Part shown: in pieces, positions 1-64,000 of the stretch
How the letters are laid out: each line of letters begins with the position of its first letter
Numbering within the stretch: position 1 is the stretch's first letter
From: an uncultured Candidatus Saccharibacteria bacterium
GTDB lineage: Bacteria > Patescibacteriota > Minisyncoccia > Phycocordibacterales > UBA9973
Assembly (NCBI GenBank): GCA_964348725.1
Contig: CAYGDG010000004.1
Location: 2,133-66,132, forward strand
Direction of reading: 5' to 3'
DNA length: 64,000 bases
Program-made: the position numbers and the translations under genes
The notes under the pieces: generated by a model
What the model saw: the letters and a program-made list of their open reading frames with translations, nothing else
The model's database searches: none
Told to the model about the DNA's origin: nothing

Positions 1-284
1 CATTCGTGCGAAGCGAGTGGAAGAAATATATAGATTCCAGAATTTCATACATAAGTTCATCACCGGAAGCGAAATGAAAGTCCGGATCCTGTCCCTTTGC
101 TTGGAGTTATTTTATGCAAAGCACATTGAGCGCAAGATAAAGCATTTAGCTTCTTTCAGTGTAGGCTCTCGCTAGGCAAAGCCGCCAGAGTTTCTTTACC
201 TTTCCTATATCTTTCCTTTAGGTGTTCTTTAGTACGAACTTCATATAATTCTATGGAGCTTTTTTTACGCGCGGGGATTTTTAT

Positions 285-698
285 ATGGCAGAAGAAAACA
301 ACAACAAAAATAATCAGGATACAAAATACAAAGTGCTCATCGTGGAAGATGAGACATCTCTGCGCGAGCCGCTGGCGGAAGCGCTGGCCGGCGAAGGTTT
401 TTCTGTAGTGCAGGCGAAAGACGGCAAGGACGGATTTGATAAAGCGCTGGCCGAACGGCCTGACATCATCTTGCTTGACCTCTTGATGCCGGAGCGGGGC
501 GGGATGGAGATGCTCCGCTTGCTCCGACAGGATGCCTGGGGCGCGAATGCGGAAATCATCGTGCTGACGAATCTGAGCAATTCTGTGCCCTTGGCCGAAG
601 CGCTGGCGAATCACGCGCACCATTATATGGTGAAGAGCGATTATAGTATGGGAGAAATCGTGAGCAAAGTGCGAGAACTGCTCGCTTTGAAAGGATGA
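285..698 (+). CDS. stand-alone response-regulator receiver (CheY-like REC) domain protein
   Basis: 137 aa. REC motifs are visible (KVLIVEDE ... IILLDLLMPE ... IIVLTNLS ... K) and there is no output domain. Paralog of 3558..3935. Confidence 0.75.
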   Translation: MAEENNNKNNQDTKYKVLIVEDETSLREPLAEALAGEGFSVVQAKDGKDGFDKALAERPDIILLDLLMPERGGMEMLRLLRQDAWGANAEIIVLTNLSNSVPLAEALANHAHHYMVKSDYSMGEIVSKVRELLALKG

Positions 699-1984
699 AA
701 ATAATTTTCATAAAAACTCTGCTCGCTCTCGGCACCGCAGGAACATTTGTTTTCGCTTTCTTCGCATTTGCCGCGCCGCCCGCCTCGCCGTATATGCCGG
801 GCGAAGCGCTTGCTCCCGCCTGCGACCCGGGCACGCCGAACTGCACGGTGGAATCGCCGCTCCTCTCGGGCATCGCGCTCGGCGCGGACGGCAAAGTGCT
901 GAAAATTTCTTCGGGCGCTCCGGGCTGGGCGGATGATGAAGAGGGAACTTTTATTTTCTCCGCCGCAGATTACGAGCTGGATGATTTTGACGGTATCCTT
1001 TCCACGGACAAAGGCGGCACGGGGCTGGCGATTTTCTCCGCCGGTGATATTTTTTATGCGAGCAATAGTACGACCCTGTCGCTTTTGCCTGTCGGCACGA
1101 ACGGGCAGGTGCTGAAGATCTCCTCTGGTATTCCGAGCTGGCAGACGGATCTGACTATTTCCGGCGGCGGAGGCGAAGGGCCTTTTTCCGCCGGCGCGGG
1201 CATAGATGCGGCGAGCTTGTCCTCGGACATCATCGCCGTAGACCAGTCCGCGCTGAACCTGAATAATTTTGCCAATACGCTTTCCATAGCCAAAGGCGGT
1301 ACGGGCGCGGCGACGGCATCGGGCGCGCTGAATGCTTTAGGTATCGGCAATGTGGAAAACATTGCTTTGTCCTCGTGGACGGGAAGCGCGAATATCACCG
1401 CGCTCGGCACGATCGCTTCCGGCTCTGTTCCGTTTTCGCTCGTCTCCGGTACCGTTCCCGTATTACAAGGCGGCACGGGGCAGACGAGCTACACTGACGG
1501 CCAGCTTTTGATAGGAAACAGCACAGGCAATACGCTGACCAAGGCTACGCTCACTGCAGGGACGGGAATTTCCATCACCAATGGCGCGGGGTCTATCACA
1601 GTGGCAAATGCCGCCCCGGCAATCATCGCCGGCACATCCGACAATTCAAATACGGCGAATGGAAAATTTTATGCGCTCTCTGGAGATTCTTCTGGCAATG
1701 GCACGGATGCTTCCGCCGGCACGCGTACTCTCGTGCCGCGCGTGGGCACGATAAAAAATTTATATGTCATTCTTTCCGTCGCTCCCGGCGCGGGCAAGAC
1801 GAATACATATACAATTTACAAAAATGGCGTGGCCACATCGCTTGTCGCTGCCGTGTCAAACTCAGCGACCGCCGGCAATGACACCGCGCACACCGTGTCC
1901 GTGGCGGCGGGGGATGAAGTGTCCATCAATGTCGCCTCGCAGACCAATACCAAGCTCGGCTGGTCGGTGGAATTTACGAACTGA
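695..1984 (+). CDS. secreted repeat-rich surface protein (hypothetical)
   Basis: N-terminal signal/TM segment (LLALGTAGTFVFAFFAFAAP). Repeated KGGTG / ISSG(A/I)P(G/S)W motifs. Gly/Ser/Thr-rich and tail-fibre-like in composition. Start overlaps the previous stop (ATGA). Confidence 0.5.
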   Translation: MKIIFIKTLLALGTAGTFVFAFFAFAAPPASPYMPGEALAPACDPGTPNCTVESPLLSGIALGADGKVLKISSGAPGWADDEEGTFIFSAADYELDDFDGILSTDKGGTGLAIFSAGDIFYASNSTTLSLLPVGTNGQVLKISSGIPSWQTDLTISGGGGEGPFSAGAGIDAASLSSDIIAVDQSALNLNNFANTLSIAKGGTGAATASGALNALGIGNVENIALSSWTGSANITALGTIASGSVPFSLVSGTVPVLQGGTGQTSYTDGQLLIGNSTGNTLTKATLTAGTGISITNGAGSITVANAAPAIIAGTSDNSNTANGKFYALSGDSSGNGTDASAGTRTLVPRVGTIKNLYVILSVAPGAGKTNTYTIYKNGVATSLVAAVSNSATAGNDTAHTVSVAAGDEVSINVASQTNTKLGWSVEFTN

Positions 1985-1985
1985 T

Positions 1986-2723
1986 ATGGCAAGCATAGAC
2001 ACAATGCACGCATACGCCTGGAGCGAAAATGTCGGCTGGATACGCTTTGGCTCGGGCGTGGATGTGAGCGACAGTGCAGTCACTGGCTACGCGTGGATTC
2101 CAGAGCGTGGCTGGCTGCATCTGTCGCCCGCGCATTCGGGCGTGCATAATGACGGCGCGGGAAATCTCTCCGGGCAGGCGTGGGGCGAGCAAGTCGGCTG
2201 GGTGGATTTTGCCGGCGTCACGATAGATGCGGACGGATTCTTCCACGGCTATGCCGAAGGGGACATCACCGGGCAGGTGAATTTCAACTGCGAAAATACG
2301 GCGACTTGCGGCGCGTCGGATTTCAAAGTGCGCACCGAGTGGCGGCAGGCGAGCGCTCCCGTGCCAGTAGTTTCTTCCGGCGGCGGAGGCGTTGCCTCCG
2401 CCGCCGTCCCTACCATTCTGCCTGTGCCGGAAACATCACCAAGTATTCCTGCCGAAGTGCTGATTCTGCCCGTACCTGTAGCCACTCCCGCCCCGGCGGC
2501 AGAAATTCCGACAGCGCCCCGGCAAGTTTCCACCGCTTCCGTACCGATTGCCGTACCCGTGGCGCAGGCGGAAATTCCCTCAGTCATCTTTGACATCAGC
2601 GTCGCGCCCGGCATAGCCAAAGCGGGCAATCCGCTCATCCTTTCCGCCGCCGTATTGCTTGCTCTGTTTTCCGTCTGGCTCATCTTTTATTTTATTAATC
2701 ACAAGCGCGCGCCATATATATGA
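1986..2723 (+). CDS. membrane-anchored surface protein with three AW(S/G)E..GW(I/V).F repeats, a Pro-rich stalk and a C-terminal TM anchor (hypothetical)
   Basis: ATG at 1986, in frame with track ORF 1764..2723. Repeats YAWSENVGWIRF, YAWIPERGWLHL and QAWGEQVGWVDF. Pro/Ala/Val-rich linker. C-terminal hydrophobic helix followed by a basic tail. Confidence 0.5.
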   Translation: MASIDTMHAYAWSENVGWIRFGSGVDVSDSAVTGYAWIPERGWLHLSPAHSGVHNDGAGNLSGQAWGEQVGWVDFAGVTIDADGFFHGYAEGDITGQVNFNCENTATCGASDFKVRTEWRQASAPVPVVSSGGGGVASAAVPTILPVPETSPSIPAEVLILPVPVATPAPAAEIPTAPRQVSTASVPIAVPVAQAEIPSVIFDISVAPGIAKAGNPLILSAAVLLALFSVWLIFYFINHKRAPYI

Positions 2724-3496
2724 AAAATAAATTTATAATCTTACTTCTGCCTCTGCTTCTTTTCTCACTCTTCGCTTTTTCGGCGAATGCAGAGCAGAGC
2801 GGGGAAGTGCGGAGCGAACAGAGCCGCCTGTCCGCCCGCGCCGCGCCGGGAGAAACTTTGCCCTTTGCCGTGAAGCTCCTCAACTTCGGCTTCACCAAGC
2901 GTACTGATGTGCAAATTACCTATCGCATTACAGACAGCGCGGGGAATGAAATATATTCCGAGAGCGAGACGGTGGCGGTGGAAACTACAGCAAGCTTCGT
3001 GAAAGACATTCCCATCCCGCCTGGCACGCCCCCCGGCACATATCTCGCAAGTTCTGACATCACCTATCCCGGCCAGGTAGAGCCCGCGCATTCCGAATTT
3101 TATTTCTCCGTAGAGCCGAAAATCTTCGGCCTGTGGCAGAGGGACTTCTACCTCTACGGCGGCGGCACCATTCTCTTTGCCGTCCTCATCGCCATCCTGG
3201 CTCGCGCATTCATCCGTCACCGGCGCGCCTCCCGCTTTGCCCCGCATGATTACAGGAATGTCCCGTATGCTGAGCGCGTCTTTTACGAACTCATTTCCGA
3301 CACCGTGATGAGTATGCGCCAGCGGGTGGGCGATCAGGCGCTCATCATCGCTTCGCAGATAGACGGCCTAAAAATAGACGAGCAGGGCAAGGTCATACAG
3401 CTCACGGCTAAGCCTTCCAAGGTCATCGCTGACCTCGTGTCCCGCTACGAGAAGCTCGGACAGAAAGTTTCCTTCTCTTTCCGCGGGCGCACATAA
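2720..3496 (+). CDS. secreted, membrane-anchored hypothetical protein
   Basis: Signal peptide MKNKFIILLLPLLLFSLFAFSANA. Single C-proximal TM segment (ILFAVLIAILARAFI). Start overlaps the upstream stop (ATGA). Confidence 0.5.
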   Translation: MKNKFIILLLPLLLFSLFAFSANAEQSGEVRSEQSRLSARAAPGETLPFAVKLLNFGFTKRTDVQITYRITDSAGNEIYSESETVAVETTASFVKDIPIPPGTPPGTYLASSDITYPGQVEPAHSEFYFSVEPKIFGLWQRDFYLYGGGTILFAVLIAILARAFIRHRRASRFAPHDYRNVPYAERVFYELISDTVMSMRQRVGDQALIIASQIDGLKIDEQGKVIQLTAKPSKVIADLVSRYEKLGQKVSFSFRGRT

Positions 3497-3557
3497 AGTG
3501 CAGACGAAATTTATTATCAGTTGCTTTTGCAAATAAAATATAAGCAAAAATAAAAAT

Positions 3558-3935
3558 ATGAAAAAAGAAAAAATTTTAATAATTGAAGACGAAGCCGGCA
3601 TCCGCGAATCATTGCGGGATATTTTGCAGACCGAGGACTACACTGTGCTGGAAGCCAAGAACGGCAAAGAAGGCCTGGCTCTGGCGCTGGACACTCATCC
3701 TGATCTCATTCTCCTTGACCTGATGATGCCGGAGATGGACGGGATGACCACGTTGAAAAATTTGCGCGCCGACCCCTGGGGCGCGGAGGCGCGCGCGATC
3801 ATCCTCACCAATATGTCCGCCACCGATGAAGCGCTGGTGGAGCAGATGGTGGATTACAAGCCGCTCTTTTACCTTATCAAGAGCGACTGGAAGCTGGCCG
3901 ATGTCCTAAAGAAAATAAAAGATGTCTTCAAATAA
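3558..3935 (+). CDS. response-regulator receiver domain protein
   Basis: 125 aa REC domain (KILIIEDE ... LILLDLMMPEMDG ... IILTNMS ... K). Overlaps the downstream histidine kinase by 14 nt, so they form an operon. Confidence 0.75.
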   Translation: MKKEKILIIEDEAGIRESLRDILQTEDYTVLEAKNGKEGLALALDTHPDLILLDLMMPEMDGMTTLKNLRADPWGAEARAIILTNMSATDEALVEQMVDYKPLFYLIKSDWKLADVLKKIKDVFK

Positions 3936-4623
3936 ACAAATTCCCGATTTCACTTCGCTCGTGTCGCACCAGTTGCGCACGCCGTTTGCCACTATAAACT
4001 GGCACGCCGAGATGCTCCTCTCCGGCCGGCTCGGCGCGATGAATCCCAAGCAGGCCAAATACATCCGGGAAATTTACCGCGCCAGCCGCCGGATGCTGGA
4101 TATGGTGAACACTGTCCTTTCCATCTCGCGCATAGAAAAGGGCGTCCCCGCCGGAGAATTCGGGCCGACCGATATTTCCGCGCTGGCCGAGGCCATCTTC
4201 CGCGAGCGGCGTTTTGAAATAAAAGAAAAAAATCTCATCGTCAGGAAGTCTTTTGAAAAAATTCCCAAAATACATGCCGACCCCAATCAGATAAATATGA
4301 TAGTGCAGAACCTTCTTTCAAATGCCATCAAGTACACGCCCGCGGGCGGGCGCATCGCCTTTGCCATCAAGCGCGAAGTACAGCAGGGAGTGGCCGGCGT
4401 CAGCATCAGCATGGCAGATTCCGGCATCGGCATACCAAAGAGCGCTGAGAAAAATATCTTCGGTAAATTTTTCCGCGCCAAGAATGCCCGCGCGCAGGAA
4501 GCCGAAGGCTCAGGCCTCGGCCTCTACATTCTCAAATCGGTCATAGAAGAAATGCACGGCAGGATATGGTTCACTTCAGAAGAAGGAAAGGGTACGACAT
4601 TTTTCGTCTTTCTGCCTACCTGA
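3922..4623 (+). CDS. sensor-less cytoplasmic histidine kinase (HisKA + HATPase_c)
   Basis: H-box SHQLRTPFATI. N-box QNLLSNAIKYT. G1 box DSGIGIP. G2 box GSGLGLYI. No TM segment or sensor domain. Confidence 0.8.
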   Translation: MSSNKQIPDFTSLVSHQLRTPFATINWHAEMLLSGRLGAMNPKQAKYIREIYRASRRMLDMVNTVLSISRIEKGVPAGEFGPTDISALAEAIFRERRFEIKEKNLIVRKSFEKIPKIHADPNQINMIVQNLLSNAIKYTPAGGRIAFAIKREVQQGVAGVSISMADSGIGIPKSAEKNIFGKFFRAKNARAQEAEGSGLGLYILKSVIEEMHGRIWFTSEEGKGTTFFVFLPT

Positions 4624-4630
4624 ACAGTTC

Positions 4631-5140
4631 CTATATCCCAAGCAATTTCAGTACCGGCGCGGCGAGCGGGTCGGCAGATGTGCCGTATACCAATACGCCG
4701 CCGAGGAGGCCGGTAAGCGTGATGGCGAGAAGACCAAGGAAAGCCAAAAGTTTTGACAAGATCTTGTGCGTCAGTATTTTTTCAAAAAAAGATAGAAATT
4801 GCGAAATTTGCACCGAGTTCAACCTTGCCGAAAGTACTGGAATGACAACAGTCAGAATTTCTCCGATAAGCAGAAGTCCGTAGAGCCAGAGGGAAGCCGC
4901 GGCGAAGAACGAATGCATTTCCACTGTCTGCCTGTCCACGCGCACTAATTCCTCCGCTAATTCACCGGTAGTATTTGCCGCAAAAGCGCCGAGCATTCCC
5001 GCGAGGAGCAGCATACGCTCAATGTGTTTCCAGGATACCAGCGGCAGCCATTTTTGCCAAGGCAGGATTTTTACCACTGAATACAAAAATAGAAATGCTA
5101 TCGGAAAGTGCACTAAGATGGGGTGAATATTGTAAGTCAC
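4631..5140 (-). CDS. DUF2231-like polytopic membrane protein
   Basis: N-terminal HPILVHFPIAFL motif typical of DUF2231. Four predicted TM helices. Confidence 0.5.
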   Translation of the reverse strand: MTYNIHPILVHFPIAFLFLYSVVKILPWQKWLPLVSWKHIERMLLLAGMLGAFAANTTGELAEELVRVDRQTVEMHSFFAAASLWLYGLLLIGEILTVVIPVLSARLNSVQISQFLSFFEKILTHKILSKLLAFLGLLAITLTGLLGGVLVYGTSADPLAAPVLKLLGI

Positions 5141-5174
5141 TTTTTTATTATACTATATTTCGTCTTTGGAGTCT

Positions 5175-5768
5175 TCAGATGAGATGTCGCTCTGCCGCCG
5201 CAGGTTTTTCTTTGCAGGTCTTGATGAAGACGACCATGATTGTATTGGTGACAATCATGGATATGGAATGCAGGACGGTGGCGATGTTGTACGCGCCGAG
5301 GGTGGCGAGGATGAGCGAGTGGCGCAGGACATTCGTGCCGAAGAGGAGCGGCGTTTCGCTCTTCGGATGGCAATATGCTTTGCGCAGTGTCGGCACGAAT
5401 GCCACCAGGTCTATGGCGACGACGATGATGACGGACACAGTCGGGTCTTTAGTGATCAGCCAGGGGATGAGTCCAAGCAGAGCGACGGCGAGAAAATATT
5501 TGTCCGATCGCGGAGGATTCTTGAAGCCGTATTTCAGCGAGAAGAAGAAAATGGCGACGGTGAATATTTCGGACACGCCGGTGGCTATAGCCGCGATGCC
5601 CGCGCCCTTCGCTACTTGGCCGAAGAAAATTACACAGGACACGATGCTCCAAATGAACCAGGTATATGGATGCGGTTTCACTTTGCCGCGCACCACATCC
5701 CGTAAGTAGGGAATATTCCCGAGGAGAGCGAGGAGCGATGCGACGATGACCAGGATTATTTTGAACAT
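5175..5768 (-). CDS. hypothetical 6-TM membrane protein (paralog of 11272..11853)
   Basis: Hydrophobic throughout. Shares architecture with 11272..11853 (for example PTLRKAYCHPKSETP versus [16 protein letters not shown]). Confidence 0.45.
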   Translation of the reverse strand: MFKIILVIVASLLALLGNIPYLRDVVRGKVKPHPYTWFIWSIVSCVIFFGQVAKGAGIAAIATGVSEIFTVAIFFFSLKYGFKNPPRSDKYFLAVALLGLIPWLITKDPTVSVIIVVAIDLVAFVPTLRKAYCHPKSETPLLFGTNVLRHSLILATLGAYNIATVLHSISMIVTNTIMVVFIKTCKEKPAAAERHLI

Positions 5769-5870
5769 GGGCGTATTATACTATGTTTCGCCCGGCGCAC
5801 GAACTCGTAAACAAATTCCGGACGGGAGAACTTTAGAATTTCTTTATCTCTAATGTAGTAAAATCAGCAA

Positions 5871-6251
5871 GTGAAAGATTTTGATAATTGGAATAAATTA
5901 AAAAAAGAGCTCAATGAAAAAGGAAATTTTCCTTACCCTGCACCTCGTGAGATATGGTGGTGTTCTCTTGGACTGAACATTGGAGTAGAAATAGACGGGA
6001 AAAATGAAAATTTTGAAAGACCTGTTTTAGTTCTTCGCGCGTACAATAAAGAAATGCTCAAAGTCGTACCGCTTACCACAAGAGAAAAATCACCGCCTTT
6101 CTATTTTAAAATTCAGAACGAGGCGATTTCTTCTTTTGCCGTTATTTCACAAACGAGAGTAATCAGCTCCCGCCGGATGATACGGAAAATAAGCAAGATT
6201 TCACCAGAGGAATTTCAGCGCCTGAAAGCTGCTATTCAAAAAATCGGCTAG
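5871..6251 (+). CDS. MazF/PemK-family toxin-like protein with N-terminal extension (no adjacent antitoxin seen)
   Basis: REIWWCSLGLNIGVEIDGKNENFERPVLVL aligns with the MazF core GDLIWVDFDPTKGSEQAGHRPAVVLS. LKVVPLTTREKSPPFYF aligns with CLCVPCTTQSKGYPFEV. The C-terminal ISPEEFQRLKAAIQKIG aligns with APEELQLIKAKINVLIG. Confidence 0.6.
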   Translation: MKDFDNWNKLKKELNEKGNFPYPAPREIWWCSLGLNIGVEIDGKNENFERPVLVLRAYNKEMLKVVPLTTREKSPPFYFKIQNEAISSFAVISQTRVISSRRMIRKISKISPEEFQRLKAAIQKIG

Positions 6252-6353
6252 AAACAATCGGAGCCCGCCACTTTCGTGGCGGGCTCCTCGGAGTTCCGCA
6301 AAGGGAACCTAATACTTATATTATAGCAAAGCGCCTTGCTTCAAGTCAACCTC

Positions 6354-6626
6354 CTAATACAAAGTCTTCAACCAAACCCCCACGCCTTTATGCCCCGAGC
6401 AAGTGCCGCGCTTGTGCTGGCTGAAGCTGTATGTGCCGTCCTTGCATTTCGCGCTCGCGCCTTTCGGCGCGACCTTGGCCTTTACCGGAGCGTGCACTTT
6501 CACGCCGCTTGAATTCACATAATAATCGCTCGCCGCTATGGTCGGGACAGGGGAGAACGCCAGGCTGAAAGCCATCGCCAAAAGCAAAATAAAGCCGGGT
6601 ATCAAGTGCCTCTTTTTCGTATTCAT
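6354..6626 (-). CDS. DUF3761-family small secreted protein
   Basis: Signal peptide followed by the hallmark YYVNSSGVKVHAP ... AKCKDGTYSFSQHKRGTCSGHKGVGVWL. Confidence 0.6.
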   Translation of the reverse strand: MNTKKRHLIPGFILLLAMAFSLAFSPVPTIAASDYYVNSSGVKVHAPVKAKVAPKGASAKCKDGTYSFSQHKRGTCSGHKGVGVWLKTLY

Positions 6627-6754
6627 ATGTCCTCACTTTCGCATCTGGGTTCGCCTTTGTCAATATAAAAACTTTATCTTTTCTTTATGTGGGGTGTGTA
6701 TACTGCCGGTGGCGCGAATTGCGCTATTTATTATTTTGCCTAATTACAAGTTAT

Positions 6755-7417
6755 ATGGAAAAAAGTATACACAAAATTACAATCGGTATTCGCTATCGGC
6801 GTTCTTTTAGGATACCTGACATCTCAGGAAAAGTTATAGATTATATCTTGCACGATGATAAATCACCATTTCGTGAAAATTTCTTTCAAGAAGTTGGTGA
6901 AACTTCTGAAAAAGGTAAGATACTTGTAAGTGAAAAGAAAGATTTCTTGTCTATTGATATAGATAGCTTAATTTTAAGTTTAAATACAAATAATTTGGAG
7001 TCAGCCTTAACAAAAATCAAAGACTCATATTTTCCTTATTTTACAGATTCTATCTTTAAAGAATTTGAAATTGAAAATATAAATAGATTAGGTATTATTT
7101 TTGAACACAGGTTAGAAAAACTTGATTCAATAGATAAAATGACTAAAGAGCTTTCCTTAAATGAAATTTCTGCACCTGATAACTTTGAATTAAGATTTTC
7201 AAAAAAATTACCTACAACAGCTGGATTGATTTCAAAAAATATAGTTGACTTTTATAACACCATTTTTACCTATCAGAAGAATTCTAAAGGTATAGATATT
7301 AAGTTAGACTATCAACTATATTTTTCCCCAGAGATTGGTAGTATACAAGATGTTGAATTTAATAAATTTATTGATTCAGCAAAAAGTTATTTATTAGGTA
7401 AATTCTATAAATGGTAA
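6755..7417 (+). CDS. hypothetical cytoplasmic protein, first gene of an AT-rich three-gene operon
   Basis: Internal ATG at 6755 is preferred over the track start at 6689. About 30% GC against about 50% in flanking sequence. No TM segment. No recognizable domain. Confidence 0.45.
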   Translation: MEKSIHKITIGIRYRRSFRIPDISGKVIDYILHDDKSPFRENFFQEVGETSEKGKILVSEKKDFLSIDIDSLILSLNTNNLESALTKIKDSYFPYFTDSIFKEFEIENINRLGIIFEHRLEKLDSIDKMTKELSLNEISAPDNFELRFSKKLPTTAGLISKNIVDFYNTIFTYQKNSKGIDIKLDYQLYFSPEIGSIQDVEFNKFIDSAKSYLLGKFYKW

Positions 7418-7418
7418 A

Positions 7419-7949
7419 ATGGCAAAGAGAAACTACCATCTATCACGATTTCATCATACAGGTAAATCTAAGATAGAGAAAAATGATTATGTTGAATTAA
7501 TTAATGCTCCTCAAGAAAAAATCAATGATACTATTGAAGACAGCAGTGATGTATTTTCAGGCTCAGATATAACCGATTCTGGAAAAGGAACAATCTTAAA
7601 GAGTCGTAAAATTATAAAAGAAGATGTTGTAGAGCAGAGCAAAGCACAAAAATCTAAACCTTATGTATCTTTAGGTACAAAATTAAGTAAAAATATTAGA
7701 AAAATAATCTGGGATGGAATTATTGTTGCGATACTCATCACTGCTGTTGGAGTAGTATGGGGCCAGCAAAAAGATTTAGGGAAGATTTTAGCTAATATTG
7801 ATGCCATAAAAGATGATATTACTAAACTTCAAAATAAATATGACGATAACACAGGGTATATTGATAATGTAAAGATAATTACACAGATACAATCAGATTT
7901 GGCTTTTTTAAAGGAAAGGTTAATCAAAGTAGAGTTAAAAGTAGAATAA
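7419..7949 (+). CDS. hypothetical single-pass membrane protein with C-terminal coiled coil
   Basis: Start lies 1 nt after the upstream stop, so translation is coupled. TM segment IIWDGIIVAILITAVGVVWG. Heptad-like C-terminus. AT-rich. Confidence 0.45.
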   Translation: MAKRNYHLSRFHHTGKSKIEKNDYVELINAPQEKINDTIEDSSDVFSGSDITDSGKGTILKSRKIIKEDVVEQSKAQKSKPYVSLGTKLSKNIRKIIWDGIIVAILITAVGVVWGQQKDLGKILANIDAIKDDITKLQNKYDDNTGYIDNVKIITQIQSDLAFLKERLIKVELKVE

Positions 7950-7986
7950 TATTGTATCAATATATTCAAAATGCTAATATCAATAT

Positions 7987-8658
7987 ATGAGAATTAAAAA
8001 ATTAGTATCAAATATTGTTTTCATTAAAAGACCTGAAACAGAAAATAAATGGTGGCATCGTCTATCCCAGGTACTTGTTTTTGGCTCAGGTATTATTGTA
8101 TTTATAATTTCAATCTTATTTTCCTTAGATTATTTAGGTAATCATAGATATGTTGCTTATCATCCAACAGCATTTAGTCTAGAGCCAAACTATGAACGAG
8201 CCAAGGGAAAAGAATTCCGGTGTGAAGAAACCCTGAATTTTTCAGGGGAAGAGCGTTTCATAATTAAATGTGAAGGCATTGCAATTTCACCCGAAGCTTC
8301 AAAGAGATATCAAATACTCTACAATGTTGCTGATAAAGATTTAGAGAAGCAATTTGGTTTAGATAAATATGATGCTACTCATTGCTCTAATAGTGAAAAA
8401 TTTACAACTGAAGCAATGGATTGTATATGGCAAGCTGTAGAGGATAAGCAGGCAGATGCTGCGTATGATGAATATCTAGAGGCACAAAAAAATATCGCGC
8501 GCATTAAAGTTGTCAAAGATATTCACTATAAATACATACTAAGTGATGTCTGTATGTTTTTATTAGTTCCAATTGTTTCTTTTATTGCTTGGATTTTATT
8601 GTGGAATTCAGTTATTTATAGAGTGATTCTTTATATAATTTACGGAAAGAAAAAATAA
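7987..8658 (+). CDS. hypothetical two-TM membrane protein
   Basis: N-terminal TM (VLVFGSGIIVFIISILFSL) and C-terminal TM (VCMFLLVPIVSFIAWILLW). AT-rich. Followed by a strong terminator. Confidence 0.45.
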   Translation: MRIKKLVSNIVFIKRPETENKWWHRLSQVLVFGSGIIVFIISILFSLDYLGNHRYVAYHPTAFSLEPNYERAKGKEFRCEETLNFSGEERFIIKCEGIAISPEASKRYQILYNVADKDLEKQFGLDKYDATHCSNSEKFTTEAMDCIWQAVEDKQADAAYDEYLEAQKNIARIKVVKDIHYKYILSDVCMFLLVPIVSFIAWILLWNSVIYRVILYIIYGKKK

Positions 8659-8670
8659 TTAATAAAAAAG

Positions 8671-8700
8671 AAAACCCCGCAATATTGCGGGGTTTTCTTT
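8671..8700. terminator. bidirectional intrinsic terminator ending the AT-rich operon
   Basis: AAAACCCCGCAAtaTTGCGGGGTTTT: a perfect GC-rich stem with an A-tract upstream and a T-tract downstream. Confidence 0.55.
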
Positions 8701-8826
8701 GAGCGAGAGGGTGTACCTTTCTTGCGCCGTTTTCGGTAGCAAATCTGAAAAGTTGATTACTGAATTTCTCGCCGAAGTAAGCTCTCAATAATCCAGTACA
8801 TTTTACTCAGTTCCTCTAGATAGGAG

Positions 8827-9051
8827 TTATCCTTTAGGAGGGAAGTCATCGTTCCCATAAGAATTTCTCCAGCCAATCGTGCCATCTAGCTTCTGAACCA
8901 AAAGTTCAGCTTCTTTATTGATTGCGATTTCTCGCGCTCTTTCAATAGCTTCTTCTTTTGTTTCAAAAAATCCAGCAGCTCTTTCTGCTCCTGCACTTTT
9001 GACCTTCCATCCTTCATCACTAGGGCTTACCCATACTTGATTCAAAGACAT
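8827..9051 (-). CDS. DUF2188-family small protein
   Basis: VSPSDEGWKVKSAGAERAAGFFETKEEAIERAREIA ... DGTIGWRNSYGNDDFPP matches the DUF2188 pattern (GW.V...G.....F.T..EA...A..IA ... DGTI....SYGNDP). Confidence 0.55.
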   Translation of the reverse strand: MSLNQVWVSPSDEGWKVKSAGAERAAGFFETKEEAIERAREIAINKEAELLVQKLDGTIGWRNSYGNDDFPPKG

Positions 9052-9427
9052 AAAACTAATTCTGGTTAATTACTGCAGCCAGTCCGACTAATTTGGCTGG
9101 TTCGGTAAAAATAAAAAGCAAGAGTCCCTCTGACTCCGCTTTTTAATGAGATTTTGGTCTTTTTATTGGCGGCATCAGAGGTGAAGATTCTATTGGGTGC
9201 AAAAATTTGTTGAAATTGTTGTTGACCCTCCGATTTCTAACTTTTGTTTTTAGTTTTAGTGAACTACCCTTTAAGTATAGCATATTCCAGCACAAAATGC
9301 AAGCCGCTTTTCAGCATTTTTACATCGGTAACCCTGAAAACCAGCCCCCATTTCAGCTAATCGCGACCTTCTTTATAATTCCTTTATTTTGATTGTGTAA
9401 GATATGCTTGGGGAGTATAATGATATT

Positions 9428-9907
9428 ATGAATAAAGAACTTTTGGAAAAGATAACGGTATTTTTGAGCATACAGAAGAACAAGCTCGGAGCGGTGAGCA
9501 CGGTAAATGCCGATGGCGGGCCGGAGTCGGCGCTGGTGTATTTTACTTTTGATAATGACCTCAATTTTTATTTCGCCACCCGCGACAACAGCCGCAAGTA
9601 TCAGAACCTCATCCAGAATCCGAAAGTCGCCTTCGTGATGGGGCAGGACAATCCGCCGCAGACGCTCCAGCTGGAAGGCATCGCCAGCGTCATCCGGGAT
9701 GTGGAAGGGCAGAAGCACCTTTTTCCGGAGCTGGTGGGGCTCGCTTCCGCCAAGAATTTTTCCGCGCCCATCAGCCAGATGTCTACCGGCGGACTGCAGT
9801 TCGTGAAGATCGCGCCCACCTGGCTGCGCCTCGGGAATTTTGAAGTCCGCAAGCACGAGGATACTTTTCAGGAAATAAAAAAAGAATCTTCCGATGAAAA
9901 TAAATAA
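9428..9907 (+). CDS. pyridoxamine 5'-phosphate oxidase-family (FMN-binding split-barrel) protein
   Basis: ATG at 9428 (MNKELLEK). LGAVSTVNADGGPESALVYFTFDNDLNFYFATRDNSRKYQNLIQNPKVAF is typical of the PNPOx-like / general stress protein 26 fold. Confidence 0.6.
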   Translation: MNKELLEKITVFLSIQKNKLGAVSTVNADGGPESALVYFTFDNDLNFYFATRDNSRKYQNLIQNPKVAFVMGQDNPPQTLQLEGIASVIRDVEGQKHLFPELVGLASAKNFSAPISQMSTGGLQFVKIAPTWLRLGNFEVRKHEDTFQEIKKESSDENK

Positions 9908-10370
9908 CATCTTGCGCGCCGCTCTGGCTATACTCATCTGTGAACTGGCCGGCATTCTCGGCTCAGTCTTTACTGTCTCGGCAATTCCGAACTGGTATGA
10001 AGGCATCGTGAAGCCGGCGCTGAATCCGCCCGGCTGGGTTTTCGGCCCGGTGTGGACTTTACTGTACGCTCTGATGGGCATCTCGGCATTCCTCGTCTGG
10101 CGGCAGGGTTGGGGCAGGAAAGACGTGAAAAAAGCGCTCCGCATATTCGCTTTCCAGCTCGGCTTCAACGCTATCTGGTCCGTCATCTTTTTCGGCATGC
10201 ACAATCCGGGGCTAGCGCTCGCGGACATCGTGCTCCTGTGGCTGTACATCGCCTGGACGATAATTCTTTTCTACAAAATTTCCAAGCCCGCCGCATACCT
10301 GCTCATCCCGTATATCCTCTGGGTCAGCTTTGCGACCTATCTCAATTATTCCATCTGGATTTTGAATTAG
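9894..10370 (+). CDS. tspO: TspO/MBR family tryptophan-rich sensory protein
   Basis: PNWYEGIVKPALNPPGWVFGPVWTLLYALMGISAFLVW and five TM helices: the classic TspO signature. Confidence 0.8.
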   Translation: MKINNILRAALAILICELAGILGSVFTVSAIPNWYEGIVKPALNPPGWVFGPVWTLLYALMGISAFLVWRQGWGRKDVKKALRIFAFQLGFNAIWSVIFFGMHNPGLALADIVLLWLYIAWTIILFYKISKPAAYLLIPYILWVSFATYLNYSIWILN

Positions 10371-10416
10371 CGTGATATACTTGAGTCATTAGAAGTCATA
10401 GTAAAAATATACATAT

Positions 10417-10827
10417 ATGCAAATCACAATAAATTTTTGGGCAGTGTTGATCGCCGCTATCGTGAATATCGTCGTTGGTTCGCTGTGGTACGGTCCGCTC
10501 TTTGGCAAGATGTGGAAAGGGCTGATGGGCTTTACCGATGAATCAATGAAATCAATGAAGCTCTCCGCCGCGCACGCGATGGTCGGCGGCCTTATCACCG
10601 CGCTCGTCATGGCGTATGTTCTCAATCACTTCGCCGTGCTCACCGGCGTAGTCGGCTTGGACGGCGCGTGGCAGCTGGCATTCTGGATCTGGCTCGGCTT
10701 TATGATGACCGTCTCCGCCGGTTCGTTCCTGTGGGAAGGCAAGCCGCTGAAATTGTTTCTCTTGAATGCCGGTCAGCAGCTCGTGTCCATTTTCCTGATG
10801 GCTGTGGTGCTGGTGCTTTGGAAGTAA
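10417..10827 (+). CDS. DUF1761-family membrane protein
   Basis: GSLWYGPLFGKMW motif. Four TM helices. Confidence 0.55.
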   Translation: MQITINFWAVLIAAIVNIVVGSLWYGPLFGKMWKGLMGFTDESMKSMKLSAAHAMVGGLITALVMAYVLNHFAVLTGVVGLDGAWQLAFWIWLGFMMTVSAGSFLWEGKPLKLFLLNAGQQLVSIFLMAVVLVLWK

Positions 10828-10837
10828 TTTCTGCATT

Positions 10838-10873
10838 CACCCTCTCCTTAATAAGGAGAGGGCAGGGTGAGGT
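10838..10873 (+). repeat. palindromic element copy A (CACCCTCTCCTTAATAAGGAGAGGGCAGGGTGAGGTG), intergenic, 10 nt upstream of the msrB ATG
   Basis: A 10-bp perfect inverted repeat (CCCTCTCCTT / AAGGAGAGGG) with a 3-nt loop, followed by CAGGGTGAGGT. Near-identical to copy B at 61264..61298. Confidence 0.8.
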
Positions 10874-10882
10874 GAATTTCAC

Positions 10883-11275
10883 ATGTCAGAAATAAATAAA
10901 AGCGAAGAAGAATGGAAGCGCGAGCTCTCGCCGGAGGAATATAAAATCCTGCGCGAGAAGGGAACGGAAGCGCCGTTTACCGGGGAATACGATAAATTCT
11001 TTGAGAACGGGATGTATCGCTGTGCCGCCTGCGGCGCGGAGCTCTTTGATTCGTCTCGCAAGTACGATTCCGGCTGCGGCTGGCCCGCCTTTGATGAAGC
11101 CCTGCTCGGTGCCGTAAAATTCACCGAGGACAACACCCTCGGTATGCGCCGCATAGAAGCCACCTGCACAAACTGCGGCGGCCACCTCGGCCATGTATTC
11201 CCGGACGGCCCGAAAAATACCACCGGGCAAAGATTTTGCATAAATTCCCGTTCGCTGAAATTCAAAAATAAATGA
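10883..11275 (+). CDS. msrB: peptide-methionine (R)-S-oxide reductase MsrB
   Basis: [22 protein letters not shown] ... [21 protein letters not shown]: SelR/MsrB catalytic motifs and a zinc CxxC pair. Confidence 0.9.
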
Positions 11276-11853
11276 CAACCATTCTAATTATTTTCTTTTC
11301 TTCAATTTCGTACCTCATCGGTTTTTACGCTATCGTAAAAAAAGGATATCGCCCGAGCTTGTTTACCAGAATGGTATGGCTCGCTCTTGCCCTGAACAAT
11401 CTGTATAGCGTCATAAAATTGGGAAATGAAATACCCACTATCTCCCTTGCGTGGGTCACATTCCTCGGCTCATTATTGATTCTTATCGGCAGTATTTTCA
11501 AAGGCGAACGGACTTTCGGCAGGAATGAAAAAATTGCCAGCGTGCTCCTGGTGGCGAGCTTGCTCCTTTGGCTGTATGGAGGAATACCAATTATTAACCT
11601 CCTGATCGGACTCATCGCGCATCTTATCGGCTCAATCCCGACAGTCGTGCGAGCAGTCAAAGAACCCGAAAGCGAAAATATTCCTTTTTGGTTTTTCTTT
11701 GCCTTGGGTAGTCTCATTGCTTTCCTCTCTACAGATAATTCCTCTTTCAAAGGGTATATATTTATACTCTACTTCTTGATTTTTGACAGCGCGATGGTTA
11801 TGCTCTCTTTGCGAAGGTATATAAAGAATGGAAAAGATAATTCTCTTAAATAA
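11272..11853 (+). CDS. hypothetical 6-TM membrane protein (paralog of 5175..5768)
   Basis: Same length and hydropathy layout as 5175..5768. Overlaps the msrB stop (ATGA). Confidence 0.45.
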
Positions 11854-12595
11854 AAAGGAAGGCGAAACTCCGCTGGAAGCGCTGGAGCTTTTTCGCCGCA
11901 AGCATAGAGAATACAAAGATGTACCGATGACCTATGCGGGCAGGTTAGACCCGATGGCTTCGGGGCTTCTGATAATTCTCGCGGGGGAGGAATGCAAGAA
12001 GAAAGAAAAATACCTCGCCCTGCCGAAAGAGTACGAATTTGAAATCCTGTTCGGTTTTGCCACGGATACGTATGATATTTTGGGGAAAATGCAACACAAA
12101 GGACATACTGACAAACTGGAGTATGTTGGTATGTTAGAATTAGAAAAAAAGATAAAAGAAAGCCTGAAATATTTCCGCGGAAAAATCACGCAAACATATC
12201 CGGCATATTCTTCACGCACGGTAAAAGGCAAACCATTATTCGCATACGCTCGCGCGGGGGAGGAAGTGGAACTGCCGGAGAGGGAAGTAATGGTGAAGAA
12301 ATTGGAATTTTTAAAATTACGGAAAATCAGCGCGGGAAAACTTTTGGTTAATATTGAAAAAAGGATAAAGAAAGTACAGGGCGATTTCCGGCAGAAAGAA
12401 ATTTTGAAAATATGGAAAGGGGAGCTCCGCCGCAAAAAATCGGAACGATTTTTTGCGGCTTCTTTTCGCATTTCCTGCTCCTCCGGCACATATGTCCGCA
12501 CCATCGCAAATGACCTCGGCACAAAGATGGGCATACCCGCGCTCGCTTTTTCCATCAGGCGTACAAAATTAGGCAAATGGAAGGAAATACTTTAG
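11828..12595 (+). CDS. truB: tRNA pseudouridine(55) synthase TruB (short form)
   Basis: YAGRLDPMASGLLIIL catalytic Asp motif. TruB_N-type layout. 255 aa. Confidence 0.8.
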   Translation: MEKIILLNKKEGETPLEALELFRRKHREYKDVPMTYAGRLDPMASGLLIILAGEECKKKEKYLALPKEYEFEILFGFATDTYDILGKMQHKGHTDKLEYVGMLELEKKIKESLKYFRGKITQTYPAYSSRTVKGKPLFAYARAGEEVELPEREVMVKKLEFLKLRKISAGKLLVNIEKRIKKVQGDFRQKEILKIWKGELRRKKSERFFAASFRISCSSGTYVRTIANDLGTKMGIPALAFSIRRTKLGKWKEIL

Positions 12596-12604
12596 AATAT
12601 CGGT

Positions 12605-13204
12605 GTGCAAAATATTAATGAGATAATCATTCAAAACTTGTTTTCTCTGCCTGTTTGGGCGGTAAATTTTTTCATACTTCTGCTTGCGTACATTGAAAGC
12701 CTGCCGATAATCACGATATTTTTCCCCGGTATGATGGTCGCGCTCATAATTGGGAGCTTCACACAGACCGGAGAAATTTCTCCTTTCCTAGCAATCAATC
12801 TCATAGCGCTCGGAAGTTTTTTAGGCGATGTCACAAGCCTATATTTAGGTCCTAAGCTTTTAAAGATTCCCTGGTTTAAAAAATTCATTGAGAAAGAAAA
12901 ATATCAGAAACACTGGGCTTTGTTTGATAAGCACATCGCCTGGATACTTATTTTAAGCAAGGTGTTGCCATTTATTCGCTCAACACCGTCATTATTTGCC
13001 GGCGCGCGAAATATTTCCAAGACAAAGTATTTTCTCTACACGTTGATCGGTTCATATCTATGGTCGGCTCTCGCAATTCTGGGAGGAAGTTTTCTTGGCA
13101 AGATTTTCGGCGCACTAGTAATTCCAGTAATTATTCTCGTCTTTGTTTTAATAGGAATCATTACCTATCTGTATAACAATAAGACAAGTGGGCAAGGGAA
13201 GTAA
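12605..13204 (+). CDS. DedA/VTT-family membrane protein
   Basis: AYIESLPIITIFFPG ... GDVTSLYLG and VLPFIRSTPSLFAGARNISKTKYFLYTLIGSYLWSA match the DedA signature regions. Confidence 0.6.
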   Translation: MQNINEIIIQNLFSLPVWAVNFFILLLAYIESLPIITIFFPGMMVALIIGSFTQTGEISPFLAINLIALGSFLGDVTSLYLGPKLLKIPWFKKFIEKEKYQKHWALFDKHIAWILILSKVLPFIRSTPSLFAGARNISKTKYFLYTLIGSYLWSALAILGGSFLGKIFGALVIPVIILVFVLIGIITYLYNNKTSGQGK

Positions 13205-13223
13205 ATTATAGTAGTATATAGGA

Positions 13224-14138
13224 ATGCTATCCGCGATTTTTACTATAGTCGGTTTGTCCTTATTTGAGGCGGTTTCGTCCGTGGACAATGCCATCATAAA
13301 TGCCGAAGTATTATCCACAATGGGGCAGAAGGCGCGCCGGTGGTTTTTGACTTGGGGAATGTTCATCGCGGTATTTGCGGTGCGCGGGCTTCTGCCTTTC
13401 GGAATCATCTGGGCATTTAATACTTCGCTCACGCCTTTGCAAGTCATCTCCGCCGCGTGGTCTTCCGATCCTCTGGTCGTGGAGTCAATCCAAAAATCCG
13501 CTCCTATCCTGCTGGTAGCCGGCGGCGTGTTCCTGCTCTTCCTCTTTCTCCACTGGCTTTTCTTGGAAGACAAGAAGCTCGGCTTGCCGCGCGCGGAAAA
13601 ATTCTTTATGGAAAAAGGTATCTGGTTTTATGCCACGGTTTCCATCCTGCTCGCTGTCATCGCTTGGTTCGCCTTACAGGAGAGCAACTTGATGGGCTTC
13701 GGCGCAGTCATCGGCTCCACGCTCTTTTTCATCACGCACGGCTTCAAGCAGAATGCCGAAATGCAGGAGAAAAAATTGCTCGGCTCGGCGCATTCCGACC
13801 TTTCAAAACTTTTCTTTTTGGAAATTATTGATACCACTTTTTCCATTGACGGCGTGCTCGGCGCATTCGCTTTCACCCTTTCCATCCCGCTCATCCTCAT
13901 CGGAAACGGCTTCGGCGCGCTCCTCGTAAGGCAGCTCACTATCCACAATATTGAACGCATCAAGAAATATGTGTACCTAAAGAACGGCGCGATGTATTCC
14001 ATCCTCGTGCTTGGCGTGGTGATGGTCCTGCACGCTTTCGGCTTCCACATCCCGGAATGGGTTTCTCCGCTTTCCACTGTAGTCATCATCGGCGGATTCT
14101 TCTGGAAATCAAAAATAGAACTCAAAAATGCCAAATAA
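13224..14138 (+). CDS. DUF475/TerC-like integral membrane protein
   Basis: Two internal repeats, each with an (F/V)S(V/I)D(N/G) motif (EAVSSVDNAIINAEVL and DTTFSIDGVLGAFAF). Polytopic. Confidence 0.55.
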   Translation: MLSAIFTIVGLSLFEAVSSVDNAIINAEVLSTMGQKARRWFLTWGMFIAVFAVRGLLPFGIIWAFNTSLTPLQVISAAWSSDPLVVESIQKSAPILLVAGGVFLLFLFLHWLFLEDKKLGLPRAEKFFMEKGIWFYATVSILLAVIAWFALQESNLMGFGAVIGSTLFFITHGFKQNAEMQEKKLLGSAHSDLSKLFFLEIIDTTFSIDGVLGAFAFTLSIPLILIGNGFGALLVRQLTIHNIERIKKYVYLKNGAMYSILVLGVVMVLHAFGFHIPEWVSPLSTVVIIGGFFWKSKIELKNAK

Positions 14139-17133
14139 AGATTTTAGTGAAGAATATAACCAATTAAACAAAGCTCAAAAGGAAGCCGTGGACGCCATTG
14201 ATGGTCCGGTGATGGTAGTCGCCGGGCCGGGCACGGGGAAGACGCAGATTCTGGCTCTGCGCATCGCGAATATTCTGACGAAGACGGACACGAAGGCGGA
14301 CGGCATCTTGTGCCTCACCTTTACAAATGCTGGCGTGAAAGCGATGCGCCAGCGCCTACGCGCGTATATCGGCGCGGAAGCGAGTAAGGTGAAAGTGGCG
14401 ACCTTCCATAGCTTCGGTATGGAGATGGTGGAAAAATATTTCGCCGCGCTGGACTTACCCGAAGCGCCGCAGCTGATGGATGAAAAGGATTCCGTGGCAT
14501 TGTGCGATTCCATTCTGCACAGCCGCGACTGGGCTCAAATCCGCCCGCGCTCGGATGCTTCGCGATATTTTCGTGATTTGAAATCATTGATTTCGCTCCT
14601 GAAGCGCGAGCGCCTCGCGCCGGAAATCTTTGCCGCCGAAGTGCGCGCCGAAATACAATCCATACAAGAAGACCCAGAAAATATTTCTTCGCGCGGAGCG
14701 ACAAAAGGCGAATTGAAGAAAGACGCCCTCGCGAAAATGGATTCGCTTTCGCGCACGCTGGAAGCCGTAGAATTTTACGGACTGTACGAAGAAGCGAAAA
14801 AAGAGAAGAACGCATTTGATTATGACGATGTGCTGGAAGCATTAGTGAAGATAGTGGAATTATCAGAGGAATCAGGCTATTTTATCAGAGAAAATTATCA
14901 GTATATTTTGATAGACGAGCACCAGGATTCCTCCGGCGTGCAGAACGAATTTTTGGACAAAGTATGGGGCGGGGAAGAAATGCCTAATATTTTCGTCGTC
15001 GGCGATGACCGCCAGCTCATTTACGGCTTCGGCGGCGCATCATTGGAATACTTTGAAAATTTCAAGCACGCATTCGGCAAAGCGAAATTCATCACCCTGA
15101 CGGAAAACTACCGCTCCACCGCGCCGATTTTGGAAGCCGCGCATTCGCTTTTGCAAAGCTCTATCACGAAAGAGAAATTGCAGAGCCAGAGCAAGGAAAA
15201 ACATCCACTCCGCATTTTTGAATGCGACTATCCGCGCGATGAGATAATTCTGGCGGGCATAGAGATGAAAGAACGCCTTGCCAAAGGGGAAGACAAGAAC
15301 GAGATGTCCATTCTTTTGCCGAAGAATCGCCAAGTGCGCAGTGCGGTGGCGATATTGCGCGATATGGGCTTGCCTGTTTCTTCCGGCGAATCGCTGAACT
15401 TCTTTGATTCCTCTGAAGCGCGGGCGATAATTCGCGTGCTCAAAATAATCGCCGACCCGCACGATGGCGCGGCGCTTGCCGAAAGCTTTTTTGATACATT
15501 GTCCGGCATCGCGCCGCTGGATGCGCATAAATTCCTGCGCACGGTTAAGATGCGCGAATTTTCTTTGGCAAATACCACAGAGGAGAAATCCCTTTTCGGA
15601 AATGCCATTGCCGACTGGCTCGCCAAGCTCCGCTCGTGGCTCGCTGTTTCAGGCACGCTGTCCGCATATTCCCTCATCCAGCACATCGGTACGGAATTCT
15701 TGTTGAACACCGCGAAGAATCATGACGAATTAGTACGCCGCGTGGAAGTAATTCGCACCGTGCTTCATCTCGCGCTCGCGCAAATGGAAAAACAGCCGAA
15801 GCAAAAGCTTTCTGATTTTCTCGCTTTCATAGACCGCCTGGAATCATACGGCGAACACATCCCATTGTCCGTTTTCTCCGCCGACGAAGGCATCAAAGTG
15901 CTCACGCTCCACGGCTCAAAGGGCTTGGAATTTGATTATGTGTGGATAGCGCATATGGATGAAAAATCTTTGGCGGGTTCGGCGAACCGCGGCTTCGCAT
16001 TGCCCGCGCGCATAGAAGAAAAAAAAGAACAGAAAGATGAAATGGTGCTGAAGCGCCAGCTGTATGTCGCCATCACTCGCGCAAAAAGATTTTGCACGCT
16101 GTCGTACCCGGTGCATTCGTACACGGGAGGGGATTTGGAGCTCGCACATATCATCGCCGACTTGTCCGCCACGGCGGATAAACCGGAAGGAATTTTTGAA
16201 AAGAAAAATAAAGATGAGACGGAGGGAATGATATTGAAGCACGACCCGAAGGTATACATTGCAAGCAAAAAAGAAGAAAAAGAAAATACTGGTTTGGCAG
16301 AATTGGCAAAACTTGTCGCCAAGGATTACGAAGACAGAAAAGTGTCCGTGTCTTTGCTCAATAACTTTTTTGAATGTCCGTGGAAATGGTACTTCAGGAA
16401 TTTGCTTCAGCTTCCAGAGCCGGAAACAGCGAGCTTGGAATTTGGAAATGCCGTGCACGCGTCCATAGATAAGATTTTGAAAACTCCCGGCACGCCGAGC
16501 GCCAAAGAAATAGAAAACATAGTCACCGAAGCGGTAGAAAAAAGCAAAGTATCCCTCAGCCAGAAAGAAGTGCTCTCGCTCGTGCAGTATTGGGCAAAGA
16601 ACCGCCTGCCGGAAATCAGCACAAACAGGAAAAATGAAGAGCCTGTGCCCGTCTCGGATGAACGCTTCCCACATCTGTCCATTTACGGAAAAATTGACCT
16701 GATAGAAATTTTAGATAAGGAAGCCGTGCGCGTCACCGACTTCAAAACCGGCAGCGCCAAGAAAAAAAGCGAGATAGAAGGCCGCGTTTCAGTGGACGGT
16801 ACGCGGCATGATTCCGCTGAATCAGACAGAGGGCGGCTTTCAAACCTGATGCGCCAGCTGGCGATGTATTCATATTTGCTTTCCAATAATGCAAAATGGA
16901 AAAAAGATGTGCGCGAAAGCCGCCTGGAATTTGTGGAATCAAAAGACGCCAACAATTTTTACAATACCGTCATTCAGCCGGAGCACATTTCACTCCTCGT
17001 GCAGGATATCGCGGACTATGACACCCTACTCAAATCAGGGCAGTGGCTTTCTCGCCCGTGCAATTTTAAATCCTACGGCAAAGCCGACGCTGTGTGTGAG
17101 TATTGCAAACGAGGAGGAATCTATAAGCAATAA
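14128..17133 (+). CDS. UvrD/PcrA-like superfamily-1 helicase fused to a C-terminal Fe-S PD-(D/E)xK (RecB/AddB/Cas4-type) nuclease domain
   Basis: Walker A VVAGPGTGKTQILALRIA. Motif II ILIDEHQDSS. VVGDDRQLIYGFGGA. Helicase C-terminal motifs LTLHGSKGLEFDYVWI and VAITRAK. The C-terminus has CPWKWYF ... IDLIEI ... DFKTGS ... and the cysteine triad CNFKSYGKADAVCEYC. Confidence 0.8.
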   Translation: MPNKDFSEEYNQLNKAQKEAVDAIDGPVMVVAGPGTGKTQILALRIANILTKTDTKADGILCLTFTNAGVKAMRQRLRAYIGAEASKVKVATFHSFGMEMVEKYFAALDLPEAPQLMDEKDSVALCDSILHSRDWAQIRPRSDASRYFRDLKSLISLLKRERLAPEIFAAEVRAEIQSIQEDPENISSRGATKGELKKDALAKMDSLSRTLEAVEFYGLYEEAKKEKNAFDYDDVLEALVKIVELSEESGYFIRENYQYILIDEHQDSSGVQNEFLDKVWGGEEMPNIFVVGDDRQLIYGFGGASLEYFENFKHAFGKAKFITLTENYRSTAPILEAAHSLLQSSITKEKLQSQSKEKHPLRIFECDYPRDEIILAGIEMKERLAKGEDKNEMSILLPKNRQVRSAVAILRDMGLPVSSGESLNFFDSSEARAIIRVLKIIADPHDGAALAESFFDTLSGIAPLDAHKFLRTVKMREFSLANTTEEKSLFGNAIADWLAKLRSWLAVSGTLSAYSLIQHIGTEFLLNTAKNHDELVRRVEVIRTVLHLALAQMEKQPKQKLSDFLAFIDRLESYGEHIPLSVFSADEGIKVLTLHGSKGLEFDYVWIAHMDEKSLAGSANRGFALPARIEEKKEQKDEMVLKRQLYVAITRAKRFCTLSYPVHSYTGGDLELAHIIADLSATADKPEGIFEKKNKDETEGMILKHDPKVYIASKKEEKENTGLAELAKLVAKDYEDRKVSVSLLNNFFECPWKWYFRNLLQLPEPETASLEFGNAVHASIDKILKTPGTPSAKEIENIVTEAVEKSKVSLSQKEVLSLVQYWAKNRLPEISTNRKNEEPVPVSDERFPHLSIYGKIDLIEILDKEAVRVTDFKTGSAKKKSEIEGRVSVDGTRHDSAESDRGRLSNLMRQLAMYSYLLSNNAKWKKDVRESRLEFVESKDANNFYNTVIQPEHISLLVQDIADYDTLLKSGQWLSRPCNFKSYGKADAVCEYCKRGGIYKQ

Positions 17134-17139
17134 TTATTT

Positions 17140-17171
17140 GTAACATTTTCTGCGATAGCAGAGATTGTTAC
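17140..17171 (+). promoter_or_regulatory. 32-nt palindrome copy 1 (GTAACATTTTCTGCGATAGCAGAGATTGTTAC): putative operator and/or terminator
   Basis: Outer inverted repeat GTAACA/TGTTAC plus inner CTGCGATAGCAG. Identical to copy 2. Followed by a T-run. Confidence 0.5.
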
Positions 17172-17296
17172 ATTTAGATATTTTTTATTACTTTTTTATC
17201 AAATATTTAAGAAGGTTTTTTATAATCCCTTCAAATCAGTTATGAGGTAGCCGAAAATCACAAAAAGAGTAGGCATACAAATTTAATATTTTAGCT

Positions 17297-17980
17297 ATGA
17301 AAAAAGTTTTGTTCTTTGTAATTATTTTGGCTATTGCTCCGCCTCTGTCTGCGCAAGTGCACATAGAGGCTCTGGATTTTCCGACAGCTATGACAGTGCC
17401 CGGAGAGAATCAGATGTTTGCTCGGTATCAGATCGCGTCCGATTCAAATTCGGCATATCTGTATATGGATACCTGCAATATGCTTTTCTACGATTTCGGG
17501 AATTTCTCGGGGATGTCCCTGCGGAATGTCAGGCTGTTCGTAGACGGCGAGGAAAGATTGATGCAGATGACGATGCCCGGTGATTTCTGGCAATTTTATC
17601 CGAGCATATTGCTCGGTTTTCCGTATGGCTTTGCGGACACGGCGCAGATTCATTTTCTGGCTGATCTGCCGGACACGCTCGGTGATGACTTCATCCCCTC
17701 CGTAGGCGATTCGCTGTATGCGAGTATCCATTGCAGCTGTCATTATGTTACAGGCACCGGCTCTTTTGCCACCAATGAAGCCATCAGCCAGACTGTCTTC
17801 GTGACGTCTTCCTCCGTCGGAATTGCGCAACCTTCGCCGCAAAATTTCTCCGAGCGCCAAAATGCTCGCTTCTTTGATATCTTAGGCAGAGAAATCAGCC
17901 GAAGCAATCTGGAAAATCTCCCGCCCGGCGTGTACATCTGGCGGAGTGACCGCTTGGCAGGGAAAATCCTCGTGCGGTAA
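17297..17980 (+). CDS. secreted protein with a T9SS (Por)-type C-terminal sorting-domain-like tail
   Basis: Signal peptide MKKVLFFVIILAIAPPLSAQ. The C-terminus FFDILGREISRSNLENLPPGVYIWRSDRLAGKILVR resembles the Por_Secre_tail consensus (..D..GR.V......LP.GVYI......GK..K.LV). Confidence 0.5.
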   Translation: MKKVLFFVIILAIAPPLSAQVHIEALDFPTAMTVPGENQMFARYQIASDSNSAYLYMDTCNMLFYDFGNFSGMSLRNVRLFVDGEERLMQMTMPGDFWQFYPSILLGFPYGFADTAQIHFLADLPDTLGDDFIPSVGDSLYASIHCSCHYVTGTGSFATNEAISQTVFVTSSSVGIAQPSPQNFSERQNARFFDILGREISRSNLENLPPGVYIWRSDRLAGKILVR

Positions 17981-18034
17981 AAATTACTCGCGAGAAAAGC
18001 CATCGGGAACGGTGGCTTTCTTTTTACCAAGAAT

Positions 18035-18066
18035 GTAACATTTTCTGCGATAGCAGAGATTGTTAC
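18035..18066 (+). promoter_or_regulatory. 32-nt palindrome copy 2, immediately upstream of a TATAAT and the PaaX-like gene
   Basis: Identical to copy 1. Followed by ATCTAATCACACCTATAATAATATG, so it overlaps the likely promoter of 18089..18571. Confidence 0.5.
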
Positions 18067-18088
18067 ATCTAATCACACCTATAATAAT

Positions 18089-18571
18089 ATGAGCATAGTT
18101 AACGAAATTTTGCAGCAGTTAAATAAACAGGCATTTAATTACAAAGGCGCGCGCGTCAGTTTCTTTGGTATTCCAGAATTTAAAAAATATCGCACGGGCT
18201 CAGTCCGGGCGACTTTCTCTCGCTTGCTTGCCGATGGGCTCGTAGAAGATTGCGGTGACTTGCGCATCACAGTGAAAGGAAAAGAATATATAAAAAGAAA
18301 AATTGATTCACTGAAGCAGTTTGATTTCCGATTTGCCAAAGACGCGCCGAAGAATCTGATGGTAATGTTTGATGTGCCTGAGACGAAGAAGGCGGAGAGG
18401 GAATGGCTGCGCTGGCAGCTAAAAAAATTCAGTTACTTGATGATTCAAAAGAGTGTGTGGGTCGGCCCGTCGCCCTTGCCAAAGGAATTTATGGAGTATG
18501 TGGAAGAAATCGGTCTGAAAGACAGCCTAAAGACCTTTAAACTGGCGAAAGGGTATGACTTTAAAAAATAG
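18089..18571 (+). CDS. PaaX-like small transcriptional regulator (N-terminal winged HTH plus Cas2-like ferredoxin-fold domain)
   Basis: The N-terminus GSVRATFSRLLADGLVEDCGDLRITVKGKEYIKRK is wHTH-like. The middle NLMVMFDVPETKKAEREWLRWQLKKFSYLMIQKSVWVGPSP matches the PaaX/Cas2 pattern (PaaX: KWLLLLSEGLDKSTLADVKKQLIWQGFGALAPSLMASPS; Cas2: LVVV...R.RL...L...G..VQ.SV). Confidence 0.4.
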   Translation: MSIVNEILQQLNKQAFNYKGARVSFFGIPEFKKYRTGSVRATFSRLLADGLVEDCGDLRITVKGKEYIKRKIDSLKQFDFRFAKDAPKNLMVMFDVPETKKAEREWLRWQLKKFSYLMIQKSVWVGPSPLPKEFMEYVEEIGLKDSLKTFKLAKGYDFKK

Positions 18572-18578
18572 AAAATAA

Positions 18579-18610
18579 GTTACATTTCCTGCTATCGCAG
18601 AGTTTGTAAC
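18579..18610 (+). promoter_or_regulatory. 32-nt palindrome copy 3 (GTTACATTTCCTGCTATCGCAGAGTTTGTAAC), just after the PaaX-like stop codon
   Basis: Same architecture as copies 1 and 2, with the core reverse-complemented. Followed by TTTTAT. Confidence 0.5.
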
Positions 18611-18783
18611 TTTTATAAATATTTCGGCGCGTTGTCCAGCCAGCCCAAAATAAAGCCCAGAGCGAGGAAGATGACAAGCAGAACGGCGAGGATTATGTAG
18701 GTTTTTCGCATATCTTAATTATATAAGATAATAACCAAAATAAAAACAGGAAGCTTGTAATTACAAGCTTCCTGTTCATTTTT

Positions 18784-19146
18784 TTACCTCTTCTTTCTTT
18801 TGAGCATTTGGAGTAACTCTTTTTGTGTTCCAACTACTTCTTTGAGTAATTCTATTTCCTGCTCATAACGGGAAACTTTTTCTTTCAGTTCCTTGATTTC
18901 GGAACCGAAAACTAGATTTCCGTCAAAAGATTCCAGTTCAGTTTCTGTGATATGTAAGGCATCGCATATGAGTTTCAAGGTGTGGTGGTTGACCTTGCCA
19001 TTTTTTTCGATGTGGGAAATCATTGCCCTTGTCTTGTGGATTTTTTCCGCAAGGTCACTCTGGGTCATATCTCTCAAAATTCTTATGAGCATTATTTTCT
19101 TGCCCAGGTTCATTTTCTTAGAATCGGGTAGCGTAGATTTTTTCAT
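18784..19146 (-). CDS. XRE-family HTH transcriptional regulator with C-terminal coiled coil
   Basis: IRILRDMTQSDLAEKIHKTRAMISHIEKNGKVNHHTLKLICDALHI is a Cro/C1-type HTH. Confidence 0.7.
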   Translation of the reverse strand: MKKSTLPDSKKMNLGKKIMLIRILRDMTQSDLAEKIHKTRAMISHIEKNGKVNHHTLKLICDALHITETELESFDGNLVFGSEIKELKEKVSRYEQEIELLKEVVGTQKELLQMLKRKKR

Positions 19147-19242
19147 AGGTTTTTAATTTGCTTTGCCTACATTATATCATATACACTATATACTTGTCAA
19201 TACCTCTGTTGCAATTCGGCATTTTTAAGTTAAGATGACACT

Positions 19243-20337
19243 ATGCTCACGAAGGTGAATTTCAAATCAAAAGAGGAACTGCGGGCGGACTTGGCGAAGG
19301 AGGATTTCTGCCGCACGACGCTTTCTTTCTATAAATATGTACGTATTGCCGACCCGAAGGCGATGCGGGATTTTTTGTTTGATACTTTTTCCGAATTGAA
19401 ATGCCTCGGCAGGATATATGTAGCGAAAGAGGGAATCAATGCGCAGATGAATGTGCCGGAGCATAACTTTGCGGCTTTTGATCGGTTTATTCAGAGTACA
19501 AAAGAATTTGCCGGTGTGCCTTATAAAGTAGCTGTAGAGGAGAAACCTGCCCGCAATGCTTCGCATAGCGATGCAGGCGGGGGTCAGTCCAGCTTTTTGA
19601 AATTGACGATAAAAGTGCGCGAGAAAATAGTAGCGGACGGCATAGACGACCCAAGTTTTAATCCCGCAAATACCGGCGAATATGTGCTGGCGGAAGAAGC
19701 GAATGCGATGATAGACCGCGGCACGACGGTGATAGATATGCGCAACCTCTACGAATCCGCCATCGGGCACTTTGAAAATGCGAAGATAATGAATGTGGAT
19801 ACTTTCCGCGAGCAATTGAAAAAAGTGCACGCGATGTTTAAGGACAAGAAAGACGAAGAAGTGCTTCTGTATTGCACCGGCGGCATCCGCTGTGAGAAAG
19901 CTTCGGCCTGGATGAAGCACAATGGTTTTAAAAATGTAAAGCATATTAAGGGCGGCATTATAGATTACGCGCATCGGGTGAAGGAGCTTGGCTTGCCGAA
20001 TAAATTCCGCGGAAAGAATTTCGTCTTTGACGAGCGGATGGCGGAAAAAGTGGGGGAGGAGACGATAGCGTACTGCCAAGTGTGCGAAAAGGAAAAGTGC
20101 GATGATTATATCCACTGCAAAAATGAATCCTGCCATATGCTTTTCATTTCCTGCAAAAAATGCGAGCAAAACCTCGCCGGCTACTGCGGACGCATCTGCC
20201 AGATATGCGACAAATTCCCGAAAAAGATAAATGATATGCTCATCGGCAAGAGCCGCCAGAAGCACGGCAACCAGTTCAAGAAGAATTACAAGAAGTTCAA
20301 AGATATTAGCCCTATAAAAGTAAATTTAGTAAAATAA
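19243..20337 (+). CDS. trhO: tRNA uridine(34) hydroxylase TrhO (rhodanese-domain, UPF0176/YceA family) with Cys-rich C-terminus
   Basis: Long blocks are near-identical to E. coli YceA: SFYKY..IADPKA, GINAQ, VADGIDDP, YCTGGIRCEKASAWMKHNGF, GKNFVFDERM, followed by a CxxC-rich tail. Confidence 0.85.
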   Translation: MLTKVNFKSKEELRADLAKEDFCRTTLSFYKYVRIADPKAMRDFLFDTFSELKCLGRIYVAKEGINAQMNVPEHNFAAFDRFIQSTKEFAGVPYKVAVEEKPARNASHSDAGGGQSSFLKLTIKVREKIVADGIDDPSFNPANTGEYVLAEEANAMIDRGTTVIDMRNLYESAIGHFENAKIMNVDTFREQLKKVHAMFKDKKDEEVLLYCTGGIRCEKASAWMKHNGFKNVKHIKGGIIDYAHRVKELGLPNKFRGKNFVFDERMAEKVGEETIAYCQVCEKEKCDDYIHCKNESCHMLFISCKKCEQNLAGYCGRICQICDKFPKKINDMLIGKSRQKHGNQFKKNYKKFKDISPIKVNLVK

Positions 20338-20368
20338 AGCTGTTGGATGTGTGACCCTATAAAATTAT

Positions 20369-20968
20369 ATGCAACTTACACACAGTGACAGAGAAAAAAT
20401 CGCTCGTCAATATGATAAATCTTTATTAATTCCTAGTCATAATCTGACACATAGGTTTATTCTTGCTCCTGTTGGTTTGGTTGGTTCTGGTAAAAGCACA
20501 GTTGTTAAGCCGCTTTCAGAAAAATTTTCTCTTGTACGAATTTCCTCTGATGAAATAAGAGAAATTTTAAAAAAATTATCTTGTGACTATACACAGGAAG
20601 ATGTTTTATATATTGACATATTGTTGCTCCGTAAATATTTGAAAAGCGGATACGGAGTTGTTTTTGACAGTGATTGTGAAAACAAGGTATCAATCATAAA
20701 GGAGTTGGAAAAAGAATTTGATGTCCCAGTAATCTGGATAAATATTAATCCACCGGAAGAATTCATACTAAACAAGTTGCAACATATGAGCTATGAAAAA
20801 GGTCATGTTTTCAAAAATGCACAACAGGCTATCGCCACTTACTTTAAAGACAAACCGATTCATAGAAATTTGAGTATGCCATTTATTTCTACGATTGATA
20901 CTTCAAAAGAAAACCTCAACGGTCAGATTTACGAAACGAGCGAAAAGATAAGTAAGAGCTTGATATAA
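20369..20968 (+). CDS. P-loop NTPase, predicted small-molecule/nucleotide kinase (AAA_33 / zeta-toxin-like fold)
   Basis: Walker A LAPVGLVGSGKSTV. Walker B-like VVFDSD. 199 aa. About 33% GC, which is compositionally atypical. Confidence 0.45.
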   Translation: MQLTHSDREKIARQYDKSLLIPSHNLTHRFILAPVGLVGSGKSTVVKPLSEKFSLVRISSDEIREILKKLSCDYTQEDVLYIDILLLRKYLKSGYGVVFDSDCENKVSIIKELEKEFDVPVIWININPPEEFILNKLQHMSYEKGHVFKNAQQAIATYFKDKPIHRNLSMPFISTIDTSKENLNGQIYETSEKISKSLI

Positions 20969-21721
20969 ATGTCTCTTGGGGCATATTTTAGTGCAAAAAT
21001 AGTCTTTTTTTGCTATATTCTAGGGATGAATGAAAGGGGAAAAGAACATCCGCTGAATATACTCATCGCCGAATCGTACGGCGTGTTTTCCGAGCTTGGA
21101 TTTGAGATAGCGATAGAGCGCGAGCTGGAAGACGAACAGCACAACTTTGATATTTTGAATGTGCCGAAAGACCATCCCGCCCGCGATATGCAGGATACTT
21201 TTTATGTGAAAGGAAAAGAGGGCGTATTGCGCACGCACGCGACGAATGCTTCGGCTCGCGCTTTGGAAAAATTAGCGGCGGAGGGCAAGACGACTGCCGC
21301 ATATATTTCCATCGGCAAAGTGTTCAGGAATGAAGCCACGGACGCCACGCACGAAATGCAGTTCTATCAGATAGACGGCGCGATGGTGGGGGAGAATATC
21401 ACGCTGGCGAATTTGAAAGCGGTGCTTCTGCACTTCTACAAAAAAGTGCTCGGCGAAGAAGTGGAAATAGAATTCCGTCCGTCGTTCTTCCCATTTACCG
21501 AGCCATCCGTGGAAGTGTTCGCAAAATTCAAAGGCAAGTGGCTGGAAGTGATGGGCGCGGGAATGCTCCATCCGAATGTGCTGAAGAATTGCGGCCTTGA
21601 CCCGGCGCGCGTACAAGGCTTCGCCTTCGGCGGCGGCTTGGACCGCATAGCGATGGTCCGCTGGGGCATTCCCGATGTGCGGCTTTTTTATCAGGGGGAT
21701 TTGAGATTGAATCAGTTTTAA
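20969..21721 (+). CDS. pheS: phenylalanine--tRNA ligase alpha subunit (catalytic core only)
   Basis: DHPARDMQDTFYV, LRTHATNASARAL, FRNEATDATHEMQFYQIDG, FRPSFFPFTEPSVEV, GAGMLHPNVL. The true start may be the internal ATG at 21029 (MNERGK). Confidence 0.85.
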   Translation: MSLGAYFSAKIVFFCYILGMNERGKEHPLNILIAESYGVFSELGFEIAIERELEDEQHNFDILNVPKDHPARDMQDTFYVKGKEGVLRTHATNASARALEKLAAEGKTTAAYISIGKVFRNEATDATHEMQFYQIDGAMVGENITLANLKAVLLHFYKKVLGEEVEIEFRPSFFPFTEPSVEVFAKFKGKWLEVMGAGMLHPNVLKNCGLDPARVQGFAFGGGLDRIAMVRWGIPDVRLFYQGDLRLNQF

Positions 21722-21722
21722 T

Positions 21723-22325
21723 ATGAAAAATAAAAATTTAAAAATTATAATTTCCGTACTATTTCTTTTGGCGATAGGAGTTGCTATGTTTTTTTTGATT
21801 AACAAAAAAGACAATGCTATTTATGGGGACTCTATATTACCAATAGCAGAGCAAAAAGATTATTTAAAAAAACTCACTAGACTTTGGAATAATTATATAA
21901 AAAACCCAAACGAAGAAACCGCACAAGAATTGCTTGTATTTTTACCAGACACGAATAATCATATATATTCACCAGATGTTCCAGATTATGAATCGCTTAA
22001 GAAAGCGATAAACAATGATTATCCTAGAGTTCTAGAAATTATCTTTGAATTTCAGCGTAATTCAACAGGAGTTGATAAGGAATTTTTGAATATTCAAGCA
22101 GGATATTACTTGGAAGTTAATCCTAAAAACTTCTTAGAGATAGCTTCTAAAACTAAAGATTTTAGGGTAACTGATTATGATTGGACATTAGATTCAGATG
22201 AATTAACTAAAGAACATACCTCAAAAATGATTAATGCTTTAGAAAATGTTAAAGATAATAATTTTATAAATCTACGGGACAAACTTATTAAAGAATTTAA
22301 ATATAGTTTAAGTAGATATAATTAA
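21723..22325 (+). CDS. hypothetical membrane-anchored protein inserted between pheS and pheT
   Basis: N-terminal TM segment (IIISVLFLLAIGVAMFFLI). AT-rich, about 30% GC. No recognizable domain. Confidence 0.4.
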   Translation: MKNKNLKIIISVLFLLAIGVAMFFLINKKDNAIYGDSILPIAEQKDYLKKLTRLWNNYIKNPNEETAQELLVFLPDTNNHIYSPDVPDYESLKKAINNDYPRVLEIIFEFQRNSTGVDKEFLNIQAGYYLEVNPKNFLEIASKTKDFRVTDYDWTLDSDELTKEHTSKMINALENVKDNNFINLRDKLIKEFKYSLSRYN

Positions 22326-22326
22326 T

Positions 22327-24150
22327 ATGAAAATCTCCTACAACTGGCTCAAATGGTATATTCCTGAAATTCCCGAGGCGGACAAGGTCGCGGAGATTTT
22401 TTCGCGGCATCTGACGGAAGTGGAGGGAATGGAGAAAAAGGAGGATGGCGATGTGATTTTTGATTTGAATATTTTGCCGAATCGGGCGCACGATTTGCTT
22501 TCGCATCACGGCGTGGCGAAAGAATTAGCAGGACAGCTCGGCATCAAATACAATGATCCCACGCCGATGTATAAAGTGCCGGAAGCAAAGCCAACGAATT
22601 TGAAAATAGATTTGCAGACGGATAAATGCCGCCGATATATGGGGCGGATTGTGAGGAATGTAAAAGTAGGTGAAAGCCCGGACTGGGTGAAAGGGCACTT
22701 GGCTTCAATAGGGCAGAGGAGTATAAACAATATCGTAGATGCCACGAATATCACAATGTATGACTGCGGTCAGCCGATACACGCTTTTGATTTGGATAAG
22801 CTAGCGAGTGAAAAGATTATCGTGCGTACGGCGAAAGCGGGCGAAAAAATAACTTTGCTTTCCGGTGAGGAAAAGGAATTGAAAGAAGGGGATATGGTAA
22901 TTGCCGATGAACAGAATGCGCTCGCTATTGCCGGTGTGAAAGGCGGAAAAGTAGCGGAAGTGGATGCGAACACAAAAAATATTTTGATAGAAGTGGCGAA
23001 TTTTGACCCGGCCAGCGTGCGGAAGACTTCGCGACGATTGGGAATTTTGACCGATTCTTCCAAGCGATTTGAAAATGACCTTTCGCCGGAATTAGGAGAT
23101 CTCGCAATGAAAGAAGTATCCGGGCTGATGGTGGAATACGGATTTACGGATTTTGAAGAAATTATAGACCAGTATCCTGTGAAGCAAAAGGAACACAAAA
23201 TTTCTTTCACTACGGAATTAGTGAATAAAAAATTGGGAAGCAGCATCACCGATTCGGAAATAGAAACTATATTAAAAAATTATTCTTACGATTTTTCCCA
23301 TATGTTGGACATCTGGGAAATAAAGGTGCCTGCACTTCGCCTTGATTTAGTTTTCCCCGAAGATATGGTGGAAGAAATCGGCAGGATATACGGCTATGAC
23401 AAAGTAGTGCCGGTGATGCCAAAGATTGATTTCACGCCGAAAGAAAATGAAACTTTTGCCAAAATTTCCGCCGCGCGGGAGAAACTGCTTTCGGAAGGGT
23501 ATAGCGAAGTGATGACCTATGCCTTCCGCGCGAAAGGGGAAGTGGAAGTGCTTGCTTCTGCATCGGATAAAAAATTTCTGCGTACGAATCTCTCGGACGG
23601 ATTAAAAGAGAGCATAAAAATGAATCAGGCGAATTTACCGCTCCTCGGGATGAAAGAGGTGAAAGTTTTTGAAATTGGGAATGTGTTTGTGAATGGAAAA
23701 GAGGAGACGTATGTTGCGTACGGAAATAAAAAAGAAGTGAAAGAAATAAAATTGGAAGAATTCGCCTCGGCTGATGCTTTTGCTCAGGTCCTCGGGTCGG
23801 CCGCGCAATCTTCTCCTTCGGAGCGGCCTCTACCAGACCATTCGCAAAAGTATACAGCCTCGGCTTTTACGCTGTGGTCTGCGTATCCTTTTATCGCGCG
23901 TGATATTGCACTCTGGGCAAGTGAAAATACTACACCGGAGGAAATTATGGAAATCATAAAGGGGGTTATGGGCGAGCTCGTCGTGCGTGGTCCCGAGCTT
24001 TTTGATCAGTTCAAAAAGGACGCCAAAATATCCTATGCTTTCAGGGTGGTTTTCCAATCACCGGAACGGACTTTGACGGATGAAGAAGTGAGTGTTTATA
24101 TGGGTAAAATCACCTCAGCACTCACGGAAAAAGGCTTTGAGATTAGGTAA
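22327..24150 (+). CDS. pheT: phenylalanine--tRNA ligase beta subunit (short, 607 aa)
   Basis: N-terminal MKISYNWLKWYIPE. B3/4 and B5 regions. C-terminal FDQFKKDAKISYAFRVVFQSPERTLTDEEV is an FDX-ACB-like end. Confidence 0.8.
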   Translation: MKISYNWLKWYIPEIPEADKVAEIFSRHLTEVEGMEKKEDGDVIFDLNILPNRAHDLLSHHGVAKELAGQLGIKYNDPTPMYKVPEAKPTNLKIDLQTDKCRRYMGRIVRNVKVGESPDWVKGHLASIGQRSINNIVDATNITMYDCGQPIHAFDLDKLASEKIIVRTAKAGEKITLLSGEEKELKEGDMVIADEQNALAIAGVKGGKVAEVDANTKNILIEVANFDPASVRKTSRRLGILTDSSKRFENDLSPELGDLAMKEVSGLMVEYGFTDFEEIIDQYPVKQKEHKISFTTELVNKKLGSSITDSEIETILKNYSYDFSHMLDIWEIKVPALRLDLVFPEDMVEEIGRIYGYDKVVPVMPKIDFTPKENETFAKISAAREKLLSEGYSEVMTYAFRAKGEVEVLASASDKKFLRTNLSDGLKESIKMNQANLPLLGMKEVKVFEIGNVFVNGKEETYVAYGNKKEVKEIKLEEFASADAFAQVLGSAAQSSPSERPLPDHSQKYTASAFTLWSAYPFIARDIALWASENTTPEEIMEIIKGVMGELVVRGPELFDQFKKDAKISYAFRVVFQSPERTLTDEEVSVYMGKITSALTEKGFEIR

Positions 24151-24175
24151 ATTTTTGCTATACTAGGGCTACTTT

Positions 24176-26269
24176 ATGGCAACAGCAAAAGACAAAAAAA
24201 GTTTACCCGCCTCTGGAGGGCAGAAATACGGAGCCGAACAAATCTCCATTTTGGAGGGTCTGGAGCCTGTACGTAAGCGCCCGGGAATGTATATCGGCAC
24301 GACGGGGCCTGAGGGCCTCCACCACTTGGTGTGGGAAATTTTTGATAACTCCCGCGATGAAGCGATGGGAGGATTTTGTAATGAAATAGAAATCGTGATG
24401 CTTCCGGGCAATCGTGTGCGCGTGGCGGACAACGGCCGCGGTATCCCGACTGACATTCATCCAAAGACGAAAGTATCCGCCCTTGAAACAGTGATGACCA
24501 CTCTCCACGCCGGAGGAAAATTCGGTGGCGAGGATTCGGGCTACAAAGTTTCCGGAGGTCTTCACGGCGTGGGCGCATCCGTAGTGAACGCGCTTTCGGT
24601 ATACACTCGCGCGGAAGTGCATCACGATGGCGGGAAATTCTTTCAGGAATACAGCCAGGGTAAGAAAAAGGCGGCGGTGAAAAAATTCGGCACTTCCAAG
24701 AGAAGCGGAACGATCATCACCTTTGAGCCGGACGCGGAAATTTTCAAGGAAGGCGTGAAATTTAATTGGGATACGGTGGTAAACCACATCCGCCAGCAGG
24801 CTTACCTGGTGAAAGGGCTGAAAATTCACATCATAGACGCACGCGGATACGAGGCGAAGAAAGACATCGGAGAGCTGCTAGAAGACGCGGACGCTTTTTT
24901 CTTTAAGGAATTAAATATGGAATTTCCCTCCGTCGGCTTTTACTTTGAAGGGGGCCTGACATCGCTCATCAAGTACTACAACAAATTCGTGAAGCCGGTG
25001 CAGAGCAATATTTTTTACGTAGAGAAAGAACAGGACAGCGTGGGTGTGGAAATCGCCCTCCAATATGTAGACGACATCACCGACCGCATTGTGCCTTTTG
25101 CGAACAATATTTATAACCCGGAAGGCGGCACGCATGTGACCGGTTTTAAGACTGCGCTCACAAGGACGCTGAATACTTACTGCAAGAAAAATGAAATGAT
25201 GAAGGAAAGCGAAGGGGGATTCACTGGCGAAGACGTGCTGGAAGGCCTCACTGTGGTCATCTCCGTAAAGCTCCGCGAAATACAATTTGAAGGACAGACC
25301 AAGGCAAAGCTTGGCTCGATGGAAGCCCAGGGCGCAGTCGCGACCGTCTTCGGCGAAGCGTTCTCAAACTTCCTGGAAGAAAATCCAGACGAAGCCAAAG
25401 CCATCATCAGCAAATCCATCCTCGCGCTCAAAGCCCGCAAGGCGGCAAAAGCGGCGAAGGACAGCGTGCTCCGAAAGGGCGCGCTGGAAGGAATGACTTT
25501 GCCCGGCAAACTCGCTGACTGCCAATCCAAGAGTGCCGAAGAATCCGAACTCTTCCTGGTGGAAGGAGATTCCGCAGGCGGCTCGGCCAAGCAGGGCAGG
25601 GACAGGCGCACGCAGGCCATCCTGCCGCTCCGCGGAAAAATTTTGAATGTGGAGCGCGCGCGCATAGACAAGATGCTCGCATCCAAAGAAGTGAAATCCC
25701 TCGTCATCGCGATGGGAGCTTCCATCGGCGACACTTTTGATATTGAAAAAATGCGTTATCATAAAATCATCATCGCGACCGATGCCGACGTGGACGGCGC
25801 GCACATCCGCACTTTGCTCCTGACGCTTTTTTACCGCTACTTCAAGAAAATAATAGAAGCCGGATATATTTATATCGCTCAGCCGCCGCTGTACAAGATA
25901 AAAAAGGGCAAGCAGATAAATTATGCGTATTCCGACGAAGAGAGAATAAAATTGGCGGGGGATACTGACATCGTTATAGAGAATCTGGATGACCAGGTAG
26001 CTCCACCAGAAGGCGAGGAGAGTGAAGAAGAAGAAGTAAAAAAGAAATCATCCAAAGTGCACATCCAGCGCTACAAAGGTCTCGGAGAAATGAATCCGGA
26101 AGAATTATGGGAAACGACGATGGATCCCGAAAAGCGCGTCATTAAAAAAGTGAATATAGACGATGCCGAAGAAGCGAACAAGATATTTGATATACTGATG
26201 GGCACGGAAGTTCCGCCTCGTAAGTCGTTTATACAATCTAATGCCAAATTGGCGGAGATTGATATATAA
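24176..26269 (+). CDS. gyrB: DNA gyrase subunit B
   Basis: GLHHLVWEIFDNSRDEAMGG ATPase lid. GGLHGVGASVVNALS. TOPRIM EGDSAGGSAKQGRDRRTQAILPLRGKILNVERA. PLYKIKKG ... RYKGLGEMNPEELWETTMDP. Confidence 0.85.
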   Translation: MATAKDKKSLPASGGQKYGAEQISILEGLEPVRKRPGMYIGTTGPEGLHHLVWEIFDNSRDEAMGGFCNEIEIVMLPGNRVRVADNGRGIPTDIHPKTKVSALETVMTTLHAGGKFGGEDSGYKVSGGLHGVGASVVNALSVYTRAEVHHDGGKFFQEYSQGKKKAAVKKFGTSKRSGTIITFEPDAEIFKEGVKFNWDTVVNHIRQQAYLVKGLKIHIIDARGYEAKKDIGELLEDADAFFFKELNMEFPSVGFYFEGGLTSLIKYYNKFVKPVQSNIFYVEKEQDSVGVEIALQYVDDITDRIVPFANNIYNPEGGTHVTGFKTALTRTLNTYCKKNEMMKESEGGFTGEDVLEGLTVVISVKLREIQFEGQTKAKLGSMEAQGAVATVFGEAFSNFLEENPDEAKAIISKSILALKARKAAKAAKDSVLRKGALEGMTLPGKLADCQSKSAEESELFLVEGDSAGGSAKQGRDRRTQAILPLRGKILNVERARIDKMLASKEVKSLVIAMGASIGDTFDIEKMRYHKIIIATDADVDGAHIRTLLLTLFYRYFKKIIEAGYIYIAQPPLYKIKKGKQINYAYSDEERIKLAGDTDIVIENLDDQVAPPEGEESEEEEVKKKSSKVHIQRYKGLGEMNPEELWETTMDPEKRVIKKVNIDDAEEANKIFDILMGTEVPPRKSFIQSNAKLAEIDI

Positions 26270-26272
26270 AAA

Positions 26273-26308
26273 AGCTGTTCATTGTGATTAATGAACAGCT
26301 TTTGCTTT
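26273..26308. terminator. bidirectional intrinsic terminator (gyrB / 26318..26527)
   Basis: AGCTGTTCATTgtgattAATGAACAGCTTTTGCTTT: an 11-bp perfect stem followed by a T-tract. Confidence 0.55.
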
Positions 26309-26317
26309 AACGAGATA

Positions 26318-26527
26318 TCAAACTCGCCATATTTTTTCATCAAGACAGAAATCTATGTGAGCGCCAAGATTCACCACTTGATGACCGCAACTCATACAGA
26401 TTCCTCCTTTCTCTCGCTTTGCCTCTTTTCGTTTTAGTATTTCTTCTTTCAGAAGAATAAAAATAAAATATCCCAAGACAGACAATACGGGGGAAAATAC
26501 TACTGACCACGCTATAAATTTTTCCAT
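26318..26527 (-). CDS. small hypothetical protein (N-terminal TM, C-terminal CxxC...C)
   Basis: 69-aa ORF only. Weak support. Confidence 0.25.
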   Translation of the reverse strand: MEKFIAWSVVFSPVLSVLGYFIFILLKEEILKRKEAKREKGGICMSCGHQVVNLGAHIDFCLDEKIWRV

Positions 26528-26715
26528 AATAAGAAGTTTCCCTTACTTTACAATTTATAAAAGATTAAATCAAGTTATCCACCTTTGTGGCTTGCGTCAT
26601 TTTCCCGGCATTTTGGTATAATATATCCATAACCAATTGTTATTTTGACAATTAATCTAAACTCCATCCATACATCTAAAAAAGTCCCCCGAGTAAAGTA
26701 GGAGGCAAACACATT

Positions 26716-27666
26716 ATGAAAACTTTAGGCTTTCTTTTGCTGATTGTGCTTTGTCTTTTAGCATATTCAGTACTCGCGCAGAATCCAAATCTCGTGCCGA
26801 ATCCGAGTTTTGAATTTTATGATTCGCTTCCAAATGATGATTCTCAAATCGGTCGCGCGACCGGATGGAATGCCTGCTCAAACACCCCTGATTATTTTCA
26901 CGGCGCTTCGCCGAGCGGAAATGTCAGCATCCCGCAAAATTATTTCGGCACCGTGGAGCTTTCAGGGAATGAAGAGGTAGGGTGTGCCGGTTTTTATGCC
27001 AAGCATCCTTCGCATTATTGCGAAGTCGTAGGCAGAAAGCTTGCCAGCCCGCTCATATCAGGTGTGACATACTATGTATCTTTTTATGTGAGCAGGGCGG
27101 AAAAGATATCTAATTGCGGAGTTGATCACATTGGCGTTCTTTTTACCGATTATTTCTTCGGGGATACGGTGCACGGATGTGTTATCGTAGATAATCCGCC
27201 GCAAGTGCAGGATTTTGCCCACGTTTATTCCGAAGAGATAATCATTGATACTTTGGAATGGACGAAGATAAGTGGCTCGTTTACCCCAAGGGAAATATAC
27301 CGATTTATCTATATCGGTAATTTCTTCCATGTCCCAAATATGGAAATTGTTTCGGAGCCGCAGGATACTTGTATTGCATATTATTATCTTGATAATGTAT
27401 GCGTCTCAACTGATCCGGAAGTGTGCGGTGTAGTGGCGAGTGTGCAAAAACGAGAAGCTGCAAAGCATCCGCCGCTCTGGCCGAATCCATTTCAGGACAA
27501 TCTGTATATCCGTGATGCGGGTGTACCGGCGACATTATGTTCCGTTTTAGGGCAAGAACTCCGGCACTGGGAAGTAATTCCTAGTGAAATTGACTTCTCG
27601 GATTTTGAAAGAGGAGTGTATTTCTTGAAAACTGAAAAAGAAGTTTTCAAACTGATCAAACAATAA
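26716..27666 (+). CDS. secreted protein with a T9SS (Por)-type C-terminal sorting-domain-like tail
   Basis: Signal peptide MKTLGFLLLIVLCLLAYSVLAQ. The C-terminus LWPNPFQDNLYIRD ... LCSVLGQELRHWEV ... IDFSDFERGVYFLKTEKEVFKLIKQ matches the Por_Secre_tail pattern (YPNP......I......I.D..G..V......iD.S.L..GVYF.K........KLIK). Confidence 0.55.
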   Translation: MKTLGFLLLIVLCLLAYSVLAQNPNLVPNPSFEFYDSLPNDDSQIGRATGWNACSNTPDYFHGASPSGNVSIPQNYFGTVELSGNEEVGCAGFYAKHPSHYCEVVGRKLASPLISGVTYYVSFYVSRAEKISNCGVDHIGVLFTDYFFGDTVHGCVIVDNPPQVQDFAHVYSEEIIIDTLEWTKISGSFTPREIYRFIYIGNFFHVPNMEIVSEPQDTCIAYYYLDNVCVSTDPEVCGVVASVQKREAAKHPPLWPNPFQDNLYIRDAGVPATLCSVLGQELRHWEVIPSEIDFSDFERGVYFLKTEKEVFKLIKQ

Positions 27667-27685
27667 TTTTAAATGAGGCAAACAA

Positions 27686-27721
27686 AAAGCCCTTCACTTT
27701 CAAATTTTGAAGGGCTTTTTT
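27686..27721. terminator. bidirectional intrinsic terminator (26716..27666 / thrS)
   Basis: AAAGCCCTTCActttcaaatttTGAAGGGCTTTTTT: an 11-bp perfect stem followed by a T-tract. Confidence 0.55.
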
Positions 27722-27736
27722 ATGGGAATTTTAATA

Positions 27737-29506
27737 TTAAGTGCGCATGCGGACCGCGTCTGTAACTTTTTCGATAAAATTTTTCAAGAGCATCTGCTCT
27801 TTCGTGCCGCCCGCCCCGGCGGGTAAATCTCTATTTTCAATCGTCAGCATGCCGGATTCTATTTCCTTATCACCGAGAACGATGACGAACGGAGCTTTCT
27901 TTCCTTTGGCGGCATGAATGCGCTTGCCGAGTGATTCATTTCCGGCGATGAGTTCTGCACGGATATGGAAGCGGCGGAGTTCATCACAAATTTCTTTTGC
28001 CTTTTCGTCGTGATTCTCACGTACAGGGATGATGGCGACTTGGAGCGGGGAGAGCCAGGTAGGGAAGATGCCGGCGTAGTGCTCTATCAGGAAGCCGATG
28101 AAGCGCTCGTGCGTGCCGAGCGGCGCGCGGTGGATGCAGAGGGGAGTTTCCTGCTTGCCTTCCTTGCTGTTATAGGTGAGGCCGAAGCGGGCGGGTACGG
28201 CGAAGTCCACTTGGTTCGTAGCGAGAGTGAATTCGCGGCCGATGGCGCTCCATACCTGCACATCAATCTTTGGTCCGTAGAAAGCGGCTTCATTTGGTAC
28301 TTCTACATACGGAATGCCGGAATCAATAAGCACATCGCGCACCATTTTTTCGGTTTTTGCCCAGAGCGCTGGCTCGTTCACGAATTTCTCGCCGAGCTTT
28401 TTTGGGTCATGAGTGGAAAAGCGCATGACATATTTTTCAATGCCGAATATTTTGAAATATTTGAGGTACATTTCATTCACGCGCTTGAACTCGCTCGCGA
28501 ACTGCTCCTCGGTACAGTATATGTGCGCATCGTTCATGGACAGCGAGCGTACGCGCATGAGGCCGAAGAGCTCGCCAGATTTTTCATGGCGGTATACCGT
28601 GCCGTATTCAGCGAGGCGGAGCGGCAAATCGCGATAGCTCTTTGGGCGGGCGCCGAAAATTTTGTGATGATGCGGGCAGTTCATTGCTTTCAGATAATAT
28701 TTTCCGCCATCATATTCCATCGGAGGATACATGGATTCTTCGTAATAGGGAAGGTGGCCGGACGTGATGTACATGGATTCTTTGGCGAGGTGCGGGGTGC
28801 GCACGCGGTGATAACCATCTTCAAATTCCGTTTCTTTGGCGAGGGTTTCCAGTTCTTCCACCATCACGGCGCCGTTTGGAAGCCAGAGGGGAAGCCCTGC
28901 GCCCACATCATCATCAAAAGTAAATATATCCATTTCCGCGCCGATTTTGCGGTGGTCGCGGAGCTTCGCTTCTTCGCGGAGAGCAGAGAATTCTTCGAGT
29001 GCTTGCTCGGTTTCAAACGCCAAGCCGTATATACGCGTGAGCATCTTATTCTTTTCATCTCCGCGCCAATACGCGCCGGCGACGCGGTCCAAGCGGAAAG
29101 AACCTTCAGCGATTTCTTTTGCCGGATGTTCCAAATGTCCGCCACGGCAGAGGTCTTCAAAACCGCCGCATTCGTATAAAGTTATCTTTTCGCCGCGATC
29201 GGAAATTTCCTTGATGAGTTCCAATTTGTACGGATTACCGACAAAAACTTTCTCCGCTTCTTCGCGCGAGACTTCGCGGTGGGAGAATTCCGTCCACTTC
29301 GGCAGATTCTTCGCCATGCTCGCTTGTATCTTTTCCAAATTCGCTTCGGTCAATTTTTCCGCACCTAAGTCAAAATCGTAATAAAAGCCGTCATCAATGG
29401 CCGGGCCGAGGGTAGGGTGCGCGCTCGGATAATGTTCTAATACCGCCTGGGCAAGTAGGTGTGCCAGAGTATGCCGAGCGTTCTGTAATTTTTCGTTTTT
29501 ATCCAT
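27737..29506 (-). CDS. thrS: threonine--tRNA ligase (lacks N-terminal TGS domain)
   Basis: Starts in the second additional domain (HTLAHLLAQAV ... GPAIDDGFYYDF). Class II motifs HRKIGAEMDIFTF, YLKAMNCPHHHKIF, FGLMRVRSLSMNDAHIY. Anticodon-binding C-terminus. Confidence 0.9.
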   Translation of the reverse strand: MDKNEKLQNARHTLAHLLAQAVLEHYPSAHPTLGPAIDDGFYYDFDLGAEKLTEANLEKIQASMAKNLPKWTEFSHREVSREEAEKVFVGNPYKLELIKEISDRGEKITLYECGGFEDLCRGGHLEHPAKEIAEGSFRLDRVAGAYWRGDEKNKMLTRIYGLAFETEQALEEFSALREEAKLRDHRKIGAEMDIFTFDDDVGAGLPLWLPNGAVMVEELETLAKETEFEDGYHRVRTPHLAKESMYITSGHLPYYEESMYPPMEYDGGKYYLKAMNCPHHHKIFGARPKSYRDLPLRLAEYGTVYRHEKSGELFGLMRVRSLSMNDAHIYCTEEQFASEFKRVNEMYLKYFKIFGIEKYVMRFSTHDPKKLGEKFVNEPALWAKTEKMVRDVLIDSGIPYVEVPNEAAFYGPKIDVQVWSAIGREFTLATNQVDFAVPARFGLTYNSKEGKQETPLCIHRAPLGTHERFIGFLIEHYAGIFPTWLSPLQVAIIPVRENHDEKAKEICDELRRFHIRAELIAGNESLGKRIHAAKGKKAPFVIVLGDKEIESGMLTIENRDLPAGAGGTKEQMLLKNFIEKVTDAVRMRT

Positions 29507-29567
29507 AAAACCTATAATATCACAGTATGGTTGCTTTTCAAATTGAATATGCTATATTTATCTCATT

Positions 29568-29792
29568 ATGGTAGTAAGAATGAGACATACAAAATCGCAT
29601 ACAGCAAACCGCCGCTCGCACCATGCATTGGAAGCGACCAGCTTTTCCAAGTGCGCGAACTGTTCTGCGCTGAAGCGCCGCCACACCGTATGCCCATCCT
29701 GCGGCTTTTACCGCGGCAGGAAAGTGACTGATTTGGTGAAGAAAGCAGAGAAGAAGCAGAAGAAAGCAAAAGCCAAGACCGCAGCGAAATAA
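29568..29792 (+). CDS. rpmF: 50S ribosomal protein L32
   Basis: MVVRMRHTKSHTANRRSHHALEATSFSKCANCSALKRRHTVCPSCGFYRGRKV is an L32 zinc ribbon with a K/A-rich tail. Confidence 0.8.
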   Translation: MVVRMRHTKSHTANRRSHHALEATSFSKCANCSALKRRHTVCPSCGFYRGRKVTDLVKKAEKKQKKAKAKTAAK

Positions 29793-29833
29793 TTCCGCCG
29801 CTCTTCAAATAGGGGGCATTTGAGAATAAATTT

Positions 29834-30736
29834 ATGGCAAACAGGCACCTTTCCAGATCCATAGTTCTTCAGACCCTCTTTGAGTGGGATTTCAACGACG
29901 GCAAGGTGGAAATCAAAGACGCATTAAAACGCAACTTGGACGAATTTGCTCCTGGGCTGGAAGACGATGATTTTGTGGCGGCATTGACCGAACAAGTATT
30001 AAAAAAGAGGGAAGTGGTAGATGAAATTATCCAGAAAGCCGCGCCCGAGTGGCCTATCGAAAAGATCTCCGTAGTTGATAGGAATATTTTGCGCATTGGG
30101 CTGTCCGAGCTCCTTTTCGGTGATCGCGCGCAAGTGCCTCCGAAAGTCGCTATCAATGAAGCCATCGAATTGGCAAAAACGTTCGGCGGCGAAAATTCCG
30201 GCAAATTTATCAATGGCGTACTTGGTGCCGTGTACAAAGAAATCGGCGAGCCGGGCAAGGACGAGACTTCTAAAAAGAAAAAGAAAGATGACACGCCGGT
30301 GGACCCGTCAAAATTGCCGGTAGAAAAATTCGGCGGCGCGCTCATCTATTCAAAGAGGGACGGCGAGACACTCTTTGCCCTCGTGCATGACGTATTCGGC
30401 TATTGGACCCTTTCTAAAGGGCATCTTGATCCAGATGATACGGAAGAAGAAGGTACAGTGAAGCGCATCAAAGAAGAATTGGCGCTGGACATCACGATAG
30501 TAGAAAAATTAGGCGACACTGAATATGTGGCCAGCCATCCGGAAAAGGGAAAGCTCCTGAAAAAAGTGTCTTTCTTTTTGGCTGAGAGCAAATACCGCGA
30601 GCTTGTGTTGGAATCATCCGGCGGCCTCGACGGCGCACGCTGGTTCAGACTTTCCGAAATTCCGGAGCTCCGCATTTACAATGACATCATACCGCTCATA
30701 GCCAAAGCAGTGGAGATAATTTCAAAGCAGAAATAA
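29834..30736 (+). CDS. nusB: NusB antitermination factor fused to a C-terminal NUDIX-like hydrolase domain
   Basis: aa 1-140 are NusB ([10 protein letters not shown] ... [15 protein letters not shown] ... [25 protein letters not shown]). A KKKKKDD linker follows. aa ~160-300 have a NUDIX fold ([39 protein letters not shown] ... [12 protein letters not shown]), and the Nudix box is degenerate. Confidence 0.7.
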
Positions 30737-30758
30737 AAGAAAAAATAATTTTAATACA

Positions 30759-31454
30759 ATGATACAGTTTTCCGATTTCGAAAATAAAACAAAAGTAGTA
30801 TTTAAAGATAAAGACCTCTTACGTCAGGCGTTCATTCATCGTTCATATATCAATGAAAATCCGGCGGCTCATCTTTCGCACAACGAGCGCCTGGAATTTT
30901 TGGGTGATGCGGTCCTTGAGCTCGTGGTTACGGATTTCCTCTACAAAAAATATCCGACCTATACCGAAGGGGAACTGACCGCGCTCCGCTCTGCATTAGT
31001 AAATGCCATCATCATCTCCGAAGTCGCTTCCGTTCTCGGGATGAATGAATACTTACTCCTTTCCCGCGGTGAAGCCAAAGACACCGGCAAGGCGCGGCAG
31101 TATATTTTGGCAAATACCTATGAAGCGTACGTGGGTGCGGTATTTTTGGATCAGGGCTACGAAGCGGCGGATACATTTATCACGGAATCATTGTTGCCGC
31201 ACACCGAGGAAATAGTTTCAAAAAAACTCTGGCGCGATGCCAAGAGCCTGGTGCAGGAAAAAGCACAGGAATTCGTCGGCTCTACTCCTTCATACAAGAC
31301 ACTGCACGAATCCGGCCCTGACCATGACAAGCATTTTACTGTCGGTATTTTCTTTGCTGGCGAGCTCGTCGGCGAGGGCAAGGGCAAGAGCAAGCAGGAG
31401 GCCGAACAAAAAGCCGCCGAGGCCGCATTAAAAGCTAAGAACTGGCTGGATTAA
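30759..31454 (+). CDS. rnc: ribonuclease III
   Basis: ERLEFLGDAVLELVVTDFLY signature. C-terminal dsRBD (GPDHDKHFTVGIFFAGELVGEGKGKSKQEAEQKAAEAAL). Confidence 0.9.
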   Translation: MIQFSDFENKTKVVFKDKDLLRQAFIHRSYINENPAAHLSHNERLEFLGDAVLELVVTDFLYKKYPTYTEGELTALRSALVNAIIISEVASVLGMNEYLLLSRGEAKDTGKARQYILANTYEAYVGAVFLDQGYEAADTFITESLLPHTEEIVSKKLWRDAKSLVQEKAQEFVGSTPSYKTLHESGPDHDKHFTVGIFFAGELVGEGKGKSKQEAEQKAAEAALKAKNWLD

Positions 31455-31456
31455 TT

Positions 31457-33595
31457 ATGCGGCTGAAGACTTTAGAACTGAACGGATTCAAATCTTTTGC
31501 CAAAAAAACTTCTTTGGAATTTACGAGCCCGATCACAGCAGTCGTGGGCCCGAACGGCTCCGGTAAATCGAACGTGGTGGAATCCATCCGCTTCGTGCTC
31601 GGTGAACAGTCGATGAAAAGCATGCGCGGCAAGGGCGGCGCGGACCTCATTTTCAAGGGCTCGAAATCCCTTTCTCGCGGCACACGCGCATCCGTCTCCA
31701 TCTTTTTCGATAATAACGACAAAATATTCCGTCTCGAAAATGAAAGCGGCGAGAATATGAATATGAATTACGATACCGTCTCTATCGCGCGCGAAGTATA
31801 TGCGGACGGCCTGAATAAATATTCTTTGAACAATACCGATGTGCGCTTAAAAGACGTGAATGCGCTTCTTGCTTCCGTGAACATCGGCTCCTCCGGCCAC
31901 CACATCATTTCTCAAGGCGAAGCTGACCGGGTGCTGAATGCGCCTTCCCGCGAGCGCCGCGAAATGATCGAAGACGCGCTCGGCCTCAAGATATACCAAT
32001 ATAAAATAAAAGAAGCGGAGCGCAAGCTCGAACGCACCGGCGAGAATATGAAAGAAGTCTCGCTTCTGCGCCGCGAGATAGCGCCGCACCTGAAATTTCT
32101 GCGCGGGCAGGTGGAAAAATTCGCCAAAGCGGAAGAGATGAAGACCGAGCTCCTCGGCCTCTATCGCGACTATTTGAAAAAGGAAAGCGTCTACTTGGAA
32201 AAAGAAGAAACCGCGCTTTCCGGCGAGAAGAAAAGGCTCGAAGCGGAAATTCGCGTCATCTCCGAGCAAGTAGTCGATGAACCAAAAGCGGAAGAGAACA
32301 AAGAAAAGCAGGAAGATCTTCGCGTGGCCGAATTGCGCTCTCTCGAGCAAAAAATATATGCCGTGCGTGCCACAAAGAGCGAGCTCGAACGCAAGCTTGG
32401 CCGCATCGAAGGAATGCTCGAACTCAAAGAAAAGAAAGCTGACCTTTCCGGTAAGTGCCCGCTATGCGGACATATCATCGAACAGAAATCCGCAGAAGCC
32501 ACAGCCGAACATACTGACGACGATTTAGCCGAACTCAAAAATTCGAAAGAAGATATCCTGCGGCAGACCGGTGAAATGGAAAAAGAAATTTCCGTCCTCG
32601 ACGGAGAGATGCGCGCCCTGCGGCAGGCGATAGATTCCGAGCGCGACAGTGAGCGGGAAAAAGAACGAGAGCAGGAACGGGAGAAATATGCCTATAAGAT
32701 GAAGCTCGGCGAGCTTAATTCCGCTCTGAATATAGCGACGGTCAAAGAAGAAAATATCATTCGCGAAGCCGAAGCGTTCGAGAATGAGCTCAAGGAAGGC
32801 GCGGCACTCGTCGGTCCGGATATCCTTTCATATAAGAATGTAGAAATAGAAGGTACACCTGACAGATACCAGCAGGAAGAGGCAAAAAGAAAAATCGAGC
32901 GCTTAAAGATCAAGCTTGAAGATGCTGGTCTTGGCGGCGGGGGAGATATTGCCCGCGAATATGCGGAAGTCTCCGAACGCGACGCATTCCTCGCCAAAGA
33001 AATGGAAGATCTCGGCAAGAGCATCGGTTCATTACAAGCCCTGATGGCCGACCTCAAAGAAAAGATCGACAGCGAATTCAAGGACGGCGTGCGCAAAATA
33101 AATAAAGAATTTTCCGAATACTTTTCATTGATGTTCGGTGGTGGGCATGCATCGCTCGATGTCGTAGCACAGAATAATAATAGGAGAAAAGCCAAGCTTG
33201 ATTCTGCTGAATCAGACGATGACGGGGAGATACCACTCGAGCAGGGAATAGAGATAAATGTATCCTTACCCCACAAGAAAGTAAAAGAGCTGCACGCACT
33301 TTCCGGCGGCGAGCGCTCTCTCACTTCCATCGCCCTTCTTTTTGCTATGTCCCAAGTAAACCCCCCGCCATTCCTCGTGCTGGATGAAACTGACGCTGCG
33401 CTCGATGAAGCGAACAGCCGCAAATACGGTGATATGCTCGAAAAGCTCTCCAAGCATTCCCAGCTCATCGTCGTCACTCACAACCGCGAGACAATGAGCC
33501 GTGCCGGTGCGCTCTATGGCGTGACCGTCGGCGCTGACGGCGCTTCCAAGCTCCTCTCCGTCCGTTTTGACGAAGCGGCCGCTATTGCGAAATAA
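31457..33595 (+). CDS. smc: SMC-like ATPase with a Rad50/SbcC-type CPxCG zinc hook in place of the hinge (712 aa)
   Basis: SMC N-terminal head MRLKTLELNGFKSFAKKTSLEFTSPITAVVGPNGSGKSNVVESIRFVLGEQS. SMC C-terminal head LSGGERSLTSIALLFAM ... FLVLDETDAALDEANSRKYGDMLEKLSKHSQLIVVTHNRETMSRAGALYGVT. Mid-coiled-coil KCPLCGHII. Follows rnc, as smc normally does. Confidence 0.7.
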   Translation: MRLKTLELNGFKSFAKKTSLEFTSPITAVVGPNGSGKSNVVESIRFVLGEQSMKSMRGKGGADLIFKGSKSLSRGTRASVSIFFDNNDKIFRLENESGENMNMNYDTVSIAREVYADGLNKYSLNNTDVRLKDVNALLASVNIGSSGHHIISQGEADRVLNAPSRERREMIEDALGLKIYQYKIKEAERKLERTGENMKEVSLLRREIAPHLKFLRGQVEKFAKAEEMKTELLGLYRDYLKKESVYLEKEETALSGEKKRLEAEIRVISEQVVDEPKAEENKEKQEDLRVAELRSLEQKIYAVRATKSELERKLGRIEGMLELKEKKADLSGKCPLCGHIIEQKSAEATAEHTDDDLAELKNSKEDILRQTGEMEKEISVLDGEMRALRQAIDSERDSEREKEREQEREKYAYKMKLGELNSALNIATVKEENIIREAEAFENELKEGAALVGPDILSYKNVEIEGTPDRYQQEEAKRKIERLKIKLEDAGLGGGGDIAREYAEVSERDAFLAKEMEDLGKSIGSLQALMADLKEKIDSEFKDGVRKINKEFSEYFSLMFGGGHASLDVVAQNNNRRKAKLDSAESDDDGEIPLEQGIEINVSLPHKKVKELHALSGGERSLTSIALLFAMSQVNPPPFLVLDETDAALDEANSRKYGDMLEKLSKHSQLIVVTHNRETMSRAGALYGVTVGADGASKLLSVRFDEAAAIAK

Positions 33596-33622
33596 GCCTT
33601 ATTTTATAAGGTTTTATATTCC

Positions 33623-33651
33623 TTGACTTTTGCTATAAAAGGGTGTATAAT
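33623..33651 (+). promoter_or_regulatory. consensus sigma70-type promoter TTGACT-N17-TATAAT upstream of 33739..34068
   Basis: Perfect -35 and -10 hexamers with a 17-nt spacer. Followed by an inverted repeat ATTGTCT...AGACAAT and a second TAGACAA near the ATG. Confidence 0.45.
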
Positions 33652-33738
33652 GTACCCGAACATGATAAGTTGATTGTCTGAGCCGATTTTTGTCGTTTTA
33701 GACAATTAACCTATCATACACTTCTTAGACAACTAAAT

Positions 33739-34068
33739 ATGAAAACTAAACGCCTGACTGTCGCTCAAAAGAAAGCGGCACACGAAAATGCAAAGATTAT
33801 TTATGCTTGTATTGAAACTGCCGCTGGAATATTTCTGGGCATATTAATGGGTGCTTTTTTCAGAATTCTGGGAGAGGAAACTCGTTCACATGTCATAGGA
33901 TATGTCATATTCGGCATGTGCACTATGAGCATACAGCTCTATTTTCAGGAGAAAAAATACCCATACGCATTCATGATCGGTCTTTTCATCGGTGCAATTC
34001 TCTGGTGCTACATATTTCTTGATCCAGTAGGACATTGCACAATCAGCCATTTCCTTTCAAGAAGCTAA
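33739..34068 (+). CDS. small hypothetical membrane protein
   Basis: 109 aa with three hydrophobic helices. No recognizable domain. Confidence 0.35.
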   Translation: MKTKRLTVAQKKAAHENAKIIYACIETAAGIFLGILMGAFFRILGEETRSHVIGYVIFGMCTMSIQLYFQEKKYPYAFMIGLFIGAILWCYIFLDPVGHCTISHFLSRS

Positions 34069-34116
34069 ATAATGCAGAAAAATAAAAAAATGCCTCGGCT
34101 AATCCGAGGCATTTTT

Positions 34117-35994
34117 TTATTCCGTTTTTACTTCCTCAAACTTCACTTTCTCCTCCTTTCCCTTGATGACTTTCTCCGGCTGGAAGGCGCGGGAGAGAGG
34201 GACGGTATGCATGGCGGCTGTCATGGAGCCGTCTTTTTTTATTTTTATTTCCAGGAGCGCGCCGCGCATGGTATTTACGGAAAAGTATTGATCAAAGATA
34301 AAATTACCGAGGCTGTATGCGATGTAGCCATTTTTATATATTTCCGTATCCTGCACCACGTGCGGATGCGCGCCGATGACGAGCTTGGCGCCCGCATCTA
34401 CTGCGCGGTGGGCGAGCGTTTCTTGCCGTTCATTGTGTTTCGTCTGATATTCATCGCCGAAGTGAAATGATACGACGAGGTGATCTACTTCCGCGGCGGC
34501 ATTTTTTATTATTTCATCAAAATTCGGATCGCTGGCGAGGAGGAGCCCGGCTTCAGTTTCTGTCGCTTTCATCCAGTCGGGACCCACATCAGAGAAAGCG
34601 ATATAGCCTATCTTGATACCATACTTTTCTATGATTGCCGGCTTTTTCGCTTCTTCGTAATTCATGCCGCCGCCGGCTGTGAGTATTTCATTTTCTTTCA
34701 GGCGAGCGAGGGTATCGGTGAAGGCATTTCTACCCCAGTCGCCGACATGATTATTTGCAAGCGACAGTACGGAAAAGCCCGCGCCTTTGAGAGCGGGAGG
34801 CACGGTAGGGTCCATACGGAAAGAATACAAGTTACGTTTGTCAGCGCCTTGATCCGATGCGGGACCTTCCAGATTCGCAAATGCGATGTCCGCTTTTTGC
34901 AATATCCCCAGATTTTCAAAAAGAGCGGTATAATCACCGCCAAAATTTTTCATGACAGAATTTTTGACACCCCGATCCAGCATGATGTCGCCGCCGAAGA
35001 CGAGCGTGAGGAAGTCCGGATCTTTTATTTCCGGCACGCCTTCTTTTTCTTTCACCCAGGCAGTGTCCGCGTCCGCTTCGCCGCCGTAGTATACATTTTT
35101 TTTCAGATATTTCACGAGGCTCATGACGTCCGCATATCTATCAGGGCTCCGCAGGAGGGCGATGGCGACAGTGCGGTTGCCCGTTTCGGAAAGCGGTAGT
35201 ATAAAGACGGATAGTACGGTTTGACGCGCAGGATCAGTGTAGCCGCTCTTGCCGCCCTGATATCCTTCTTCACGCAGGAATTGATTGTTTGATGACCAGA
35301 TATGGCGGTCGGTCTTATATGTTCGTTTAGAACTTATGGAAAAGAGCTCAGGTTTTTTTGTACTAATGAAACCGGCAAGGCGAAAGAGGTCAAGCGCACT
35401 GCCTTGATTCCCGGCGGAAAGCCCGCTCGGATCGGCAAATGATGCTGACAATGCGAGGCGCTCGGATTCCTGGTTCATTTTTGCGATAAAATTTTCACGT
35501 CCGAAATGTTCGGCAAGTATTTCCGCGGCATCGTTTGATGATTCCAGAAGCAGGGGATACAAGAGGTCGCCAGTCTGTATTTTTTCACCTTTCCGAAAGC
35601 CGCCGTTTTCGCCGTATGTGGCGAGCGCGCGAGGGGATACTATCGCCGTGTCATGTTCGCGCGGTAGCTCCGTAGATACGAGGGCAGTCATGAGCTTGGA
35701 CACGGACGCGAGCGGCATCACTTCTTTTTCATTCTTTTTTAAAATTATTTCTCCGGTATCCAAGTCGCCCACGATGTATGCTTCTGCGGCTACTTTTGGT
35801 TTGGCGCTGCCATCTTTGAGGAAATAAAAGAATTCCGGCTCTTGTGGTACAGGGGTCACGGTGACGGGCGCCGGCTCACCTGTTTTTATTTTCTGATAAT
35901 TCGCACTCGTAATAAAAAAGACGAGCGATACGCCTACACCGATGGAAAAAATGGTCCAGAAAAATGCCTTGATTTTTCCTGTGTGCGTCATCAT
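34117..35994 (-). CDS. fusion protein: N-terminal serine-type D-Ala-D-Ala carboxypeptidase (PBP5/DacA-like) domain plus C-terminal CapA/PgsA-type metallophosphatase domain
   Basis: N-terminal TM segment. SxxK LASVSKLMTALV. SxN SSNDAA. KTG-like KSGYT. The C-terminal half has VFGGDIMLDRGV ... FANLEGP ... LANNHVGDWG ... VVSFHFGDEY ... GAHPHVVQ ... YSLGNFIFDQ (CapA/YwtB-like). Confidence 0.65.
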   Translation of the reverse strand: MMTHTGKIKAFFWTIFSIGVGVSLVFFITSANYQKIKTGEPAPVTVTPVPQEPEFFYFLKDGSAKPKVAAEAYIVGDLDTGEIILKKNEKEVMPLASVSKLMTALVSTELPREHDTAIVSPRALATYGENGGFRKGEKIQTGDLLYPLLLESSNDAAEILAEHFGRENFIAKMNQESERLALSASFADPSGLSAGNQGSALDLFRLAGFISTKKPELFSISSKRTYKTDRHIWSSNNQFLREEGYQGGKSGYTDPARQTVLSVFILPLSETGNRTVAIALLRSPDRYADVMSLVKYLKKNVYYGGEADADTAWVKEKEGVPEIKDPDFLTLVFGGDIMLDRGVKNSVMKNFGGDYTALFENLGILQKADIAFANLEGPASDQGADKRNLYSFRMDPTVPPALKGAGFSVLSLANNHVGDWGRNAFTDTLARLKENEILTAGGGMNYEEAKKPAIIEKYGIKIGYIAFSDVGPDWMKATETEAGLLLASDPNFDEIIKNAAAEVDHLVVSFHFGDEYQTKHNERQETLAHRAVDAGAKLVIGAHPHVVQDTEIYKNGYIAYSLGNFIFDQYFSVNTMRGALLEIKIKKDGSMTAAMHTVPLSRAFQPEKVIKGKEEKVKFEEVKTE

Positions 35995-37952
35995 GCTAGT
36001 TCGTAATCAATTATTTTGCGCTCCAAATCTGCCTTTTTTACTTTTATTTTTACGCTGTCGCCCAGGCGATAGCGCTTTTTCTTTTTCTTGCCGACGAGCT
36101 CCAGTTTTTTCTCGTCAAAGATATAAAAATCGTCCGATATGTCGCGGGCGCGTACCATGCCTTCGCACTTTGTCTCAATTTCTTCCACGTATATGCCCCA
36201 CTCGGTGACGCCGGAGATGATGCCTTTAAATGTCTCCCCAATACGGTGCGACATGTATTCCGTCTGCTTGTATTTGATGGATGCGCGTTCAGCGTCAGAT
36301 GCGCGCTTTTCCTGGTCGGAACTTTTGCGGGACATCATCTCATACTCGCTCAATTTTTCTTTCGGCACTTTCTTGCCGGCAAGGTATTCCATAAGCAGGC
36401 GGTGCACCATCACGTCCGGATAGCGGCGGATAGGGGAAGTAAAGTGCGTGTAGTGCTCAAAAGCGAGGCCGTAGTGCCCGATATTTTTTGTGGAGTATAT
36501 CGCTTTTGCCATAGAGCGGATGACCGCGCGATGCACGGCGTCCTTTTCGGGCTTGCCGGCGAGCGAGGCGAGGAGTTTATTTATTTCAAATGGGGGAATG
36601 ACGCCGTTCAGTAATTTTACTTTGTATCCGAGGCCGTTTAGGAAGAGCGCAAGGTCGTGCATTTTTTCTTTTTCCGGCGCGTCATGAATGCGGTACACGA
36701 AGACGCCTTCGCCTTTCTTCATTCCTTTGCCAATGCGTTCGGCTACTTTACGATTCGCGAGGAGCATGAGCTCTTCTATCAATTTATTTGAATCTCCGCG
36801 CACTTTTTTTATGACTTTGAGCGGCACGCCTTTTTCATCCAGCACGAATTTTACTTCTTCCTGGTCCAAAGACACTGCGCCTTTCCGGAAGCGCTCAGCG
36901 GTGAGCTTTTTGGCGATGCCGTTTATGATGGCGAGTTCCGCGTGTAATTCACCATTCTTATCCGTGATAGATTTCTCCGCGTCTTCATAGCTGAAACGCT
37001 TTGCGGAGTGGATGACGGTGCGGCCGAACCATTCATCCAGTACCTGACCTTCTGTGTTCATGTGGAATACGGCGCTCATGGTCAGGCGGTCCTGGCCGGG
37101 CACGAGGGAGCAGAGATCATTTGAAAGTACTTCGGGGAGCATGGGTATCGTCCTGTCTACCAAATATACAGAAGTCGCCCGCTCGCGCGCTTCCTGATCC
37201 AGCTCGCTGCCGGGACGCACGTAATACGATACGTCTGCGATGTGGATGCCGATTTCGTACACCTCACCCCCTGACCCCCTCTCCTTAGTAAGGAGAGGGG
37301 GAAGAATGCGGAAAGAAATCGCGTCATCAAAATCTTTCGCATCTGCCGGGTCAATAGTGAAGGTGAGTATGTTTCTGAAATCGCGGCGGCCTTCGTAATC
37401 TTTTTCAGAAATGCCGAGCCGGCTGATGGCCTGCGCTTCATCTTCCGTACCTCTTGGCAGATCTGGCGCAAAGCCGCGCTCAATGGCGATGGCATTCATC
37501 TCGGCGGAATTTTCGCCCGGCTTGCCGAGCACGCGCATGACTTTTCCTTCAGGCGCTTTGCGCGCATCTTTCCACGACGCTATCTCTACGTACGCTTTTT
37601 CGCCGGCTTTGGCGCCGCCCAGGTTCGCCGGGGGGATCAAGATGTCCGTATACATCTTTGTATCATCTGGCTTCAAAAAAAACACGCCGTTCTCTTCTTC
37701 AATCACGCCGGAAAAACCACGCTTGGCGCGGGATATGATTTCCACCACTTCGCCCGTCTGCCGCACACCTTTCTTTTGCGGGAATAAGGCCACGAGCACG
37801 GTATCGCCGTGCAGGCCGGTGTGCAGATGCAGGGATTCTATTTCCACATCTTCTTCATCTTTCTTTTTTTTCGGTTCCAATGTGCGCAGGTAGCCTACGC
37901 CTTTACCGGAAACAGACAGTATGCCTTCAAGGCGGTTAGATTGTGTATCCAT
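35991..37952 (-). CDS. rnr: ribonuclease R (RNB-family 3'-5' exoribonuclease) carrying an in-frame palindromic-element insertion
   Basis: Cold-shock-like N-terminal domains. RNB motifs FTIDPADAKDFDDAISF and HFTSPIRRYPDVMVHRLL. C-terminal S1 domain and a K-rich tail. Confidence 0.85.
   Translation of the reverse strand: MDTQSNRLEGILSVSGKGVGYLRTLEPKKKKDEEDVEIESLHLHTGLHGDTVLVALFPQKKGVRQTGEVVEIISRAKRGFSGVIEEENGVFFLKPDDTKMYTDILIPPANLGGAKAGEKAYVEIASWKDARKAPEGKVMRVLGKPGENSAEMNAIAIERGFAPDLPRGTEDEAQAISRLGISEKDYEGRRDFRNILTFTIDPADAKDFDDAISFRILPPLLTKERGSGGEVYEIGIHIADVSYYVRPGSELDQEARERATSVYLVDRTIPMLPEVLSNDLCSLVPGQDRLTMSAVFHMNTEGQVLDEWFGRTVIHSAKRFSYEDAEKSITDKNGELHAELAIINGIAKKLTAERFRKGAVSLDQEEVKFVLDEKGVPLKVIKKVRGDSNKLIEELMLLANRKVAERIGKGMKKGEGVFVYRIHDAPEKEKMHDLALFLNGLGYKVKLLNGVIPPFEINKLLASLAGKPEKDAVHRAVIRSMAKAIYSTKNIGHYGLAFEHYTHFTSPIRRYPDVMVHRLLMEYLAGKKVPKEKLSEYEMMSRKSSDQEKRASDAERASIKYKQTEYMSHRIGETFKGIISGVTEWGIYVEEIETKCEGMVRARDISDDFYIFDEKKLELVGKKKKKRYRLGDSVKIKVKKADLERKIIDYELA
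37261..37300 (-). repeat. palindromic element copy C, in-frame inside rnr (encodes PPLLTKERGSGGEV)
   Basis: The sense strand reads CCCCCTCTCCTTACTAAGGAGAGGGGGTCAGGGGGTGAGG. Same family as copies A and B, with substitutions that remove in-frame stop codons. Confidence 0.7.
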
Positions 37953-38007
37953 ATATAGAATATAGCATACCAGTTGCCTTTTTAAAACTTTATGCTAATA
38001 TAGCTGT

Positions 38008-38316
38008 ATGTTAAAAATTAGATTGAGCAGAATAGGCAGAAAGAACGACCCCGCATTCCGGGCGGTTCTGACCGACTCCAAGAATGCCGCGAAGAGCGGA
38101 AAATTTTTAGAAATCGTAGGGACGTATAATCCGAAAGCAGGCGAGGCGAAATTTGACGGCGAACGCATCAAGCACTGGATCAGCCAGGGCGCAAAGCTCT
38201 CTGACACGGTACATAATTTTCTTGTATCCCAAAAAGTAATAGAAGGGAAGAAAATAAACGTGCTTTCTAGGAAGAAGCCTACTATCAAGCGCAAGGAGTT
38301 GAAAGCGAAGAAATAA
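38008..38316 (+). CDS. rpsP: 30S ribosomal protein S16
   Basis: MLKIRLSRIGRKNDPAFRAVLTDSKNAAKSGKFLEIVGTYNP. Confidence 0.9.
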   Translation: MLKIRLSRIGRKNDPAFRAVLTDSKNAAKSGKFLEIVGTYNPKAGEAKFDGERIKHWISQGAKLSDTVHNFLVSQKVIEGKKINVLSRKKPTIKRKELKAKK

Positions 38317-38384
38317 TTTTATATAATAGTTCCAGCAGTCGCCTTGGTCGGGGACTGCCTGATTAAAAATTTATACAGTACATT

Positions 38385-38708
38385 ATGCAAGACAACGACA
38401 AAATATTTCTAGAGTATGTAGTGAAGGCTTTGGTAGATAATCCGAATGACGTAAAGATTGACCGTGCCGTGGACGAGATGGGTGTGCTCATTACGCTCAC
38501 CGTGAACCCGGCAGACATGGGCAAGATCATCGGACGTATGGGTAACACCGCAAAAGCGATCCGCACATTACTCCGCGTCATCGGCATGAAGAACAATGCC
38601 CGCGTGAATCTAAAGATAAACGAGCCCGAAGGCGGCACCCGCCCGGCTTCCGTGAGCATGCCTGTAGGCACTGTGGATCAGGCTATGGAGGACTTGAAGG
38701 GAATATAA
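38385..38708 (+). CDS. KH-domain RNA-binding protein (YlqC/UPF0109-like)
   Basis: GKIIGRMGNTAKAIRTLLRVIG is a KH GxxG loop. It occupies the conserved position after rpsP. Confidence 0.75.
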   Translation: MQDNDKIFLEYVVKALVDNPNDVKIDRAVDEMGVLITLTVNPADMGKIIGRMGNTAKAIRTLLRVIGMKNNARVNLKINEPEGGTRPASVSMPVGTVDQAMEDLKGI

Positions 38709-38793
38709 TTAAAATTTTTCCAGAAAAAGCCCGAGCAATCGGGCTTTTTCTTTACGGAGGTGTTACCCCGTATTCTTTGCTACCTGATTTATC

Positions 38794-39021
38794 GTGTGCT
38801 ATAATACAAGTATGGTTACCATAACCCTTCCGAAAATTGAATATTTGAAGTTGAAAAAGGAAGCTATCGCGTACCGTCGCTTGAAGGCGGAGGTCTTTGA
38901 ATCTTTGATGCGGGATCCTGTCGGCCGAGTCGTGAAAAATTTCCGAAAAACTAAAATTTATTCCGAAGGATTTCTGAAAGACCTCGAAGAAGGCCTCCGC
39001 TCGTCTTCTTATGGCAAATAG
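38794..39021 (+). CDS. putative antitoxin of a type II TA pair (hypothetical)
   Basis: 75 aa. Overlaps the downstream toxin-like gene by 11 nt. MVTITLPKIEYLKLKKEA may form a ribbon-helix-helix-like beta strand. An alternative start is at 38812. Confidence 0.3.
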   Translation: MCYNTSMVTITLPKIEYLKLKKEAIAYRRLKAEVFESLMRDPVGRVVKNFRKTKIYSEGFLKDLEEGLRSSSYGK

Positions 39022-39274
39022 TTTTAAAGTAATTATTGCTGCGCCAAAAGTTCTACAGTACGCGGCTGAGCGGGGAATTTCCGCAAAGTTTATGAAAGCC
39101 AGGGCCTACTTGGCAAAAGACATACGGCACTCTTCTTTACGCACCGAACTTCTTGAGCCGAAGTCGGATGGCGTTTATTCTTTTCGTGTAGATAGAAAAT
39201 ACCGAGGCCTTTTCTTTTTCAATACAAGCGGTGAAATTGAAATTTTCGCTCTGACTAATCATTATAAAAAATAA
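39011..39274 (+). CDS. putative RelE/ParE-superfamily (HigB-like) toxin
   Basis: LEPKSDGVYSFRVDRKYRGLFFFNTSGEIEIFALTNHY resembles HigB (LHPLKGDREGYWSITVRANWRITFQFINGDAYILNYEDYH). Confidence 0.4.
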   Translation: MANSFKVIIAAPKVLQYAAERGISAKFMKARAYLAKDIRHSSLRTELLEPKSDGVYSFRVDRKYRGLFFFNTSGEIEIFALTNHYKK

Positions 39275-39278
39275 CGTC

Positions 39279-39923
39279 ATGCGTTTCCATATTATTACAA
39301 TTTTCCCCCAGGCCTTTGACTCTTATTTACAAGAGTCTATTATCGGCCGCGCGATACGGGATAAGAAGATACAAATAAAGTTTTACAATCCTATGGATTT
39401 TTGCAAGCCAAAGGAGCGAGTGGATGGCCGGCCGTATGGCGGCGGGCCGGGGATGGTGCTGCGCCCGGAAGTTTTCTTGAAAGCATTTTCTTTAATAAAG
39501 ATTAAAAATAAAAAGGCAAAAATAAAAATCATACATTTCTCTCCCTCCGGCAAAAAATTTGATACGGCGTATGCAAAAACTTCTGCCAAAAAATATACGG
39601 ATATCATTCTCATTTCCGGCCGGTACGAAGGCATAGACGCTCGTGTTCAGAAAATTTTAAAGGCAGAAGAGATTTCAATAGGGGATTATGTCCTCACCTC
39701 CGGCGATTTGCCGGCCATGGTGCTGATAGATTCCATTTCCCGCCAGATTCCCGGCGTACTCGGCAAATATGAATCCCTGGAAGAAGAGCGCGTATCATCC
39801 AGCGAAGTGTACACTCGCCCGGAAATCTTCAAATACAAAAACAAGAACTACCGCGTGCCAAAAGTGCTCCTTTCCGGCCACCAGGCGAAGATAGATGAGT
39901 GGAAAAAGAGCCGCAATCTATAA
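39279..39923 (+). CDS. trmD: tRNA (guanine37-N1)-methyltransferase
   Basis: MRFHIITIFPQAF ... GRPYGGGPGMVLRPEVF ... LISGRYEGIDARV ... EISIGDYVLTSGDLPAMVLIDSISRQIPGVLG. Confidence 0.9.
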   Translation: MRFHIITIFPQAFDSYLQESIIGRAIRDKKIQIKFYNPMDFCKPKERVDGRPYGGGPGMVLRPEVFLKAFSLIKIKNKKAKIKIIHFSPSGKKFDTAYAKTSAKKYTDIILISGRYEGIDARVQKILKAEEISIGDYVLTSGDLPAMVLIDSISRQIPGVLGKYESLEEERVSSSEVYTRPEIFKYKNKNYRVPKVLLSGHQAKIDEWKKSRNL

Positions 39924-39999
39924 TTGACTTGCATTTTGTGCGGGCGTACAATTTATATAAACAACTTCTTATTTTCACTTCTTTAAAAAACTCAGACTT

Positions 40000-40374
40000 A
40001 TGAAAACTCTCATCTCCGTATGCGCAATGCTTCTGATTAGCTTCGGGTTATATGCCCAAGCATATCATCTGGAAACAGATGTATTTGATCCGTATCTTTC
40101 TTCTTCAGATACATTATGCGCTACACTTCGTTTTGATGACTGTGGCCGTCTGTCTTTAAAATTTTTAAGCACAACAGATGCGATGCGGATAGAAATTATA
40201 GATTATGAGCCGGATGATGATATATCAAGCTGGAAAGTGATGGATCTTTGCCGCTACAGGCTCACTTCGCGGTGGTATTGTGATACATCTTGGCACAATC
40301 CACTTGATTCGGCACAGTTCTCCTATCTCTTAGGAGAAACAGTGGCACGGCTTCGATATGAACACAAGAAGTGA
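40000..40374 (+). CDS. secreted hypothetical protein
   Basis: Signal peptide MKTLISVCAMLLISFGLYAQA. 124 aa. Confidence 0.4.
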   Translation: MKTLISVCAMLLISFGLYAQAYHLETDVFDPYLSSSDTLCATLRFDDCGRLSLKFLSTTDAMRIEIIDYEPDDDISSWKVMDLCRYRLTSRWYCDTSWHNPLDSAQFSYLLGETVARLRYEHKK

Positions 40375-40470
40375 CTTATAAATATGAAAGCGGGACTCAT
40401 CAGAGGCCCGTTTTTTTGATTTTAAAGCTGATTCGTGTTATTCTACAAAAAACTCTAAACCCTACGCACC

Positions 40471-41262
40471 ATGAAAAAAATAAATAAACTTACAGCACTC
40501 ATCGTGCTATCGCTCGCGCTTGCCGTGCCGGACCTCTATGCGCAAAAGACCCACATTCCCGAGCTTCTCGCGCAATGCGTGATGGCCGGGAGTGAAGTGC
40601 CGGAAGACGTGAAACTCCGTGCCCAAGACCTGATGAAAAAGACTGCCGATTCAGTCCTTCGGGACAGCGTCACCGCTCTGGTGCTCCGAAAAGCAGAAAA
40701 GAACATTATTAAAGTTAAAATTATCACAACAGGAAAGAATATCGATTATTTTCTTTCCCACGATTCTGCAACGACCGAGATACAGTACACACTTTATCTC
40801 CGCTCGGCTTCCGTGCGTAAAGTGGTGAAAGATGGTCAGACTGTCAATAAGTACACTTCCAGCTTGCTTGCCAGCGAAGTGAATTATTTAGATAGAAGAT
40901 ACGGCGTAAGCAGGATGTATATGAGCCGATGTATGAATCCCGGAGGCGGGCAGCATGAACAGAGTGGTTCAAGAAAGGATATCGAGTTTTTTGCTGACTG
41001 TATGGCGAATCTAATTGTGATGAGCGCCGCAGTTCCGCTCTCCCTTTCAAATTGTTTGGCGGTAGAGCTGGAAGACAGCACCAGTAGAAATCTTTTTATT
41101 CAGTATATCTGCCGACGGGGGATAGAAATTTCTAATACTGACGATGGCATGCATATCGCTGTCACTCGCTATGCGCCGGACGGCAAAGAATTACAATACG
41201 ATATACGTCTGAATGGGCAGAACTTGTCTCCCATTGCCGTACGTCATAATCCGCAAGAATGA
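40471..41262 (+). CDS. secreted hypothetical protein
   Basis: Signal peptide MKKINKLTALIVLSLALAVPDLYAQ. 263 aa. Confidence 0.4.
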   Translation: MKKINKLTALIVLSLALAVPDLYAQKTHIPELLAQCVMAGSEVPEDVKLRAQDLMKKTADSVLRDSVTALVLRKAEKNIIKVKIITTGKNIDYFLSHDSATTEIQYTLYLRSASVRKVVKDGQTVNKYTSSLLASEVNYLDRRYGVSRMYMSRCMNPGGGQHEQSGSRKDIEFFADCMANLIVMSAAVPLSLSNCLAVELEDSTSRNLFIQYICRRGIEISNTDDGMHIAVTRYAPDGKELQYDIRLNGQNLSPIAVRHNPQE

Positions 41263-41288
41263 CGCGGATTGCATACAAAATAAAAAAA

Positions 41289-41315
41289 GCGTTCCTCTCG
41301 GGGAATGCTTTTTTC
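41289..41315 (+). terminator. intrinsic terminator after 40471..41262
   Basis: GCGTTCCtctcgGGAATGC, a 7-bp stem with one G:U pair, followed by TTTTTTC. Confidence 0.5.
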
Positions 41316-41333
41316 TTTATCCACATAAAACGA

Positions 41334-41361
41334 TTGACTTTTTAACGGAGATGAGTATACT
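41334..41361 (+). promoter_or_regulatory. candidate sigma70-type promoter for rpoB (TTGACT-N16-TATACT)
   Basis: Hexamers lie about 140 nt upstream of the rpoB ATG. Sequence match only. Confidence 0.35.
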
Positions 41362-41503
41362 TTTGGGGATTGGAAGATTGAGTCACTGATGCAATCCTTT
41401 CGCATTATTATAGTGTTATCTTAATCACTCAGAGTCGAATAAGTAAAAGAAAAGCATAACTGAGCTGTTTTTCTTTTGTTTTTTCGTCTCTATATAACAA
41501 AAT

Positions 41504-44500
41504 ATGCATACAGAAGCAAAGCGTCCGAAGAAGTATTTCTCGAGGTACAAGAAGCCTCTCATTGAGTTCCCGAACTTGATCGAGACGCAAGTAAAATCTT
41601 TCAAGTGGCTCGTGGCCGAAGGCTTGAAAGAAGTATTCAAAGAATTTTCTCCTATCGCCGATTATTCCGGCAAGAAGTTCCAGCTGGAGTTCACTTCGTT
41701 CTCGCTCGGCGAGCCGAAGTGCGATCAGAACTATGCAAAGACTAATAAGCTCTCATACGAAGGGCTTTTGAAGGCGCGCGTGAAGCTCACAAATAAAATT
41801 CTCGGTACGGTAAAGGAGCAGGAAATATTTATGTCCGAGCTCCCGCTCATGACCGGCCATGGCACATTTATCATAAACGGCGTCGAGCGCGTGCTCGTGC
41901 CGCAGCTCGCTCGCTCTTTCGGCGTATTCTTCACTGAAAACGAGAGCAAAGGCAAGAGATATTTTGGCGCGAAAGTCATCCCTGCGCGCGGTGTCTGGAT
42001 CGAGATCGAATCAGAAGCTGACGGCGCTATTTATATTCGCATCGACAAAAAGAGAAAATTCCCCGCTACCGCACTCCTTCGCGTGATGGGCTTCCACACA
42101 AATGAAGCCATCGAAGAAGCCTTCAAGGGAAACCCTACCTGGGCGGAAGCTATTAAGGCATCCTTGGCTAAAGATCCAGCCAAGTCACTGAGCGATTCAT
42201 ATATTGATATTTACAAGCGCCTCCGCGACGGCGATATGGCGACCGCTGACAATGCGAAAGAATTCATCAATTCACTTTTTACCGCAGAACGCTACGACCT
42301 TTCTCCGGTCGGCCGCTTCCGTTTCAACAAGCGCTTTGAAAAAGACATGGGCGAGGCTGAAATGGCGCGCCGCACTATTTCCAAAGAAGATTTGGTGAGC
42401 GTGCTTACGAATATTATCGACCTCAATAATACGCCGGGGGCAAAGAGCGACGACATTGATCACCTCGGCCAGCGCCGCGTGCGCTTCGTGGGCGAGATGC
42501 TCCAACAGAAAGTGCGCACCGGTATGATGCAGATCAAGAGAAATATTCAGGACCGCATGTCTACTATTGACGTCGATACCGCGATGCCGATCCAGATTAT
42601 CAACCAGCGTCCGCTCCAGGCCCGCATCAAGGAATTTTTCACTACGAACCAGCTCTCACAATTCATGGCGCAGGAAAATGTGCTGTACGAGATAGAGCAT
42701 CTTCGCACGCTGTCCGCACTTGGACCCGGCGGTCTTGTACGCGAGCGCGCGGGTCTCGAAGTGCGCGACGTGCACCCATCCCACTATGGCCGCGTCTGTC
42801 CTATCCACACGCCTGAAGGTCCGAACATTGGTCTTATTCTTCACCTTGCAACATATGCGAAGATCAATGATTTCGGTATTATCGAAACTCCGTACATCAA
42901 AGTAAAGAACGGCAAGATCACCGGTGAAGTGCAATACTTGAACGCTCTTGAAGAAGAAAAGTACAATATCGCGCACGCCGGCATTCCGTATGACAAAGAC
43001 GGCAAGATCACCGAAGACAAAGTAGAAGCTCGCGTGAAGACAAACCCAGGCCTCATCGCTCGAGAAGAAGTGGACTTCATAGATGTCGCTACGAATCAGG
43101 CTTTCTCTATTGCTACCTCGCTCGTGCCATTCCTCGAACACAACGATGCAAACCGCGCACTCATGGGATCAAACATGCAGAAGCAGGCTGTGCCATGCGT
43201 ATTACCTGAAGCTCCGCTCGTTGCCACCGGCATGGAGGAATTAGCATCCCGTGATTCTGGCCGCCTCGTCATCGCTGAAGAAGACGGCGTCGTGTCATAT
43301 ATCGATGCGCGTAAAGTCGTCGTCACCGGTAAGACAGAGAAGACCTATACGTTTATAAACTTCCTCCGCAACAACAACTTTTCCGCATTCCATCAGCGTC
43401 CGAATGTGAATATGGGAGATAAAGTAAAGAAAGGCGACGTCCTCGCTGATACATCATCGACCGTCGGCGGACAGATTTCCCTCGGGCAAAACATCCTCGT
43501 AGCCTTTATGTCATGGTCTGGTTCGAACTACGAAGACGCGATTATTGTATCTGAAAGACTCGTGAAGAAAAGCAAATTTACTTCCGTCTACGTAGAAGAA
43601 TTTACTTGCGTTGTTCGCGATACCAAGCTCGGACCCGAAATTACCACTCGTGATATCCCGAATGTCGGCGAATTGAAATTGAAAGATCTCGATGAGGATG
43701 GCATCGTACGCGTGGGCGCGGAAGTTCGCGAGAACGATATCTTGGTAGGAAAAATTACTCCAAAAGGCGAGACTGAACTTACCCCTGAAGAACGCCTCCT
43801 CCGCTCCATCTTTGCCGAAAAAGCACGCGATGTGAAAGACACATCGCTCCGCATGGAACACGGCAAGCGTGGACGCATCATCGGTGTGAAGATCTTCTCT
43901 CGCGATCTCGGACACTCTCTCGAATCCGGCATCATTAAGAAGATCGTCATTGAAGTGGCGCAGATCAGAAATATTTCCGTCGGTGACAAGCTTGCCGGAC
44001 GCCACGGTAACAAAGGTGTCATTTCCACCATTCTTCCTGAAGAAGATATGCCGTACATGGCCGATGGAACTCCGGTAGACATTATCCTCACTCCGCTCGG
44101 CGTGCCTTCCCGTATGAACCTCGGACAGATTTTGGAAATGCATCTCGGTATGGCCGCGAACACCCTCGGCTACCAGGCGATCGTGCCGCCATTCCTTGGC
44201 GCAAAGCATGAAGAAATAAAAGAAGAGCTCGTAAAAGCGGGCTTGCCTGAAAATGGAAAGATGAAGCTCTTTGACGGACGCTCCGGCGACGCATTCCAGC
44301 AGGATGTGGCAGTGGGCTACATGTACATGTTGAAATTGCACCACATGGTGGAAGACAAGATCCACATGCGTTCCATCGGTCCCTACTCCCTCATCACCCA
44401 GCAGCCGCTCGGCGGAAAAGCTCAGGGCGGAGGACAGCGATTCGGAGAAATGGAAGTGTGGGCTCTCGAAGGATACGGCGCTGCTTATGCCCTTCGCGAA

Positions 44501-44695
44501 ATGCTTACGATCAAATCCGACGATATCTTGGGACGCTCTGCGACATTCGATTCCATCATCAAAGGAGAAACGATCAAAGCCCCGAACTCTCCGGCATCCT
44601 TTAATGTTATGTTGAACTACCTTCGCGGTCTCGCACTTGATGTGAACTTGAGCAAGAAAAACGGGTCGAATTCAGGAAATTCAGAAAATAATTAA
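41504..44695 (+). CDS. rpoB: DNA-directed RNA polymerase subunit beta (compact, 1063 aa)
   Basis: Fork loop, rifampicin region (GPGGL ... [21 protein letters not shown]) and the C-terminal [20 protein letters not shown]. Confidence 0.95.
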   Translation: [1063 protein letters not shown]

Positions 44696-44714
44696 TCATA
44701 AATATATAAAAAAT

Positions 44715-48323
<3,609 letters not shown>

Positions 48324-48333
48324 AAATCAATAT

Positions 48334-48418
48334 GGATCCCGTTAGAGATAACAAATTACAAGCCTCATTAATAAGTAAATATAGTAAAAATTATTTATGA
48401 AAATCTCTAACGGGATGG
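48334..48418 (+). promoter_or_regulatory. long-range inverted repeat spanning the dnaG ribosome-binding region and start codon
   Basis: GGATCCCGTTAGAGAT (48334..48349) and ATCTCTAACGGGATGG (48403..48418). 14-bp perfect complementarity. The dnaG ATG is at 48397. Confidence 0.45.
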
Positions 48419-50172
48419 ACTCTCCCGTAGAAAAAATAAAGGAGAGGCTTTCCATCGAAGAAGTAGTCTCTTCCTACATAAAGCTTGAGAGGTCCGGGAT
48501 GAATTTCAAAGCCCGTTGCCCTTTTCACAATGAGAAGACCCCGTCTTTTTATGTGTCGCCGGACAGGGGAGGCTACTATTGCTTCGGCTGCTCCGCCAAG
48601 GGAGATATCTTCACCTTCGTGGAAGAATTCGAAGGGCTTGATTTCAAGGGTGCGCTGAAGCTCCTCGCCGAGCGCGCGGGCGTGCAGCTCGCTCGGTATA
48701 ATCCGAAAGAAGAAAGCGAAAAGGAAAAACTGTACCGCGTGATGGAAGAGGCGACTGCGTTCTTTGAGAAAAATTTGGAAACAAATGCAGAAGCGAAAAA
48801 ATACCTGAAAGACCGCGGCTTGGAAGAAAAGACTACAGCAGAATTTCGCATCGGTTTCGTGCCGGATGATTGGCGCTTACTGTATGCGCACCTGCAAAAA
48901 AAAGGATTTGCCGACAGTGAGATAGAAAAAGCTGGGCTCGCAAAAAAATCAGAGAAAAGCTTGCCCGCCTCTGGCTGGGGGATGTATGATAGATTCCGCT
49001 CACGCATCATGTTCCCAATTTCTGATTCTTCCGGCCGTGTCATCGCATTCTCTGGCAGGGTTTTCGGACCGGCGTCCGAAAACCCTGCCAATGCAAAATA
49101 CCTCAACAGCCCCGACACGCCCATCTTCTACAAATCCTCTGTACTGTACGGCCTCGACAAGGCCAAGGACTCCATCCGCAAGAATAATTTTTCCATCCTT
49201 GTGGAAGGACAGATGGATCTCGTGCTTTCGCATCAGGCGGGCTTCAAGAATACCGTCGCTACTTCCGGCACAGCGCTTTCGGAGTCCACTGTCTCTCGCG
49301 AAAATGCCGTGAACAACCTCGGCCTCATCCGCCGCCTCTCCGGCAATATCGTGCTGGCTTTCGATGCGGACAAAGCAGGACTTTCCGCCGCCGGACGCGC
49401 CGGCAAGATCGCCCTCGCGCTCGGTATGGATGTAAAGGCTGCTTCGCTGCCCGAAGGCATCGATCCGGCTGACCTCATCGTGAAAGAGGGCGCAGAAGCC
49501 TGGAAAGCCGCCGTGCGCAATTCAAAGCACATCATCGAGTTCTTGCTCGAGAAAGTCTTAAAAAACACGCCGGACGAGCGCAAGGCAGGCAGGGAAATCA
49601 AGGAGAAAATACTGCCATATGTGGCATCGCTCGACAGCGCCATCGAGCAGGCGCACTTCTTAAAGAAGATCAGCGATGCTTCCGGCATACCGGAGAGTGC
49701 ATTGCAGGAGGATTGGAAAAAGGTAGAGCAAGAGGTAAAATATACTAAGGAAGCGCCCGCCGAAACCTCGGACAAATACCGCGAAAGCAAGATGTTCCGC
49801 CGGGATTACATCGAGCGGCGCTTGCTCGGCATAGCTCTCTGGCAACAGAAACAGAAAGAGCCGAAAGTGGACGCGGAGAATATTTTAAACAAGCTCGGTG
49901 GTATTCTGGAAAAATACGCCGACTCTAAAGAAGACCTGATATTCGAAGCTGAAGTATTTTATGAAAACAACATACGCCTCGCTCGGGATGTGGCGGAAAT
50001 GCTGCAAAATCTCGAAGAGGAAGAGATAAATGAAGAGCTGGCGCGGAAGATGCGCGACCTGCATATCGCGGAAGAAAAGAAAGAGAAAGAGAAGTCCGCG
50101 GAAATTTTAAAAGAAATCAATGAGTTGAATAAGAAGAAGGAAGAAATTAAAAACAGTCGCTTTTCCGCCTGA
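48397..50172 (+). CDS. dnaG: DNA primase
   Basis: Zinc ribbon CPFHNEKTPSFYV ... CFGCSAKGD. RNA polymerase domain. TOPRIM ILVEGQMDLV ... LAFDADKAG. Confidence 0.9.
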   Translation: MKISNGMDSPVEKIKERLSIEEVVSSYIKLERSGMNFKARCPFHNEKTPSFYVSPDRGGYYCFGCSAKGDIFTFVEEFEGLDFKGALKLLAERAGVQLARYNPKEESEKEKLYRVMEEATAFFEKNLETNAEAKKYLKDRGLEEKTTAEFRIGFVPDDWRLLYAHLQKKGFADSEIEKAGLAKKSEKSLPASGWGMYDRFRSRIMFPISDSSGRVIAFSGRVFGPASENPANAKYLNSPDTPIFYKSSVLYGLDKAKDSIRKNNFSILVEGQMDLVLSHQAGFKNTVATSGTALSESTVSRENAVNNLGLIRRLSGNIVLAFDADKAGLSAAGRAGKIALALGMDVKAASLPEGIDPADLIVKEGAEAWKAAVRNSKHIIEFLLEKVLKNTPDERKAGREIKEKILPYVASLDSAIEQAHFLKKISDASGIPESALQEDWKKVEQEVKYTKEAPAETSDKYRESKMFRRDYIERRLLGIALWQQKQKEPKVDAENILNKLGGILEKYADSKEDLIFEAEVFYENNIRLARDVAEMLQNLEEEEINEELARKMRDLHIAEEKKEKEKSAEILKEINELNKKKEEIKNSRFSA

Positions 50173-50227
50173 GGCGGATCAGCCTTTGGCTGAAATAATA
50201 TCAATATTAATAATAAATTAAAAAATT

Positions 50228-51487
50228 ATGGCTACAAAAAACAAAAAAATAAATAAGCCGAAAGCAAAAGCAAAACCTGCTAAGGCAAAGCCAAAGGCAG
50301 TAAAGAAAGTAAAGCAGGTCAAAAAAATCATCAAAAAACCAGCGCCAAAAAAAGCAGTCAAAAAAGAAAAGAAAGTCGTCGTAAAGAAAGAACCGGTCAA
50401 GAAAATGACCGCTGCTGAAAAGAAAGCAGATGACTTGCTAAAAACCTCAAATAGTCTCGTCGAAAAGGGCAAGAAGCGCGGCTTCATCACGTATGATGAG
50501 ATATTGAAGACATTCCCCGACATCGAGAACAACATCATATTCCTTGATGAACTCTACGAAAAATTCTCCGTCGCCGGCATTGATGTGCTCGAAGGCGGCA
50601 ATCTCTTGAACCTCGATGCTGAATTGACGGACAAGGACTTGAATAAGTCCACGATGCACGACTCCATCCAGATGTACTTGAAAGAAATCGGGCAGTACCC
50701 GCTCATCTATGCATCTGAAGAAAAGGAACTTGCAAAGCGTATCCAGAAAGGAGATTTGGAAGCCAAGAACCTCCTTGCCCGTGCGAACCTGCGCCTCGTG
50801 GTGTCCATCGCGAAGAAATACGTCGGCCGCTCGGCTGATTTAACTTTACTTGATTTGATTCAGGAGGGGAATTTGGGTCTTTTCAAAGCAGTGGAAAAAT
50901 TTGACTGGACGAAAGGCTACAAATTCTCCACGTATGCTACGTGGTGGATACGCCAGAGCATCACCCGTGCCTTGGCCGACCAGAGCCGCACCATCCGCAT
51001 CCCGGTGCACATGGTGGAAACCATTTCAAAATACAAGCAGGTGCATCGCCGCCTGTCCCAAGACCTCGGCCGCGAACCATTGGCGGAAGAAATTGCTACC
51101 GAGATGGGCATAGAAGTGGAAAAAGTACATACCATAGAAAATATTTCGCAGGAAACTATCTCCCTGGAACAGCCAGTGGGGGATGATGATGACAAGTCCA
51201 CGCTGGAAAACTTTATCCCCGATGATAAGATTCTCCGCCCTGACCAAGAATCTTCCCGCCGCATCCTTTCAGACCAGATTCGCGCAGTATTGGATGAGCT
51301 GAATCCGAAAGAAAGAAAAATATTAGAAATGCGCTACGGCTTGCTTGACGGCATCCAGCACACCCTGGAACGCGTGGGCGAAGAATTCGGCGTCACCCGC
51401 GAGCGCATCCGCCAGATAGAAGCGAAGGTGCACGACAAGCTCCGCGGACATGATAAGATTTCAAGGTTGAAGAACTACTTTGATTAG
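50228..51487 (+). CDS. rpoD: RNA polymerase sigma-70 factor RpoD with Lys/Ala/Pro-rich N-terminal extension
   Basis: Regions 1.2 to 4.2 are present. Region 2.4 [50 protein letters not shown]. Region 4.2 [26 protein letters not shown]. The gene lies directly downstream of dnaG. Confidence 0.9.
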
Positions 51488-51494
51488 CAGGCTT

Positions 51495-51590
51495 CCCCTC
51501 CTTGATTAAGGAGGGGATTGAGGGGTGGTAATTCAAAAAATCACCACCTCGGCCTTCGGCCACTCCTCCTCAATAAGGAGGAGAAATATG
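51495..51590 (+). repeat. cluster of three GC-rich hairpins after rpoD, two of them SD/anti-SD-like palindromes related to the repeat family
   Basis: CCCCTCCTTgatTAAGGAGGGG followed by ATTGAGGGGTGG. GGCCttcgGCC. CTCCTCCTcaatAAGGAGGAG followed 7 nt later by an ATG that opens a 13-codon ORF. Confidence 0.6.
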
Positions 51591-51765
51591 TGGTTTGAGC
51601 CTTATTTTGTAAGGCTATTTACCTGTTGACTTTTATACCCATATATGCTATACTTATCAGGTAAAGTAGTTTTTTAACAAATATTGATTTTGGGAATTTA
51701 GTGGCTGCCAGAGGAGCTTTTTGGCTCTTGCGGTGGCTACTAAACTCTATAAACAAAATCAAATT

Positions 51766-51930
51766 ATGAAAACATTAGATTCCATTCTCTTCTATCTCTT
51801 TATTTTTATGTTCCTAGGTCTTTCAGTTGGATTATTCTTTGGTTCAGAACCGATTACGAATAAGCATCTTGTCTCCCTGATTACCTTGGCAGTTGGTGCA
51901 ATTCTATTCAGAATAGAAAAAGGAAGTTAA
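51766..51930 (+). CDS. small hypothetical two-TM membrane protein
   Basis: 54 aa counted from the internal ATG (MKTLDSILFYLFIFMFLGLSVGLFF ...). Weak support. Confidence 0.3.
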   Translation: MKTLDSILFYLFIFMFLGLSVGLFFGSEPITNKHLVSLITLAVGAILFRIEKGS

Positions 51931-51995
51931 AAATCAAACCACCGCGCAAAAGAAAAACCACTTTTGCCGGTGGTTTTTCTTTTGCCAATTTTAAT

Positions 51996-52763
51996 TTATT
52001 TTACAATCTTATCCAATTTCACCTTTACCGATTCAAAAGGCTCAGCGCCGGCGATGACGTCCACTACTTTTCCTTTCTTTATGATGAAAGATGAAGGCGT
52101 GCCGTTTACGCCCGCTTCGGAGCCGGATTTCATGTGAAGGTCTACCTTGTCAGAATATTTTCCATCCGCGAGGCAGGTAGTGAAGGTGCTAACATTGAGC
52201 CCCAGGTCAGCGGCGATTTTCGGTAATTCGGCTGGTTCCAGGGAATCATTTGATTCCGTACGTGCGTATACTTCGTCGGTATATTTCCAGAAGGTGTCAT
52301 TACCGCCCTGTTCCCAGGCGCATTCCAGAGCGAGGGATTCATTGAAAGCGCGCTGATGCAGCTGTGGGATAGGGTAGTGGCGGTATACCCAGGCTACTTT
52401 GTCGCCGTATGCATTTACTACTTCATGCATCGTGTCGTGGAAGCGCTTACAGAATGGGCATTCGGTGTCGGAATATTCCACTATCACTATATCGGCATCC
52501 GCATTGCCAAAGATATGTTCGTCTTTTTGTACATCTATGTTGATACTGCCGAGGTCCGGTCCATCTGCAGGGGTCGGTGCGGCTGGTGCTTTACCGCGGA
52601 GGAGTATCGCTCCGGCGATGAGTACTCCGGCCAGGAGTATCGCTCCGGCGATGATCATCGGCCCGTTATTTTTATTATTTTCGGCTGCATGTGCCGGTGG
52701 TATTTCTTGGTTTTCCATAATGTATCTATTCTTGATTACTGTTAATATCTCCCATTGTAGCAT
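51996..52763 (-). CDS. DsbA-family thiol:disulfide oxidoreductase, membrane-anchored
   Basis: N-terminal TM segment. Thioredoxin fold with an active-site CPFC (VIVEYSDTECPFCKRFH). Confidence 0.7.
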   Translation of the reverse strand: MLQWEILTVIKNRYIMENQEIPPAHAAENNKNNGPMIIAGAILLAGVLIAGAILLRGKAPAAPTPADGPDLGSINIDVQKDEHIFGNADADIVIVEYSDTECPFCKRFHDTMHEVVNAYGDKVAWVYRHYPIPQLHQRAFNESLALECAWEQGGNDTFWKYTDEVYARTESNDSLEPAELPKIAADLGLNVSTFTTCLADGKYSDKVDLHMKSGSEAGVNGTPSSFIIKKGKVVDVIAGAEPFESVKVKLDKIVK

Positions 52764-52841
52764 TTTTTCTCGCTATGGTATACTAAGAGTATTACAAGTT
52801 AAATTGCTTGCGCAAAGGCGCGGCAGAATTAAAAATAATTT

Positions 52842-53147
52842 ATGTGTAAAGGAAATTGTAATTGTGGAAAGTGCGGAGGATGCACCGTCTCTCTCATCGC
52901 CAAGATTTTGGTCATCGTCGGAGGTGTGAACTGGGGTCTCGTCGGTGCAGGCTGGGTCTTCGGCGGCAGTGCTGACTGGAATCTCGTGCACATGGTGCTC
53001 GGCTCCATGCCGATGGTAGAAGGTATCGTGTACTTGCTCGTGGGCATAGCGGCTATCGCTATGATCATCGGTTGTAAGTGCAAGACGTGCACAGGTGGCG
53101 TATGTGCGACTGATCATGCTTCTGGCCCTGCGGCTGGAAATATGTAA
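52842..53147 (+). CDS. DUF378-family small membrane protein with Cys-rich N- and C-termini
   Basis: Core IAKILVIVGGVNWGLVGAGW ... VYLLVGIAAIAMII matches DUF378. Flanked by CKGNCNCGKCGGC at the N-terminus and CKCKTCTGGVC at the C-terminus. Confidence 0.55.
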   Translation: MCKGNCNCGKCGGCTVSLIAKILVIVGGVNWGLVGAGWVFGGSADWNLVHMVLGSMPMVEGIVYLLVGIAAIAMIIGCKCKTCTGGVCATDHASGPAAGNM

Positions 53148-53233
53148 TATTTGTTTTCTTCAAAAATCCCCAGGCCTGGCTTGGGGATTTTTGCGTTTTA
53201 GGCCTTAAAATGGTAGAATGAGCCCAATCATAT

Positions 53234-54475
53234 ATGGGCATTTCCACGGTACTATTTTATATATTGACGTTTCTGGCCGTTTACGTACAGGTCTTTTTTC
53301 TCGTTACATTCATTGAAAATCGGGACAAGATCAAGCGCCGCACGGGGGAGACGAAGCTTTCCAAATACCCGGCTGTTACTGTCATGGTGCCGTGCTGGAA
53401 TGAAGAGAAGACAGTCTACGGCACTGTGCGCTCACTCCTCGCGCTGAATTACCCGATGGATAAGCTGAATATTTTTCTCATTGATGACGGCTCTACGGAC
53501 GGCACCTATGCTGCTATTAAGCGTTTTGAAAAGTATAACAACATCACTATTTTCAAAAAAGAAAATGGCGGCAAGCATACTGCATTGAATCTCGGCCTCC
53601 AGCATGCGAAGACAGATTTTGTCGCCTGCTTGGACGCCGATTCTTCCGCTGATCCGCAAGCGCTCGCCCGCCTCATGAGCTACTTTGAGCGTGATCCGAA
53701 GATCATGGCGATCGCGCCCTCCATCATCGTGCGTGATCCAAAGAGCCTTACACAGCACGCGCAGAAAGCAGAATACCACATGGCCGTGTATGTAAAAAAA
53801 ATGCTCGGCTTCCTCGGCGCCATACATGTCACCCCCGGCCCGCTGACCGTCTTTCGCAAAAAAGTATTTGAAGATCTTGGCCCGTACCGCAAGGCACATA
53901 ATACTGAAGACATGGAGATAGCCTACCGCATGCAGACGAACGGCTATAAAATAGAACAGTGCCACGACGCGTATATATATACCGGCACCCCGCCGTCAGT
54001 GCGCACGCTCTACAAGCAGAGAGTGCGCTGGATATATGGCTTCATAAACAATACGATAGATTATCGCTCCATTATTTTTCGCAAGAAATACGGCAACTTT
54101 GCCTGGTTTACTATCCCGTCCGGCATTATTTCAGTGCTTGCCGCCATCTATCTCTTTTCGCGCTTCGCTTCCAAGATTGGCCATTTCATCGCTGAAAAAT
54201 TCACCCATGTCAGCGCCGTCGGTTTTGATTTCACCCCGAAAGCGCCGTCATTTGACCCTTTTTTCTTCAATGCTTCTTCGCTTCTTTTTATTACGATATT
54301 CCTCTACAGTTCGGTTATTCTCTCTATGATCATCGGCCACCGCATGGCAAATGGCAAATGGGGATTCTCCATAAATATGGTATATTTCTTTTGTATCTTT
54401 TCGGTCGCCGCGCCGTTCTGGCTGGCGAAAGCGATATTTGCCACCGTCTTTGCCCGTAAGCCCGCCTGGCGATAA
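53234..54475 (+). CDS. membrane-embedded family-2 glycosyltransferase (processive, NodC/IcaA/cellulose-synthase-like)
   Basis: VTVMVPCWNEE ... IFLIDDGSTDGT. DAD motif. QRVRW (QxxRW). TM helices at both ends. Confidence 0.8.
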   Translation: MGISTVLFYILTFLAVYVQVFFLVTFIENRDKIKRRTGETKLSKYPAVTVMVPCWNEEKTVYGTVRSLLALNYPMDKLNIFLIDDGSTDGTYAAIKRFEKYNNITIFKKENGGKHTALNLGLQHAKTDFVACLDADSSADPQALARLMSYFERDPKIMAIAPSIIVRDPKSLTQHAQKAEYHMAVYVKKMLGFLGAIHVTPGPLTVFRKKVFEDLGPYRKAHNTEDMEIAYRMQTNGYKIEQCHDAYIYTGTPPSVRTLYKQRVRWIYGFINNTIDYRSIIFRKKYGNFAWFTIPSGIISVLAAIYLFSRFASKIGHFIAEKFTHVSAVGFDFTPKAPSFDPFFFNASSLLFITIFLYSSVILSMIIGHRMANGKWGFSINMVYFFCIFSVAAPFWLAKAIFATVFARKPAWR

Positions 54476-54484
54476 CATACACAT

Positions 54485-55177
54485 ATGGAAAATCAAGACA
54501 ACAGAAAAATAGACTGGAAAAAATATCTGATAGTGTTTTTCCTGACGGCCGGGCTTTTTCTCATCGCCATCTATCTATCCAATTATTTCGGCGAGAAAAA
54601 AATAAATGAGCTGAAAACCATTCAGGATAAAATAGCCATAGATATTCTTTCTTCCGAGACGCAGTTTTCGCTTCTCTCCGAACTGTCCTGTAAAAATGTA
54701 GCCGATTCATTTCTTTCCGGCGAGCTCGGCGAGCTGGGACGCAAGCTGGAATGGAGCCAGGACAATCTGGGTTCCACTGAAGAAGTATCATATCTGAAAA
54801 AATATTATTCGCTGCTGCAGATAAAAGATTATCTCCTCATGAAGCGCATCGCCGAGCGGTGCAAGGTAAAAAGCGCGTTTATTTTGTATTTTTATACCAC
54901 CGCCGAAAACTGCACCGAATGCGAAAAGCAGGGGATCGTGCTGTCTACATTGCGCGACCGATATCCCGAACTCCGCGTCTACTCCTTTGATTACTCCACC
55001 GACCTCTCCGCCGTCAAAGCCATGCTGAATATCTATAAGATAGAAGACACAAAGCTCCCGGCGCTTGTCATAGATGATGAAGCCCTGACGGGATTCCAGA
55101 GCATAGGAGACTTGGAGAAAAAAGTAAATGACTCCTTCAAGCTCCAGGAGCCGAAAGAAGAAACAAAGAAAAATTAA
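54485..55177 (+). CDS. hypothetical membrane-anchored protein, possibly thioredoxin-like (CTEC)
   Basis: One N-terminal TM segment. The C-terminal half carries a single CxxC (YTTAENCTECEK). No firm family assignment. Confidence 0.3.
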   Translation: MENQDNRKIDWKKYLIVFFLTAGLFLIAIYLSNYFGEKKINELKTIQDKIAIDILSSETQFSLLSELSCKNVADSFLSGELGELGRKLEWSQDNLGSTEEVSYLKKYYSLLQIKDYLLMKRIAERCKVKSAFILYFYTTAENCTECEKQGIVLSTLRDRYPELRVYSFDYSTDLSAVKAMLNIYKIEDTKLPALVIDDEALTGFQSIGDLEKKVNDSFKLQEPKEETKKN

Positions 55178-55182
55178 TCTTG

Positions 55183-55255
55183 AGCCGGCACGAGGGATCG
55201 AACCCCGGACATCCAATTTACAAAATTGGCGCTCTACCAACTGAGCTATGCCGGC
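55183..55255 (-). tRNA. tRNA-Thr (anticodon UGU)
   Basis: The reverse complement folds as a cloverleaf: acceptor GCCGGCA/TGCCGGC, D-arm GCTC-AGTTGGTA-GAGC, anticodon arm CCAAT-TTTGTAA-ATTGG, T-arm CGGGG-TTCGATC-CCTCG, discriminator T. CCA is not encoded. Confidence 0.85.
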
Positions 55256-55314
55256 ACTTATTAAACAGCTGCGCTAACAATATTTCATACTACACTACGG
55301 ACGCCTTTTTGTCA

Positions 55315-55722
55315 TTATTCTATACCTTCCTCCTCTTTTATCCTATTCTTTATTTTCTTTATCTTATGCTTATAATCCGTCATCATCGAAAGGAATTTTG
55401 ACACTTCTTTCGCTTTTGGTTCGCCATCACGGTTCGTATATTTATTCGCAAGCGTCTGCGCCTTCTCTTTTATCTCCTTGCCCTTTTCCTTCAGGAAGCG
55501 GGAAGAGAGGATGGAGAAGCGGATGGTCTCGACGAGGGCGAAGTAGCCGAATTTTTTTGCTCCATATACGGCCATATGCTTCACATCCTCGATATCCGGC
55601 ACTTCCACTTGGAATTCGTGCGGTATTCCGAGGCGTCCGCTCCGAAGGGCGAGAAGCTTTCTTCCTATCATTCCAGCAATTCCGAGAAGGGATATGAAGA
55701 ATAAGATAAGAAGTAGGGTCAT
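55315..55722 (-). CDS. hypothetical small membrane protein, translationally coupled to tsf
   Basis: N-terminal TM segment. K/E-rich C-terminus. Start overlaps the tsf stop. Confidence 0.4.
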   Translation of the reverse strand: MTLLLILFFISLLGIAGMIGRKLLALRSGRLGIPHEFQVEVPDIEDVKHMAVYGAKKFGYFALVETIRFSILSSRFLKEKGKEIKEKAQTLANKYTNRDGEPKAKEVSKFLSMMTDYKHKIKKIKNRIKEEEGIE

Positions 55723-56492
55723 TATATTGAATAGCGCTTCACGTCCTTGATCTTCGCCTTGTTCTTCTCAAGGAGCTGTCCGACGGTCTCATCGCCCTTG
55801 ATGAACGGCTGATCAAGTAAAGTCTTTTCCTTGAAGTATGTGCTTATCTTGCCTTCGAGCATCTTTTTCTTAATGTCTTCCGGCTTGTCGATGGTAGCTA
55901 CTTCTTTTTCAAAGACTTCGGTAATCATCGCTTTGGCATTTGCATCGATTTCGTCCGCAGTGATGTATTCAGGCTTCATTGCGGCGATATGCATCGCCAC
56001 ATCTTTCGCCAGGTCGGCAGTGCCGCCTTCAAGGGATACGACGACGGCCATTTTGCCATTGTGGACATAGTTGCCGACAGTCGCGCCTTCGATGGTGTAT
56101 GCGTCACCCAGCTGGATGTTTTCGCCGGTCTTCTGGATGATCGGGTCTATCATGTCTTTTGCGGCTTCTTTCATTTTTTCAACGCCTTCGGCCAGCGCTT
56201 TGTCAGCAAGGGCAGAGAGAAGGTTTGTAAAGTCCTCGTTCTTTGACACGAAATCAGTCTCGCAGTGGAGAGCGATGAGGAGGGTCTTGTTTCCGGAGGT
56301 CTTTACCATCACGGCGCCGTCGGCAGCTACGCGGTCAGCTTTCTTGGCGGCGATGCCGGCGCTGTTTTTTTTCAGGATGGCGAGCGCCTTATCCATATTG
56401 CCTTCAGCTTCTTCAAGGGCGCGCTTGCACTGCATTACGGATACCCCTGTGGCATCTCTAAGCTCTTTGATAAGTTCTGTGGTGATTTGCAT
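55722..56492 (-). CDS. tsf: translation elongation factor Ts
   Basis: MQITTELIKELRDATGVSVMQCKRALEEAEGNMDKALAILKK is the UBA-like N-terminus. EF-Ts core. Confidence 0.9.
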   Translation of the reverse strand: MQITTELIKELRDATGVSVMQCKRALEEAEGNMDKALAILKKNSAGIAAKKADRVAADGAVMVKTSGNKTLLIALHCETDFVSKNEDFTNLLSALADKALAEGVEKMKEAAKDMIDPIIQKTGENIQLGDAYTIEGATVGNYVHNGKMAVVVSLEGGTADLAKDVAMHIAAMKPEYITADEIDANAKAMITEVFEKEVATIDKPEDIKKKMLEGKISTYFKEKTLLDQPFIKGDETVGQLLEKNKAKIKDVKRYSI

Positions 56493-56545
56493 ATATTATT
56501 TATGTTACATAAAGCGGAAGAACCGCTTACGCTAATTATAAAAGA

Positions 56546-57286
56546 TTATTCTTTGGAAGGCACGCTCATCTGTCCATCCTTGTAGGCGGATACGATAGCG
56601 GCGGTGAAAAGCTTGATTGCAGGGATGGCGGCGTCATTGCCGATGATAGGGAAGTCTATGCCTTTGATATTTGAGTCAGAGTTCGCGAGAGCGACGACAG
56701 GCACGCCAGACTTCCTGGATTCGGTAGCGGCGATGTGTTCGGCGCGGGCGTCAATGACGAACAGCGCATCCGGAGCTTTCTTCAAGCCAAGGAGGCCGGT
56801 GTAGTACTTTGCGAGCTTCTCCATCTTCTTTGCCATTACGACGCGCTCTTTCTTGGTGTATTTTTCGAGGTTGCCTTCGACGGTGTCTTTCTTGTAGTTC
56901 TCGAGTTCGGCGATGCGCTTCTTGATTTCGGTAAAGTTCGAAAGAGTTCCACCGATCCAGCGTTCGATGACATACGGCATATTCAGGGATTCTGCGGCAT
57001 TTTTGACCGCTTCGCGCGCTTCAGGCTTTGTGCCCACGAAGAGCACGGTCTTGTTGCGAGCGCCGAGAGTCTTTATGAATTCGGCTGCATCGCCCAGCAT
57101 CACGGCCGTCTTTTCAAGGTCTATGATGTCGGTCTTATTCTTGGTAGCGAATATATACTTGGCTACGGAAGGGTGGCGGCGCGTCTTGGAGTAGCCATAA
57201 TGCGCTCCCGCGTCAAACATCTTCTCTATAGACACTTGTGATACTTGATTTTCCTTGGTATTTTCTGCTTTTTGCATAGGGTTCAT
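56546..57286 (-). CDS. rpsB: 30S ribosomal protein S2
   Basis: MFDAGAHYGY.KTRRHPSVAKYIFATKNKTDIIDLEKT ... VLFVGTK. The start is placed at the internal ATG (MNPMQK) rather than the track start at 57370. Confidence 0.9.
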   Translation of the reverse strand: MNPMQKAENTKENQVSQVSIEKMFDAGAHYGYSKTRRHPSVAKYIFATKNKTDIIDLEKTAVMLGDAAEFIKTLGARNKTVLFVGTKPEAREAVKNAAESLNMPYVIERWIGGTLSNFTEIKKRIAELENYKKDTVEGNLEKYTKKERVVMAKKMEKLAKYYTGLLGLKKAPDALFVIDARAEHIAATESRKSGVPVVALANSDSNIKGIDFPIIGNDAAIPAIKLFTAAIVSAYKDGQMSVPSKE

Positions 57287-57375
57287 ATTAGCAGAAAGGC
57301 AGGATTTTTGCAAATTTAAAAAGATATGTGAATAAAAAAAGCCCCACAGTTTCGTGAGGCTTTTAAACATAAATT

Positions 57376-58053
57376 TTAATCCTTATTCTTGGTCACCGAG
57401 ATGCTTTGGCGTGTTTTCCAGAAATGCCGGAGAGACCAATCGTCGGAATAAATTTTTCCGCTTTCAAACTTCTGCTCCCCGTCAGGTAGATGGATGCCTC
57501 CGCCGCTGAAATTTATTACATTCAGCATGGAATTGCTTGCCCCCATCGATTGCAGCCATACTTGTGGAGCAATTACCTTGCTGATAAGGATACTTTCGGG
57601 CGCTCGCCCGAATACCTCGATCGGATTTTCCAGGATACATTTTTCAATAGTCAACCTTGTTCCGGTGATGTCATGCAAAGAAATTGAAAGCACCCCATCT
57701 GGTTTTCGGCCTATCCAATTTTCCGGATCAATAAATTGGCAATTTTCAAAATTGATGTGTTCTAGTATACAGTTTGAAAATTTAATTCCGCCAACGAAAA
57801 TACATTTTTTAAAAATTATCTGGACAGAGCCTTCGCCATGCAGAGTGATGATTTCTTTTCGCGCGAAGGAATTTACTTCCGAGAAATCAAAAAATTGGTT
57901 TTTGATTTTCAACACATGGGATGGGTTTTTCACCGGATGGCAATTTAAAACCGACATCGTCGAATTTTTCAGGAATTCAAGTACGTCGTCGGAACTCAAG
58001 AAGGGCGGTGCGTGCATTACAGCATCAGCTGGCTTAAAGGTTGTTGTGCTCAT
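57376..58053 (-). CDS. hypothetical protein (possible beta-helix repeats)
   Basis: 225 aa. Moderately AT-rich. Short N/C/F-containing repeats (FENCQFIDPENW, IKFSNCILEHINF). No confident family assignment. Confidence 0.3.
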   Translation of the reverse strand: MSTTTFKPADAVMHAPPFLSSDDVLEFLKNSTMSVLNCHPVKNPSHVLKIKNQFFDFSEVNSFARKEIITLHGEGSVQIIFKKCIFVGGIKFSNCILEHINFENCQFIDPENWIGRKPDGVLSISLHDITGTRLTIEKCILENPIEVFGRAPESILISKVIAPQVWLQSMGASNSMLNVINFSGGGIHLPDGEQKFESGKIYSDDWSLRHFWKTRQSISVTKNKD

Positions 58054-58168
58054 GGTATATTTTTTTTAAATAGTGATTTAAAATAATTTAATCACATATT
58101 ATTAAATAACACAACCCCTTTTGCTAAAAAGCCTTTTTTCCGCTACTATAGGCTATATGACCAAAGGC

Positions 58169-59437
58169 ATGCGACAATCCAAGCTTTTCACCAAGACCCG
58201 CAAAGAGGCTCCGGCAGAGGAGGTATCTAGAAATGCCGAGCTTTTGATACGCGGCGGCTACATTCATAAGGAGATGGCTGGCGTGTATGCTTATCTGCCA
58301 TTGGGTATTCGCGTAATAGAAAAGATAAAAAATATAATTCGTGAAGAAATGGATGCTGTGGGCGGGCAAGAACTTTATATGACTACTCTTCAGCCGAAAG
58401 ATATTTGGGAAAAGACTGATCGCTGGGATGATGCAAAAGTCGATAACTGGTTCAAGACAAAATTAAAGAATGGCGAAGAACTCGGAGTTGGTCTGACTCA
58501 CGAAGAACCTATAGTGGATGCGATAAGCAATTATGTTTCTTCATATCGCGATTTGCCTTTTTCCGTCTACCAGATCCAGAATAAGTTTCGCAATGAATTG
58601 CGCGCAAAAAGCGGCTTATTGCGCGGCAGGGAATTCATTATGAAAGATATGTATTCTTTTGCCAGAACGGAAGAAGAACACACGGAGCTGTACGAAAAAA
58701 TCGCTGCTGCGTATCATAGGGTGTATACAAGGCTCGGTATCGGGCATATCACATATCGCACATATGCCGACGGCGGCATTTTCACCAAGAAGTTCAGCGA
58801 TGAATTCCAGGTACTTTCCAGTGTAGGTGAAGACACTATATATTTGGATGAAGAAAAGAATATCGCCATCAATAAAGAAATATACACAGATGAGAATTTG
58901 GAAAAATTAGGTCTTGATAAGGCAAAATTGGTGGAAAAGAGAGCGATAGAAGTGGGTAATATCTTTCCGCTTGAAAGCAAGTATACCGATGCTCTGGATG
59001 TTTATTTTACGGATGAAAATGGAGAAAAAAAATCCATAATCTCAGGCTGCTACGGAATAGGTGTGAGCCGCACGATGGGCGTGCTTGCTGAAATACTTTC
59101 TGACGACAAGGGCATCATCTGGCCGGAAGCTGTCGCGCCTTTTAGGGTGCACTTGCTTGCCCTCGGCGAAGATGAGGCGGTGCAGAAAGAAGCAGAAAAG
59201 GTTTTCAATGATTTGGAAAATGCTGGGATAGAAGTGCTTTTTGATGACCGCACGGACATGTCGGCAGGGGCAAAGTTTGCCGATGCGGACTTGCTCGGCA
59301 TGCCATATCGCGCAGTCATTTCCGCGAGAAGCATGAAAGAAGGCGGTGTGGAATTGAAGAAGCGGAATGAAGAGAAAGGCAGAGTTATCAGCACAGATGA
59401 ATTAGTTAGGGCTTTAGACCCTAACGAGAGGGTCTAA
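58169..59437 (+). CDS. proS: proline--tRNA ligase (short form without editing insertion)
   Basis: MRQSKLFTKTRKEAPAEEVSRNAELLIRGGYI ... AGVYAYLPLGIRV. Class II motifs. C-terminal anticodon-binding domain. Alternative upstream ATGs at 58121 and 58157. Confidence 0.8.
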   Translation: MRQSKLFTKTRKEAPAEEVSRNAELLIRGGYIHKEMAGVYAYLPLGIRVIEKIKNIIREEMDAVGGQELYMTTLQPKDIWEKTDRWDDAKVDNWFKTKLKNGEELGVGLTHEEPIVDAISNYVSSYRDLPFSVYQIQNKFRNELRAKSGLLRGREFIMKDMYSFARTEEEHTELYEKIAAAYHRVYTRLGIGHITYRTYADGGIFTKKFSDEFQVLSSVGEDTIYLDEEKNIAINKEIYTDENLEKLGLDKAKLVEKRAIEVGNIFPLESKYTDALDVYFTDENGEKKSIISGCYGIGVSRTMGVLAEILSDDKGIIWPEAVAPFRVHLLALGEDEAVQKEAEKVFNDLENAGIEVLFDDRTDMSAGAKFADADLLGMPYRAVISARSMKEGGVELKKRNEEKGRVISTDELVRALDPNERV

Positions 59438-59451
59438 AGCCCTAACTACAT

Positions 59452-60498
59452 ATGTTCAAAAAATTTTACGAATTAATTTCAAACGACATCGGCATTGACC
59501 TCGGCACGGCGAATACTTTGGTGTACCTGAAAGGTCACGGCATCGTCATTAATGAGCCGTCGGTGGTGGCGGTCAATACCAAGACGAATCAGATCCTCGC
59601 TGTCGGCGCAGCGGCAAAAGAAATGCTTGGCAGAACGCCGGGACATATTCGCGCAGTGCGTCCGCTGGTGGACGGCGTGATTTCGGACTTTGAAGTCACC
59701 GAAGAAATGCTTTCATACCTCATCAATAAGGCCGACAAGATGTCCAAGAAATTCGGGCGCCCGCGCGTGGTGGTGGGCGTGCCGTCGGGAACGACGAATG
59801 TGGAGACGCGCGCTGTATATGATGCCGCTCGCAGTGCGGGCGCCCGTGAAGTGTACCTCGTGGAAGAGCCGATGGCCGCGGCTATCGGCATCCGCTTGCC
59901 CATCAAAGAACCGAAAGGCTCCATGATTATAGACATCGGCGGCGGCACGACGGATATCGCAGTCATTTCCCTCGGCGGCATCGTCAAATCTAAAAACCTT
60001 CATATCGCCGGCGACAAATTAAATACCGACATCATCACATACATGCGTGATGAATTCAAAATACTTATCGGCGAAAAAACTGCCGAAGCGGTAAAGATGG
60101 CGATAGCATCCGTATTACCCGGCGAGTACATGGAAGCGTCCGTGCGCGGGCGCGATCTCCTGACCGGTTTACCGCGCGAAGTGGTAGTAACCGATACCGA
60201 TATACGCGAAGCAATAGCACTTTCAATCAAAGGACTTGTGGAAGGCGTGAAAGATGTGCTGGAGACGACGCCGCCGGAAATTCTTTCTGACATCATGCAT
60301 CAGGGCATCACGCTCTCGGGCGGCGGCGCATTGCTTCACGGCTTGGACCGCTTGCTTCAAAACATTTTAAAAATTCCCGTCTACGTGGTGGAAGATCCGC
60401 TCTCCGCAGTCGCCCGCGGCACCGGCGTCATACTGGACGACATAGAAGGCTACCGTGAAGTTCTCATAGGTAATCAAGATGAGCTACCTCCTCGATAA
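59452..60498 (+). CDS. mreB: rod shape-determining protein MreB
   Basis: IGIDLGTANTLVY ... PSVVAV ... VVGVPSGTTNVETRAV ... IIDIGGGTTDIAVISLGG. Confidence 0.9.
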   Translation: MFKKFYELISNDIGIDLGTANTLVYLKGHGIVINEPSVVAVNTKTNQILAVGAAAKEMLGRTPGHIRAVRPLVDGVISDFEVTEEMLSYLINKADKMSKKFGRPRVVVGVPSGTTNVETRAVYDAARSAGAREVYLVEEPMAAAIGIRLPIKEPKGSMIIDIGGGTTDIAVISLGGIVKSKNLHIAGDKLNTDIITYMRDEFKILIGEKTAEAVKMAIASVLPGEYMEASVRGRDLLTGLPREVVVTDTDIREAIALSIKGLVEGVKDVLETTPPEILSDIMHQGITLSGGGALLHGLDRLLQNILKIPVYVVEDPLSAVARGTGVILDDIEGYREVLIGNQDELPPR

Positions 60499-61276
60499 AA
60501 AGAATCGGCAGAAAAAATATCGCACCATTGCGATAGGCGTTTTCATTTTGCTCGTCGCCATATATTTCCGTGCGGAAATTTACAATGGCTTTTCGCGTGT
60601 TCTCGGCGCGGTGGCAAAACCATTTCTCTCGTTCGGCCGAAATGTGGGCGGCGGCATTTCCGGCACTGGCGCGGCTTTTGCTTCCAAAAAATCTTTGCGT
60701 GCGGAAAATGAAAATCTAGAGGCACAGCTCGCCGAAATGCAGGGCAGGATGGGGAACTATGATATTCTGGCCGCCGAAAATGAAAACTTGAAAGAAATAT
60801 TGGCGAGAAAAAAAACTCCCGGCACATTGCTCCTCGCCGCCATCCTCGCACATCCGAACCGCTCTTTATACGATACTGTACTTATAGACGCGGGCGAAGC
60901 TGAAGGGGTGAAAGCAGGCGACAGGGTATTCGCGGAAGGCGATATACCGCTCGGCACAGTGGCGGAAGTCATGCCGCACTCGGCAAAAGTGCTCTTGTAT
61001 TCAAATCCCGGCGAGAAGACCGAAGCCATCCTCGGCGAAGGGCATGTCACCCTCACCGGCCGCGGCAGGGGAAATTTTGAGATGATTCTGCCGCGTGATT
61101 ATGTATTGGAGCCAGGCACTGCCGCGCATCTGCCCGGTATATATCCGTATGTCATTGCCCGCACGGCCACGGTCATTTCCGACCCGCGGGATTCGTTTCA
61201 GAAAGCGTTACTGATCAGCCCGGTGAATATTAATCACCTCAAATTTGTGGAGGTGGAGGTTTCACCCTCTCCTTAA
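60479..61276 (+). CDS. mreC: rod shape-determining protein MreC
   Basis: N-terminal TM segment. Coiled coil ENENLEAQLAEMQ ... ENENLKEIL. Beta-rich C-terminal domain. The last 6 codons and the TAA stop lie inside palindromic element copy B. Overlaps mreB. Confidence 0.8.
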   Translation: MSYLLDKKNRQKKYRTIAIGVFILLVAIYFRAEIYNGFSRVLGAVAKPFLSFGRNVGGGISGTGAAFASKKSLRAENENLEAQLAEMQGRMGNYDILAAENENLKEILARKKTPGTLLLAAILAHPNRSLYDTVLIDAGEAEGVKAGDRVFAEGDIPLGTVAEVMPHSAKVLLYSNPGEKTEAILGEGHVTLTGRGRGNFEMILPRDYVLEPGTAAHLPGIYPYVIARTATVISDPRDSFQKALLISPVNINHLKFVEVEVSPSP

Positions 61277-61298
61277 TAAGGAGAGGGCAGGGTGAGGT
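61264..61298 (+). repeat. palindromic element copy B (CACCCTCTCCTTAATAAGGAGAGGGCAGGGTGAGGT), between mreC and tgt
   Basis: Identical over about 35 nt to copy A. It supplies the mreC stop codon and a GGTGAGGT motif 5 nt upstream of the tgt ATG. Confidence 0.8.
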
Positions 61299-61302
61299 TC
61301 TT

Positions 61303-62568
61303 ATGAAATTTGAAATTATAAAAAAACTAAATAATTTGCTCGGTCGCGCGGGAATTTTAGAAACTCCGCACGGGGTTATCCGCACGCCGGCATTCGTGGC
61401 CGTCGGTACGAAAGCGACGGTGAAATCCCTCACGCCCGAGCACGTCAAAAGCGCCGGCTGCCAAGTGGTGCTCGGCAATACCTATCATTTATATTTACAG
61501 CCCGGCGATGAGATAGTGCGCAAAGCCGGCGGCATCGGGAAATTTATGAATTGGCAAGGACCGACGATGACGGATTCCGGCGGCTTCCAGGTATTTTCGC
61601 TGGGCGCGGCATACGGCAAAGATATTTCTAAAGTAATAAAAATCACCGACCCGTCGCTCCTAATACCAGAGCGTTTTGATGACAGCGATGCTCCGCGCCT
61701 CGCGAAGATCGGCGCAGACGGCGTGTCCTTCAAATCGCACTTGGACGGAAGCATTCACTACATCACGCCGGAAAAATCCATCCAGATCCAGCACAATCTC
61801 GGCGCGGATATTATTTTCGCTTTTGACGAATGCACTTCGCCGGCGGAAGATGTGCGCTATCAGGAAGAAGCATTGGAACGCACGCACCGCTGGGCGGAGC
61901 GATGTTTACGGGAGCACATCAAACTTAATACCACCCCCTTACCCCCTCCTAATTTAGGAGGGGGAAGCTCCGACCTAGGTCGGAGCGGGGGAGGTATCGC
62001 ATTGTTTGGAATTGTGCAAGGCGGCAGGGAAGAAAATTTACGCAAAAAATCCGCCAAGATAATTTCGGAGATGCAAGTGGATGGAAAAGGATTTGATGGC
62101 TTCGGCATCGGCGGCTCTTTCGCGAAGGAAGATATGAGTACTGCCGTAAAATGGGTGAATGAAATTTTGCCGGAAGAAAAGCCGCGGCACTTGCTCGGCA
62201 TCGGCGAGCCGGAAGATTTTTTTATGGGCATAGAAAACGGCGTGGATCTTTTTGACTGCGTCATCCCGACGCGCCTCGGCCGAAACGGCACGATATATAC
62301 GAAAAGAGGGAAGATAGTGATCACGAATGCGCAGTACAGAGAAGATTTTACGCCGATAGAGGATGACTGCCCGTGCACGACCTGCCAAGGCTACACCAAA
62401 GCCTACATCGCGCACCTTTTCCGCGGCAAAGAAATGCTCGCCGGCACGCTCGCCTCCACGCATAATATGTATTTCATCGTCTCCCTCGTAGACAAAATCC
62501 GGCAATCTATTTTGGATGGAAATTTTTATGAATTTAAGGAAAGCTTTATGAGGGAATATATAAAATAA
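61303..62568 (+). CDS. tgt: queuine tRNA-ribosyltransferase carrying an in-frame palindromic insertion
   Basis: TPAFVAVGTKA, QGPTMTDSGGFQVFSLG, LGIGEPED ... DLFDCVIPTR, and the zinc site CPCTTCQGYTKAYIAHL. Confidence 0.9.
   Translation: MKFEIIKKLNNLLGRAGILETPHGVIRTPAFVAVGTKATVKSLTPEHVKSAGCQVVLGNTYHLYLQPGDEIVRKAGGIGKFMNWQGPTMTDSGGFQVFSLGAAYGKDISKVIKITDPSLLIPERFDDSDAPRLAKIGADGVSFKSHLDGSIHYITPEKSIQIQHNLGADIIFAFDECTSPAEDVRYQEEALERTHRWAERCLREHIKLNTTPLPPPNLGGGSSDLGRSGGGIALFGIVQGGREENLRKKSAKIISEMQVDGKGFDGFGIGGSFAKEDMSTAVKWVNEILPEEKPRHLLGIGEPEDFFMGIENGVDLFDCVIPTRLGRNGTIYTKRGKIVITNAQYREDFTPIEDDCPCTTCQGYTKAYIAHLFRGKEMLAGTLASTHNMYFIVSLVDKIRQSILDGNFYEFKESFMREYIK
61931..61993 (+). repeat. composite palindromic element inserted in-frame in tgt (encodes TTPLPPPNLGGGSSDLGRSGGGI)
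   Basis: CCCCCTCCTaatttAGGAGGGGG followed by CTCCGACCTAGGTCGGAG. About 20 extra residues relative to the canonical Tgt loop between RWA..R and ALFGI(I/V)QGG. Confidence 0.65.
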
Positions 62569-62599
62569 AAAGTGAAGAAATTATTCTTCACTTTTTTTA
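62569..62599. terminator. bidirectional intrinsic terminator (tgt / 62614..62913)
   Basis: AGTGAAGAAattaTTCTTCACT followed by TTTTTTT. Confidence 0.55.
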
Positions 62600-62613
62600 C
62601 TAAAATACAAAGT

Positions 62614-62913
62614 TTATGCCGGCTGTCTTTTAGGCGCTAGGGATAAAGTTTGCATGGGATGTTCTTCTGTCCAAATCTTCAATCCGTGTTCGTGGCCGCA
62701 TCCGGTTGCCATACATTCAATTTCTCCTGTTGAGCCATTGACTGATAACCAAACAAAAGAGCCACATCTCGCGCATTTTTGAGGGCGATTTGGTTCACGA
62801 AATTCCAATGTTGCCTTTTCATTGTTTATGGATTTTACTATTCCATAAACACTATAGGTTGATCCCTTGAAATCAACTACTGAATTTACTGCAATTTTTA
62901 CCTTTGTTGCCAT
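62614..62913 (-). CDS. hypothetical zinc-ribbon protein
   Basis: 99 aa with a CARCGSF ... ECMATGCGHEH metal-binding cluster. Confidence 0.35.
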   Translation of the reverse strand: MATKVKIAVNSVVDFKGSTYSVYGIVKSINNEKATLEFREPNRPQKCARCGSFVWLSVNGSTGEIECMATGCGHEHGLKIWTEEHPMQTLSLAPKRQPA

Positions 62914-63081
62914 GGTTTCTATTTTAATGGTTAATAATTAGTGAATTTTTTCTAAGTCCAAAACTTTGGGCTCGGAAATAATCCACCAATACAACCGAAC
63001 AAAACTTGAAATAATTATAGCAATTTACAACAAAATTGTCAAGCGACAATAAACCCTTATTTTGCTATACTTAATAGACAT

Positions 63082-64000
63082 ATGGGGTTTAAACTCAAAA
63101 CTGAATTTCAGCCTGCGGGCGACCAGCCGAAGGCTATAGAGGGGCTGGTGAGCGGGCTCAAAAAGGGTATGCGGAAGCAGACATTGCTGGGTGTGACGGG
63201 TTCGGGCAAGACTTTTACGATGGCGAATGTCATACAGCAGATGCAAAAGCCGACGCTGGTGATAGCGCATAACAAGACCCTGGCCGCCCAGCTGGCGCAG
63301 GAGTTCAAGGAATTTTTTCCGGAAAATGCCGTGCATTATTTTGTTTCTTATTACGATTATTACCAGCCGGAAGCGTACTTGCCGACGACGGACACATACA
63401 TAGAAAAAGACGCGCAAATAAATAAAGAGATTGATCGGCTTCGTCATGCGAGTACGCAGGCACTTTTGTCCAGAAAAGATGTGATAATAGTTGCCTCAGT
63501 GTCCTGCATTTACGGCTTGGGAAGTCCGGAAGAATATAAGGAAGAAAATATGTCCCTCGCCGTGGGCGATGCCGCCGGGCGCTCGGAGATAATGAAGCGC
63601 CTTATCGGTATGCATTTCTCGCGCACGAATGCGGACCTGACGCCGGGAACTTTCCGCGCGATGGGGCAAAAGGTAGAACTGATGCCGATTTCGGAGACTT
63701 TTACATATAGTATTGAATTTTCCCCCTCTCCTTTACAAGGAGAGGGCGGGGGTGAGGTTCTTCGCATTTTAAAAATAGACGCCGTGTCATCCAAAGTCCT
63801 CGGTGAAGAGCAGAATATTTTTATTTTTCCGGCGAAGCACTTCATCACGAACAAAGCGAAGCTTCAGCAGGCGATAAAAAATATCAAAGAAGAACTGAAA
63901 GCCCAGCTGAAGAAATTTGATAAGGAAGGAAAAATTTTGGAAGCCGAGCGGCTGAAGCGCCGCACGAATTATGATCTGGCGATGCTGCGCGAAGTGGGCT
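63082..64000 (+). CDS. uvrB: excinuclease ABC subunit B (5' part; continues beyond window)
   Basis: MGFKLKTEFQPAGDQPKAIEGLVSGL ... QTLLGVTGSGKTFTMANVI ... YFVSYYDYYQPEAY ... ASVSCIYGLGSPEEY. Confidence 0.9.
   Translation, partial: MGFKLKTEFQPAGDQPKAIEGLVSGLKKGMRKQTLLGVTGSGKTFTMANVIQQMQKPTLVIAHNKTLAAQLAQEFKEFFPENAVHYFVSYYDYYQPEAYLPTTDTYIEKDAQINKEIDRLRHASTQALLSRKDVIIVASVSCIYGLGSPEEYKEENMSLAVGDAAGRSEIMKRLIGMHFSRTNADLTPGTFRAMGQKVELMPISETFTYSIEFSPSPLQGEGGGEVLRILKIDAVSSKVLGEEQNIFIFPAKHFITNKAKLQQAIKNIKEELKAQLKKFDKEGKILEAERLKRRTNYDLAMLREVG
63722..63758 (+). repeat. palindromic element copy D in-frame inside uvrB (encodes SPSPLQGEGGGEV)
   Basis: CCCCCTCTCCTTTACAAGGAGAGGGCGGGGGTGAGGT. Same family. 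The stop-creating positions are altered (TTTACAA loop, GGCGGGGG). Confidence 0.7.

Follow-up and report, generated by a model that had tools for sequence, protein, structure and literature searches.

The Patescibacteria (CPR) have tiny genomes in which few defence systems have been identified (PMC12366544). LdgA and 'Dallas' (DdgA) are experimentally validated anti-phage genes of Patescibacterial origin, and both are reported almost exclusively from the Patescibacteria. LdgA consists of one gene. The behaviour of Dallas is that of abortive infection, and by the seven-ORF count the system seemingly corresponds to one named ORF, DdgA (PMC12366544). [quoted passage not shown] TBP-like domains are also fused to ~1.5% of the prokaryotic Schlafen defence nucleases (PMC13056530).

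The DNA studied here is a 64-kb stretch of a Patescibacteria genome, referred to as the window. A sequence-only reading had placed in it an AT-rich membrane operon of three genes, thought to be horizontally acquired and to be either an abortive-infection or defence module or the remnant of a mobile element. Two of these genes, genes 1 and 2, are a plausible candidate for a new anti-phage system, an unannotated pair that appears, from its homologous loci, to travel with restriction enzymes and mobile elements. Literature searches on TIGR04255, on TBP-like proteins in defence and on CPR integrative elements returned no description of the pair.

The AT-rich island

The features of the locus, in their order along the window, are the following.

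5871..6251, + strand: PemK/MazF-family toxin gene (Pfam E 2.8e-14), GTG start
6354..6626, - strand: DUF3761 gene (Pfam E 8.6e-27)
6708..6728, + strand: short GC-rich hairpin followed by a T-rich run, a terminator-like match
6755..7417, + strand: gene 1, 220 aa, cytoplasmic, no TM segment; the ATG start agrees with the N-termini of the homologues
7419..7949, + strand: gene 2, 176 aa; the ATG lies exactly 1 nt past the TAA of gene 1
7987..8658, + strand: gene 3, 223 aa, TM helices at about 22-52 and 181-219
8667..8700, no strand assigned: bidirectional intrinsic terminator, perfect 17+17-nt palindrome, 100% complementary, 0-nt gap
8827..9051, - strand: DUF2188 gene (Pfam E 4.4e-20; PADLOC PDC-S16 E 6.9e-28)

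The drop in GC content reported for this region is real. The cassette 6755..8658 has 29.0% GC, which is the lowest value of all 1904-nt windows across the 64 kb (mean 47.1%, SD 4.6) and lies ~3.9 SD below their mean. In 300-nt windows the GC content is 24-34% from ~6700 to ~8700 versus ~50% in the flanks. The GC3 of genes 1, 2 and 3 is 0.19, 0.21 and 0.22, respectively, versus 0.50-0.72 for the HisKA, DUF3761, PNPOx, TspO and TruB genes. The cassette is compositionally foreign DNA in this genome. Both GC and GC3 back the horizontal acquisition that had been proposed, and the cassette is absent from the nearest available relatives. These conserve the MsrB-TruB-TerC-UvrD synteny and lack all the island genes; their TruB is only 71-72% identical, and they are therefore too distant for dating the insertion. 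A metagenome scan for closer relatives with the PNPOx neighbour yielded a non-syntenic genome.

The three genes are tightly packed, with gaps of 1 nt and 37 nt, and their types are those first described: a 220-aa cytoplasmic protein, a single-pass coiled-coil protein and a two-TM protein. The assignment of the flanking MazF-like, DUF3761 and DUF2188 genes is confirmed by a significant Pfam E value for each. The composition of the MazF gene is atypical as well (GC3 0.35), and a separate terminator follows it at 6260..6287; no antitoxin was found for it among the abutting ORFs of at least 40 aa. The DUF2188 gene is AT-rich (GC3 0.28), and PDC-S16, the model that it matches, is a phage-defence-candidate model of PADLOC.

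At the right boundary the very strong bidirectional terminator was borne out, with fully complementary 17-nt arms (AAAGAAAACCCCGCAAT/ATTGCGGGGTTTTCTTT), a GC-rich core, an A-run on one side and a T-run on the other. This terminator ends both the transcription unit of genes 1, 2 and 3 and the convergent DUF2188 gene. The hairpin at 6708..6728 sits exactly on the left GC-to-AT transition, 27 nt 5' of the ATG of gene 1, and may represent either a relic terminator or part of the 5' leader. The GC boundaries were searched for flanking direct repeats and for att-like sites with no convincing result, the sole candidate being an AT-rich 19-mer with 79-84% identity. No mobility gene or repeat boundary was found within the 64-kb window, and the idea of a mobile-element remnant at this locus is not supported. 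In this genome the pair is stranded cargo and is not recognisable as the remnant of an element.

The gene 1-gene 2 pair

A gene-2-type gene follows gene 1 in 21 of 21 other loci, of which 20 were inspected directly. In the remaining one (L038) the following gene encodes 157 aa and overlaps gene 1 at its end, and its type is inferred from size and overlap and not from sequence. In 19 of the directly inspected loci gene 1 is followed by a protein of 150-175 aa with the architecture and motifs of gene 2, at a distance of -44 to +41 nt and mostly with overlap. The same pairing is present in an IMG/VR contig (L029). The pairwise identities of the gene 1 proteins track those of the gene 2 proteins (Mantel r = 0.92, p = 2e-4). 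The two genes are a strictly conserved, translationally coupled and co-diverging pair, and very probably a mobile two-gene unit inherited together. The unit therefore holds two genes instead of the three first described.

The statement that none of the three proteins carries an assignable motif holds: scans with Pfam, NCBIfam, PADLOC and PHROGs returned no family for gene 1, gene 2 or gene 3. With PADLOC-DB v2.0.0 (5027 models) the three genes matched 0 families at E up to 1, and only the neighbouring DUF2188 gene was matched.

The gene 1 family comprises 28 homologue clusters at 90% identity and at least 481 clusters at 50% identity. The AF2 model of gene 1 (pLDDT 88.8, pTM 0.86) has, by DSSP, the elements E5-14, H20-33, E44-49, E55-59, E64-67, E71-77 and H81-103 in its first half and E109-120, H124-133, E144-152, E164-176, E179-194 and H202-217 in the second. 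The predicted fold is that of two tandem TBP-like repeats of the S1-H1-S2-S3-S4-S5-H2 type (beta-alpha-beta4-alpha), the topology of the TBP-like fold of Pfam clan CL0407. In a Foldseek search of the model against the PDB the top 25 matches were all TBP (best E 8e-4, probability up to 0.98), and TBPs were the sole matches with E of 1e-3 or better and probability >0.9. The superposition on TBP is poor (TM 0.28-0.37, rmsd ~11-12 A) and falls short of the saddle geometry (TM > ~0.5). The halves of gene 1 are therefore arranged unlike those of TBP, and a DNA-saddle function is not assumable. The family is acidic, with a median pI of 5.8. In a check for internal duplication in the sequence, alignment of the N-terminal and C-terminal halves with hhalign pairs their S1-H1 segments in register (xIGIRF and RIGIIF), in a weak match (E = 0.033, probability 1.5%).

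At the level of sequence profiles, no match to clan CL0407 was obtained for gene 1 with Pfam, none was consistent over 83 diverse relatives, and the PDB profile search was not significant. The Pfam and NCBIfam scans of these 83 relatives gave scattered singletons only, plus two weak matches to TIGR04255. No catalytic or nucleotide-binding motif is recognisable in gene 1. The PDB profile matches of genes 1-3 to a beta-trefoil design, ClyA, RGS4 and flagellin were set aside as repeat or composition artefacts or as sub-threshold.

Gene 2 has one TM helix at about aa 96-114, followed by two heptad-repeat segments. The predicted layout is a cytoplasmic N-terminal region of ~95 aa, the TM helix and an external C-terminal coiled coil of ~60 aa in two segments. 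The flank charges of 19 homologues follow the positive-inside pattern and place the N-terminus in the cytoplasm. In the same homologues the a/d positions of the heptads are 72-77% hydrophobic versus 9-23% elsewhere. The family alignment shows a conserved motif in the N-terminal region (R-x-x-H-x-G-K...E-K-x-x-Y), and the TM sequence is less conserved than this motif and the external C-terminus (..SKDLEFIKKK).

Two identities that had weak scores in the profile searches were rejected. For FtsL/FtsB/DivIC, gene 2 reached 12.9 bits with TIGR02209 (E 0.079) versus a cutoff of 42.45, and dcw genes are near one of 20 loci. For an i-spanin or holin, the best PHROG values of genes 2 and 3 (E 0.038 for an Rz-like entry, 0.2 for a holin) are not significant. 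No endolysin or lysis cassette adjoins the pair in the window.

Distribution and genomic context of the pair

The family is present in MAGs labelled Saccharibacteria, several other Patescibacteria, Gammaproteobacteria, Bacilli, Syntrophaceae, Bdellovibrionales and Oscillospiraceae, with 25-46% identity; mis-binning may lie behind some of these labels, and the phylogenetic breadth may be overstated. The GC content of the pair is below that of its own flanks in all 19 loci, by 3 to 19.5 points. Neither the 50,697 phage genomes nor the 72,556 plasmids searched by tblastn contained a match to gene 1, and the search of IMG/VR gave only two distant ones.

Recombinase, Rep, transposase or phage genes lie by the pair in nine of the 20 loci with usable context. 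A large serine recombinase is found within ~5 kb of the pair in six loci and Rep ORF2/G2P in three; of three further loci, one has a tyrosine integrase, one has a transposase and one lies on a phage-like contig. Two loci (L020 and L021) share a recombinase-NgoPII-M.C5-pair block with 78-80% nucleotide identity.

The same 20 loci were used for the defence context, given here as raw counts with no background correction. A co-oriented R-M operon directly adjoins the pair in six of them (L016, L017, L020, L021, L025 and L038). Toxin, Abi or nuclease genes are neighbours in five others: HEPN_AbiV in L001, a NYN nuclease and Gp49/HTH in L010, a Zeta toxin in L013, Trypco2 and DUF2726 in L028, and MazF and PDC-S16 (DUF2188) in the window. 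Five loci (L003, L019, L022, L023 and L024) have no defence or mobility neighbour. A gene is reportedly assigned to defence islands, by the guilt by association of Doron et al. 2018, when it recurs near known defence genes in unrelated genomes. This recurrence is observed for the pair, and R-M, toxin, Abi and mobility genes are enriched nearby. The candidates first put forward for the cassette thus stand in part: the defence and mobile contexts are those of the homologues of genes 1 and 2 elsewhere, while the element remnant at this locus and the three-gene unit are not supported.

Proposed function and comparison with known systems

The reading tentatively preferred is that genes 1 and 2 make up an anti-phage system of two components that is widely mobile and had gone unrecognised, composed of a stand-alone tandem TBP-like infection sensor and a single-pass coiled-coil membrane partner. 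The pair would ride on small serine-recombinase/Rep integrative elements, prophage-like DNA and R-M islands, and here it would have been left in a small AT-rich island with MazF, DUF2188 (PDC-S16) and the unrelated gene 3. Gene 1 would be a cytosolic tandem TBP-like binder that recognises a nucleic acid or protein infection cue, tethered to the membrane through the N-terminal tail of gene 2, which is conserved and cytoplasmic. Upon activation, the coiled coils of gene 2 would oligomerise and perturb the membrane, with abortive infection or exclusion as the outcome. We infer the function and the mechanism, that is, the role in defence, the physical interaction of the two proteins, the assignment of sensor and actor and the damage to the membrane.

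That the pair serves in defence or conflict in one way or another is slightly more likely than not. The full statement, a mobile and defence-island-associated module of sensor and membrane effector directed against phages or other invaders, is put forward with reserve, and the alternatives rank below it. Against it weigh the lack of a PADLOC match for either protein, the five loci with neither defence nor mobility neighbours, the lack of a recognisable catalytic or nucleotide-binding motif in gene 1, its acidity, unlike a DNA-binding TBP, its poor superposition on TBP, and the minimal nature of an effector with one TM helix. The lower conservation of the TM helix, relative to the cytoplasmic motif and the external C-terminus, also fits gene 2 as an envelope sensor or anchor.

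The latter leads to a reverse, Kiwa-like logic, which is unlikely, with gene 2 as the sensor and gene 1 as the cytosolic effector. The coiled coil or the TM helix of gene 2 would detect phage attachment or penetration of the envelope, gene 1 would be freed from the gene 2 tail and bind the incoming nucleic acid via its TBP-like domains, and replication or transcription would be blocked and the cell not killed. The conservation pattern of gene 2 argues for this logic, as do its one TM helix with no obvious pore-lining residues and the fact that the TBP-like domains of RnlA and RNase H3 are nucleic-acid-binding modules (PMC8266594). On the other hand, the gene 1 family is acidic and carries neither a nuclease nor another effector domain, and no match to Pfam DUF4868/KwaB or to a KwaA-like protein was found.

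It is equally doubtful that the pair is a TA-like addiction module that stabilises the element or the R-M genes, with gene 2 as a membrane toxin, gene 1 as its coupled antidote and no dedicated anti-phage role. Such a module would account for the antitoxin-first order with overlapping stop and start codons, for the location on recombinase/Rep elements near TA genes (Gp49/HTH, Zeta, MazF) and for the weak matches of the gene 2 profile to holin, spanin and ClyA-type entries, all of them sub-threshold. However, an antitoxin of 220-235 aa with a conserved fold of two domains would be large, gene 1 lacks an HTH or RHH domain for DNA binding and autoregulation, and a plain membrane toxin would not be expected to carry the long conserved external coiled coil of gene 2. 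Because TA and abortive infection overlap in function, this alternative does not separate cleanly from the sensor and membrane-effector explanation.

Very unlikely is a role in housekeeping or element maintenance, either as an FtsL/DivIC-like envelope or division accessory or as a membrane tether of element DNA for segregation or transfer. The architecture of gene 2, with its external coiled coil of leucine-zipper type, resembles FtsL/FtsB/DivIC and the TIGR02209 match, although weak, points the same way; the pair of one locus (L003) adjoins a dcw cluster, and DNA binding is possible for TBP-like domains. Against this, the distribution is patchy, the composition is foreign at each of the 19 loci, the nearest relatives lack the pair, its linkage is to varied R-M types and toxins and not to division genes, and the TIGR02209 score is far under the cutoff.

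Gene 3 is probably co-transcribed with the pair here. It is predicted to have an extracytoplasmic alpha/beta domain of ~130 aa, with Cys79 and Cys95 invariant in the family alignment, and its homologues form 16 clusters. The AF2 model (pLDDT 83.9) gave no structural match against the PDB with Foldseek (best E 1.3). Its relatives are missing from every other pair-bearing locus, and no recurrent third gene follows gene 2 elsewhere. Judged by these sequence comparisons, gene 3 is an independent orphan family outside the conserved module, which consists of genes 1 and 2. The least likely reading, which the comparative data already largely refute, is that of a genuine operon of three membrane-system genes with gene 3 as the functional partner of the pair: gene 3 starts 37 nt past gene 2 with no terminator between them, is equally AT-extreme and shares the single strong terminator, but it co-occurs with the pair in this genome alone, genes 1 and 2 are missing from the gene 3 homologue loci that were checked, and the genes found 3' of gene 2 elsewhere show no relationship to one another or to gene 3.

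The case for the sensor and membrane-effector reading is made by the extent of the gene 1 family, the diverse R-M neighbours and the serine-recombinase/Rep elements in MAGs of several labelled phyla. If the role is confirmed, the unannotated pair would be a new entry in the catalogue of bacterial immunity and would join the small number of defence systems, other than restriction-modification, that are native to Patescibacteria/CPR. The pair often shares its orientation with R-M operons and could then act as a second barrier after restriction. Its components, a tandem TBP-like protein free of nuclease domains and a single-pass coiled-coil membrane protein, are unusual. The set for testing is defined by the two-gene unit, its conserved motifs and possibly tractable homologues in MAGs labelled Gammaproteobacteria and Firmicutes.

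The pair resembles RexAB of phage lambda and the membrane-effector Abi pairs, which also consist of two adjacent mobile genes for a cytosolic protein that lacks an enzymatic motif and a small membrane protein. In RexAB a cytosolic sensor activates the membrane partner, as proposed for the pair. The pair differs in that none of the PADLOC models is matched by sequence or profile. RexB is a channel protein with four TM helices; gene 2 has a single one, together with its external coiled coil. Kiwa likewise has two genes, for one membrane and one cytosolic protein, with sensing at the envelope and action on DNA. No Pfam or PADLOC match of the pair to the membrane sensor KwaA or to the cytosolic DNA-binding effector KwaB was found, and KwaA is multi-pass whereas gene 2 is single-pass.

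With regard to the fold, gene 1 shares with TBP the topology carried twice in tandem and differs from it in identity (7-10%), in giving no Pfam TBP match and in belonging to an acidic and bacterial family. Consecutive TBP-like domains in a protein of defence context are common to gene 1, the RnlA/LsoA HEPN toxins and the Schlafen fusions; unlike these, gene 1 stands alone, with no HEPN, Schlafen or other nuclease domain. RnlA is not among the top 50 Foldseek PDB matches of gene 1, and no sequence similarity to it was found. The NCBIfam family TIGR04255 ('sporadically distributed') is uncharacterised and patchy, as is the gene 1 family, and its proteins are of a size similar to gene 1. It was matched weakly by two of the 83 diverse relatives (best E 1.2e-3) and by none of the other 81; the gene 1 protein of the window gave no match at E up to 1, and the curated cutoff was not reached. 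This is at most a distant superfamily link.

Unlike LdgA and DdgA as described, the gene 1 family is also present in MAGs labelled as other phyla. As in LdgA and Dallas, the pair is Patescibacterial, shows no recognisable homology to known proteins and is found in contexts of defence or conflict.

Composition and layout of the island

The GC content in 300-nt windows is 24-34% from ~6700 to ~8700 and ~50% on both sides. The AT-rich cassette of genes 1, 2 and 3 (6755..8658) has 29.0% GC, the global minimum among all 1904-nt windows of the 64-kb sequence (mean 47.1%, SD 4.6). The GC3 values are 0.19, 0.21 and 0.22 for genes 1, 2 and 3, respectively, and 0.50-0.72 in the neighbours of typical composition (HisKA, DUF3761, PNPOx, TspO and TruB). 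The features are the following:

5871..6251, + strand: PemK/MazF toxin gene (Pfam), GTG start, atypical GC3 of 0.35
6260..6287: strong terminator, belonging to the PemK/MazF gene alone
6755..7417, + strand: gene 1, ORF of 220 aa without TM helix
7419..7949, + strand: gene 2, ORF of 176 aa, ATG one base past the gene 1 TAA
7987..8658, + strand: gene 3, ORF of 223 aa
8667..8700, both strands: bidirectional terminator, a perfect palindrome of 17+17 nt, GC-rich in its core and bordered by runs of A and T
8827..9051, - strand: DUF2188 gene (Pfam), convergent with the cassette, AT-rich, GC3 0.28

This layout bears out the sequence-only reading: the GC drop is real and extreme, the three genes are packed as it described, a strong bidirectional terminator closes the cassette, and Pfam confirms the flanking MazF, DUF3761 and DUF2188 assignments. 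No antitoxin ORF of at least 40 aa lies next to the PemK/MazF gene. Since the MazF and DUF2188 genes are atypical in composition as well, the ~5.8-9.4 kb segment is a mosaic island, broken by the GC-rich DUF3761 gene. The DUF2188 protein matches the PADLOC phage-defence candidate PDC-S16 (E 7e-28) and PHROG 3220, and its gene looks like another island gene, acquired independently. The direct repeats suggested for the GC boundaries gave no convincing case at the cassette edges, and no recombinase or Rep gene occurs anywhere in the 64-kb window.

Exactly at the GC-to-AT transition, 27 nt upstream of the gene 1 start, a GC-rich hairpin with a T-rich run behind it (6708..6728, +) may be the remnant of a terminator or else a leader element. 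A public gene call of 90 aa (6538..6810, +; 9549..9821 in the public record of the contig, L008) overlaps the gene 1 start antisense to the DUF3761 gene and, having no homologue support, is probably spurious. Elsewhere, an Rfam DUF805b cis-regulatory RNA motif is found at 17241..17275 (+; 41.4 bits, gathering score 35.6), and a second, milder low-GC stretch at ~20100..23700 (38-40% in 1.9-kb windows vs the 47% mean) may be a further acquired segment.

The TruB of the window shares only 72% identity with its closest homologues, whose named sources are Patescibacteria (Paceibacterota, Nomurabacteria, Parcubacteria). In the two nearest relatives that have long contigs, the MsrB-TruB-TerC-UvrD synteny is preserved at 61-85% protein identity, and MazF, DUF3761, genes 1-3, DUF2188, PNPOx and TspO are all missing from both. 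The comparison fits a variable region, but these relatives are too distant for dating the acquisition.

Genes 1 and 2 as a pair

A search of 5.8 billion proteins yields 28 clusters of gene 1 homologues at 90% identity, and the gene 1 profile gathers 481 clusters at 50% identity, nearly all single-domain and of 220-250 aa. Neither the 50,697 phage genomes nor the 72,556 plasmids searched contain a gene 1 relative. In all 19 loci inspected (4 metagenomic contexts and 15 genome loci), a gene for a 150-175-aa protein of gene 2 architecture follows the gene 1 homologue at a spacing between -44 and +41 nt, in most cases an overlap of 11-44 nt. The pair is lower in GC than its surroundings in 19 of 19 loci. 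The IMG/VR contig L029 carries a gene 1 homologue and a gene-2-type gene in the same arrangement; in locus L038 a 157-aa gene, seen by size and overlap only, overlaps the gene 1 end. Pairwise identity among the gene 1 proteins closely tracks that among the gene 2 proteins (Mantel r = 0.92, permutation p = 2e-4), which argues that genes 1 and 2 are inherited, and probably function, as a unit.

The gene 1 model (pLDDT 88.8, pTM 0.86) consists of two tandem S1-H1-S2..S5-H2 units. Its only PDB matches at E ~1e-3 and probability 0.9-0.98 are TATA-binding proteins (TBP), aligned over the full length with TM-scores of just 0.28-0.37; therefore, the two halves are oriented otherwise than in the TBP saddle. 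In a viral structure library an unnamed protein ranks first (TM 0.51-0.54), most of the other top matches are unnamed or uncharacterised, and the lower ones include a putative TBP and TBP-related early-transcription-factor subunits of giant viruses. The N- and C-halves align in register at S1-H1 (xIGIRF / RIGIIF), below significance. Among 83 diverse family members, D185 and Q187 are invariant and G11, G25, D29, F39, R111, G113, N168, I170 and P192 nearly so, with no recognisable catalytic signature among these residues. With a median pI of 5.8, the family is acidic. Gene 1 has no match among the Pfam, NCBIfam, PADLOC and PHROG models, and the gene 2 family is likewise in none of these libraries; the PADLOC-type search proposed as a defence check returned only the neighbouring DUF2188 gene. 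A weak match of NCBIfam TIGR04255 to 2 of the 83 gene 1 relatives (E 1e-3) may serve as a lead only.

The N-terminal region of gene 2 (~95 aa) is hydrophilic, with the family motif R-x-x-H-x-G-K...E-K-E-x-Y-x-x-F-L...K-T-E...S-S-F-x-E. Next come a basic stretch beside the membrane, the single TM helix, a Q-G-I-Q turn, two heptad segments (a/d positions 72-77% hydrophobic vs 9-23% elsewhere) and a conserved end, ..S-K-D-L-E-F/Y-I-K-K-K. The mean net charges flanking the TM helix in 19 homologues (+2.05 on the N-side, -0.2 on the C-side) predict a cytoplasmic N-terminus.

Gene 3 and the genomic company of the pair

Gene 3 has only 16 homologue clusters, and by tblastn its relatives co-occur with the pair solely in the window's own contig. 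Neither gene 1 nor gene 2 was found in the gene 3 loci checked, two further loci have gene tables without matching neighbours, and the ORFs after gene 2 in other loci are related neither to gene 3 nor to one another. Because its relatives lack the pair elsewhere and the ORFs after gene 2 are unrelated, gene 3 is an independent orphan membrane gene. The 37-nt spacer and single terminator suggest that it is probably co-transcribed with the pair in the window; the comparative data disfavour a three-gene operon. Of the horizontally acquired, defence-like three-gene cassette proposed from sequence, the foreign and defence-like character holds, but the unit has two genes, not three. The gene 3 model has two long TM helices around a ~130-aa alpha/beta domain with invariant Cys79/Cys95; the recommended structure search, which gave the low-TM TBP topology for gene 1, found no structural neighbour for it.

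The contexts of gene 3 homologues are varied, one adjoining an HTH gene, a serine recombinase and methyltransferases, and gene 3 may be part of another small mobile module. A 73-aa HTH_3 gene lies directly 5' of the homologue in L031 (4777..5690); in L006 (5756..6705) the homologue has an 82-aa ORF overlapping it and a DUF7689 gene, with a terminase-like gene in the vicinity; in L004 (6001..7396) and L032 an overlapping gene (244/195 aa) lies 3' of it.

Among 113 neighbour ORFs of the pair from 13 genome loci, the commonest Pfam family is the large serine recombinase (4 ORFs), accompanied by C5 (3), N4/N6 (3) and D12 (2) DNA methyltransferases, NgoPII endonuclease (2), tyrosine integrase (2), Rep ORF2/G2P (2), and one match each to HinP1I endonuclease and Mutator transposase. 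A co-directional restriction-modification (R-M) operon abuts the pair in six loci, a serine recombinase lies within ~5 kb in six, and Rep is near in three; 5 of the 20 loci with context have no R-M, toxin/Abi, nuclease or mobility neighbours. The neighbours are:

L020, L021: R-M, NgoPII and M.C5
L017: R-M, M.C5 and HinP1I
L025: R-M, two N4/N6 methyltransferases
L016, L038: R-M, Mod-like methyltransferase and ResIII
L001: HEPN_AbiV gene, divergent
L010: NYN nuclease and a Gp49/HTH pair
L013: Zeta toxin
L028: Trypco2 and DUF2726
Window: MazF and PDC-S16
L026: tyrosine integrase and RadC nearby
L027: transposase nearby
L029: phage-like contig

A recombinase-NgoPII-C5 methylase-pair block is 78-80% nucleotide-identical between L020 (1..6710) and L021 (1324..7273), with Rep detected in L020 only. 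The two carry labels of different phyla (Bdellovibrionales and Moraniibacteriota), and the block reflects either recent sharing of an integrative element or mis-binning; the phylum spread of the pair rests on such MAG labels, among which mis-binned contigs are possible. In L028 (7298..8456), the Trypco2-domain and DUF2726 genes lie immediately 3' of the pair, followed by Rep and a serine recombinase. The DUF2726 gene has a weak REase_MTES_1575 endonuclease-family match, and the region is a compact island of conflict genes carried by an integrative element.

Readings of function

Genes 1 and 2 are strictly paired, translationally coupled and co-divergent, foreign in composition and patchily distributed across labelled phyla; they are carried on integrative elements and recur beside R-M and toxin/Abi genes. 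Taken together, these facts form the signature that is classic for cargo modules of defence islands. On this signature a two-component defence system is ranked first, a function that we infer. Two serious rivals stand beside it. In a Kiwa-like arrangement, gene 2 would sense at the envelope and gene 1 would act on nucleic acid, and the data accommodate either direction of signalling. In the other, the pair would play a plain addiction (toxin-antitoxin-like) role. A housekeeping role is disfavoured by the comparative data.

No description of the pair was found in the papers searched. Validated patescibacterial defence genes without known homology include LdgA and Dallas/DdgA (PMC12366544), with which the pair may overlap. 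Many candidates of this general type now exist; the pair, made up of two unannotated protein families, is a credible and testable one for a new module of defence type.

In the first-ranked reading, the gene 1 product would work in the cytosol as a tandem TBP-like sensor or binding protein, anchored to gene 2 through the conserved cytoplasmic tail of the latter. Tandem TBP-like domains bind nucleic acid in the defence proteins RnlA/LsoA (PMC8266594), and TBP-like domains also occur in Schlafen fusions, which are defence proteins (PMC13056530). Once triggered, the single-pass coiled-coil protein of gene 2 would oligomerise and perturb the membrane, the same logic as in Rex-like abortive infection, where a cytosolic sensor acts through a membrane effector (lambda RexAB).

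What the first reader, a model, noticed from the sequence alone, without database searches (positions are those of the whole stretch)
10838..10873. Mobile-looking palindromic element family whose arms mimic the 16S 3' end (anti-SD) and the SD
A roughly 35-nt unit, CACCCTCTCCTTAATAAGGAGAGGG-CAGGGTGAGGT, occurs at least four times in 64 kb: 10838, 61264, 37261 (minus strand) and 63722. Looser relatives occur at 51495..51590 and 61931..61993. The left arm (CACCCTCTCCTTA) resembles the 16S rRNA 3' tail (CACCUCCUUA). The right arm is its SD-like complement, and the tail GGTGAGGT is a second SD-like motif. Every copy has the same orientation relative to local transcription. The two intergenic copies place GGTGAGGT 5 to 9 nt upstream of the msrB and tgt start codons. 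Each copy could therefore act as a portable RBS, a hairpin-gated translation regulator, or an RNA stability or terminator element. The behaviour is like Rickettsia palindromic elements or REP/MITE-type selfish elements, but with an SD/anti-SD flavour. I am not aware of this being described for CPR-like genomes.
Basis: seen in the sequence. Interest (0 to 1): 0.8.

Follow-up and report, generated by a model that had tools for sequence, protein, structure and literature searches.

The report
Triplex-forming DNA repeat in CPR genome
The repeated 35-base unit is real, but it is a low-GC member of a known, very widespread bacterial repeat family (BoxC/PIT "triplex motifs") whose tail is the third strand of a DNA triple helix rather than a ribosome-binding site; what is unusual here is that it sits in frame inside housekeeping genes of a Patescibacteria (CPR) genome and turns over fast at fixed hotspots.

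Summary
The window holds seven related elements, against about 0.2 expected by chance. The SD/anti-SD reading is not supported. In every copy the "tail" is the mirror image of the purine arm, with G opposite G and A opposite A or T. That is the rule for an antiparallel purine-motif intrastrand DNA triplex, with 8-11 perfect triads per copy. This is the BoxC / PIT / "TM" family (Hoyne & Maher 2000; Holder et al. 2015, PMC4666352). Copy A differs from the E. coli type essentially by one isomorphic triad swap, C-G·G to T-A·T.

Positions the search pattern did not force covary as the triplex predicts. Family-wide there is no orientation bias relative to transcription and no target-site duplication. 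This genome barely uses SD sequences.

New here:
- The host is a Paceibacteria-type CPR bacterium.
- Three of seven copies are in-frame insertions, in RNase R, UvrB and Tgt.
- One copy supplies the mreC stop codon and is absent from an 85%-identical relative.
- The RNase R site is a hotspot needing at least 12 gains or losses among 121 orthologues.
- All 33 arm bases there are frozen while synonymous sites are saturated.

How the element spreads is unknown.

The parts
10838..10873 (+). Copy A, between the DUF1761 gene (stop at 10827) and msrB (ATG at 10883). Y arm 10840-10849 CCCTCTCCTT; loop AAT; R arm 10853-10862 AAGGAGAGGG; loop CA; H (third-strand) arm 10865-10873 GGGTGAGGT.
   Evidence: (9 perfect triads)
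61263..61299 (+). Copy B, identical to A over 38 nt. Its loop 1 supplies the mreC stop codon (TAA 61274-61276). Its H arm ends 3-4 nt before the tgt ATG (61303). It is absent from the 85%-identical relative L121, where mreC and tgt overlap as TAATG.
   Evidence: (10 triads)
37261..37301 (-). Copy C, in frame in RNase R (gene 35991-37952, minus strand), encoding PPLLTKERGSGGEV: CCCCCTCTCCTT act AAGGAGAGGGGG tca GGGGGTGAGGT.
   Evidence: (11 triads)
63722..63759 (+). Copy D, in frame in uvrB (the gene starts about 63094 and runs off the window), encoding SPSPLQGEGGGEV. It is unique to this genome among the 120 closest homologues.
   Evidence: (10 triads)
61930..61995 (.). Copy E, in frame in tgt (TTPLPPPNLGGGSSDLGRSGGG). 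The hairpin is CCCCCTCCTA/TAGGAGGGGG. On the minus strand the third-strand arm GGGGGTGGT follows loop TAA. On the plus strand GGGGGAGGT follows a 22-nt mini-hairpin that serves as loop 2.
   Evidence: (9 triads on each strand)
51494..51530 (+). Copy F, downstream of rpoD: TCCCCTCCTT gatt AAGGAGGGGA ttg AGGGGTGGTA.
   Evidence: (10 triads)
51543..51583 (-). Copy G, inverted partner of F: CTCCTCCT tattg AGGAGGAG, then mini-hairpin tGGCCgaaGGCC, then GAGGTGGT. The F/G tails pair with each other, like the inverted TM pairs described in E. coli.
   Evidence: (8 triads); PMC4666352 section 18

Best explanation
The units are low-GC members of the BoxC / PIT / 'TM' family of class II purine-motif intrastrand-triplex repeats.

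Structure. Each unit has three arms on one strand:
- a pyrimidine arm (Y);
- its Watson-Crick purine complement (R);
- after a 2-3 nt loop or a mini-hairpin, a second purine-rich arm (H).
H is the mirror image of R, with G opposite G and A opposite A or T. As single-stranded DNA, Y and R form a hairpin and H lies antiparallel in its major groove through reverse-Hoogsteen G·G-C, A·A-T and T·A-T triads.

Shown here:
- the three-arm rule holds in all seven copies;
- it covaries across hundreds of copies from many phyla;
- copies are gained and lost between close relatives;
- three copies are in-frame insertions in RNase R, UvrB and Tgt;
- the arms are frozen at the nucleotide level while the loops and host synonymous sites drift.

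Inferred: the constraint acts on DNA, not RNA. The literature reports that purine-motif triplexes exclude RNA, and orientation is independent of transcription. The elements therefore behave as small selfish or structural DNA repeats. They spread or are exchanged by an as-yet unknown single-strand-DNA or recombination route that leaves no target-site duplication. They survive only where harmless: at gene junctions, and in frame in protein loops. The anti-SD/SD look is a by-product of the polypyrimidine/polypurine composition a triplex requires.
For: (1) Window scan. There are 8 motifs with 8-11 perfect triads, which are exactly elements A-G. Random expectation is about 0.17.

(2) Different stems carry matching tails:
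- AAGGAGAGGG with GGGTGAGGT(T);
- AGGAGGGGG with GGGGGAGGT and GGGGGTGGT;
- AAGGAGGGGA with AGGGGTGGTA;
- AGGAGGAG with GAGGTGGT.

(3) Genome scan, 162 copies from Proteobacteria, Cyanobacteria, Chloroflexi, Planctomycetes, Bacteroidetes and others.
- The tail's 5' G-run equals the R arm's 3' G-run, or exceeds it by one, in 151 of 161 copies; 0 of 10000 permutations reach this.
- The ninth triad covaries: C-G goes with G in 103/105, and T-A goes with T in 6/6.
- For asymmetric arms, 84 fit the mirror arrangement only and 5 fit a direct repeat only.
- At the tenth position, T-A goes with A or T in 39/57, against 25/66 for unpaired controls (p = 0.001).

(4) Published sequences. E. coli TMECO is CCCTCTCCCtgtGGGAGAGGGccgGGGTGAGGG. 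Copy A is CCCTCTCCTTaatAAGGAGAGGGcaGGGTGAGGT. The paper reports that the ssDNA forms a triplex in vitro by CD and NMR with Tm 70-82 °C, and cites earlier work that RNA is excluded from purine-motif triplexes and that PIT elements have no promoter or terminator activity (PMC4666352).

(5) Dynamics.
- Copy B is absent from relative L121.
- The UvrB insert is unique among 120 homologues.
- The RNase R insert needs at least 12 state changes on an NJ tree. Pairs that are about 95% identical differ by presence/absence or by subfamily.

(6) Nucleotide-level constraint. Between the window and L242 RNase R, third-position identity is 38% across the gene but 14/14 in the element. Four genomes share all 33 arm bases apart from one change, and differ in the loops.

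(7) No orientation bias relative to transcription, and no TSD.
Against: - Triplex formation was not measured for these sequences. Holder et al. could not detect the triplex in vivo by DMS footprinting in E. coli, so biological use of the fold rests on covariation alone.
- The strict published TMECO consensus is not matched.
- The core GGAGAGG is itself mirror-symmetric. Discrimination between mirror and direct repeat therefore rests on flanking positions.
- At the tenth position, the five C-G pairs were not followed by G.
- The mobilising mechanism is unknown. A Y1/HUH transposase-like gene seen in relatives is absent from the window and not adjacent to elements.
- All single-tailed copies in this window are co-oriented with transcription. 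With n = 5-6 this is not significant, but it is not explained either.
Confidence: 0.75

Rival explanations
1. An RNA-level SD/anti-SD device: the hairpin sequesters an SD-like arm with an anti-SD-like arm, and the GGTGAGGT tail serves as a portable ribosome-binding site or translational gate for the downstream gene.
For: - In copies A and B the tail lies 9 and 4 nt before the msrB and tgt start codons.
- These two leaders have the strongest predicted anti-SD duplexes in the window, -13.3 and -11.8 kcal/mol.
- In RNA folds the tail is left single-stranded.
Against: - About 90% of genes in the window have AT-rich leaders with no SD.
- The tgt orthologue of an 85%-identical relative has no element and no SD; mreC and tgt overlap as TAATG.
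- Five of the seven copies are not in front of a start codon.
- Tail sequences vary as the mirror of their own stem, not towards the SD consensus.
- Family-wide orientation relative to transcription is random, 33 same against 39 opposite.
- PIT elements showed no effect on expression in E. coli (cited in PMC4666352).
Confidence: 0.07
2. An ordinary REP-like hairpin that acts in mRNA (a 3'-end stabiliser, a terminator or an RNase barrier), or a REPIN mobilised by a RAYT. In this model the tail has no structural role.
For: - The hairpins are stable: -17 kcal/mol, z = -3 to -5.
- Copies are enriched between convergent genes over divergent ones, 26 against 10.
- There is no TSD, as for REPs.
- A Y1_Tnp gene is present in two relatives.
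Against: - The tail covaries with the stem, which a plain hairpin model does not predict.
- There is no GTAG or CGTC head.
- Many copies are intragenic.
- No T-run follows the hairpins.
- There is no Y1_Tnp homologue in the window, and only 1 more in 1.8 Mb of element-bearing loci; it is not adjacent to an element.
Confidence: 0.1
3. The G-rich R and H arms form a G-quadruplex. The Y arm and the mirror symmetry are incidental.
For: The R and H arms contain four G-tracts (GG-AGA-GGG-CA-GGG-TGA-GG). Holder et al. note that triplex and parallel G4 CD spectra look alike.
Against: - A G4 needs neither the conserved complementary Y arm nor the position-specific A to A/T correspondence.
- Variants such as AGGAGGAG/GAGGTGGT have only GG runs yet keep 8 perfect triads.
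- The C-G·G to T-A·T covariation is a triplex signature.
Confidence: 0.04
4. The in-frame copies are selected as a peptide module (PPLLxKERGxGGEV), meaning a protein-level function rather than a DNA element.
For: The same peptide recurs at the same RNase R loop in 14 of 121 orthologues.
Against: - The same DNA is read in different frames and on either strand in other genes: SPSPLQGEGGGEV, NLTPSPSPKRRGE, LTPGPSPWQGEG.
- Third codon positions are 14/14 identical, against 38% in the rest of the gene.
- Identical units occur between genes.
Confidence: 0.03

Closest known systems
BoxC / PIT elements / TMECO triplex motifs (Bachellier et al. 1990s; Hoyne, Edwards, Viari & Maher 2000; Hoyne & Maher 2002; Holder et al. 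NAR 2015, PMC4666352)
   Same: - Same Y-loop-R-loop-H order (class II).
- Same core arms: CCCTCTCC / GGAGAGGG / GGGTGAGG.
- Same loop-2 types (YY[R]).
- About 35 nt long, multi-copy and dispersed.
- Inverted pairs occur.
- No TSD, and no consistent relation to neighbouring genes.
- Presence/absence varies between close relatives.
   Different: - The ninth triad is T-A·T instead of C-G·G, with an extra T-A triad, so the strict consensus is not matched.
- Some copies use a mini-hairpin as loop 2 or carry a tail on both strands.
- The host is a Patescibacteria genome; the published set was Proteobacteria plus Cyanobacteria.
- Three of seven copies are in frame inside genes, whereas E. coli K-12 copies are all intergenic.
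Rickettsia palindromic elements (RPE; Ogata et al. 2000, from my own knowledge)
   Same: Palindromic selfish DNA inserted in frame into housekeeping protein genes of a reduced genome. It is tolerated in loops, and copies also occur between genes.
   Different: RPEs are about 100-150 bp, restricted to Rickettsia and unrelated in sequence, with no third-strand arm. The elements here are 35-65 nt, and their family spans many phyla.
REP/BIME and REPIN elements mobilised by RAYT (Y1/HUH) transposases
   Same: Short GC-rich hairpins in many copies, often in inverted pairs, without TSD, with a preference for 3' and convergent intergenic regions.
   Different: No GTAG or CGTC head. A third arm is present. 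Copies occur inside genes. No RAYT was found in the window or next to copies.
H-DNA (homopurine/homopyrimidine mirror repeats)
   Same: Purine mirror symmetry and reverse-Hoogsteen triads.
   Different: H-DNA forms from duplex mirror repeats under supercoiling. Here three consecutive arms on one strand fold on their own, and the Y arm is an inverted repeat of R.

Membership tests
Class II purine-motif intrastrand triplex repeats (BoxC/PIT/TM, broad sense) | Three consecutive arms on one strand in the order pyrimidine arm, purine arm, third-strand arm | tested here: met
   All seven elements
Class II purine-motif intrastrand triplex repeats (BoxC/PIT/TM, broad sense) | The third arm is antiparallel to the purine arm with only G·G-C, A·A-T and T·A-T triads over at least 8 positions | tested here: met
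   8-11 perfect triads per copy; random expectation is about 0.17 motifs per window. Mirror against direct repeat is 84 to 5 in asymmetric copies.
Class II purine-motif intrastrand triplex repeats (BoxC/PIT/TM, broad sense) | The isolated strand forms a triplex in vitro (CD, NMR, UV melting, Mg2+) | not testable with these tools
   Shown for the E. coli sequences only (PMC4666352)
TMECO, strict consensus of Holder et al. | Matches 5'-CCCTCNCCC N3-6 GGGNGAGGG N3 GGGNGAGGG-3' | tested here: not met
   0 matches in the window. Copies differ by the triad swap C-G·G to T-A·T and by loop-2 length.
TMECO, strict consensus of Holder et al. | Located only between genes (as in E. coli K-12) | tested here: not met
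   Copies C, D and E are in frame in RNase R, uvrB and tgt. Copy B overlaps the mreC stop.
REP / REPIN | Conserved GTAG or CGTC tetranucleotide at one end of the hairpin | tested here: not met
   The 5' flanks are TTCA, CTT or TTTT. There is no conserved flank apart from a pyrimidine bias at -2 and -1.
REP / REPIN | A cognate RAYT (Y1 transposase) gene in the genome, typically flanked by the repeats | tested here: inconclusive
   None in the 64-kb window. Y1_Tnp genes occur in two relatives but not next to elements, and only one further hit was found in 1.8 Mb of element-bearing loci. The rest of this genome was not available.
MITE | Terminal inverted repeats plus a target-site duplication | tested here: not met
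   No TSD above expectation for k = 2-5 in 328 copies
Rickettsia palindromic elements | In-frame insertion into protein-coding genes | tested here: met
Rickettsia palindromic elements | RPE sequence families of about 100-150 bp | tested here: not met
   The units are 35-65 nt and have triplex-motif sequence. The comparison with RPE size rests on my own knowledge.
   About 8% of 59 genes have a strong SD-like leader. Only 2 of 7 copies precede a start codon. The relative lacks both the element and an SD before tgt.

The most novel reading that the evidence does not exclude
In Patescibacteria these three-arm repeats are an active mobile or recombining DNA class that depends on the single-stranded triplex fold.

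They are repeatedly inserted or swapped at the same purine-rich codons in loops of essential genes. The net inserts are 24 and 30 nt, shorter than the 36-41-nt motifs. The third-strand arm therefore lies over pre-existing G/E/K codons such as GGTGAAGAAGAA, which suggests triplex- or microhomology-guided targeting.

If so, the frozen arms and the triad covariation would be the first evolutionary proof that intrastrand triplexes form and matter in vivo.
Probability: 0.15. Interest if true: 0.8.

Novelty: new variant of a known kind. Interest (0 to 1): 0.45.

Why it matters
Intrastrand triplex motifs have been known since 2000. Their structure has been proven in vitro, but they have shown no in-vivo footprint and have no accepted function or mode of spread.

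This locus adds three things:
- Triad-level covariation, together with nucleotide-frozen arms inside otherwise saturated genes, argues that the three-stranded fold itself is under selection.
- The repeats invade essential genes in frame at recurrent hotspots, as RPEs do in Rickettsia. This affects protein annotation, since it produces spurious 'PSPLxGEGxGEV' peptides and length variation in Tgt, RNase R, UvrB, HolB, UvrD, the CCA-adding enzyme and TruB. It also provides natural presence/absence pairs for working out how the elements move.

For the original claim the outcome is deflationary: this is not an SD/anti-SD device.

Tried and rejected
- Rfam gave no family at any copy. The gathering-threshold search of the whole window found only a tRNA and a DUF805b motif. 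The E-value search of the F/G region gave only sub-threshold noise.
- The strict TMECO pattern has 0 hits in the window.
- TSD and flank-logo search on 328 copies found no duplication and no inverted flanks. There is only a pyrimidine bias at -2 and -1.
- Y1/HUH transposase as mobiliser: tblastn of the relative's Y1_Tnp gave nothing in the window and one non-adjacent hit in 1.8 Mb of loci. This is not supportive.
- Orientation rule: tested on 72 co-directional contexts and rejected.
- Exact look-ups of the window's own Tgt found nothing, so I could not extend beyond the window into the 93.8-kb source contig.
- DNA for the uninserted near-twin of P0125 (P0197, P0211) was not available. The cleanest before/after comparison at nucleotide level could therefore not be made.
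- Literature searches for CPR in-frame palindromic repeats, and for later work on BoxC triplexes, returned nothing beyond Holder et al. 2015 in the held library.
- The assembly-artefact explanation is rejected. The same element sits at the orthologous RNase R site in four independent assemblies.

Full report
**1. The observation**

The 25-nt core CACCCTCTCCTTAATAAGGAGAGGG matches at 10838, 61263, 37275/37277 and 63722 with at most 3 mismatches. Shuffled sequence gives 0 matches. Copies at 10836-10873 and 61261-61298 are identical over 38 nt.

Reading the sequences and the ORFs places the copies as follows:
- A lies between a DUF1761 gene and msrB.
- B lies at the mreC/tgt junction. Its first loop supplies the mreC stop codon, TAA at 61274-61276.
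- C is in frame in RNase R on the minus strand (…FRIL-PPLLTKERGSGGEV-YEIG…).
- D is in frame in uvrB (…IEF-SPSPLQGEGGGEV-LRI…).
- E is in frame in tgt (…KLNT-TPLPPPNLGGGSSDLGRSGGG-IALFG…).
- F and G form an inverted pair downstream of rpoD.

There are small corrections. The coordinate 61264 should be 61263. The tail-to-ATG spacers are 9 and 4 nt. Copy G is opposite in orientation, and copy E carries a tail on both strands.

**2. What the tail is**

The tails differ between copies. In every copy the tail is the mirror image of that copy's own purine arm, with G opposite G and A opposite A or T:
- AAGGAGAGGG |ca| GGGTGAGGT(T)
- AAGGAGAGGGGG |tca| GGGGGTGAGGT
- AAGGAGGGGA |ttg| AGGGGTGGTA
- AGGAGGGGG |taa| GGGGGTGGT, and |22-nt hairpin| GGGGGAGGT
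- AGGAGGAG |GGCCgaaGGCC| GAGGTGGT

This is the base-triad code of an antiparallel (purine-motif, reverse-Hoogsteen) triple helix: G·G-C, A·A-T, T·A-T.

I wrote an unbiased scanner for the pattern: pyrimidine arm, loop, complementary all-purine arm, loop, third strand. It returned exactly these elements, with 8-11 perfect triads each, plus one marginal 7-triad hit at 40299-40338. Thirty Markov-random windows gave a mean of about 0.17 hits.

**3. It is a known family**

A literature search led to Holder et al., NAR 2015 (PMC4666352). The motif was first listed as BoxC in E. coli. Hoyne, Edwards, Viari and Maher rediscovered it in 2000 as 'potential intrastrand triplex' (PIT) elements. Holder et al. 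then called it TMECO, with the consensus CCCTCNCCC N3-6 GGGNGAGGG N3 GGGNGAGGG.

What the paper reports or cites:
- 3610 copies in 262 proteobacterial genomes, and abundant G/C-rich triplex motifs in cyanobacteria.
- A stable triplex of the isolated DNA strand by CD and NMR, with Tm 70-82 °C.
- No triplex signal in vivo by DMS footprinting.
- No promoter or terminator activity.
- An exclusively intergenic location in E. coli K-12.
- No strand bias.
- Occasional inverted pairs.
- Association with local genomic instability.
- Purine-motif triplexes do not form in RNA.

E. coli copy 1 is CCCTCTCCCtgtGGGAGAGGGccgGGGTGAGGGC. Window copy A is CCCTCTCCTTaatAAGGAGAGGGcaGGGTGAGGT. The arms are the same except that the ninth triad is T-A·T instead of C-G·G. 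The strict consensus is therefore not matched in the window, but the architecture and core sequence are.

**4. How widespread it is, and whether the third strand is under selection**

It returned 120 loci and 162 copies. The hosts included Pseudomonas, Xanthomonas, Enterobacteriaceae, Cyanobacteria, Chloroflexi, Planctomycetes, Bacteroidetes, Acidobacteria, Verrucomicrobia and Omnitrophica.

Positions that the search pattern did not force behave as the triplex predicts:
- The 5' G-run of the tail equals the 3' G-run of the purine arm, or exceeds it by one, in 151 of 161 copies. None of 10000 permutations reaches this.
- When the ninth base pair is C-G the third base is G in 103/105. When it is T-A the third base is T in 6/6.
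- For purine arms that are not mirror-symmetric, 84 tails fit the mirror arrangement only and 5 fit a direct repeat only.
- At the tenth position, T-A pairs are followed by A or T in 39/57, against 25/66 for unpaired controls (p = 0.001). The five C-G cases did not fit, consistent with fraying at the end of the helix or simply small numbers.

I know of no alternative that predicts this three-way covariation. A plain hairpin, a G-quadruplex or an SD sequence does not.

**5. Testing the SD/anti-SD reading**

The window's genes essentially lack SD sequences. Of 59 gene leaders, about 8% have a predicted anti-SD duplex of -8 kcal/mol or better. Two of those five are the leaders created by copies A and B. 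The rest are AT-rich.

The closest relative available is L121, with Tgt 85% identical. It has mreC and tgt overlapping as TAATG, with no element and no SD.

In the family at large, orientation relative to co-directional flanking genes is 33 same against 39 opposite. Validated in-frame copies occur in both orientations.

A local side effect on msrB or tgt translation is possible but unnecessary.

**6. Organism**

The best hits of Tgt and RNase R are Patescibacteria (Paceibacterota, Nomurabacteria, Minisyncoccia). The 100%-identical database entries sit on a 93,830-bp contig. The 'CPR-like' guess is right.

**7. In-frame insertions and their dynamics**

Alignment to solved structures shows each coding copy as an insertion:
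- UvrB against B. caldotenax: VEFF--------GDEIERI.
- Tgt against Z. mobilis: a 14-residue gap.
- RNase R against B. subtilis: a 10-residue gap.

*UvrB.* Among 120 UvrB homologues the insert is unique to this genome. Uninserted relatives read IEF-A-GG-KISRI.

*Tgt.* In Tgt the same loop is a hotspot. Relatives carry anything from no insert to about 60 residues of various repeat-derived peptides. L121 has the same element E but with a different mini-hairpin (TGCCGAAGGC) as loop 2.

*RNase R distribution.*
- 61 of 120 relatives have no insert (…FKEL-GKEE-YEIG…).
- 13 carry PPLLxKERGxGGEV.
- 14 carry a second subfamily, PSLxKEGxGGG.
- 32 carry other inserts.

On an NJ tree built with the site masked, the 14 PPLL-type sequences (the 13 relatives plus the window's own copy) need at least 12 gains or losses. 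P0125 (insert) and P0197 (none) are about 95% identical. P0147 and P0146 are also about 95% identical but carry different subfamilies. That is rapid turnover at one site, whether by repeated insertion, precise loss or short-tract recombination.

*RNase R at the nucleotide level.* Between the window and L242, RNase R is 64% identical overall, with 38% identity at third codon positions. Within the element 39/42 bases and 14/14 third positions are identical. Across four genomes all 33 arm bases are the same apart from one T-to-C change. The two loops and the flanking synonymous sites differ. Either the arms are under very strong DNA-level selection or they are continually renewed from a common source. 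A three-way pairing constraint makes compensated change nearly impossible, which would favour selection.

*Generality.* Nine of ten host ORFs sampled from the metagenome loci are real genes carrying the motif in frame. They are HolB, UvrD, an O-antigen ligase, a TPP enzyme, GGT, a molybdopterin dehydrogenase, the CCA-adding enzyme, TruB and Lgt. About 70% of copies in that sample are nevertheless intergenic.

**8. Clues to mechanism (inference)**

- There is no target-site duplication and no conserved flank in 328 copies. This argues against a DDE-type MITE.
- The net inserts in RNase R (30 nt) and UvrB (24 nt) are shorter than the motifs (41 and 36 nt). The third-strand arm falls on ancestral purine-rich codons: uninserted L245 has TTA GGT GAA GAA GAA TAT, and UvrB relatives have GG-K-I. 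This hints at targeting by, or replacement of, H-arm-like host sequence. It rests on two or three sites only.
- A Y1/HUH transposase-like gene (motif NHFHVLV) lies near the RNase R locus in two relatives. It has no homologue in the window and only one non-adjacent homologue in 1.8 Mb of element-bearing loci. I do not propose it as the mobiliser.
- Because purine-motif triplexes are reported not to form in RNA, and orientation ignores transcription, I place the constraint at the DNA level, in single-stranded DNA during replication, repair or transfer.

**9. Verdict**

The finding is a real repeat family that was misread. It belongs, in the broad sense, to the known BoxC/PIT/TM intrastrand-triplex repeats, as a low-GC variant in a CPR genome.

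I did not find the following in the paper I read:
- the occurrence in CPR;
- the in-frame invasion of essential genes at recurrent hotspots;
- loop-2 mini-hairpins and two-tailed forms;
- the triad covariation and frozen arms, which give evolutionary support for the triplex fold.

The function beyond 'selfish/structural DNA', and the way the elements move, remain unknown.

Noticed in passing
window 17139-17176, 18034-18071, 18578-18615: A second, unrelated palindromic repeat, TGTAACATTTTCTGCGATAGCAGAGATTGTTACA, occurs three times (two copies 97% identical). The copies bracket the genes at 17297-17980 and 18089-18571.
   Followed up: no
window 17241-17275 (+): Rfam DUF805b RNA motif above its gathering score (41.4 bits against 35.6), just upstream of the gene at 17297 and next to the TGTAACA repeat.
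   Followed up: no
window, all gene starts: The genome almost lacks Shine-Dalgarno sequences. Leaders are AT-rich (for example ATAAAAT and TATATA), and only about 8% of 59 genes have an anti-SD duplex of -8 kcal/mol or better.
   Followed up: partly
Tgt loop, window 61925-62000, and homologues P0003-P0120: This loop is a hotspot for many different in-frame inserts in Paceibacteria relatives. Recurrent peptides include SPLEEYPLGGGGKIIHPGASATPQEGN, SFLGSLSAPAGAALPLGPSACETP, SHSVLEGQDQAGSSEDSS and LLSHGSHPNLNVVNESN. They look like translations of other repeat families.
   Followed up: partly
L243 15035-15772; contig of P0197 (4772-5452): A Y1_Tnp (IS200/RAYT-like, HUH motif NHFHVLV) gene sits between the peptidase_S11/PGA_cap gene and smc, near RNase R, in two relatives. 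It is absent from the syntenic region of the window.
   Followed up: partly
P0147 vs P0146 (RNase R relatives): Besides the hotspot swap, these proteins, which are about 95% identical, differ by two more small in-frame inserts (EGGPASGWKEEIA and NLPAGRQG). In-frame repeat indels therefore appear common in these genomes.
   Followed up: no
window 51626-51995: A promoter-like TTGACT-17-TATACT lies at 51626-51655. It is followed by a 54-codon hydrophobic small ORF (51767-51931) and a terminator-like hairpin (about 51938-51975). The list of ORFs of 90 aa or more does not include this ORF.
   Followed up: no
L243 10644-10760; P0175, P0182, P0199, P0218: Some RNase R relatives carry a longer composite at the hotspot (…KEGVGGGNAKNHHPAYGTPPQKGGEV…). 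Here a second module is nested between the purine arm and a distal GGGGGTGAGGT tail, analogous to the mini-hairpin loop 2 of copies E and G.
   Followed up: partly
L122, L158, L163, L194, L196 (metagenome loci): Several loci carry arrays of 3-5 triplex motifs at regular spacing (for example 188 nt in L194). Some lie inside long ORFs that may be spurious or repeat-built proteins.
   Followed up: no

What the first reader, a model, noticed from the sequence alone, without database searches (positions are those of the whole stretch)
17140..18610. PaaX-like wHTH/Cas2-fold regulator bracketed by three copies of a 32-nt palindrome
GTAACATTTTCTGCGATAGCAGAGATTGTTAC occurs identically at 17140 and 18035. 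A core-inverted variant, GTTACATTTCCTGCTATCGCAGAGTTTGTAAC, occurs at 18579. The three copies sit upstream of the T9SS-tail secreted protein gene (17297..17980), in the promoter (TATAAT) of the small regulator gene (18089..18571), and immediately after that gene's stop. The regulator has an N-terminal winged HTH. Its second domain follows the PaaX/Cas2 pattern (..LMVMFDVPE..R.WLRWQL...YLMIQKSVWVGPSP), but the protein is about half the size of canonical PaaX. A dimeric wHTH protein flanked by nested palindromes looks like an autoregulated cassette that also controls the adjacent secreted protein. The palindromes may double as terminators.
Basis: partly seen in the sequence, partly recalled or inferred. 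Interest (0 to 1): 0.65.

Follow-up and report, generated by a model that had tools for sequence, protein, structure and literature searches.

The report
Self-bracketing mini-PaaX regulator and its operators
A small DNA-binding protein of an uncultured "candidate phyla radiation" bacterium sits between copies of its own 32-bp binding site, and about 150 related loci show the same layout, with protein and site changing together closely enough to read part of the recognition code from sequence alone.

Summary
GTAACATTTTCTGCGATAGCAGAGATTGTTAC occurs at 17140 and 18035, and a 26/32 variant occurs at 18579. No such matches are expected by chance. Gene 18089-18571 encodes a 160-aa protein with a PaaX_M (Cas2-like) domain (E 3.6e-14) and no PaaX C-terminal domain. 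The organism is a Patescibacteria (Nomurabacteria/Paceibacteria) bacterium.

Comparison decides the reading. In about 150 homologous loci the gene is bracketed by one ~32-bp palindrome over its leaderless promoter and a second just after its stop. The two copies match within a locus (median 27/32) but not between loci or between paralogs of one genome. The outer arms are 95-97% symmetric, while the spacer is not. There is no RNA-wobble strand bias and no terminator signature. Residue 98 of the Cas2-like domain tracks the central base pairs: Glu goes with GATA/TATC/GATC and never with CATG, while Gln/Thr go mostly with CATG. This switch occurred at least 5 times independently.

I conclude the palindromes are double-stranded operators of the encoded dimer, arranged like E. 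coli PaaX sites (6-bp arms far apart). The copy at 17140 puts a lineage-specific orphan gene inside the bracket. The "T9SS tail" is unsupported, and a terminator role is not specifically supported. The role of the downstream operator remains unknown.

The parts
14128..17133 (+). UvrD-type helicase fused to a PD-(D/E)XK nuclease. It is the conserved upstream neighbour of this regulator's orthologs.
   Evidence: Pfam UvrD-helicase 4.9e-59, UvrD_C and PDDEXK_1 3e-23. The same gene sits directly upstream in L001, L004, L005, L006, L009, L015, L030, L031, L033, L161 and L163.
17140..17171 (.). Operator copy P1. It is identical to P2, lies 6 nt after the helicase stop, and is upstream of the orphan gene.
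   Evidence: The equivalent extra site after the helicase stop in L161 precedes a different cargo gene.
17221..17226 (+). TATAAT, the candidate -10 of the orphan gene. P1 is centred about 77 bp upstream of the predicted start of transcription.
   Evidence: Read from the sequence. This is a prediction only.
17241..17275 (+). Match to Rfam DUF805b cis-regulatory RNA motif in the 5' leader of the orphan gene
   Evidence: 41.4 bits against a gathering score of 35.6, E 2.4e-8. Two of the four stem pairs are non-canonical.
17297..17980 (+). 227-aa orphan protein with an N-terminal signal-peptide-like segment, the lineage-specific cargo between P1 and P2
   Evidence: Its only match among 5.8 billion proteins is itself. 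No Pfam or NCBIfam family matches.
17996..18026 (+). Canonical intrinsic terminator of the orphan gene (G+C-rich stem followed by a T run), just upstream of P2
18035..18066 (.). Operator copy P2 (the upstream operator), centred 38 bp before the ATG and covering the -35 region of the regulator's promoter
   Evidence: Relatives have the same position, with the centre 35-38 bp before the ATG.
18080..18085 (+). TATAAT -10 of the regulator gene. It lies 3 nt before the ATG, whereas 126 of 157 relatives have 6-8 nt.
18089..18571 (+). Regulator of 160 aa: an N-terminal wHTH-like domain (recognition helix about residues 36-48, wing 52-60), a linker helix, and a Cas2-like ferredoxin-fold domain (90-151). 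D95 is invariant and E98 is the specificity residue.
18579..18610 (.). Operator copy P3 (the downstream operator), with centre TATC. It fills the gap between the converging stops of the regulator gene and the small peptide gene.
18613..18711 (-). Conserved 32-aa hydrophobic peptide gene (MRKTYIILAVLLVIFLALGFILGWLDNAPKYL) that converges on P3
   Evidence: Homologs sit in the same place in L001, L002, L007, L010, L017 and L030 (about 0.9 kb further downstream in L004), and on the other side of the regulator in L161.

Best explanation
The 32-bp palindromes are double-stranded DNA operators of the protein encoded between them. That protein is a 'mini-PaaX': a winged-helix domain plus a Cas2-like dimerisation domain, without the ligand-binding C-terminal domain of PaaX.

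Inferred binding mode. A homodimer sits on the dyad. The first turn of helix alpha1 of each Cas2-like domain (P-E98-T-K-K) reads the central CTGC-NATN-GCAG. The two winged helices read the 5-6 bp outer arms, 13-17 bp from the centre. The A/T-rich spacer in between is not read base by base.

Roles of the three copies. P2 overlaps the -35 region of an extended -10, leaderless promoter, so the protein sets its own level. Repression is the more likely direction, as for PaaX at its Px promoter. P3 is a second operator at the 3' end of the gene and is conserved across the family. Its role is inferred only: an auxiliary operator that raises local occupancy (looping), and/or a protein roadblock that insulates the gene from the converging neighbour. 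P1 is a third copy that places a lineage-specific orphan gene, inserted between the helicase gene and the regulator, inside the bracket and probably under the same control.

Shown by comparison: the sites belong to the protein and co-evolve with it. Inferred: the sign of regulation, the oligomeric state, and the roles of P3 and P1.
For: (1) Bracket. 77 of 79 genome loci and 75 of 78 metagenome loci carry the same palindrome upstream and downstream of the homolog. Within-locus identity has a median of 27/32. It is about 20/32 between loci and 19/32 in displaced controls.

(2) Paralogs of one genome have different sites: 17.8/32 between paralogs against 25.5/32 within a locus.

(3) Symmetry profile. 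The arms are 95-97% symmetric although their sequence differs between clades. The GC core is about 100% symmetric. The spacer is only 34-50% symmetric.

(4) No RNA signature. G.T and A.C mismatches number 107 and 103. Sense and antisense folding energies are equal. Upstream and downstream copies have the same T-tracts.

(5) Residue 98 against the central tetranucleotide. E98 accompanies 0 CATG in about 240 sites (about 230 of them GATA/TATC/GATC/TATA/GACC). T98 accompanies CATG in 16 of 18 sites and Q98 in 12 of 22. V/I98 go mainly with CTAG/CTAT/ATAG/ACCT. Q98 arose in at least 5 separate clades, each next to E98 relatives.

(6) The recognition-helix motif tracks the arm type.

(7) Promoter geometry. 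The -10 lies 6-8 nt before the start codon in 126 of 157 loci, carries a TG extension in 97, and no locus has a Shine-Dalgarno-like sequence. The site centre lies at -35/-36, at -44 to -47, or at -9, depending on the clade.

(8) E. coli PaaX binds TGATTC-N27-GAATCA and represses its own promoter (PMC9493321). That is the same widely spaced inverted-arm design.

(9) The site is absent from the rest of the 64-kb window and differs from the window's canonical terminators.
Against: - No binding, transcription or structural data exist for any member, and all sequences come from metagenome bins.
- Transcription start sites are predicted. In this window the -10 is only 3 nt from the ATG, which is atypical.
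- The site centres at -35 and -45 are one helical turn apart, which would also suit an activator.
- The distance between upstream and downstream sites (498-700 bp) shows no helical phasing, so looping gains no support from phasing.
- A regulator whose only visible targets are itself and one neighbour does not explain why the Cas2-like domain, including the Cas2 catalytic-position Asp95, is nearly invariant.
- The mutual-information analysis for the arms is confounded by phylogeny.
- The AF2 model has only moderate confidence (pLDDT 72.9) and the fold matches have weak E-values.
Confidence: 0.72

Rival explanations
1. The palindromes act mainly as RNA hairpins: intrinsic (bidirectional) terminators at gene ends, which look alike only because of duplication.
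For: All three copies lie at gene ends. P1 is 6 nt after the helicase stop and P3 lies between converging stops. They fold at -12.7 to -20.5 kcal/mol with z-scores of -4.7 to -6.9. P3 is followed by TTTTAT. The flanks are A-rich on the 5' side and T-rich on the 3' side in many loci. In orthologs no other hairpin lies between the helicase gene and the regulator.
Against: - The upstream copies lie upstream of the -10 and are not part of the gene's own transcript.
- P2 is preceded by a canonical terminator.
- The spacer is not complementary (34-50%).
- There is no excess of G.T over A.C mismatches and no difference between sense and antisense folding.
- The downstream copies have no more T-tract than the upstream copies.
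- The window's real terminators have G+C-rich stems with A and T runs.
- A terminator would not need to match the upstream site, or to co-vary with residue 98 of the protein.
Confidence: 0.1
2. The palindromes are cassette junctions. They would be recombination or cleavage sites, possibly cut by the Cas2-like domain of the encoded protein, at which genes are gained, lost or shuffled. Integron attC sites, pdif modules and REP/RAYT systems work in this way.
For: - The Asp at the Cas2 catalytic position is invariant. The Cas2 models score just below their cut-offs (21.8 against 23.8 bits; 24.2 against 24.5 bits).
- The slot between the helicase gene and the regulator holds different genes in close relatives: an orphan here, a pilin-like gene in L161, a kinase-like gene in L164, and nothing in L163.
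- The cargo here is flanked by two identical 38-nt copies.
- The small peptide gene lies on opposite sides of the regulator in this window and in L161.
- There are several paralogous cassettes per genome.
Against: - Each paralog group keeps stable synteny across many genomes: the helicase gene for group 1, and a tRNA gene and a conserved ~406-424-aa gene for group 2.
- There are only 2-3 sites per locus and none elsewhere in 64 kb.
- No recombinase gene was seen among the genes next to the locus that were scanned; the rest of the window was not scanned.
- The fixed spacing to the -10 is what an operator needs.
- Canonical PaaX shares the fold and is a plain repressor.
Confidence: 0.1
3. The protein binds the transcribed downstream palindrome as an RNA hairpin through its RRM-like Cas2 fold. 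It would control the stability or 3'-end formation of its own mRNA, while the upstream copy works at the DNA level.
For: Cas2-family proteins have a ferredoxin/RRM-like fold, and some solved members are described as RNases (fold hit 3exc). The downstream copy lies within 0-30 nt of the stop in most loci and is therefore transcribed.
Against: There is no strand asymmetry or wobble signature at the downstream copies (58 G.T against 44 A.C mismatches, not significant). The downstream and upstream copies are statistically indistinguishable. Dual recognition of dsDNA and RNA by the same surface is uncommon (general knowledge).
Confidence: 0.05

Closest known systems
PaaX, repressor of the phenylacetate catabolon (E. 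coli W, Pseudomonas)
   Same: Both have a wHTH followed by a Cas2-like dimerisation domain (PF20803 hit; PDB 8a39, 3l09 and 3kfw among the fold hits). Both operators are built from two 6-bp inverted arms far apart (TGATTC-N27-GAATCA). PaaX also represses its own promoter (PMC9493321).
   Different: This protein is half the size and has no PaaX_C ligand domain. It scores 13.8 bits against a 264.55-bit cut-off on TIGR02277. No paa genes were seen among the neighbours that were scanned. The arm spacing is N20 rather than N27. The centre of the site is conserved and co-varies with the Cas2-like domain. A second operator follows the stop codon. The promoter is leaderless.
Cas2 (CRISPR adaptation protein)
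   Same: The beta-alpha-beta-beta-alpha-beta fold is shared, and an Asp follows beta1 at the catalytic position. Several database entries name homologs 'Cas2'. From general knowledge, the Cas2 dimer lies along duplex DNA in the Cas1-Cas2 complex.
   Different: This protein has a fused wHTH. The window shows no CRISPR-like array; cas1 was not searched for. The scores fall below both curated Cas2 cut-offs. The 'Cas2' database names are therefore most likely mis-annotations.
Auxiliary operators with DNA looping (lac O1/O2, gal OE/OI, deo)
   Same: A primary operator lies at the promoter and a second, similar operator lies several hundred bp downstream.
   Different: Here the second operator lies beyond the stop codon, so the whole gene lies inside the putative loop. 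The regulator is the only gene enclosed. There is no phasing, and nothing shows that the protein forms tetramers.
REP/RAYT, pdif modules and integron attC cassettes
   Same: Palindromic sites flank a gene, and in REP/RAYT that gene's product acts on the sites. The cargo between sites varies among relatives.
   Different: There are only 2-3 sites and they are not dispersed. Synteny is stable. No tyrosine recombinase or Y1 transposase was seen among the genes that were scanned. The site-to-promoter geometry is fixed.

Membership tests
PaaX family (TIGR02277; Pfam PaaX, PaaX_M and PaaX_C) | Central Cas2-like domain PF20803 (PaaX_M) | tested here: met
   E 3.6e-14, 53.1 bits against a cut-off of 24, residues 91-152. 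Homologs carry the same domain.
PaaX family (TIGR02277; Pfam PaaX, PaaX_M and PaaX_C) | C-terminal PaaX_C effector (phenylacetyl-CoA) domain and a full length of about 300 aa | tested here: not met
   The protein ends at residue 160 and has no PaaX_C hit. TIGR02277 scores 13.8 bits against a 264.55-bit cut-off. The family members found are mostly 155-190 aa.
PaaX family (TIGR02277; Pfam PaaX, PaaX_M and PaaX_C) | N-terminal PaaX-type wHTH recognised by its sequence model | tested here: inconclusive
   No Pfam PaaX N-terminal hit at E<=0.1. The model shows a helix plus wing. There are weak wHTH matches: S19e and SSO2273 at E 0.1-0.2, and CggR_N at 4.8e-5 in a paralog.
PaaX family (TIGR02277; Pfam PaaX, PaaX_M and PaaX_C) | Operator of two 6-bp inverted arms separated by a long spacer, with autorepression | tested here: inconclusive
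   The architecture is analogous (6-bp arms, N20 against N27) and the site overlaps the protein's own promoter. Binding and the sign of regulation were not measured.
PaaX family (TIGR02277; Pfam PaaX, PaaX_M and PaaX_C) | Genomic link to paa (phenylacetate) genes | tested here: not met
   The neighbours are a helicase-nuclease, an orphan gene, a small peptide gene, an XRE regulator, a rhodanese and PheS.
Cas2 (PF09827 / TIGR01573) | Score above the curated cut-off | tested here: not met
   21.8 bits against 23.8 and 24.2 bits against 24.5. Borderline.
Cas2 (PF09827 / TIGR01573) | Adjacent cas1 gene and CRISPR array | tested here: not met
   The 64-kb window has no regularly spaced direct-repeat array. 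The three palindromes are 895 and 544 bp apart. cas1 was not searched with an HMM.
Intrinsic (Rho-independent) terminator | G+C-rich uninterrupted stem followed by a U-tract, with an RNA-level pairing signature | tested here: not met
   The consensus scan does not call the sites. The spacer is unpaired. There is no G.T bias and no T-tract excess at the downstream copies. P3 alone has TTTTAT.
Autoregulatory operator of the adjacent transcription factor | Two-fold symmetric site at a fixed position in the factor's own promoter, co-varying with the factor | tested here: met
Autoregulatory operator of the adjacent transcription factor | Direct binding of the protein and an effect on transcription | not testable with these tools
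   Needs EMSA or footprinting and reporter assays.
T9SS C-terminal sorting domain (for the 227-aa neighbour) | Por_Secre_tail / TIGR04183 match | tested here: not met
   No Pfam or NCBIfam hit, even at E<=10 on the C-terminal 86 aa.

The most novel reading that the evidence does not exclude
The wHTH-Cas2-like protein is more than a repressor. It would be a site-specific DNA-processing protein in which the Cas2 fold, with its invariant catalytic-position Asp, both reads and cuts or pairs the palindromes. The palindromes would be cassette junctions at which neighbouring genes are captured and exchanged, such as the orphan gene here and the pilin-like gene in L161. That would make this a previously unrecognised gene-cassette system in candidate-phyla-radiation bacteria, evolutionarily close to the CRISPR adaptation protein Cas2.
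Probability: 0.08. Interest if true: 0.85.

Novelty: new variant of a known kind. Interest (0 to 1): 0.6.

Why it matters
As far as I know, hardly any regulator-operator pair has been characterised in Patescibacteria (CPR), which are mostly uncultured; my literature searches found none for this family.

- **A testable regulator family.** This is a large family: 816 clusters at 50% identity, with several paralogs per genome. Each member's operator can be read directly from the two flanks of its gene. That yields a natural specificity table of arm type against recognition helix, and of central base pairs against residue 98. The table can be tested with a few EMSAs.
- **A new role for a Cas2-type fold.** The data predict that a Cas2-type fold reads DNA sequence at the dyad. 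This would explain how PaaX-type repressors span their unusually long operators, for which no DNA complex has been solved (PMC9493321).
- **An open question.** The conserved operator after the stop codon is an unexplained design feature. It could act through looping, as a roadblock, or as an insulator.
- **A correction.** The results indicate that database 'Cas2' names for these proteins are wrong.

Tried and rejected
- **Mutual information between protein columns and arm positions.** The top columns include recognition-helix and wing residues but also unrelated variable columns. The analysis is confounded by phylogeny and I did not use it as evidence. I replaced it with independent-contrast counting for residue 98.
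- **Helical phasing of the upstream-to-downstream distance.** None found.
- **Terminator features of the downstream copies compared with the upstream copies.** No difference.
- **Rfam, at gathering and E-value thresholds, on the window and 20 loci.** No family covers the palindromes.
- **Literature searches for PaaX/Cas2-like proteins in CPR bacteria.** Nothing on this family.
- **Homologs of the 227-aa neighbour.** None, so its context elsewhere could not be compared.
- **The first simple palindrome finder.** It mis-registered many sites because of the non-symmetric spacer. I replaced it with up/down pair matching.
- **CRISPR reading.** Rejected: the spacings are 895 and 544 bp and there is no array.
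- **Mobile-element reading.** Kept only as a low-probability rival because synteny is stable.
Full report
**Observation.** The 32-mer GTAACATTTTCTGCGATAGCAGAGATTGTTAC occurs identically at 17140-17171 (P1) and 18035-18066 (P2). A degenerate pattern built on the arms and core finds these two plus GTTACATTTCCTGCTATCGCAGAGTTTGTAAC at 18579-18610 (P3). It finds nothing else in 64 kb, and no match appears in 100 shuffles. P1 and P2 share 38 nt at 97% identity. P3 matches 26/32. Its centre reads TATC instead of GATA, and arm positions 3 and 30 are exchanged A<->T, so the symmetry survives.

**The protein.** Pfam places residues 91-152 in PaaX_M, 'PaaX protein central Cas2-like domain' (E 3.6e-14). 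CRISPR_Cas2 scores just under its cut-off, and there is no PaaX_C domain. NCBIfam gives Cas2 24.2 bits against a 24.5-bit cut-off, and the PaaX equivalog 13.8 bits against 264.55. An AlphaFold2 model (pLDDT 72.9) shows three parts: a helix (36-48) followed by a beta wing (52-60), a linker helix, and a beta-alpha-beta-beta-alpha-beta domain at 90-151. Foldseek against the PDB ranks Cas2 proteins, Rv0674 (3kfw), E. coli PaaX (8a39) and 3l09 on top, with weak E-values of 0.016-0.08. The 'PaaX-like wHTH/Cas2-fold, half-size' description therefore holds. Homologs number 946 in the word-indexed search. They come from Candidatus Nomurabacteria, Paceibacterota and other Patescibacteria, are 160-165 aa long, and are 60-73% identical. 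A full profile search finds 816 clusters at 50% identity with E<=1e-10, mostly 155-190 aa. The Cas2-like half is almost invariant, including Asp95 at the Cas2 catalytic position. Several database entries call these proteins 'Cas2'. No CRISPR-like array is present in the window, so that name is most likely wrong.

**The comparative result.** I fetched 80 loci from species-representative genomes and 80 from metagenomes.
- In 77 of 79 and 75 of 78 usable loci, the homolog is flanked by the same ~32-bp palindrome upstream of its start and just after its stop.
- The best upstream/downstream 32-mer identity within a locus has a median of 27/32. It is about 20/32 between loci and 19/32 for displaced control windows.
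- The arm sequence differs between clades (GTTAGA, ACTTAT, GACACA, GTTAAC, TACTCA, TACC and others) but is the same on both sides of a gene.
- Genomes carry up to three paralogs, each with its own site. Identity is 17.8/32 between paralogous loci of one genome and 25.5/32 within a locus.

The bracket is therefore a property of the family, not of this window.

**DNA operator or RNA hairpin.** Several measurements point to double-stranded DNA.
- Position by position, the arms (13-17 bp from the dyad) are 95-97% symmetric and the GC of the core is about 100% symmetric. The spacer 8-10 bp from the dyad is only 34-50% symmetric. It is pyrimidine/W-rich on both halves, as expected for a degenerate half-site rather than a stem.
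- Among non-Watson-Crick positions, G.T (107) and A.C (103) are equally frequent.
- Sense and antisense folding energies are equal. The downstream copies have no more T-tract than the upstream copies.
- The window's genuine terminators are G+C-rich stems flanked by A and T runs. One of them, at 17996-18019, sits directly in front of P2.
- No Rfam family covers the sites in the window or in 20 related loci.

**Protein and site co-evolve.** The strongest protein-DNA association is between residue 98 and the base pair two positions from the dyad. Residue 98 is the first residue of helix alpha1 of the Cas2-like domain, in the motif F-D95-V-P-E98-T-K-K.
- In the genome set, E98 goes with GATA, TATC, GATC, TATA or GACC in 114 of 116 sites (one CATC and one GACA besides) and never with CATG. 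Q98 goes with CATG in 9 of 10 sites and T98 in 12 of 14. V/I98 go mainly with CTAG, CTAT or ATAG.
- On a neighbour-joining tree built without that column, Q98 appears in at least five separate places (L063, L079, L040, L044, L065). Each is next to E98 relatives with non-CATG centres.
- The metagenome set repeats the rule. E98 shows 0 CATG in about 124 sites, and T98 shows CATG in 4 of 4. Q98 shows CATG, CATA, TATG or TATA in 11 of 12 (CATG itself in 3).
- The motif in helix 36-48 tracks the arm type: SLRGT with GTTAxA, SLSGT with ACTTA, and RSxRTTxDRL with GACACA.

I infer that the Cas2-like dimer sits on the dyad and reads the centre while the winged helices read the arms. This is comparative inference, not a structure. 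The two sets share some lineages, so the site counts are not all independent.

**Promoter geometry.** In 157 loci a -10 hexamer with at least 5/6 matches to TATAAT is present in 141. It ends 6-8 nt before the start codon in 126 and carries a TG extension in 97. No locus has a Shine-Dalgarno-like sequence. The family is therefore expressed from leaderless mRNAs. The centre of the upstream site lies 35-36 bp (46 loci), 44-47 bp (38 loci) or 9 bp (9 loci) before the start. It covers the -35 region or, in one clade, the -10 and the start itself. In this window the centre is at -38 and the -10 is only 3 nt from the ATG, which is an outlier. E. coli PaaX binds TGATTC-N27-GAATCA and represses its own Px promoter by steric hindrance. 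No PaaX-DNA complex has been solved (PMC9493321). The sites here have the same design with N20. I therefore regard autoregulation as well supported and repression as the more likely sign. The one-turn offset between -35 and -45 keeps activation open.

**The downstream copy (P3).** It lies 0-30 nt after the stop in most loci, and in some it overlaps the stop codon. The next gene converges in 48 of 81 loci, so P3 cannot in general be the operator of a downstream promoter. In this window it fills the gap between the regulator's stop and the stop of a conserved 32-aa hydrophobic peptide gene at 18613-18711 on the minus strand. That gene has homologs in the same position in L001, L002, L007, L010, L017 and L030, and about 0.9 kb further downstream in L004. 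The distance between the two operators is 498-700 bp with no helical phasing. An auxiliary operator (looping) or a protein roadblock/insulator both fit. The hairpin it forms when transcribed may help termination, but nothing in the sequences requires that.

**P1 and the neighbouring gene.** In orthologs the helicase-nuclease gene (14128-17133 here) is followed directly by the upstream operator and the regulator.
- Here a 0.9-kb unit is inserted between two identical operator copies. It holds a -10, a match to the DUF805b RNA motif, a 227-aa orphan ORF and its own terminator.
- The ORF has no homolog among 5.8 billion proteins and no family match. The 'T9SS tail' is not supported. A signal-peptide-like N-terminus is visible.
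- A relative whose regulator is 72% identical (L161) has the same three-site layout with different cargo, a prepilin-type N_methyl protein.
- L062 and L079 also have an extra site upstream of the gene that precedes the regulator.
- L164 has a kinase-like gene in the slot without an extra site, and L163 has an empty slot.

P1 is centred about 77 bp upstream of the predicted start, so the effect is unproven. The variable slot and the identical flanking copies are also what a cassette-junction model would predict. I keep that as a low-probability rival because synteny is otherwise stable, sites are few, and I saw no recombinase gene among the genes I scanned next to the locus.

**Verdict.** This is a real, non-random feature. 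It is best described as a new variant of the PaaX type of regulator: a ligand-domain-less 'mini-PaaX' that brackets its own gene with two operators, plus a third here. The family is large and is so far described only by automatic annotation. The open points are the sign of regulation, the role of the operator after the stop codon, and why the Cas2-like domain is so strongly conserved if the visible regulon is only local.

Noticed in passing
window 17241-17275 (+): Match to the Rfam DUF805b cis-regulatory RNA motif (41.4 bits, gathering score 35.6) in the 5' leader of an orphan gene that has no DUF805 domain. Two of its four stem pairs are non-canonical, so the match rests mainly on sequence.
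   Followed up: partly
window 10836-10873, 37273-37310, 61261-61298, 63720-63757: Four intergenic copies of a short hairpin repeat, CCCTCTCCTTAATAAGGAGAGGG followed by CAGGGTGAGG. Two copies are 100% identical over 38 nt. This is a REP-like dispersed element or terminator family, unrelated to the 32-mer.
   Followed up: partly
window 18613-18711 (-); also L001, L002, L004, L007, L010, L017, L030, L161: Conserved 32-aa hydrophobic peptide gene (consensus ..KTY.IL..L...F...G.YLGWLDNGP..) that converges on the regulator gene and ends 2 nt from P3. It falls below usual ORF-calling length and its function is unknown. In L161 it lies on the other side of the regulator.
   Followed up: partly
window 18745-18776: Perfect 32-bp palindrome AACAGGAAGCTTGTAATTACAAGCTTCCTGTT with T runs on both strands. 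It lies between the small peptide gene and an XRE-family HTH gene (18784-19146, minus strand). It is a bidirectional terminator, or the operator of that XRE protein. This XRE-plus-palindrome block is absent from the closest relatives L163 and L164.
   Followed up: no
window 18080-18091: The -10 TATAAT lies only 3 nt before the regulator's ATG, whereas 126 of 157 relatives have 6-8 nt. The promoter here seems to have been rebuilt after the insertion of the orphan gene. The sequence right of P1 (ATTTAGATATTTTTTATTAC) resembles the ancestral promoter of orthologs (AATTTGATATACTTTATTTATG).
   Followed up: partly
L046 2289-2928 and L048 545-1184: Two PaaX_M paralogs in tandem. A 192-aa paralog (E 6.2e-20) with its own palindrome of different arms (GACAAGT...ACTTGTA) sits directly upstream of the 159-aa homolog and its sites.
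   Followed up: partly
L084 1017-1180 and L085 440-1172: Arrays of three to four copies of the locus-specific palindrome, with extra copies about 45 and 134 bp upstream of the promoter-proximal operator in L084 and no gene between them.
   Followed up: no
window 14128-17133: The UvrD-type helicase carries a C-terminal PD-(D/E)XK nuclease with a Cys-rich end (RPCNFKSYGK..CEYCK), as in AddB and Cas4. A Cas2-like gene follows it in many genomes. This may be coincidence, but the pairing of Cas4-like and Cas2-like folds outside CRISPR loci is notable.
   Followed up: no
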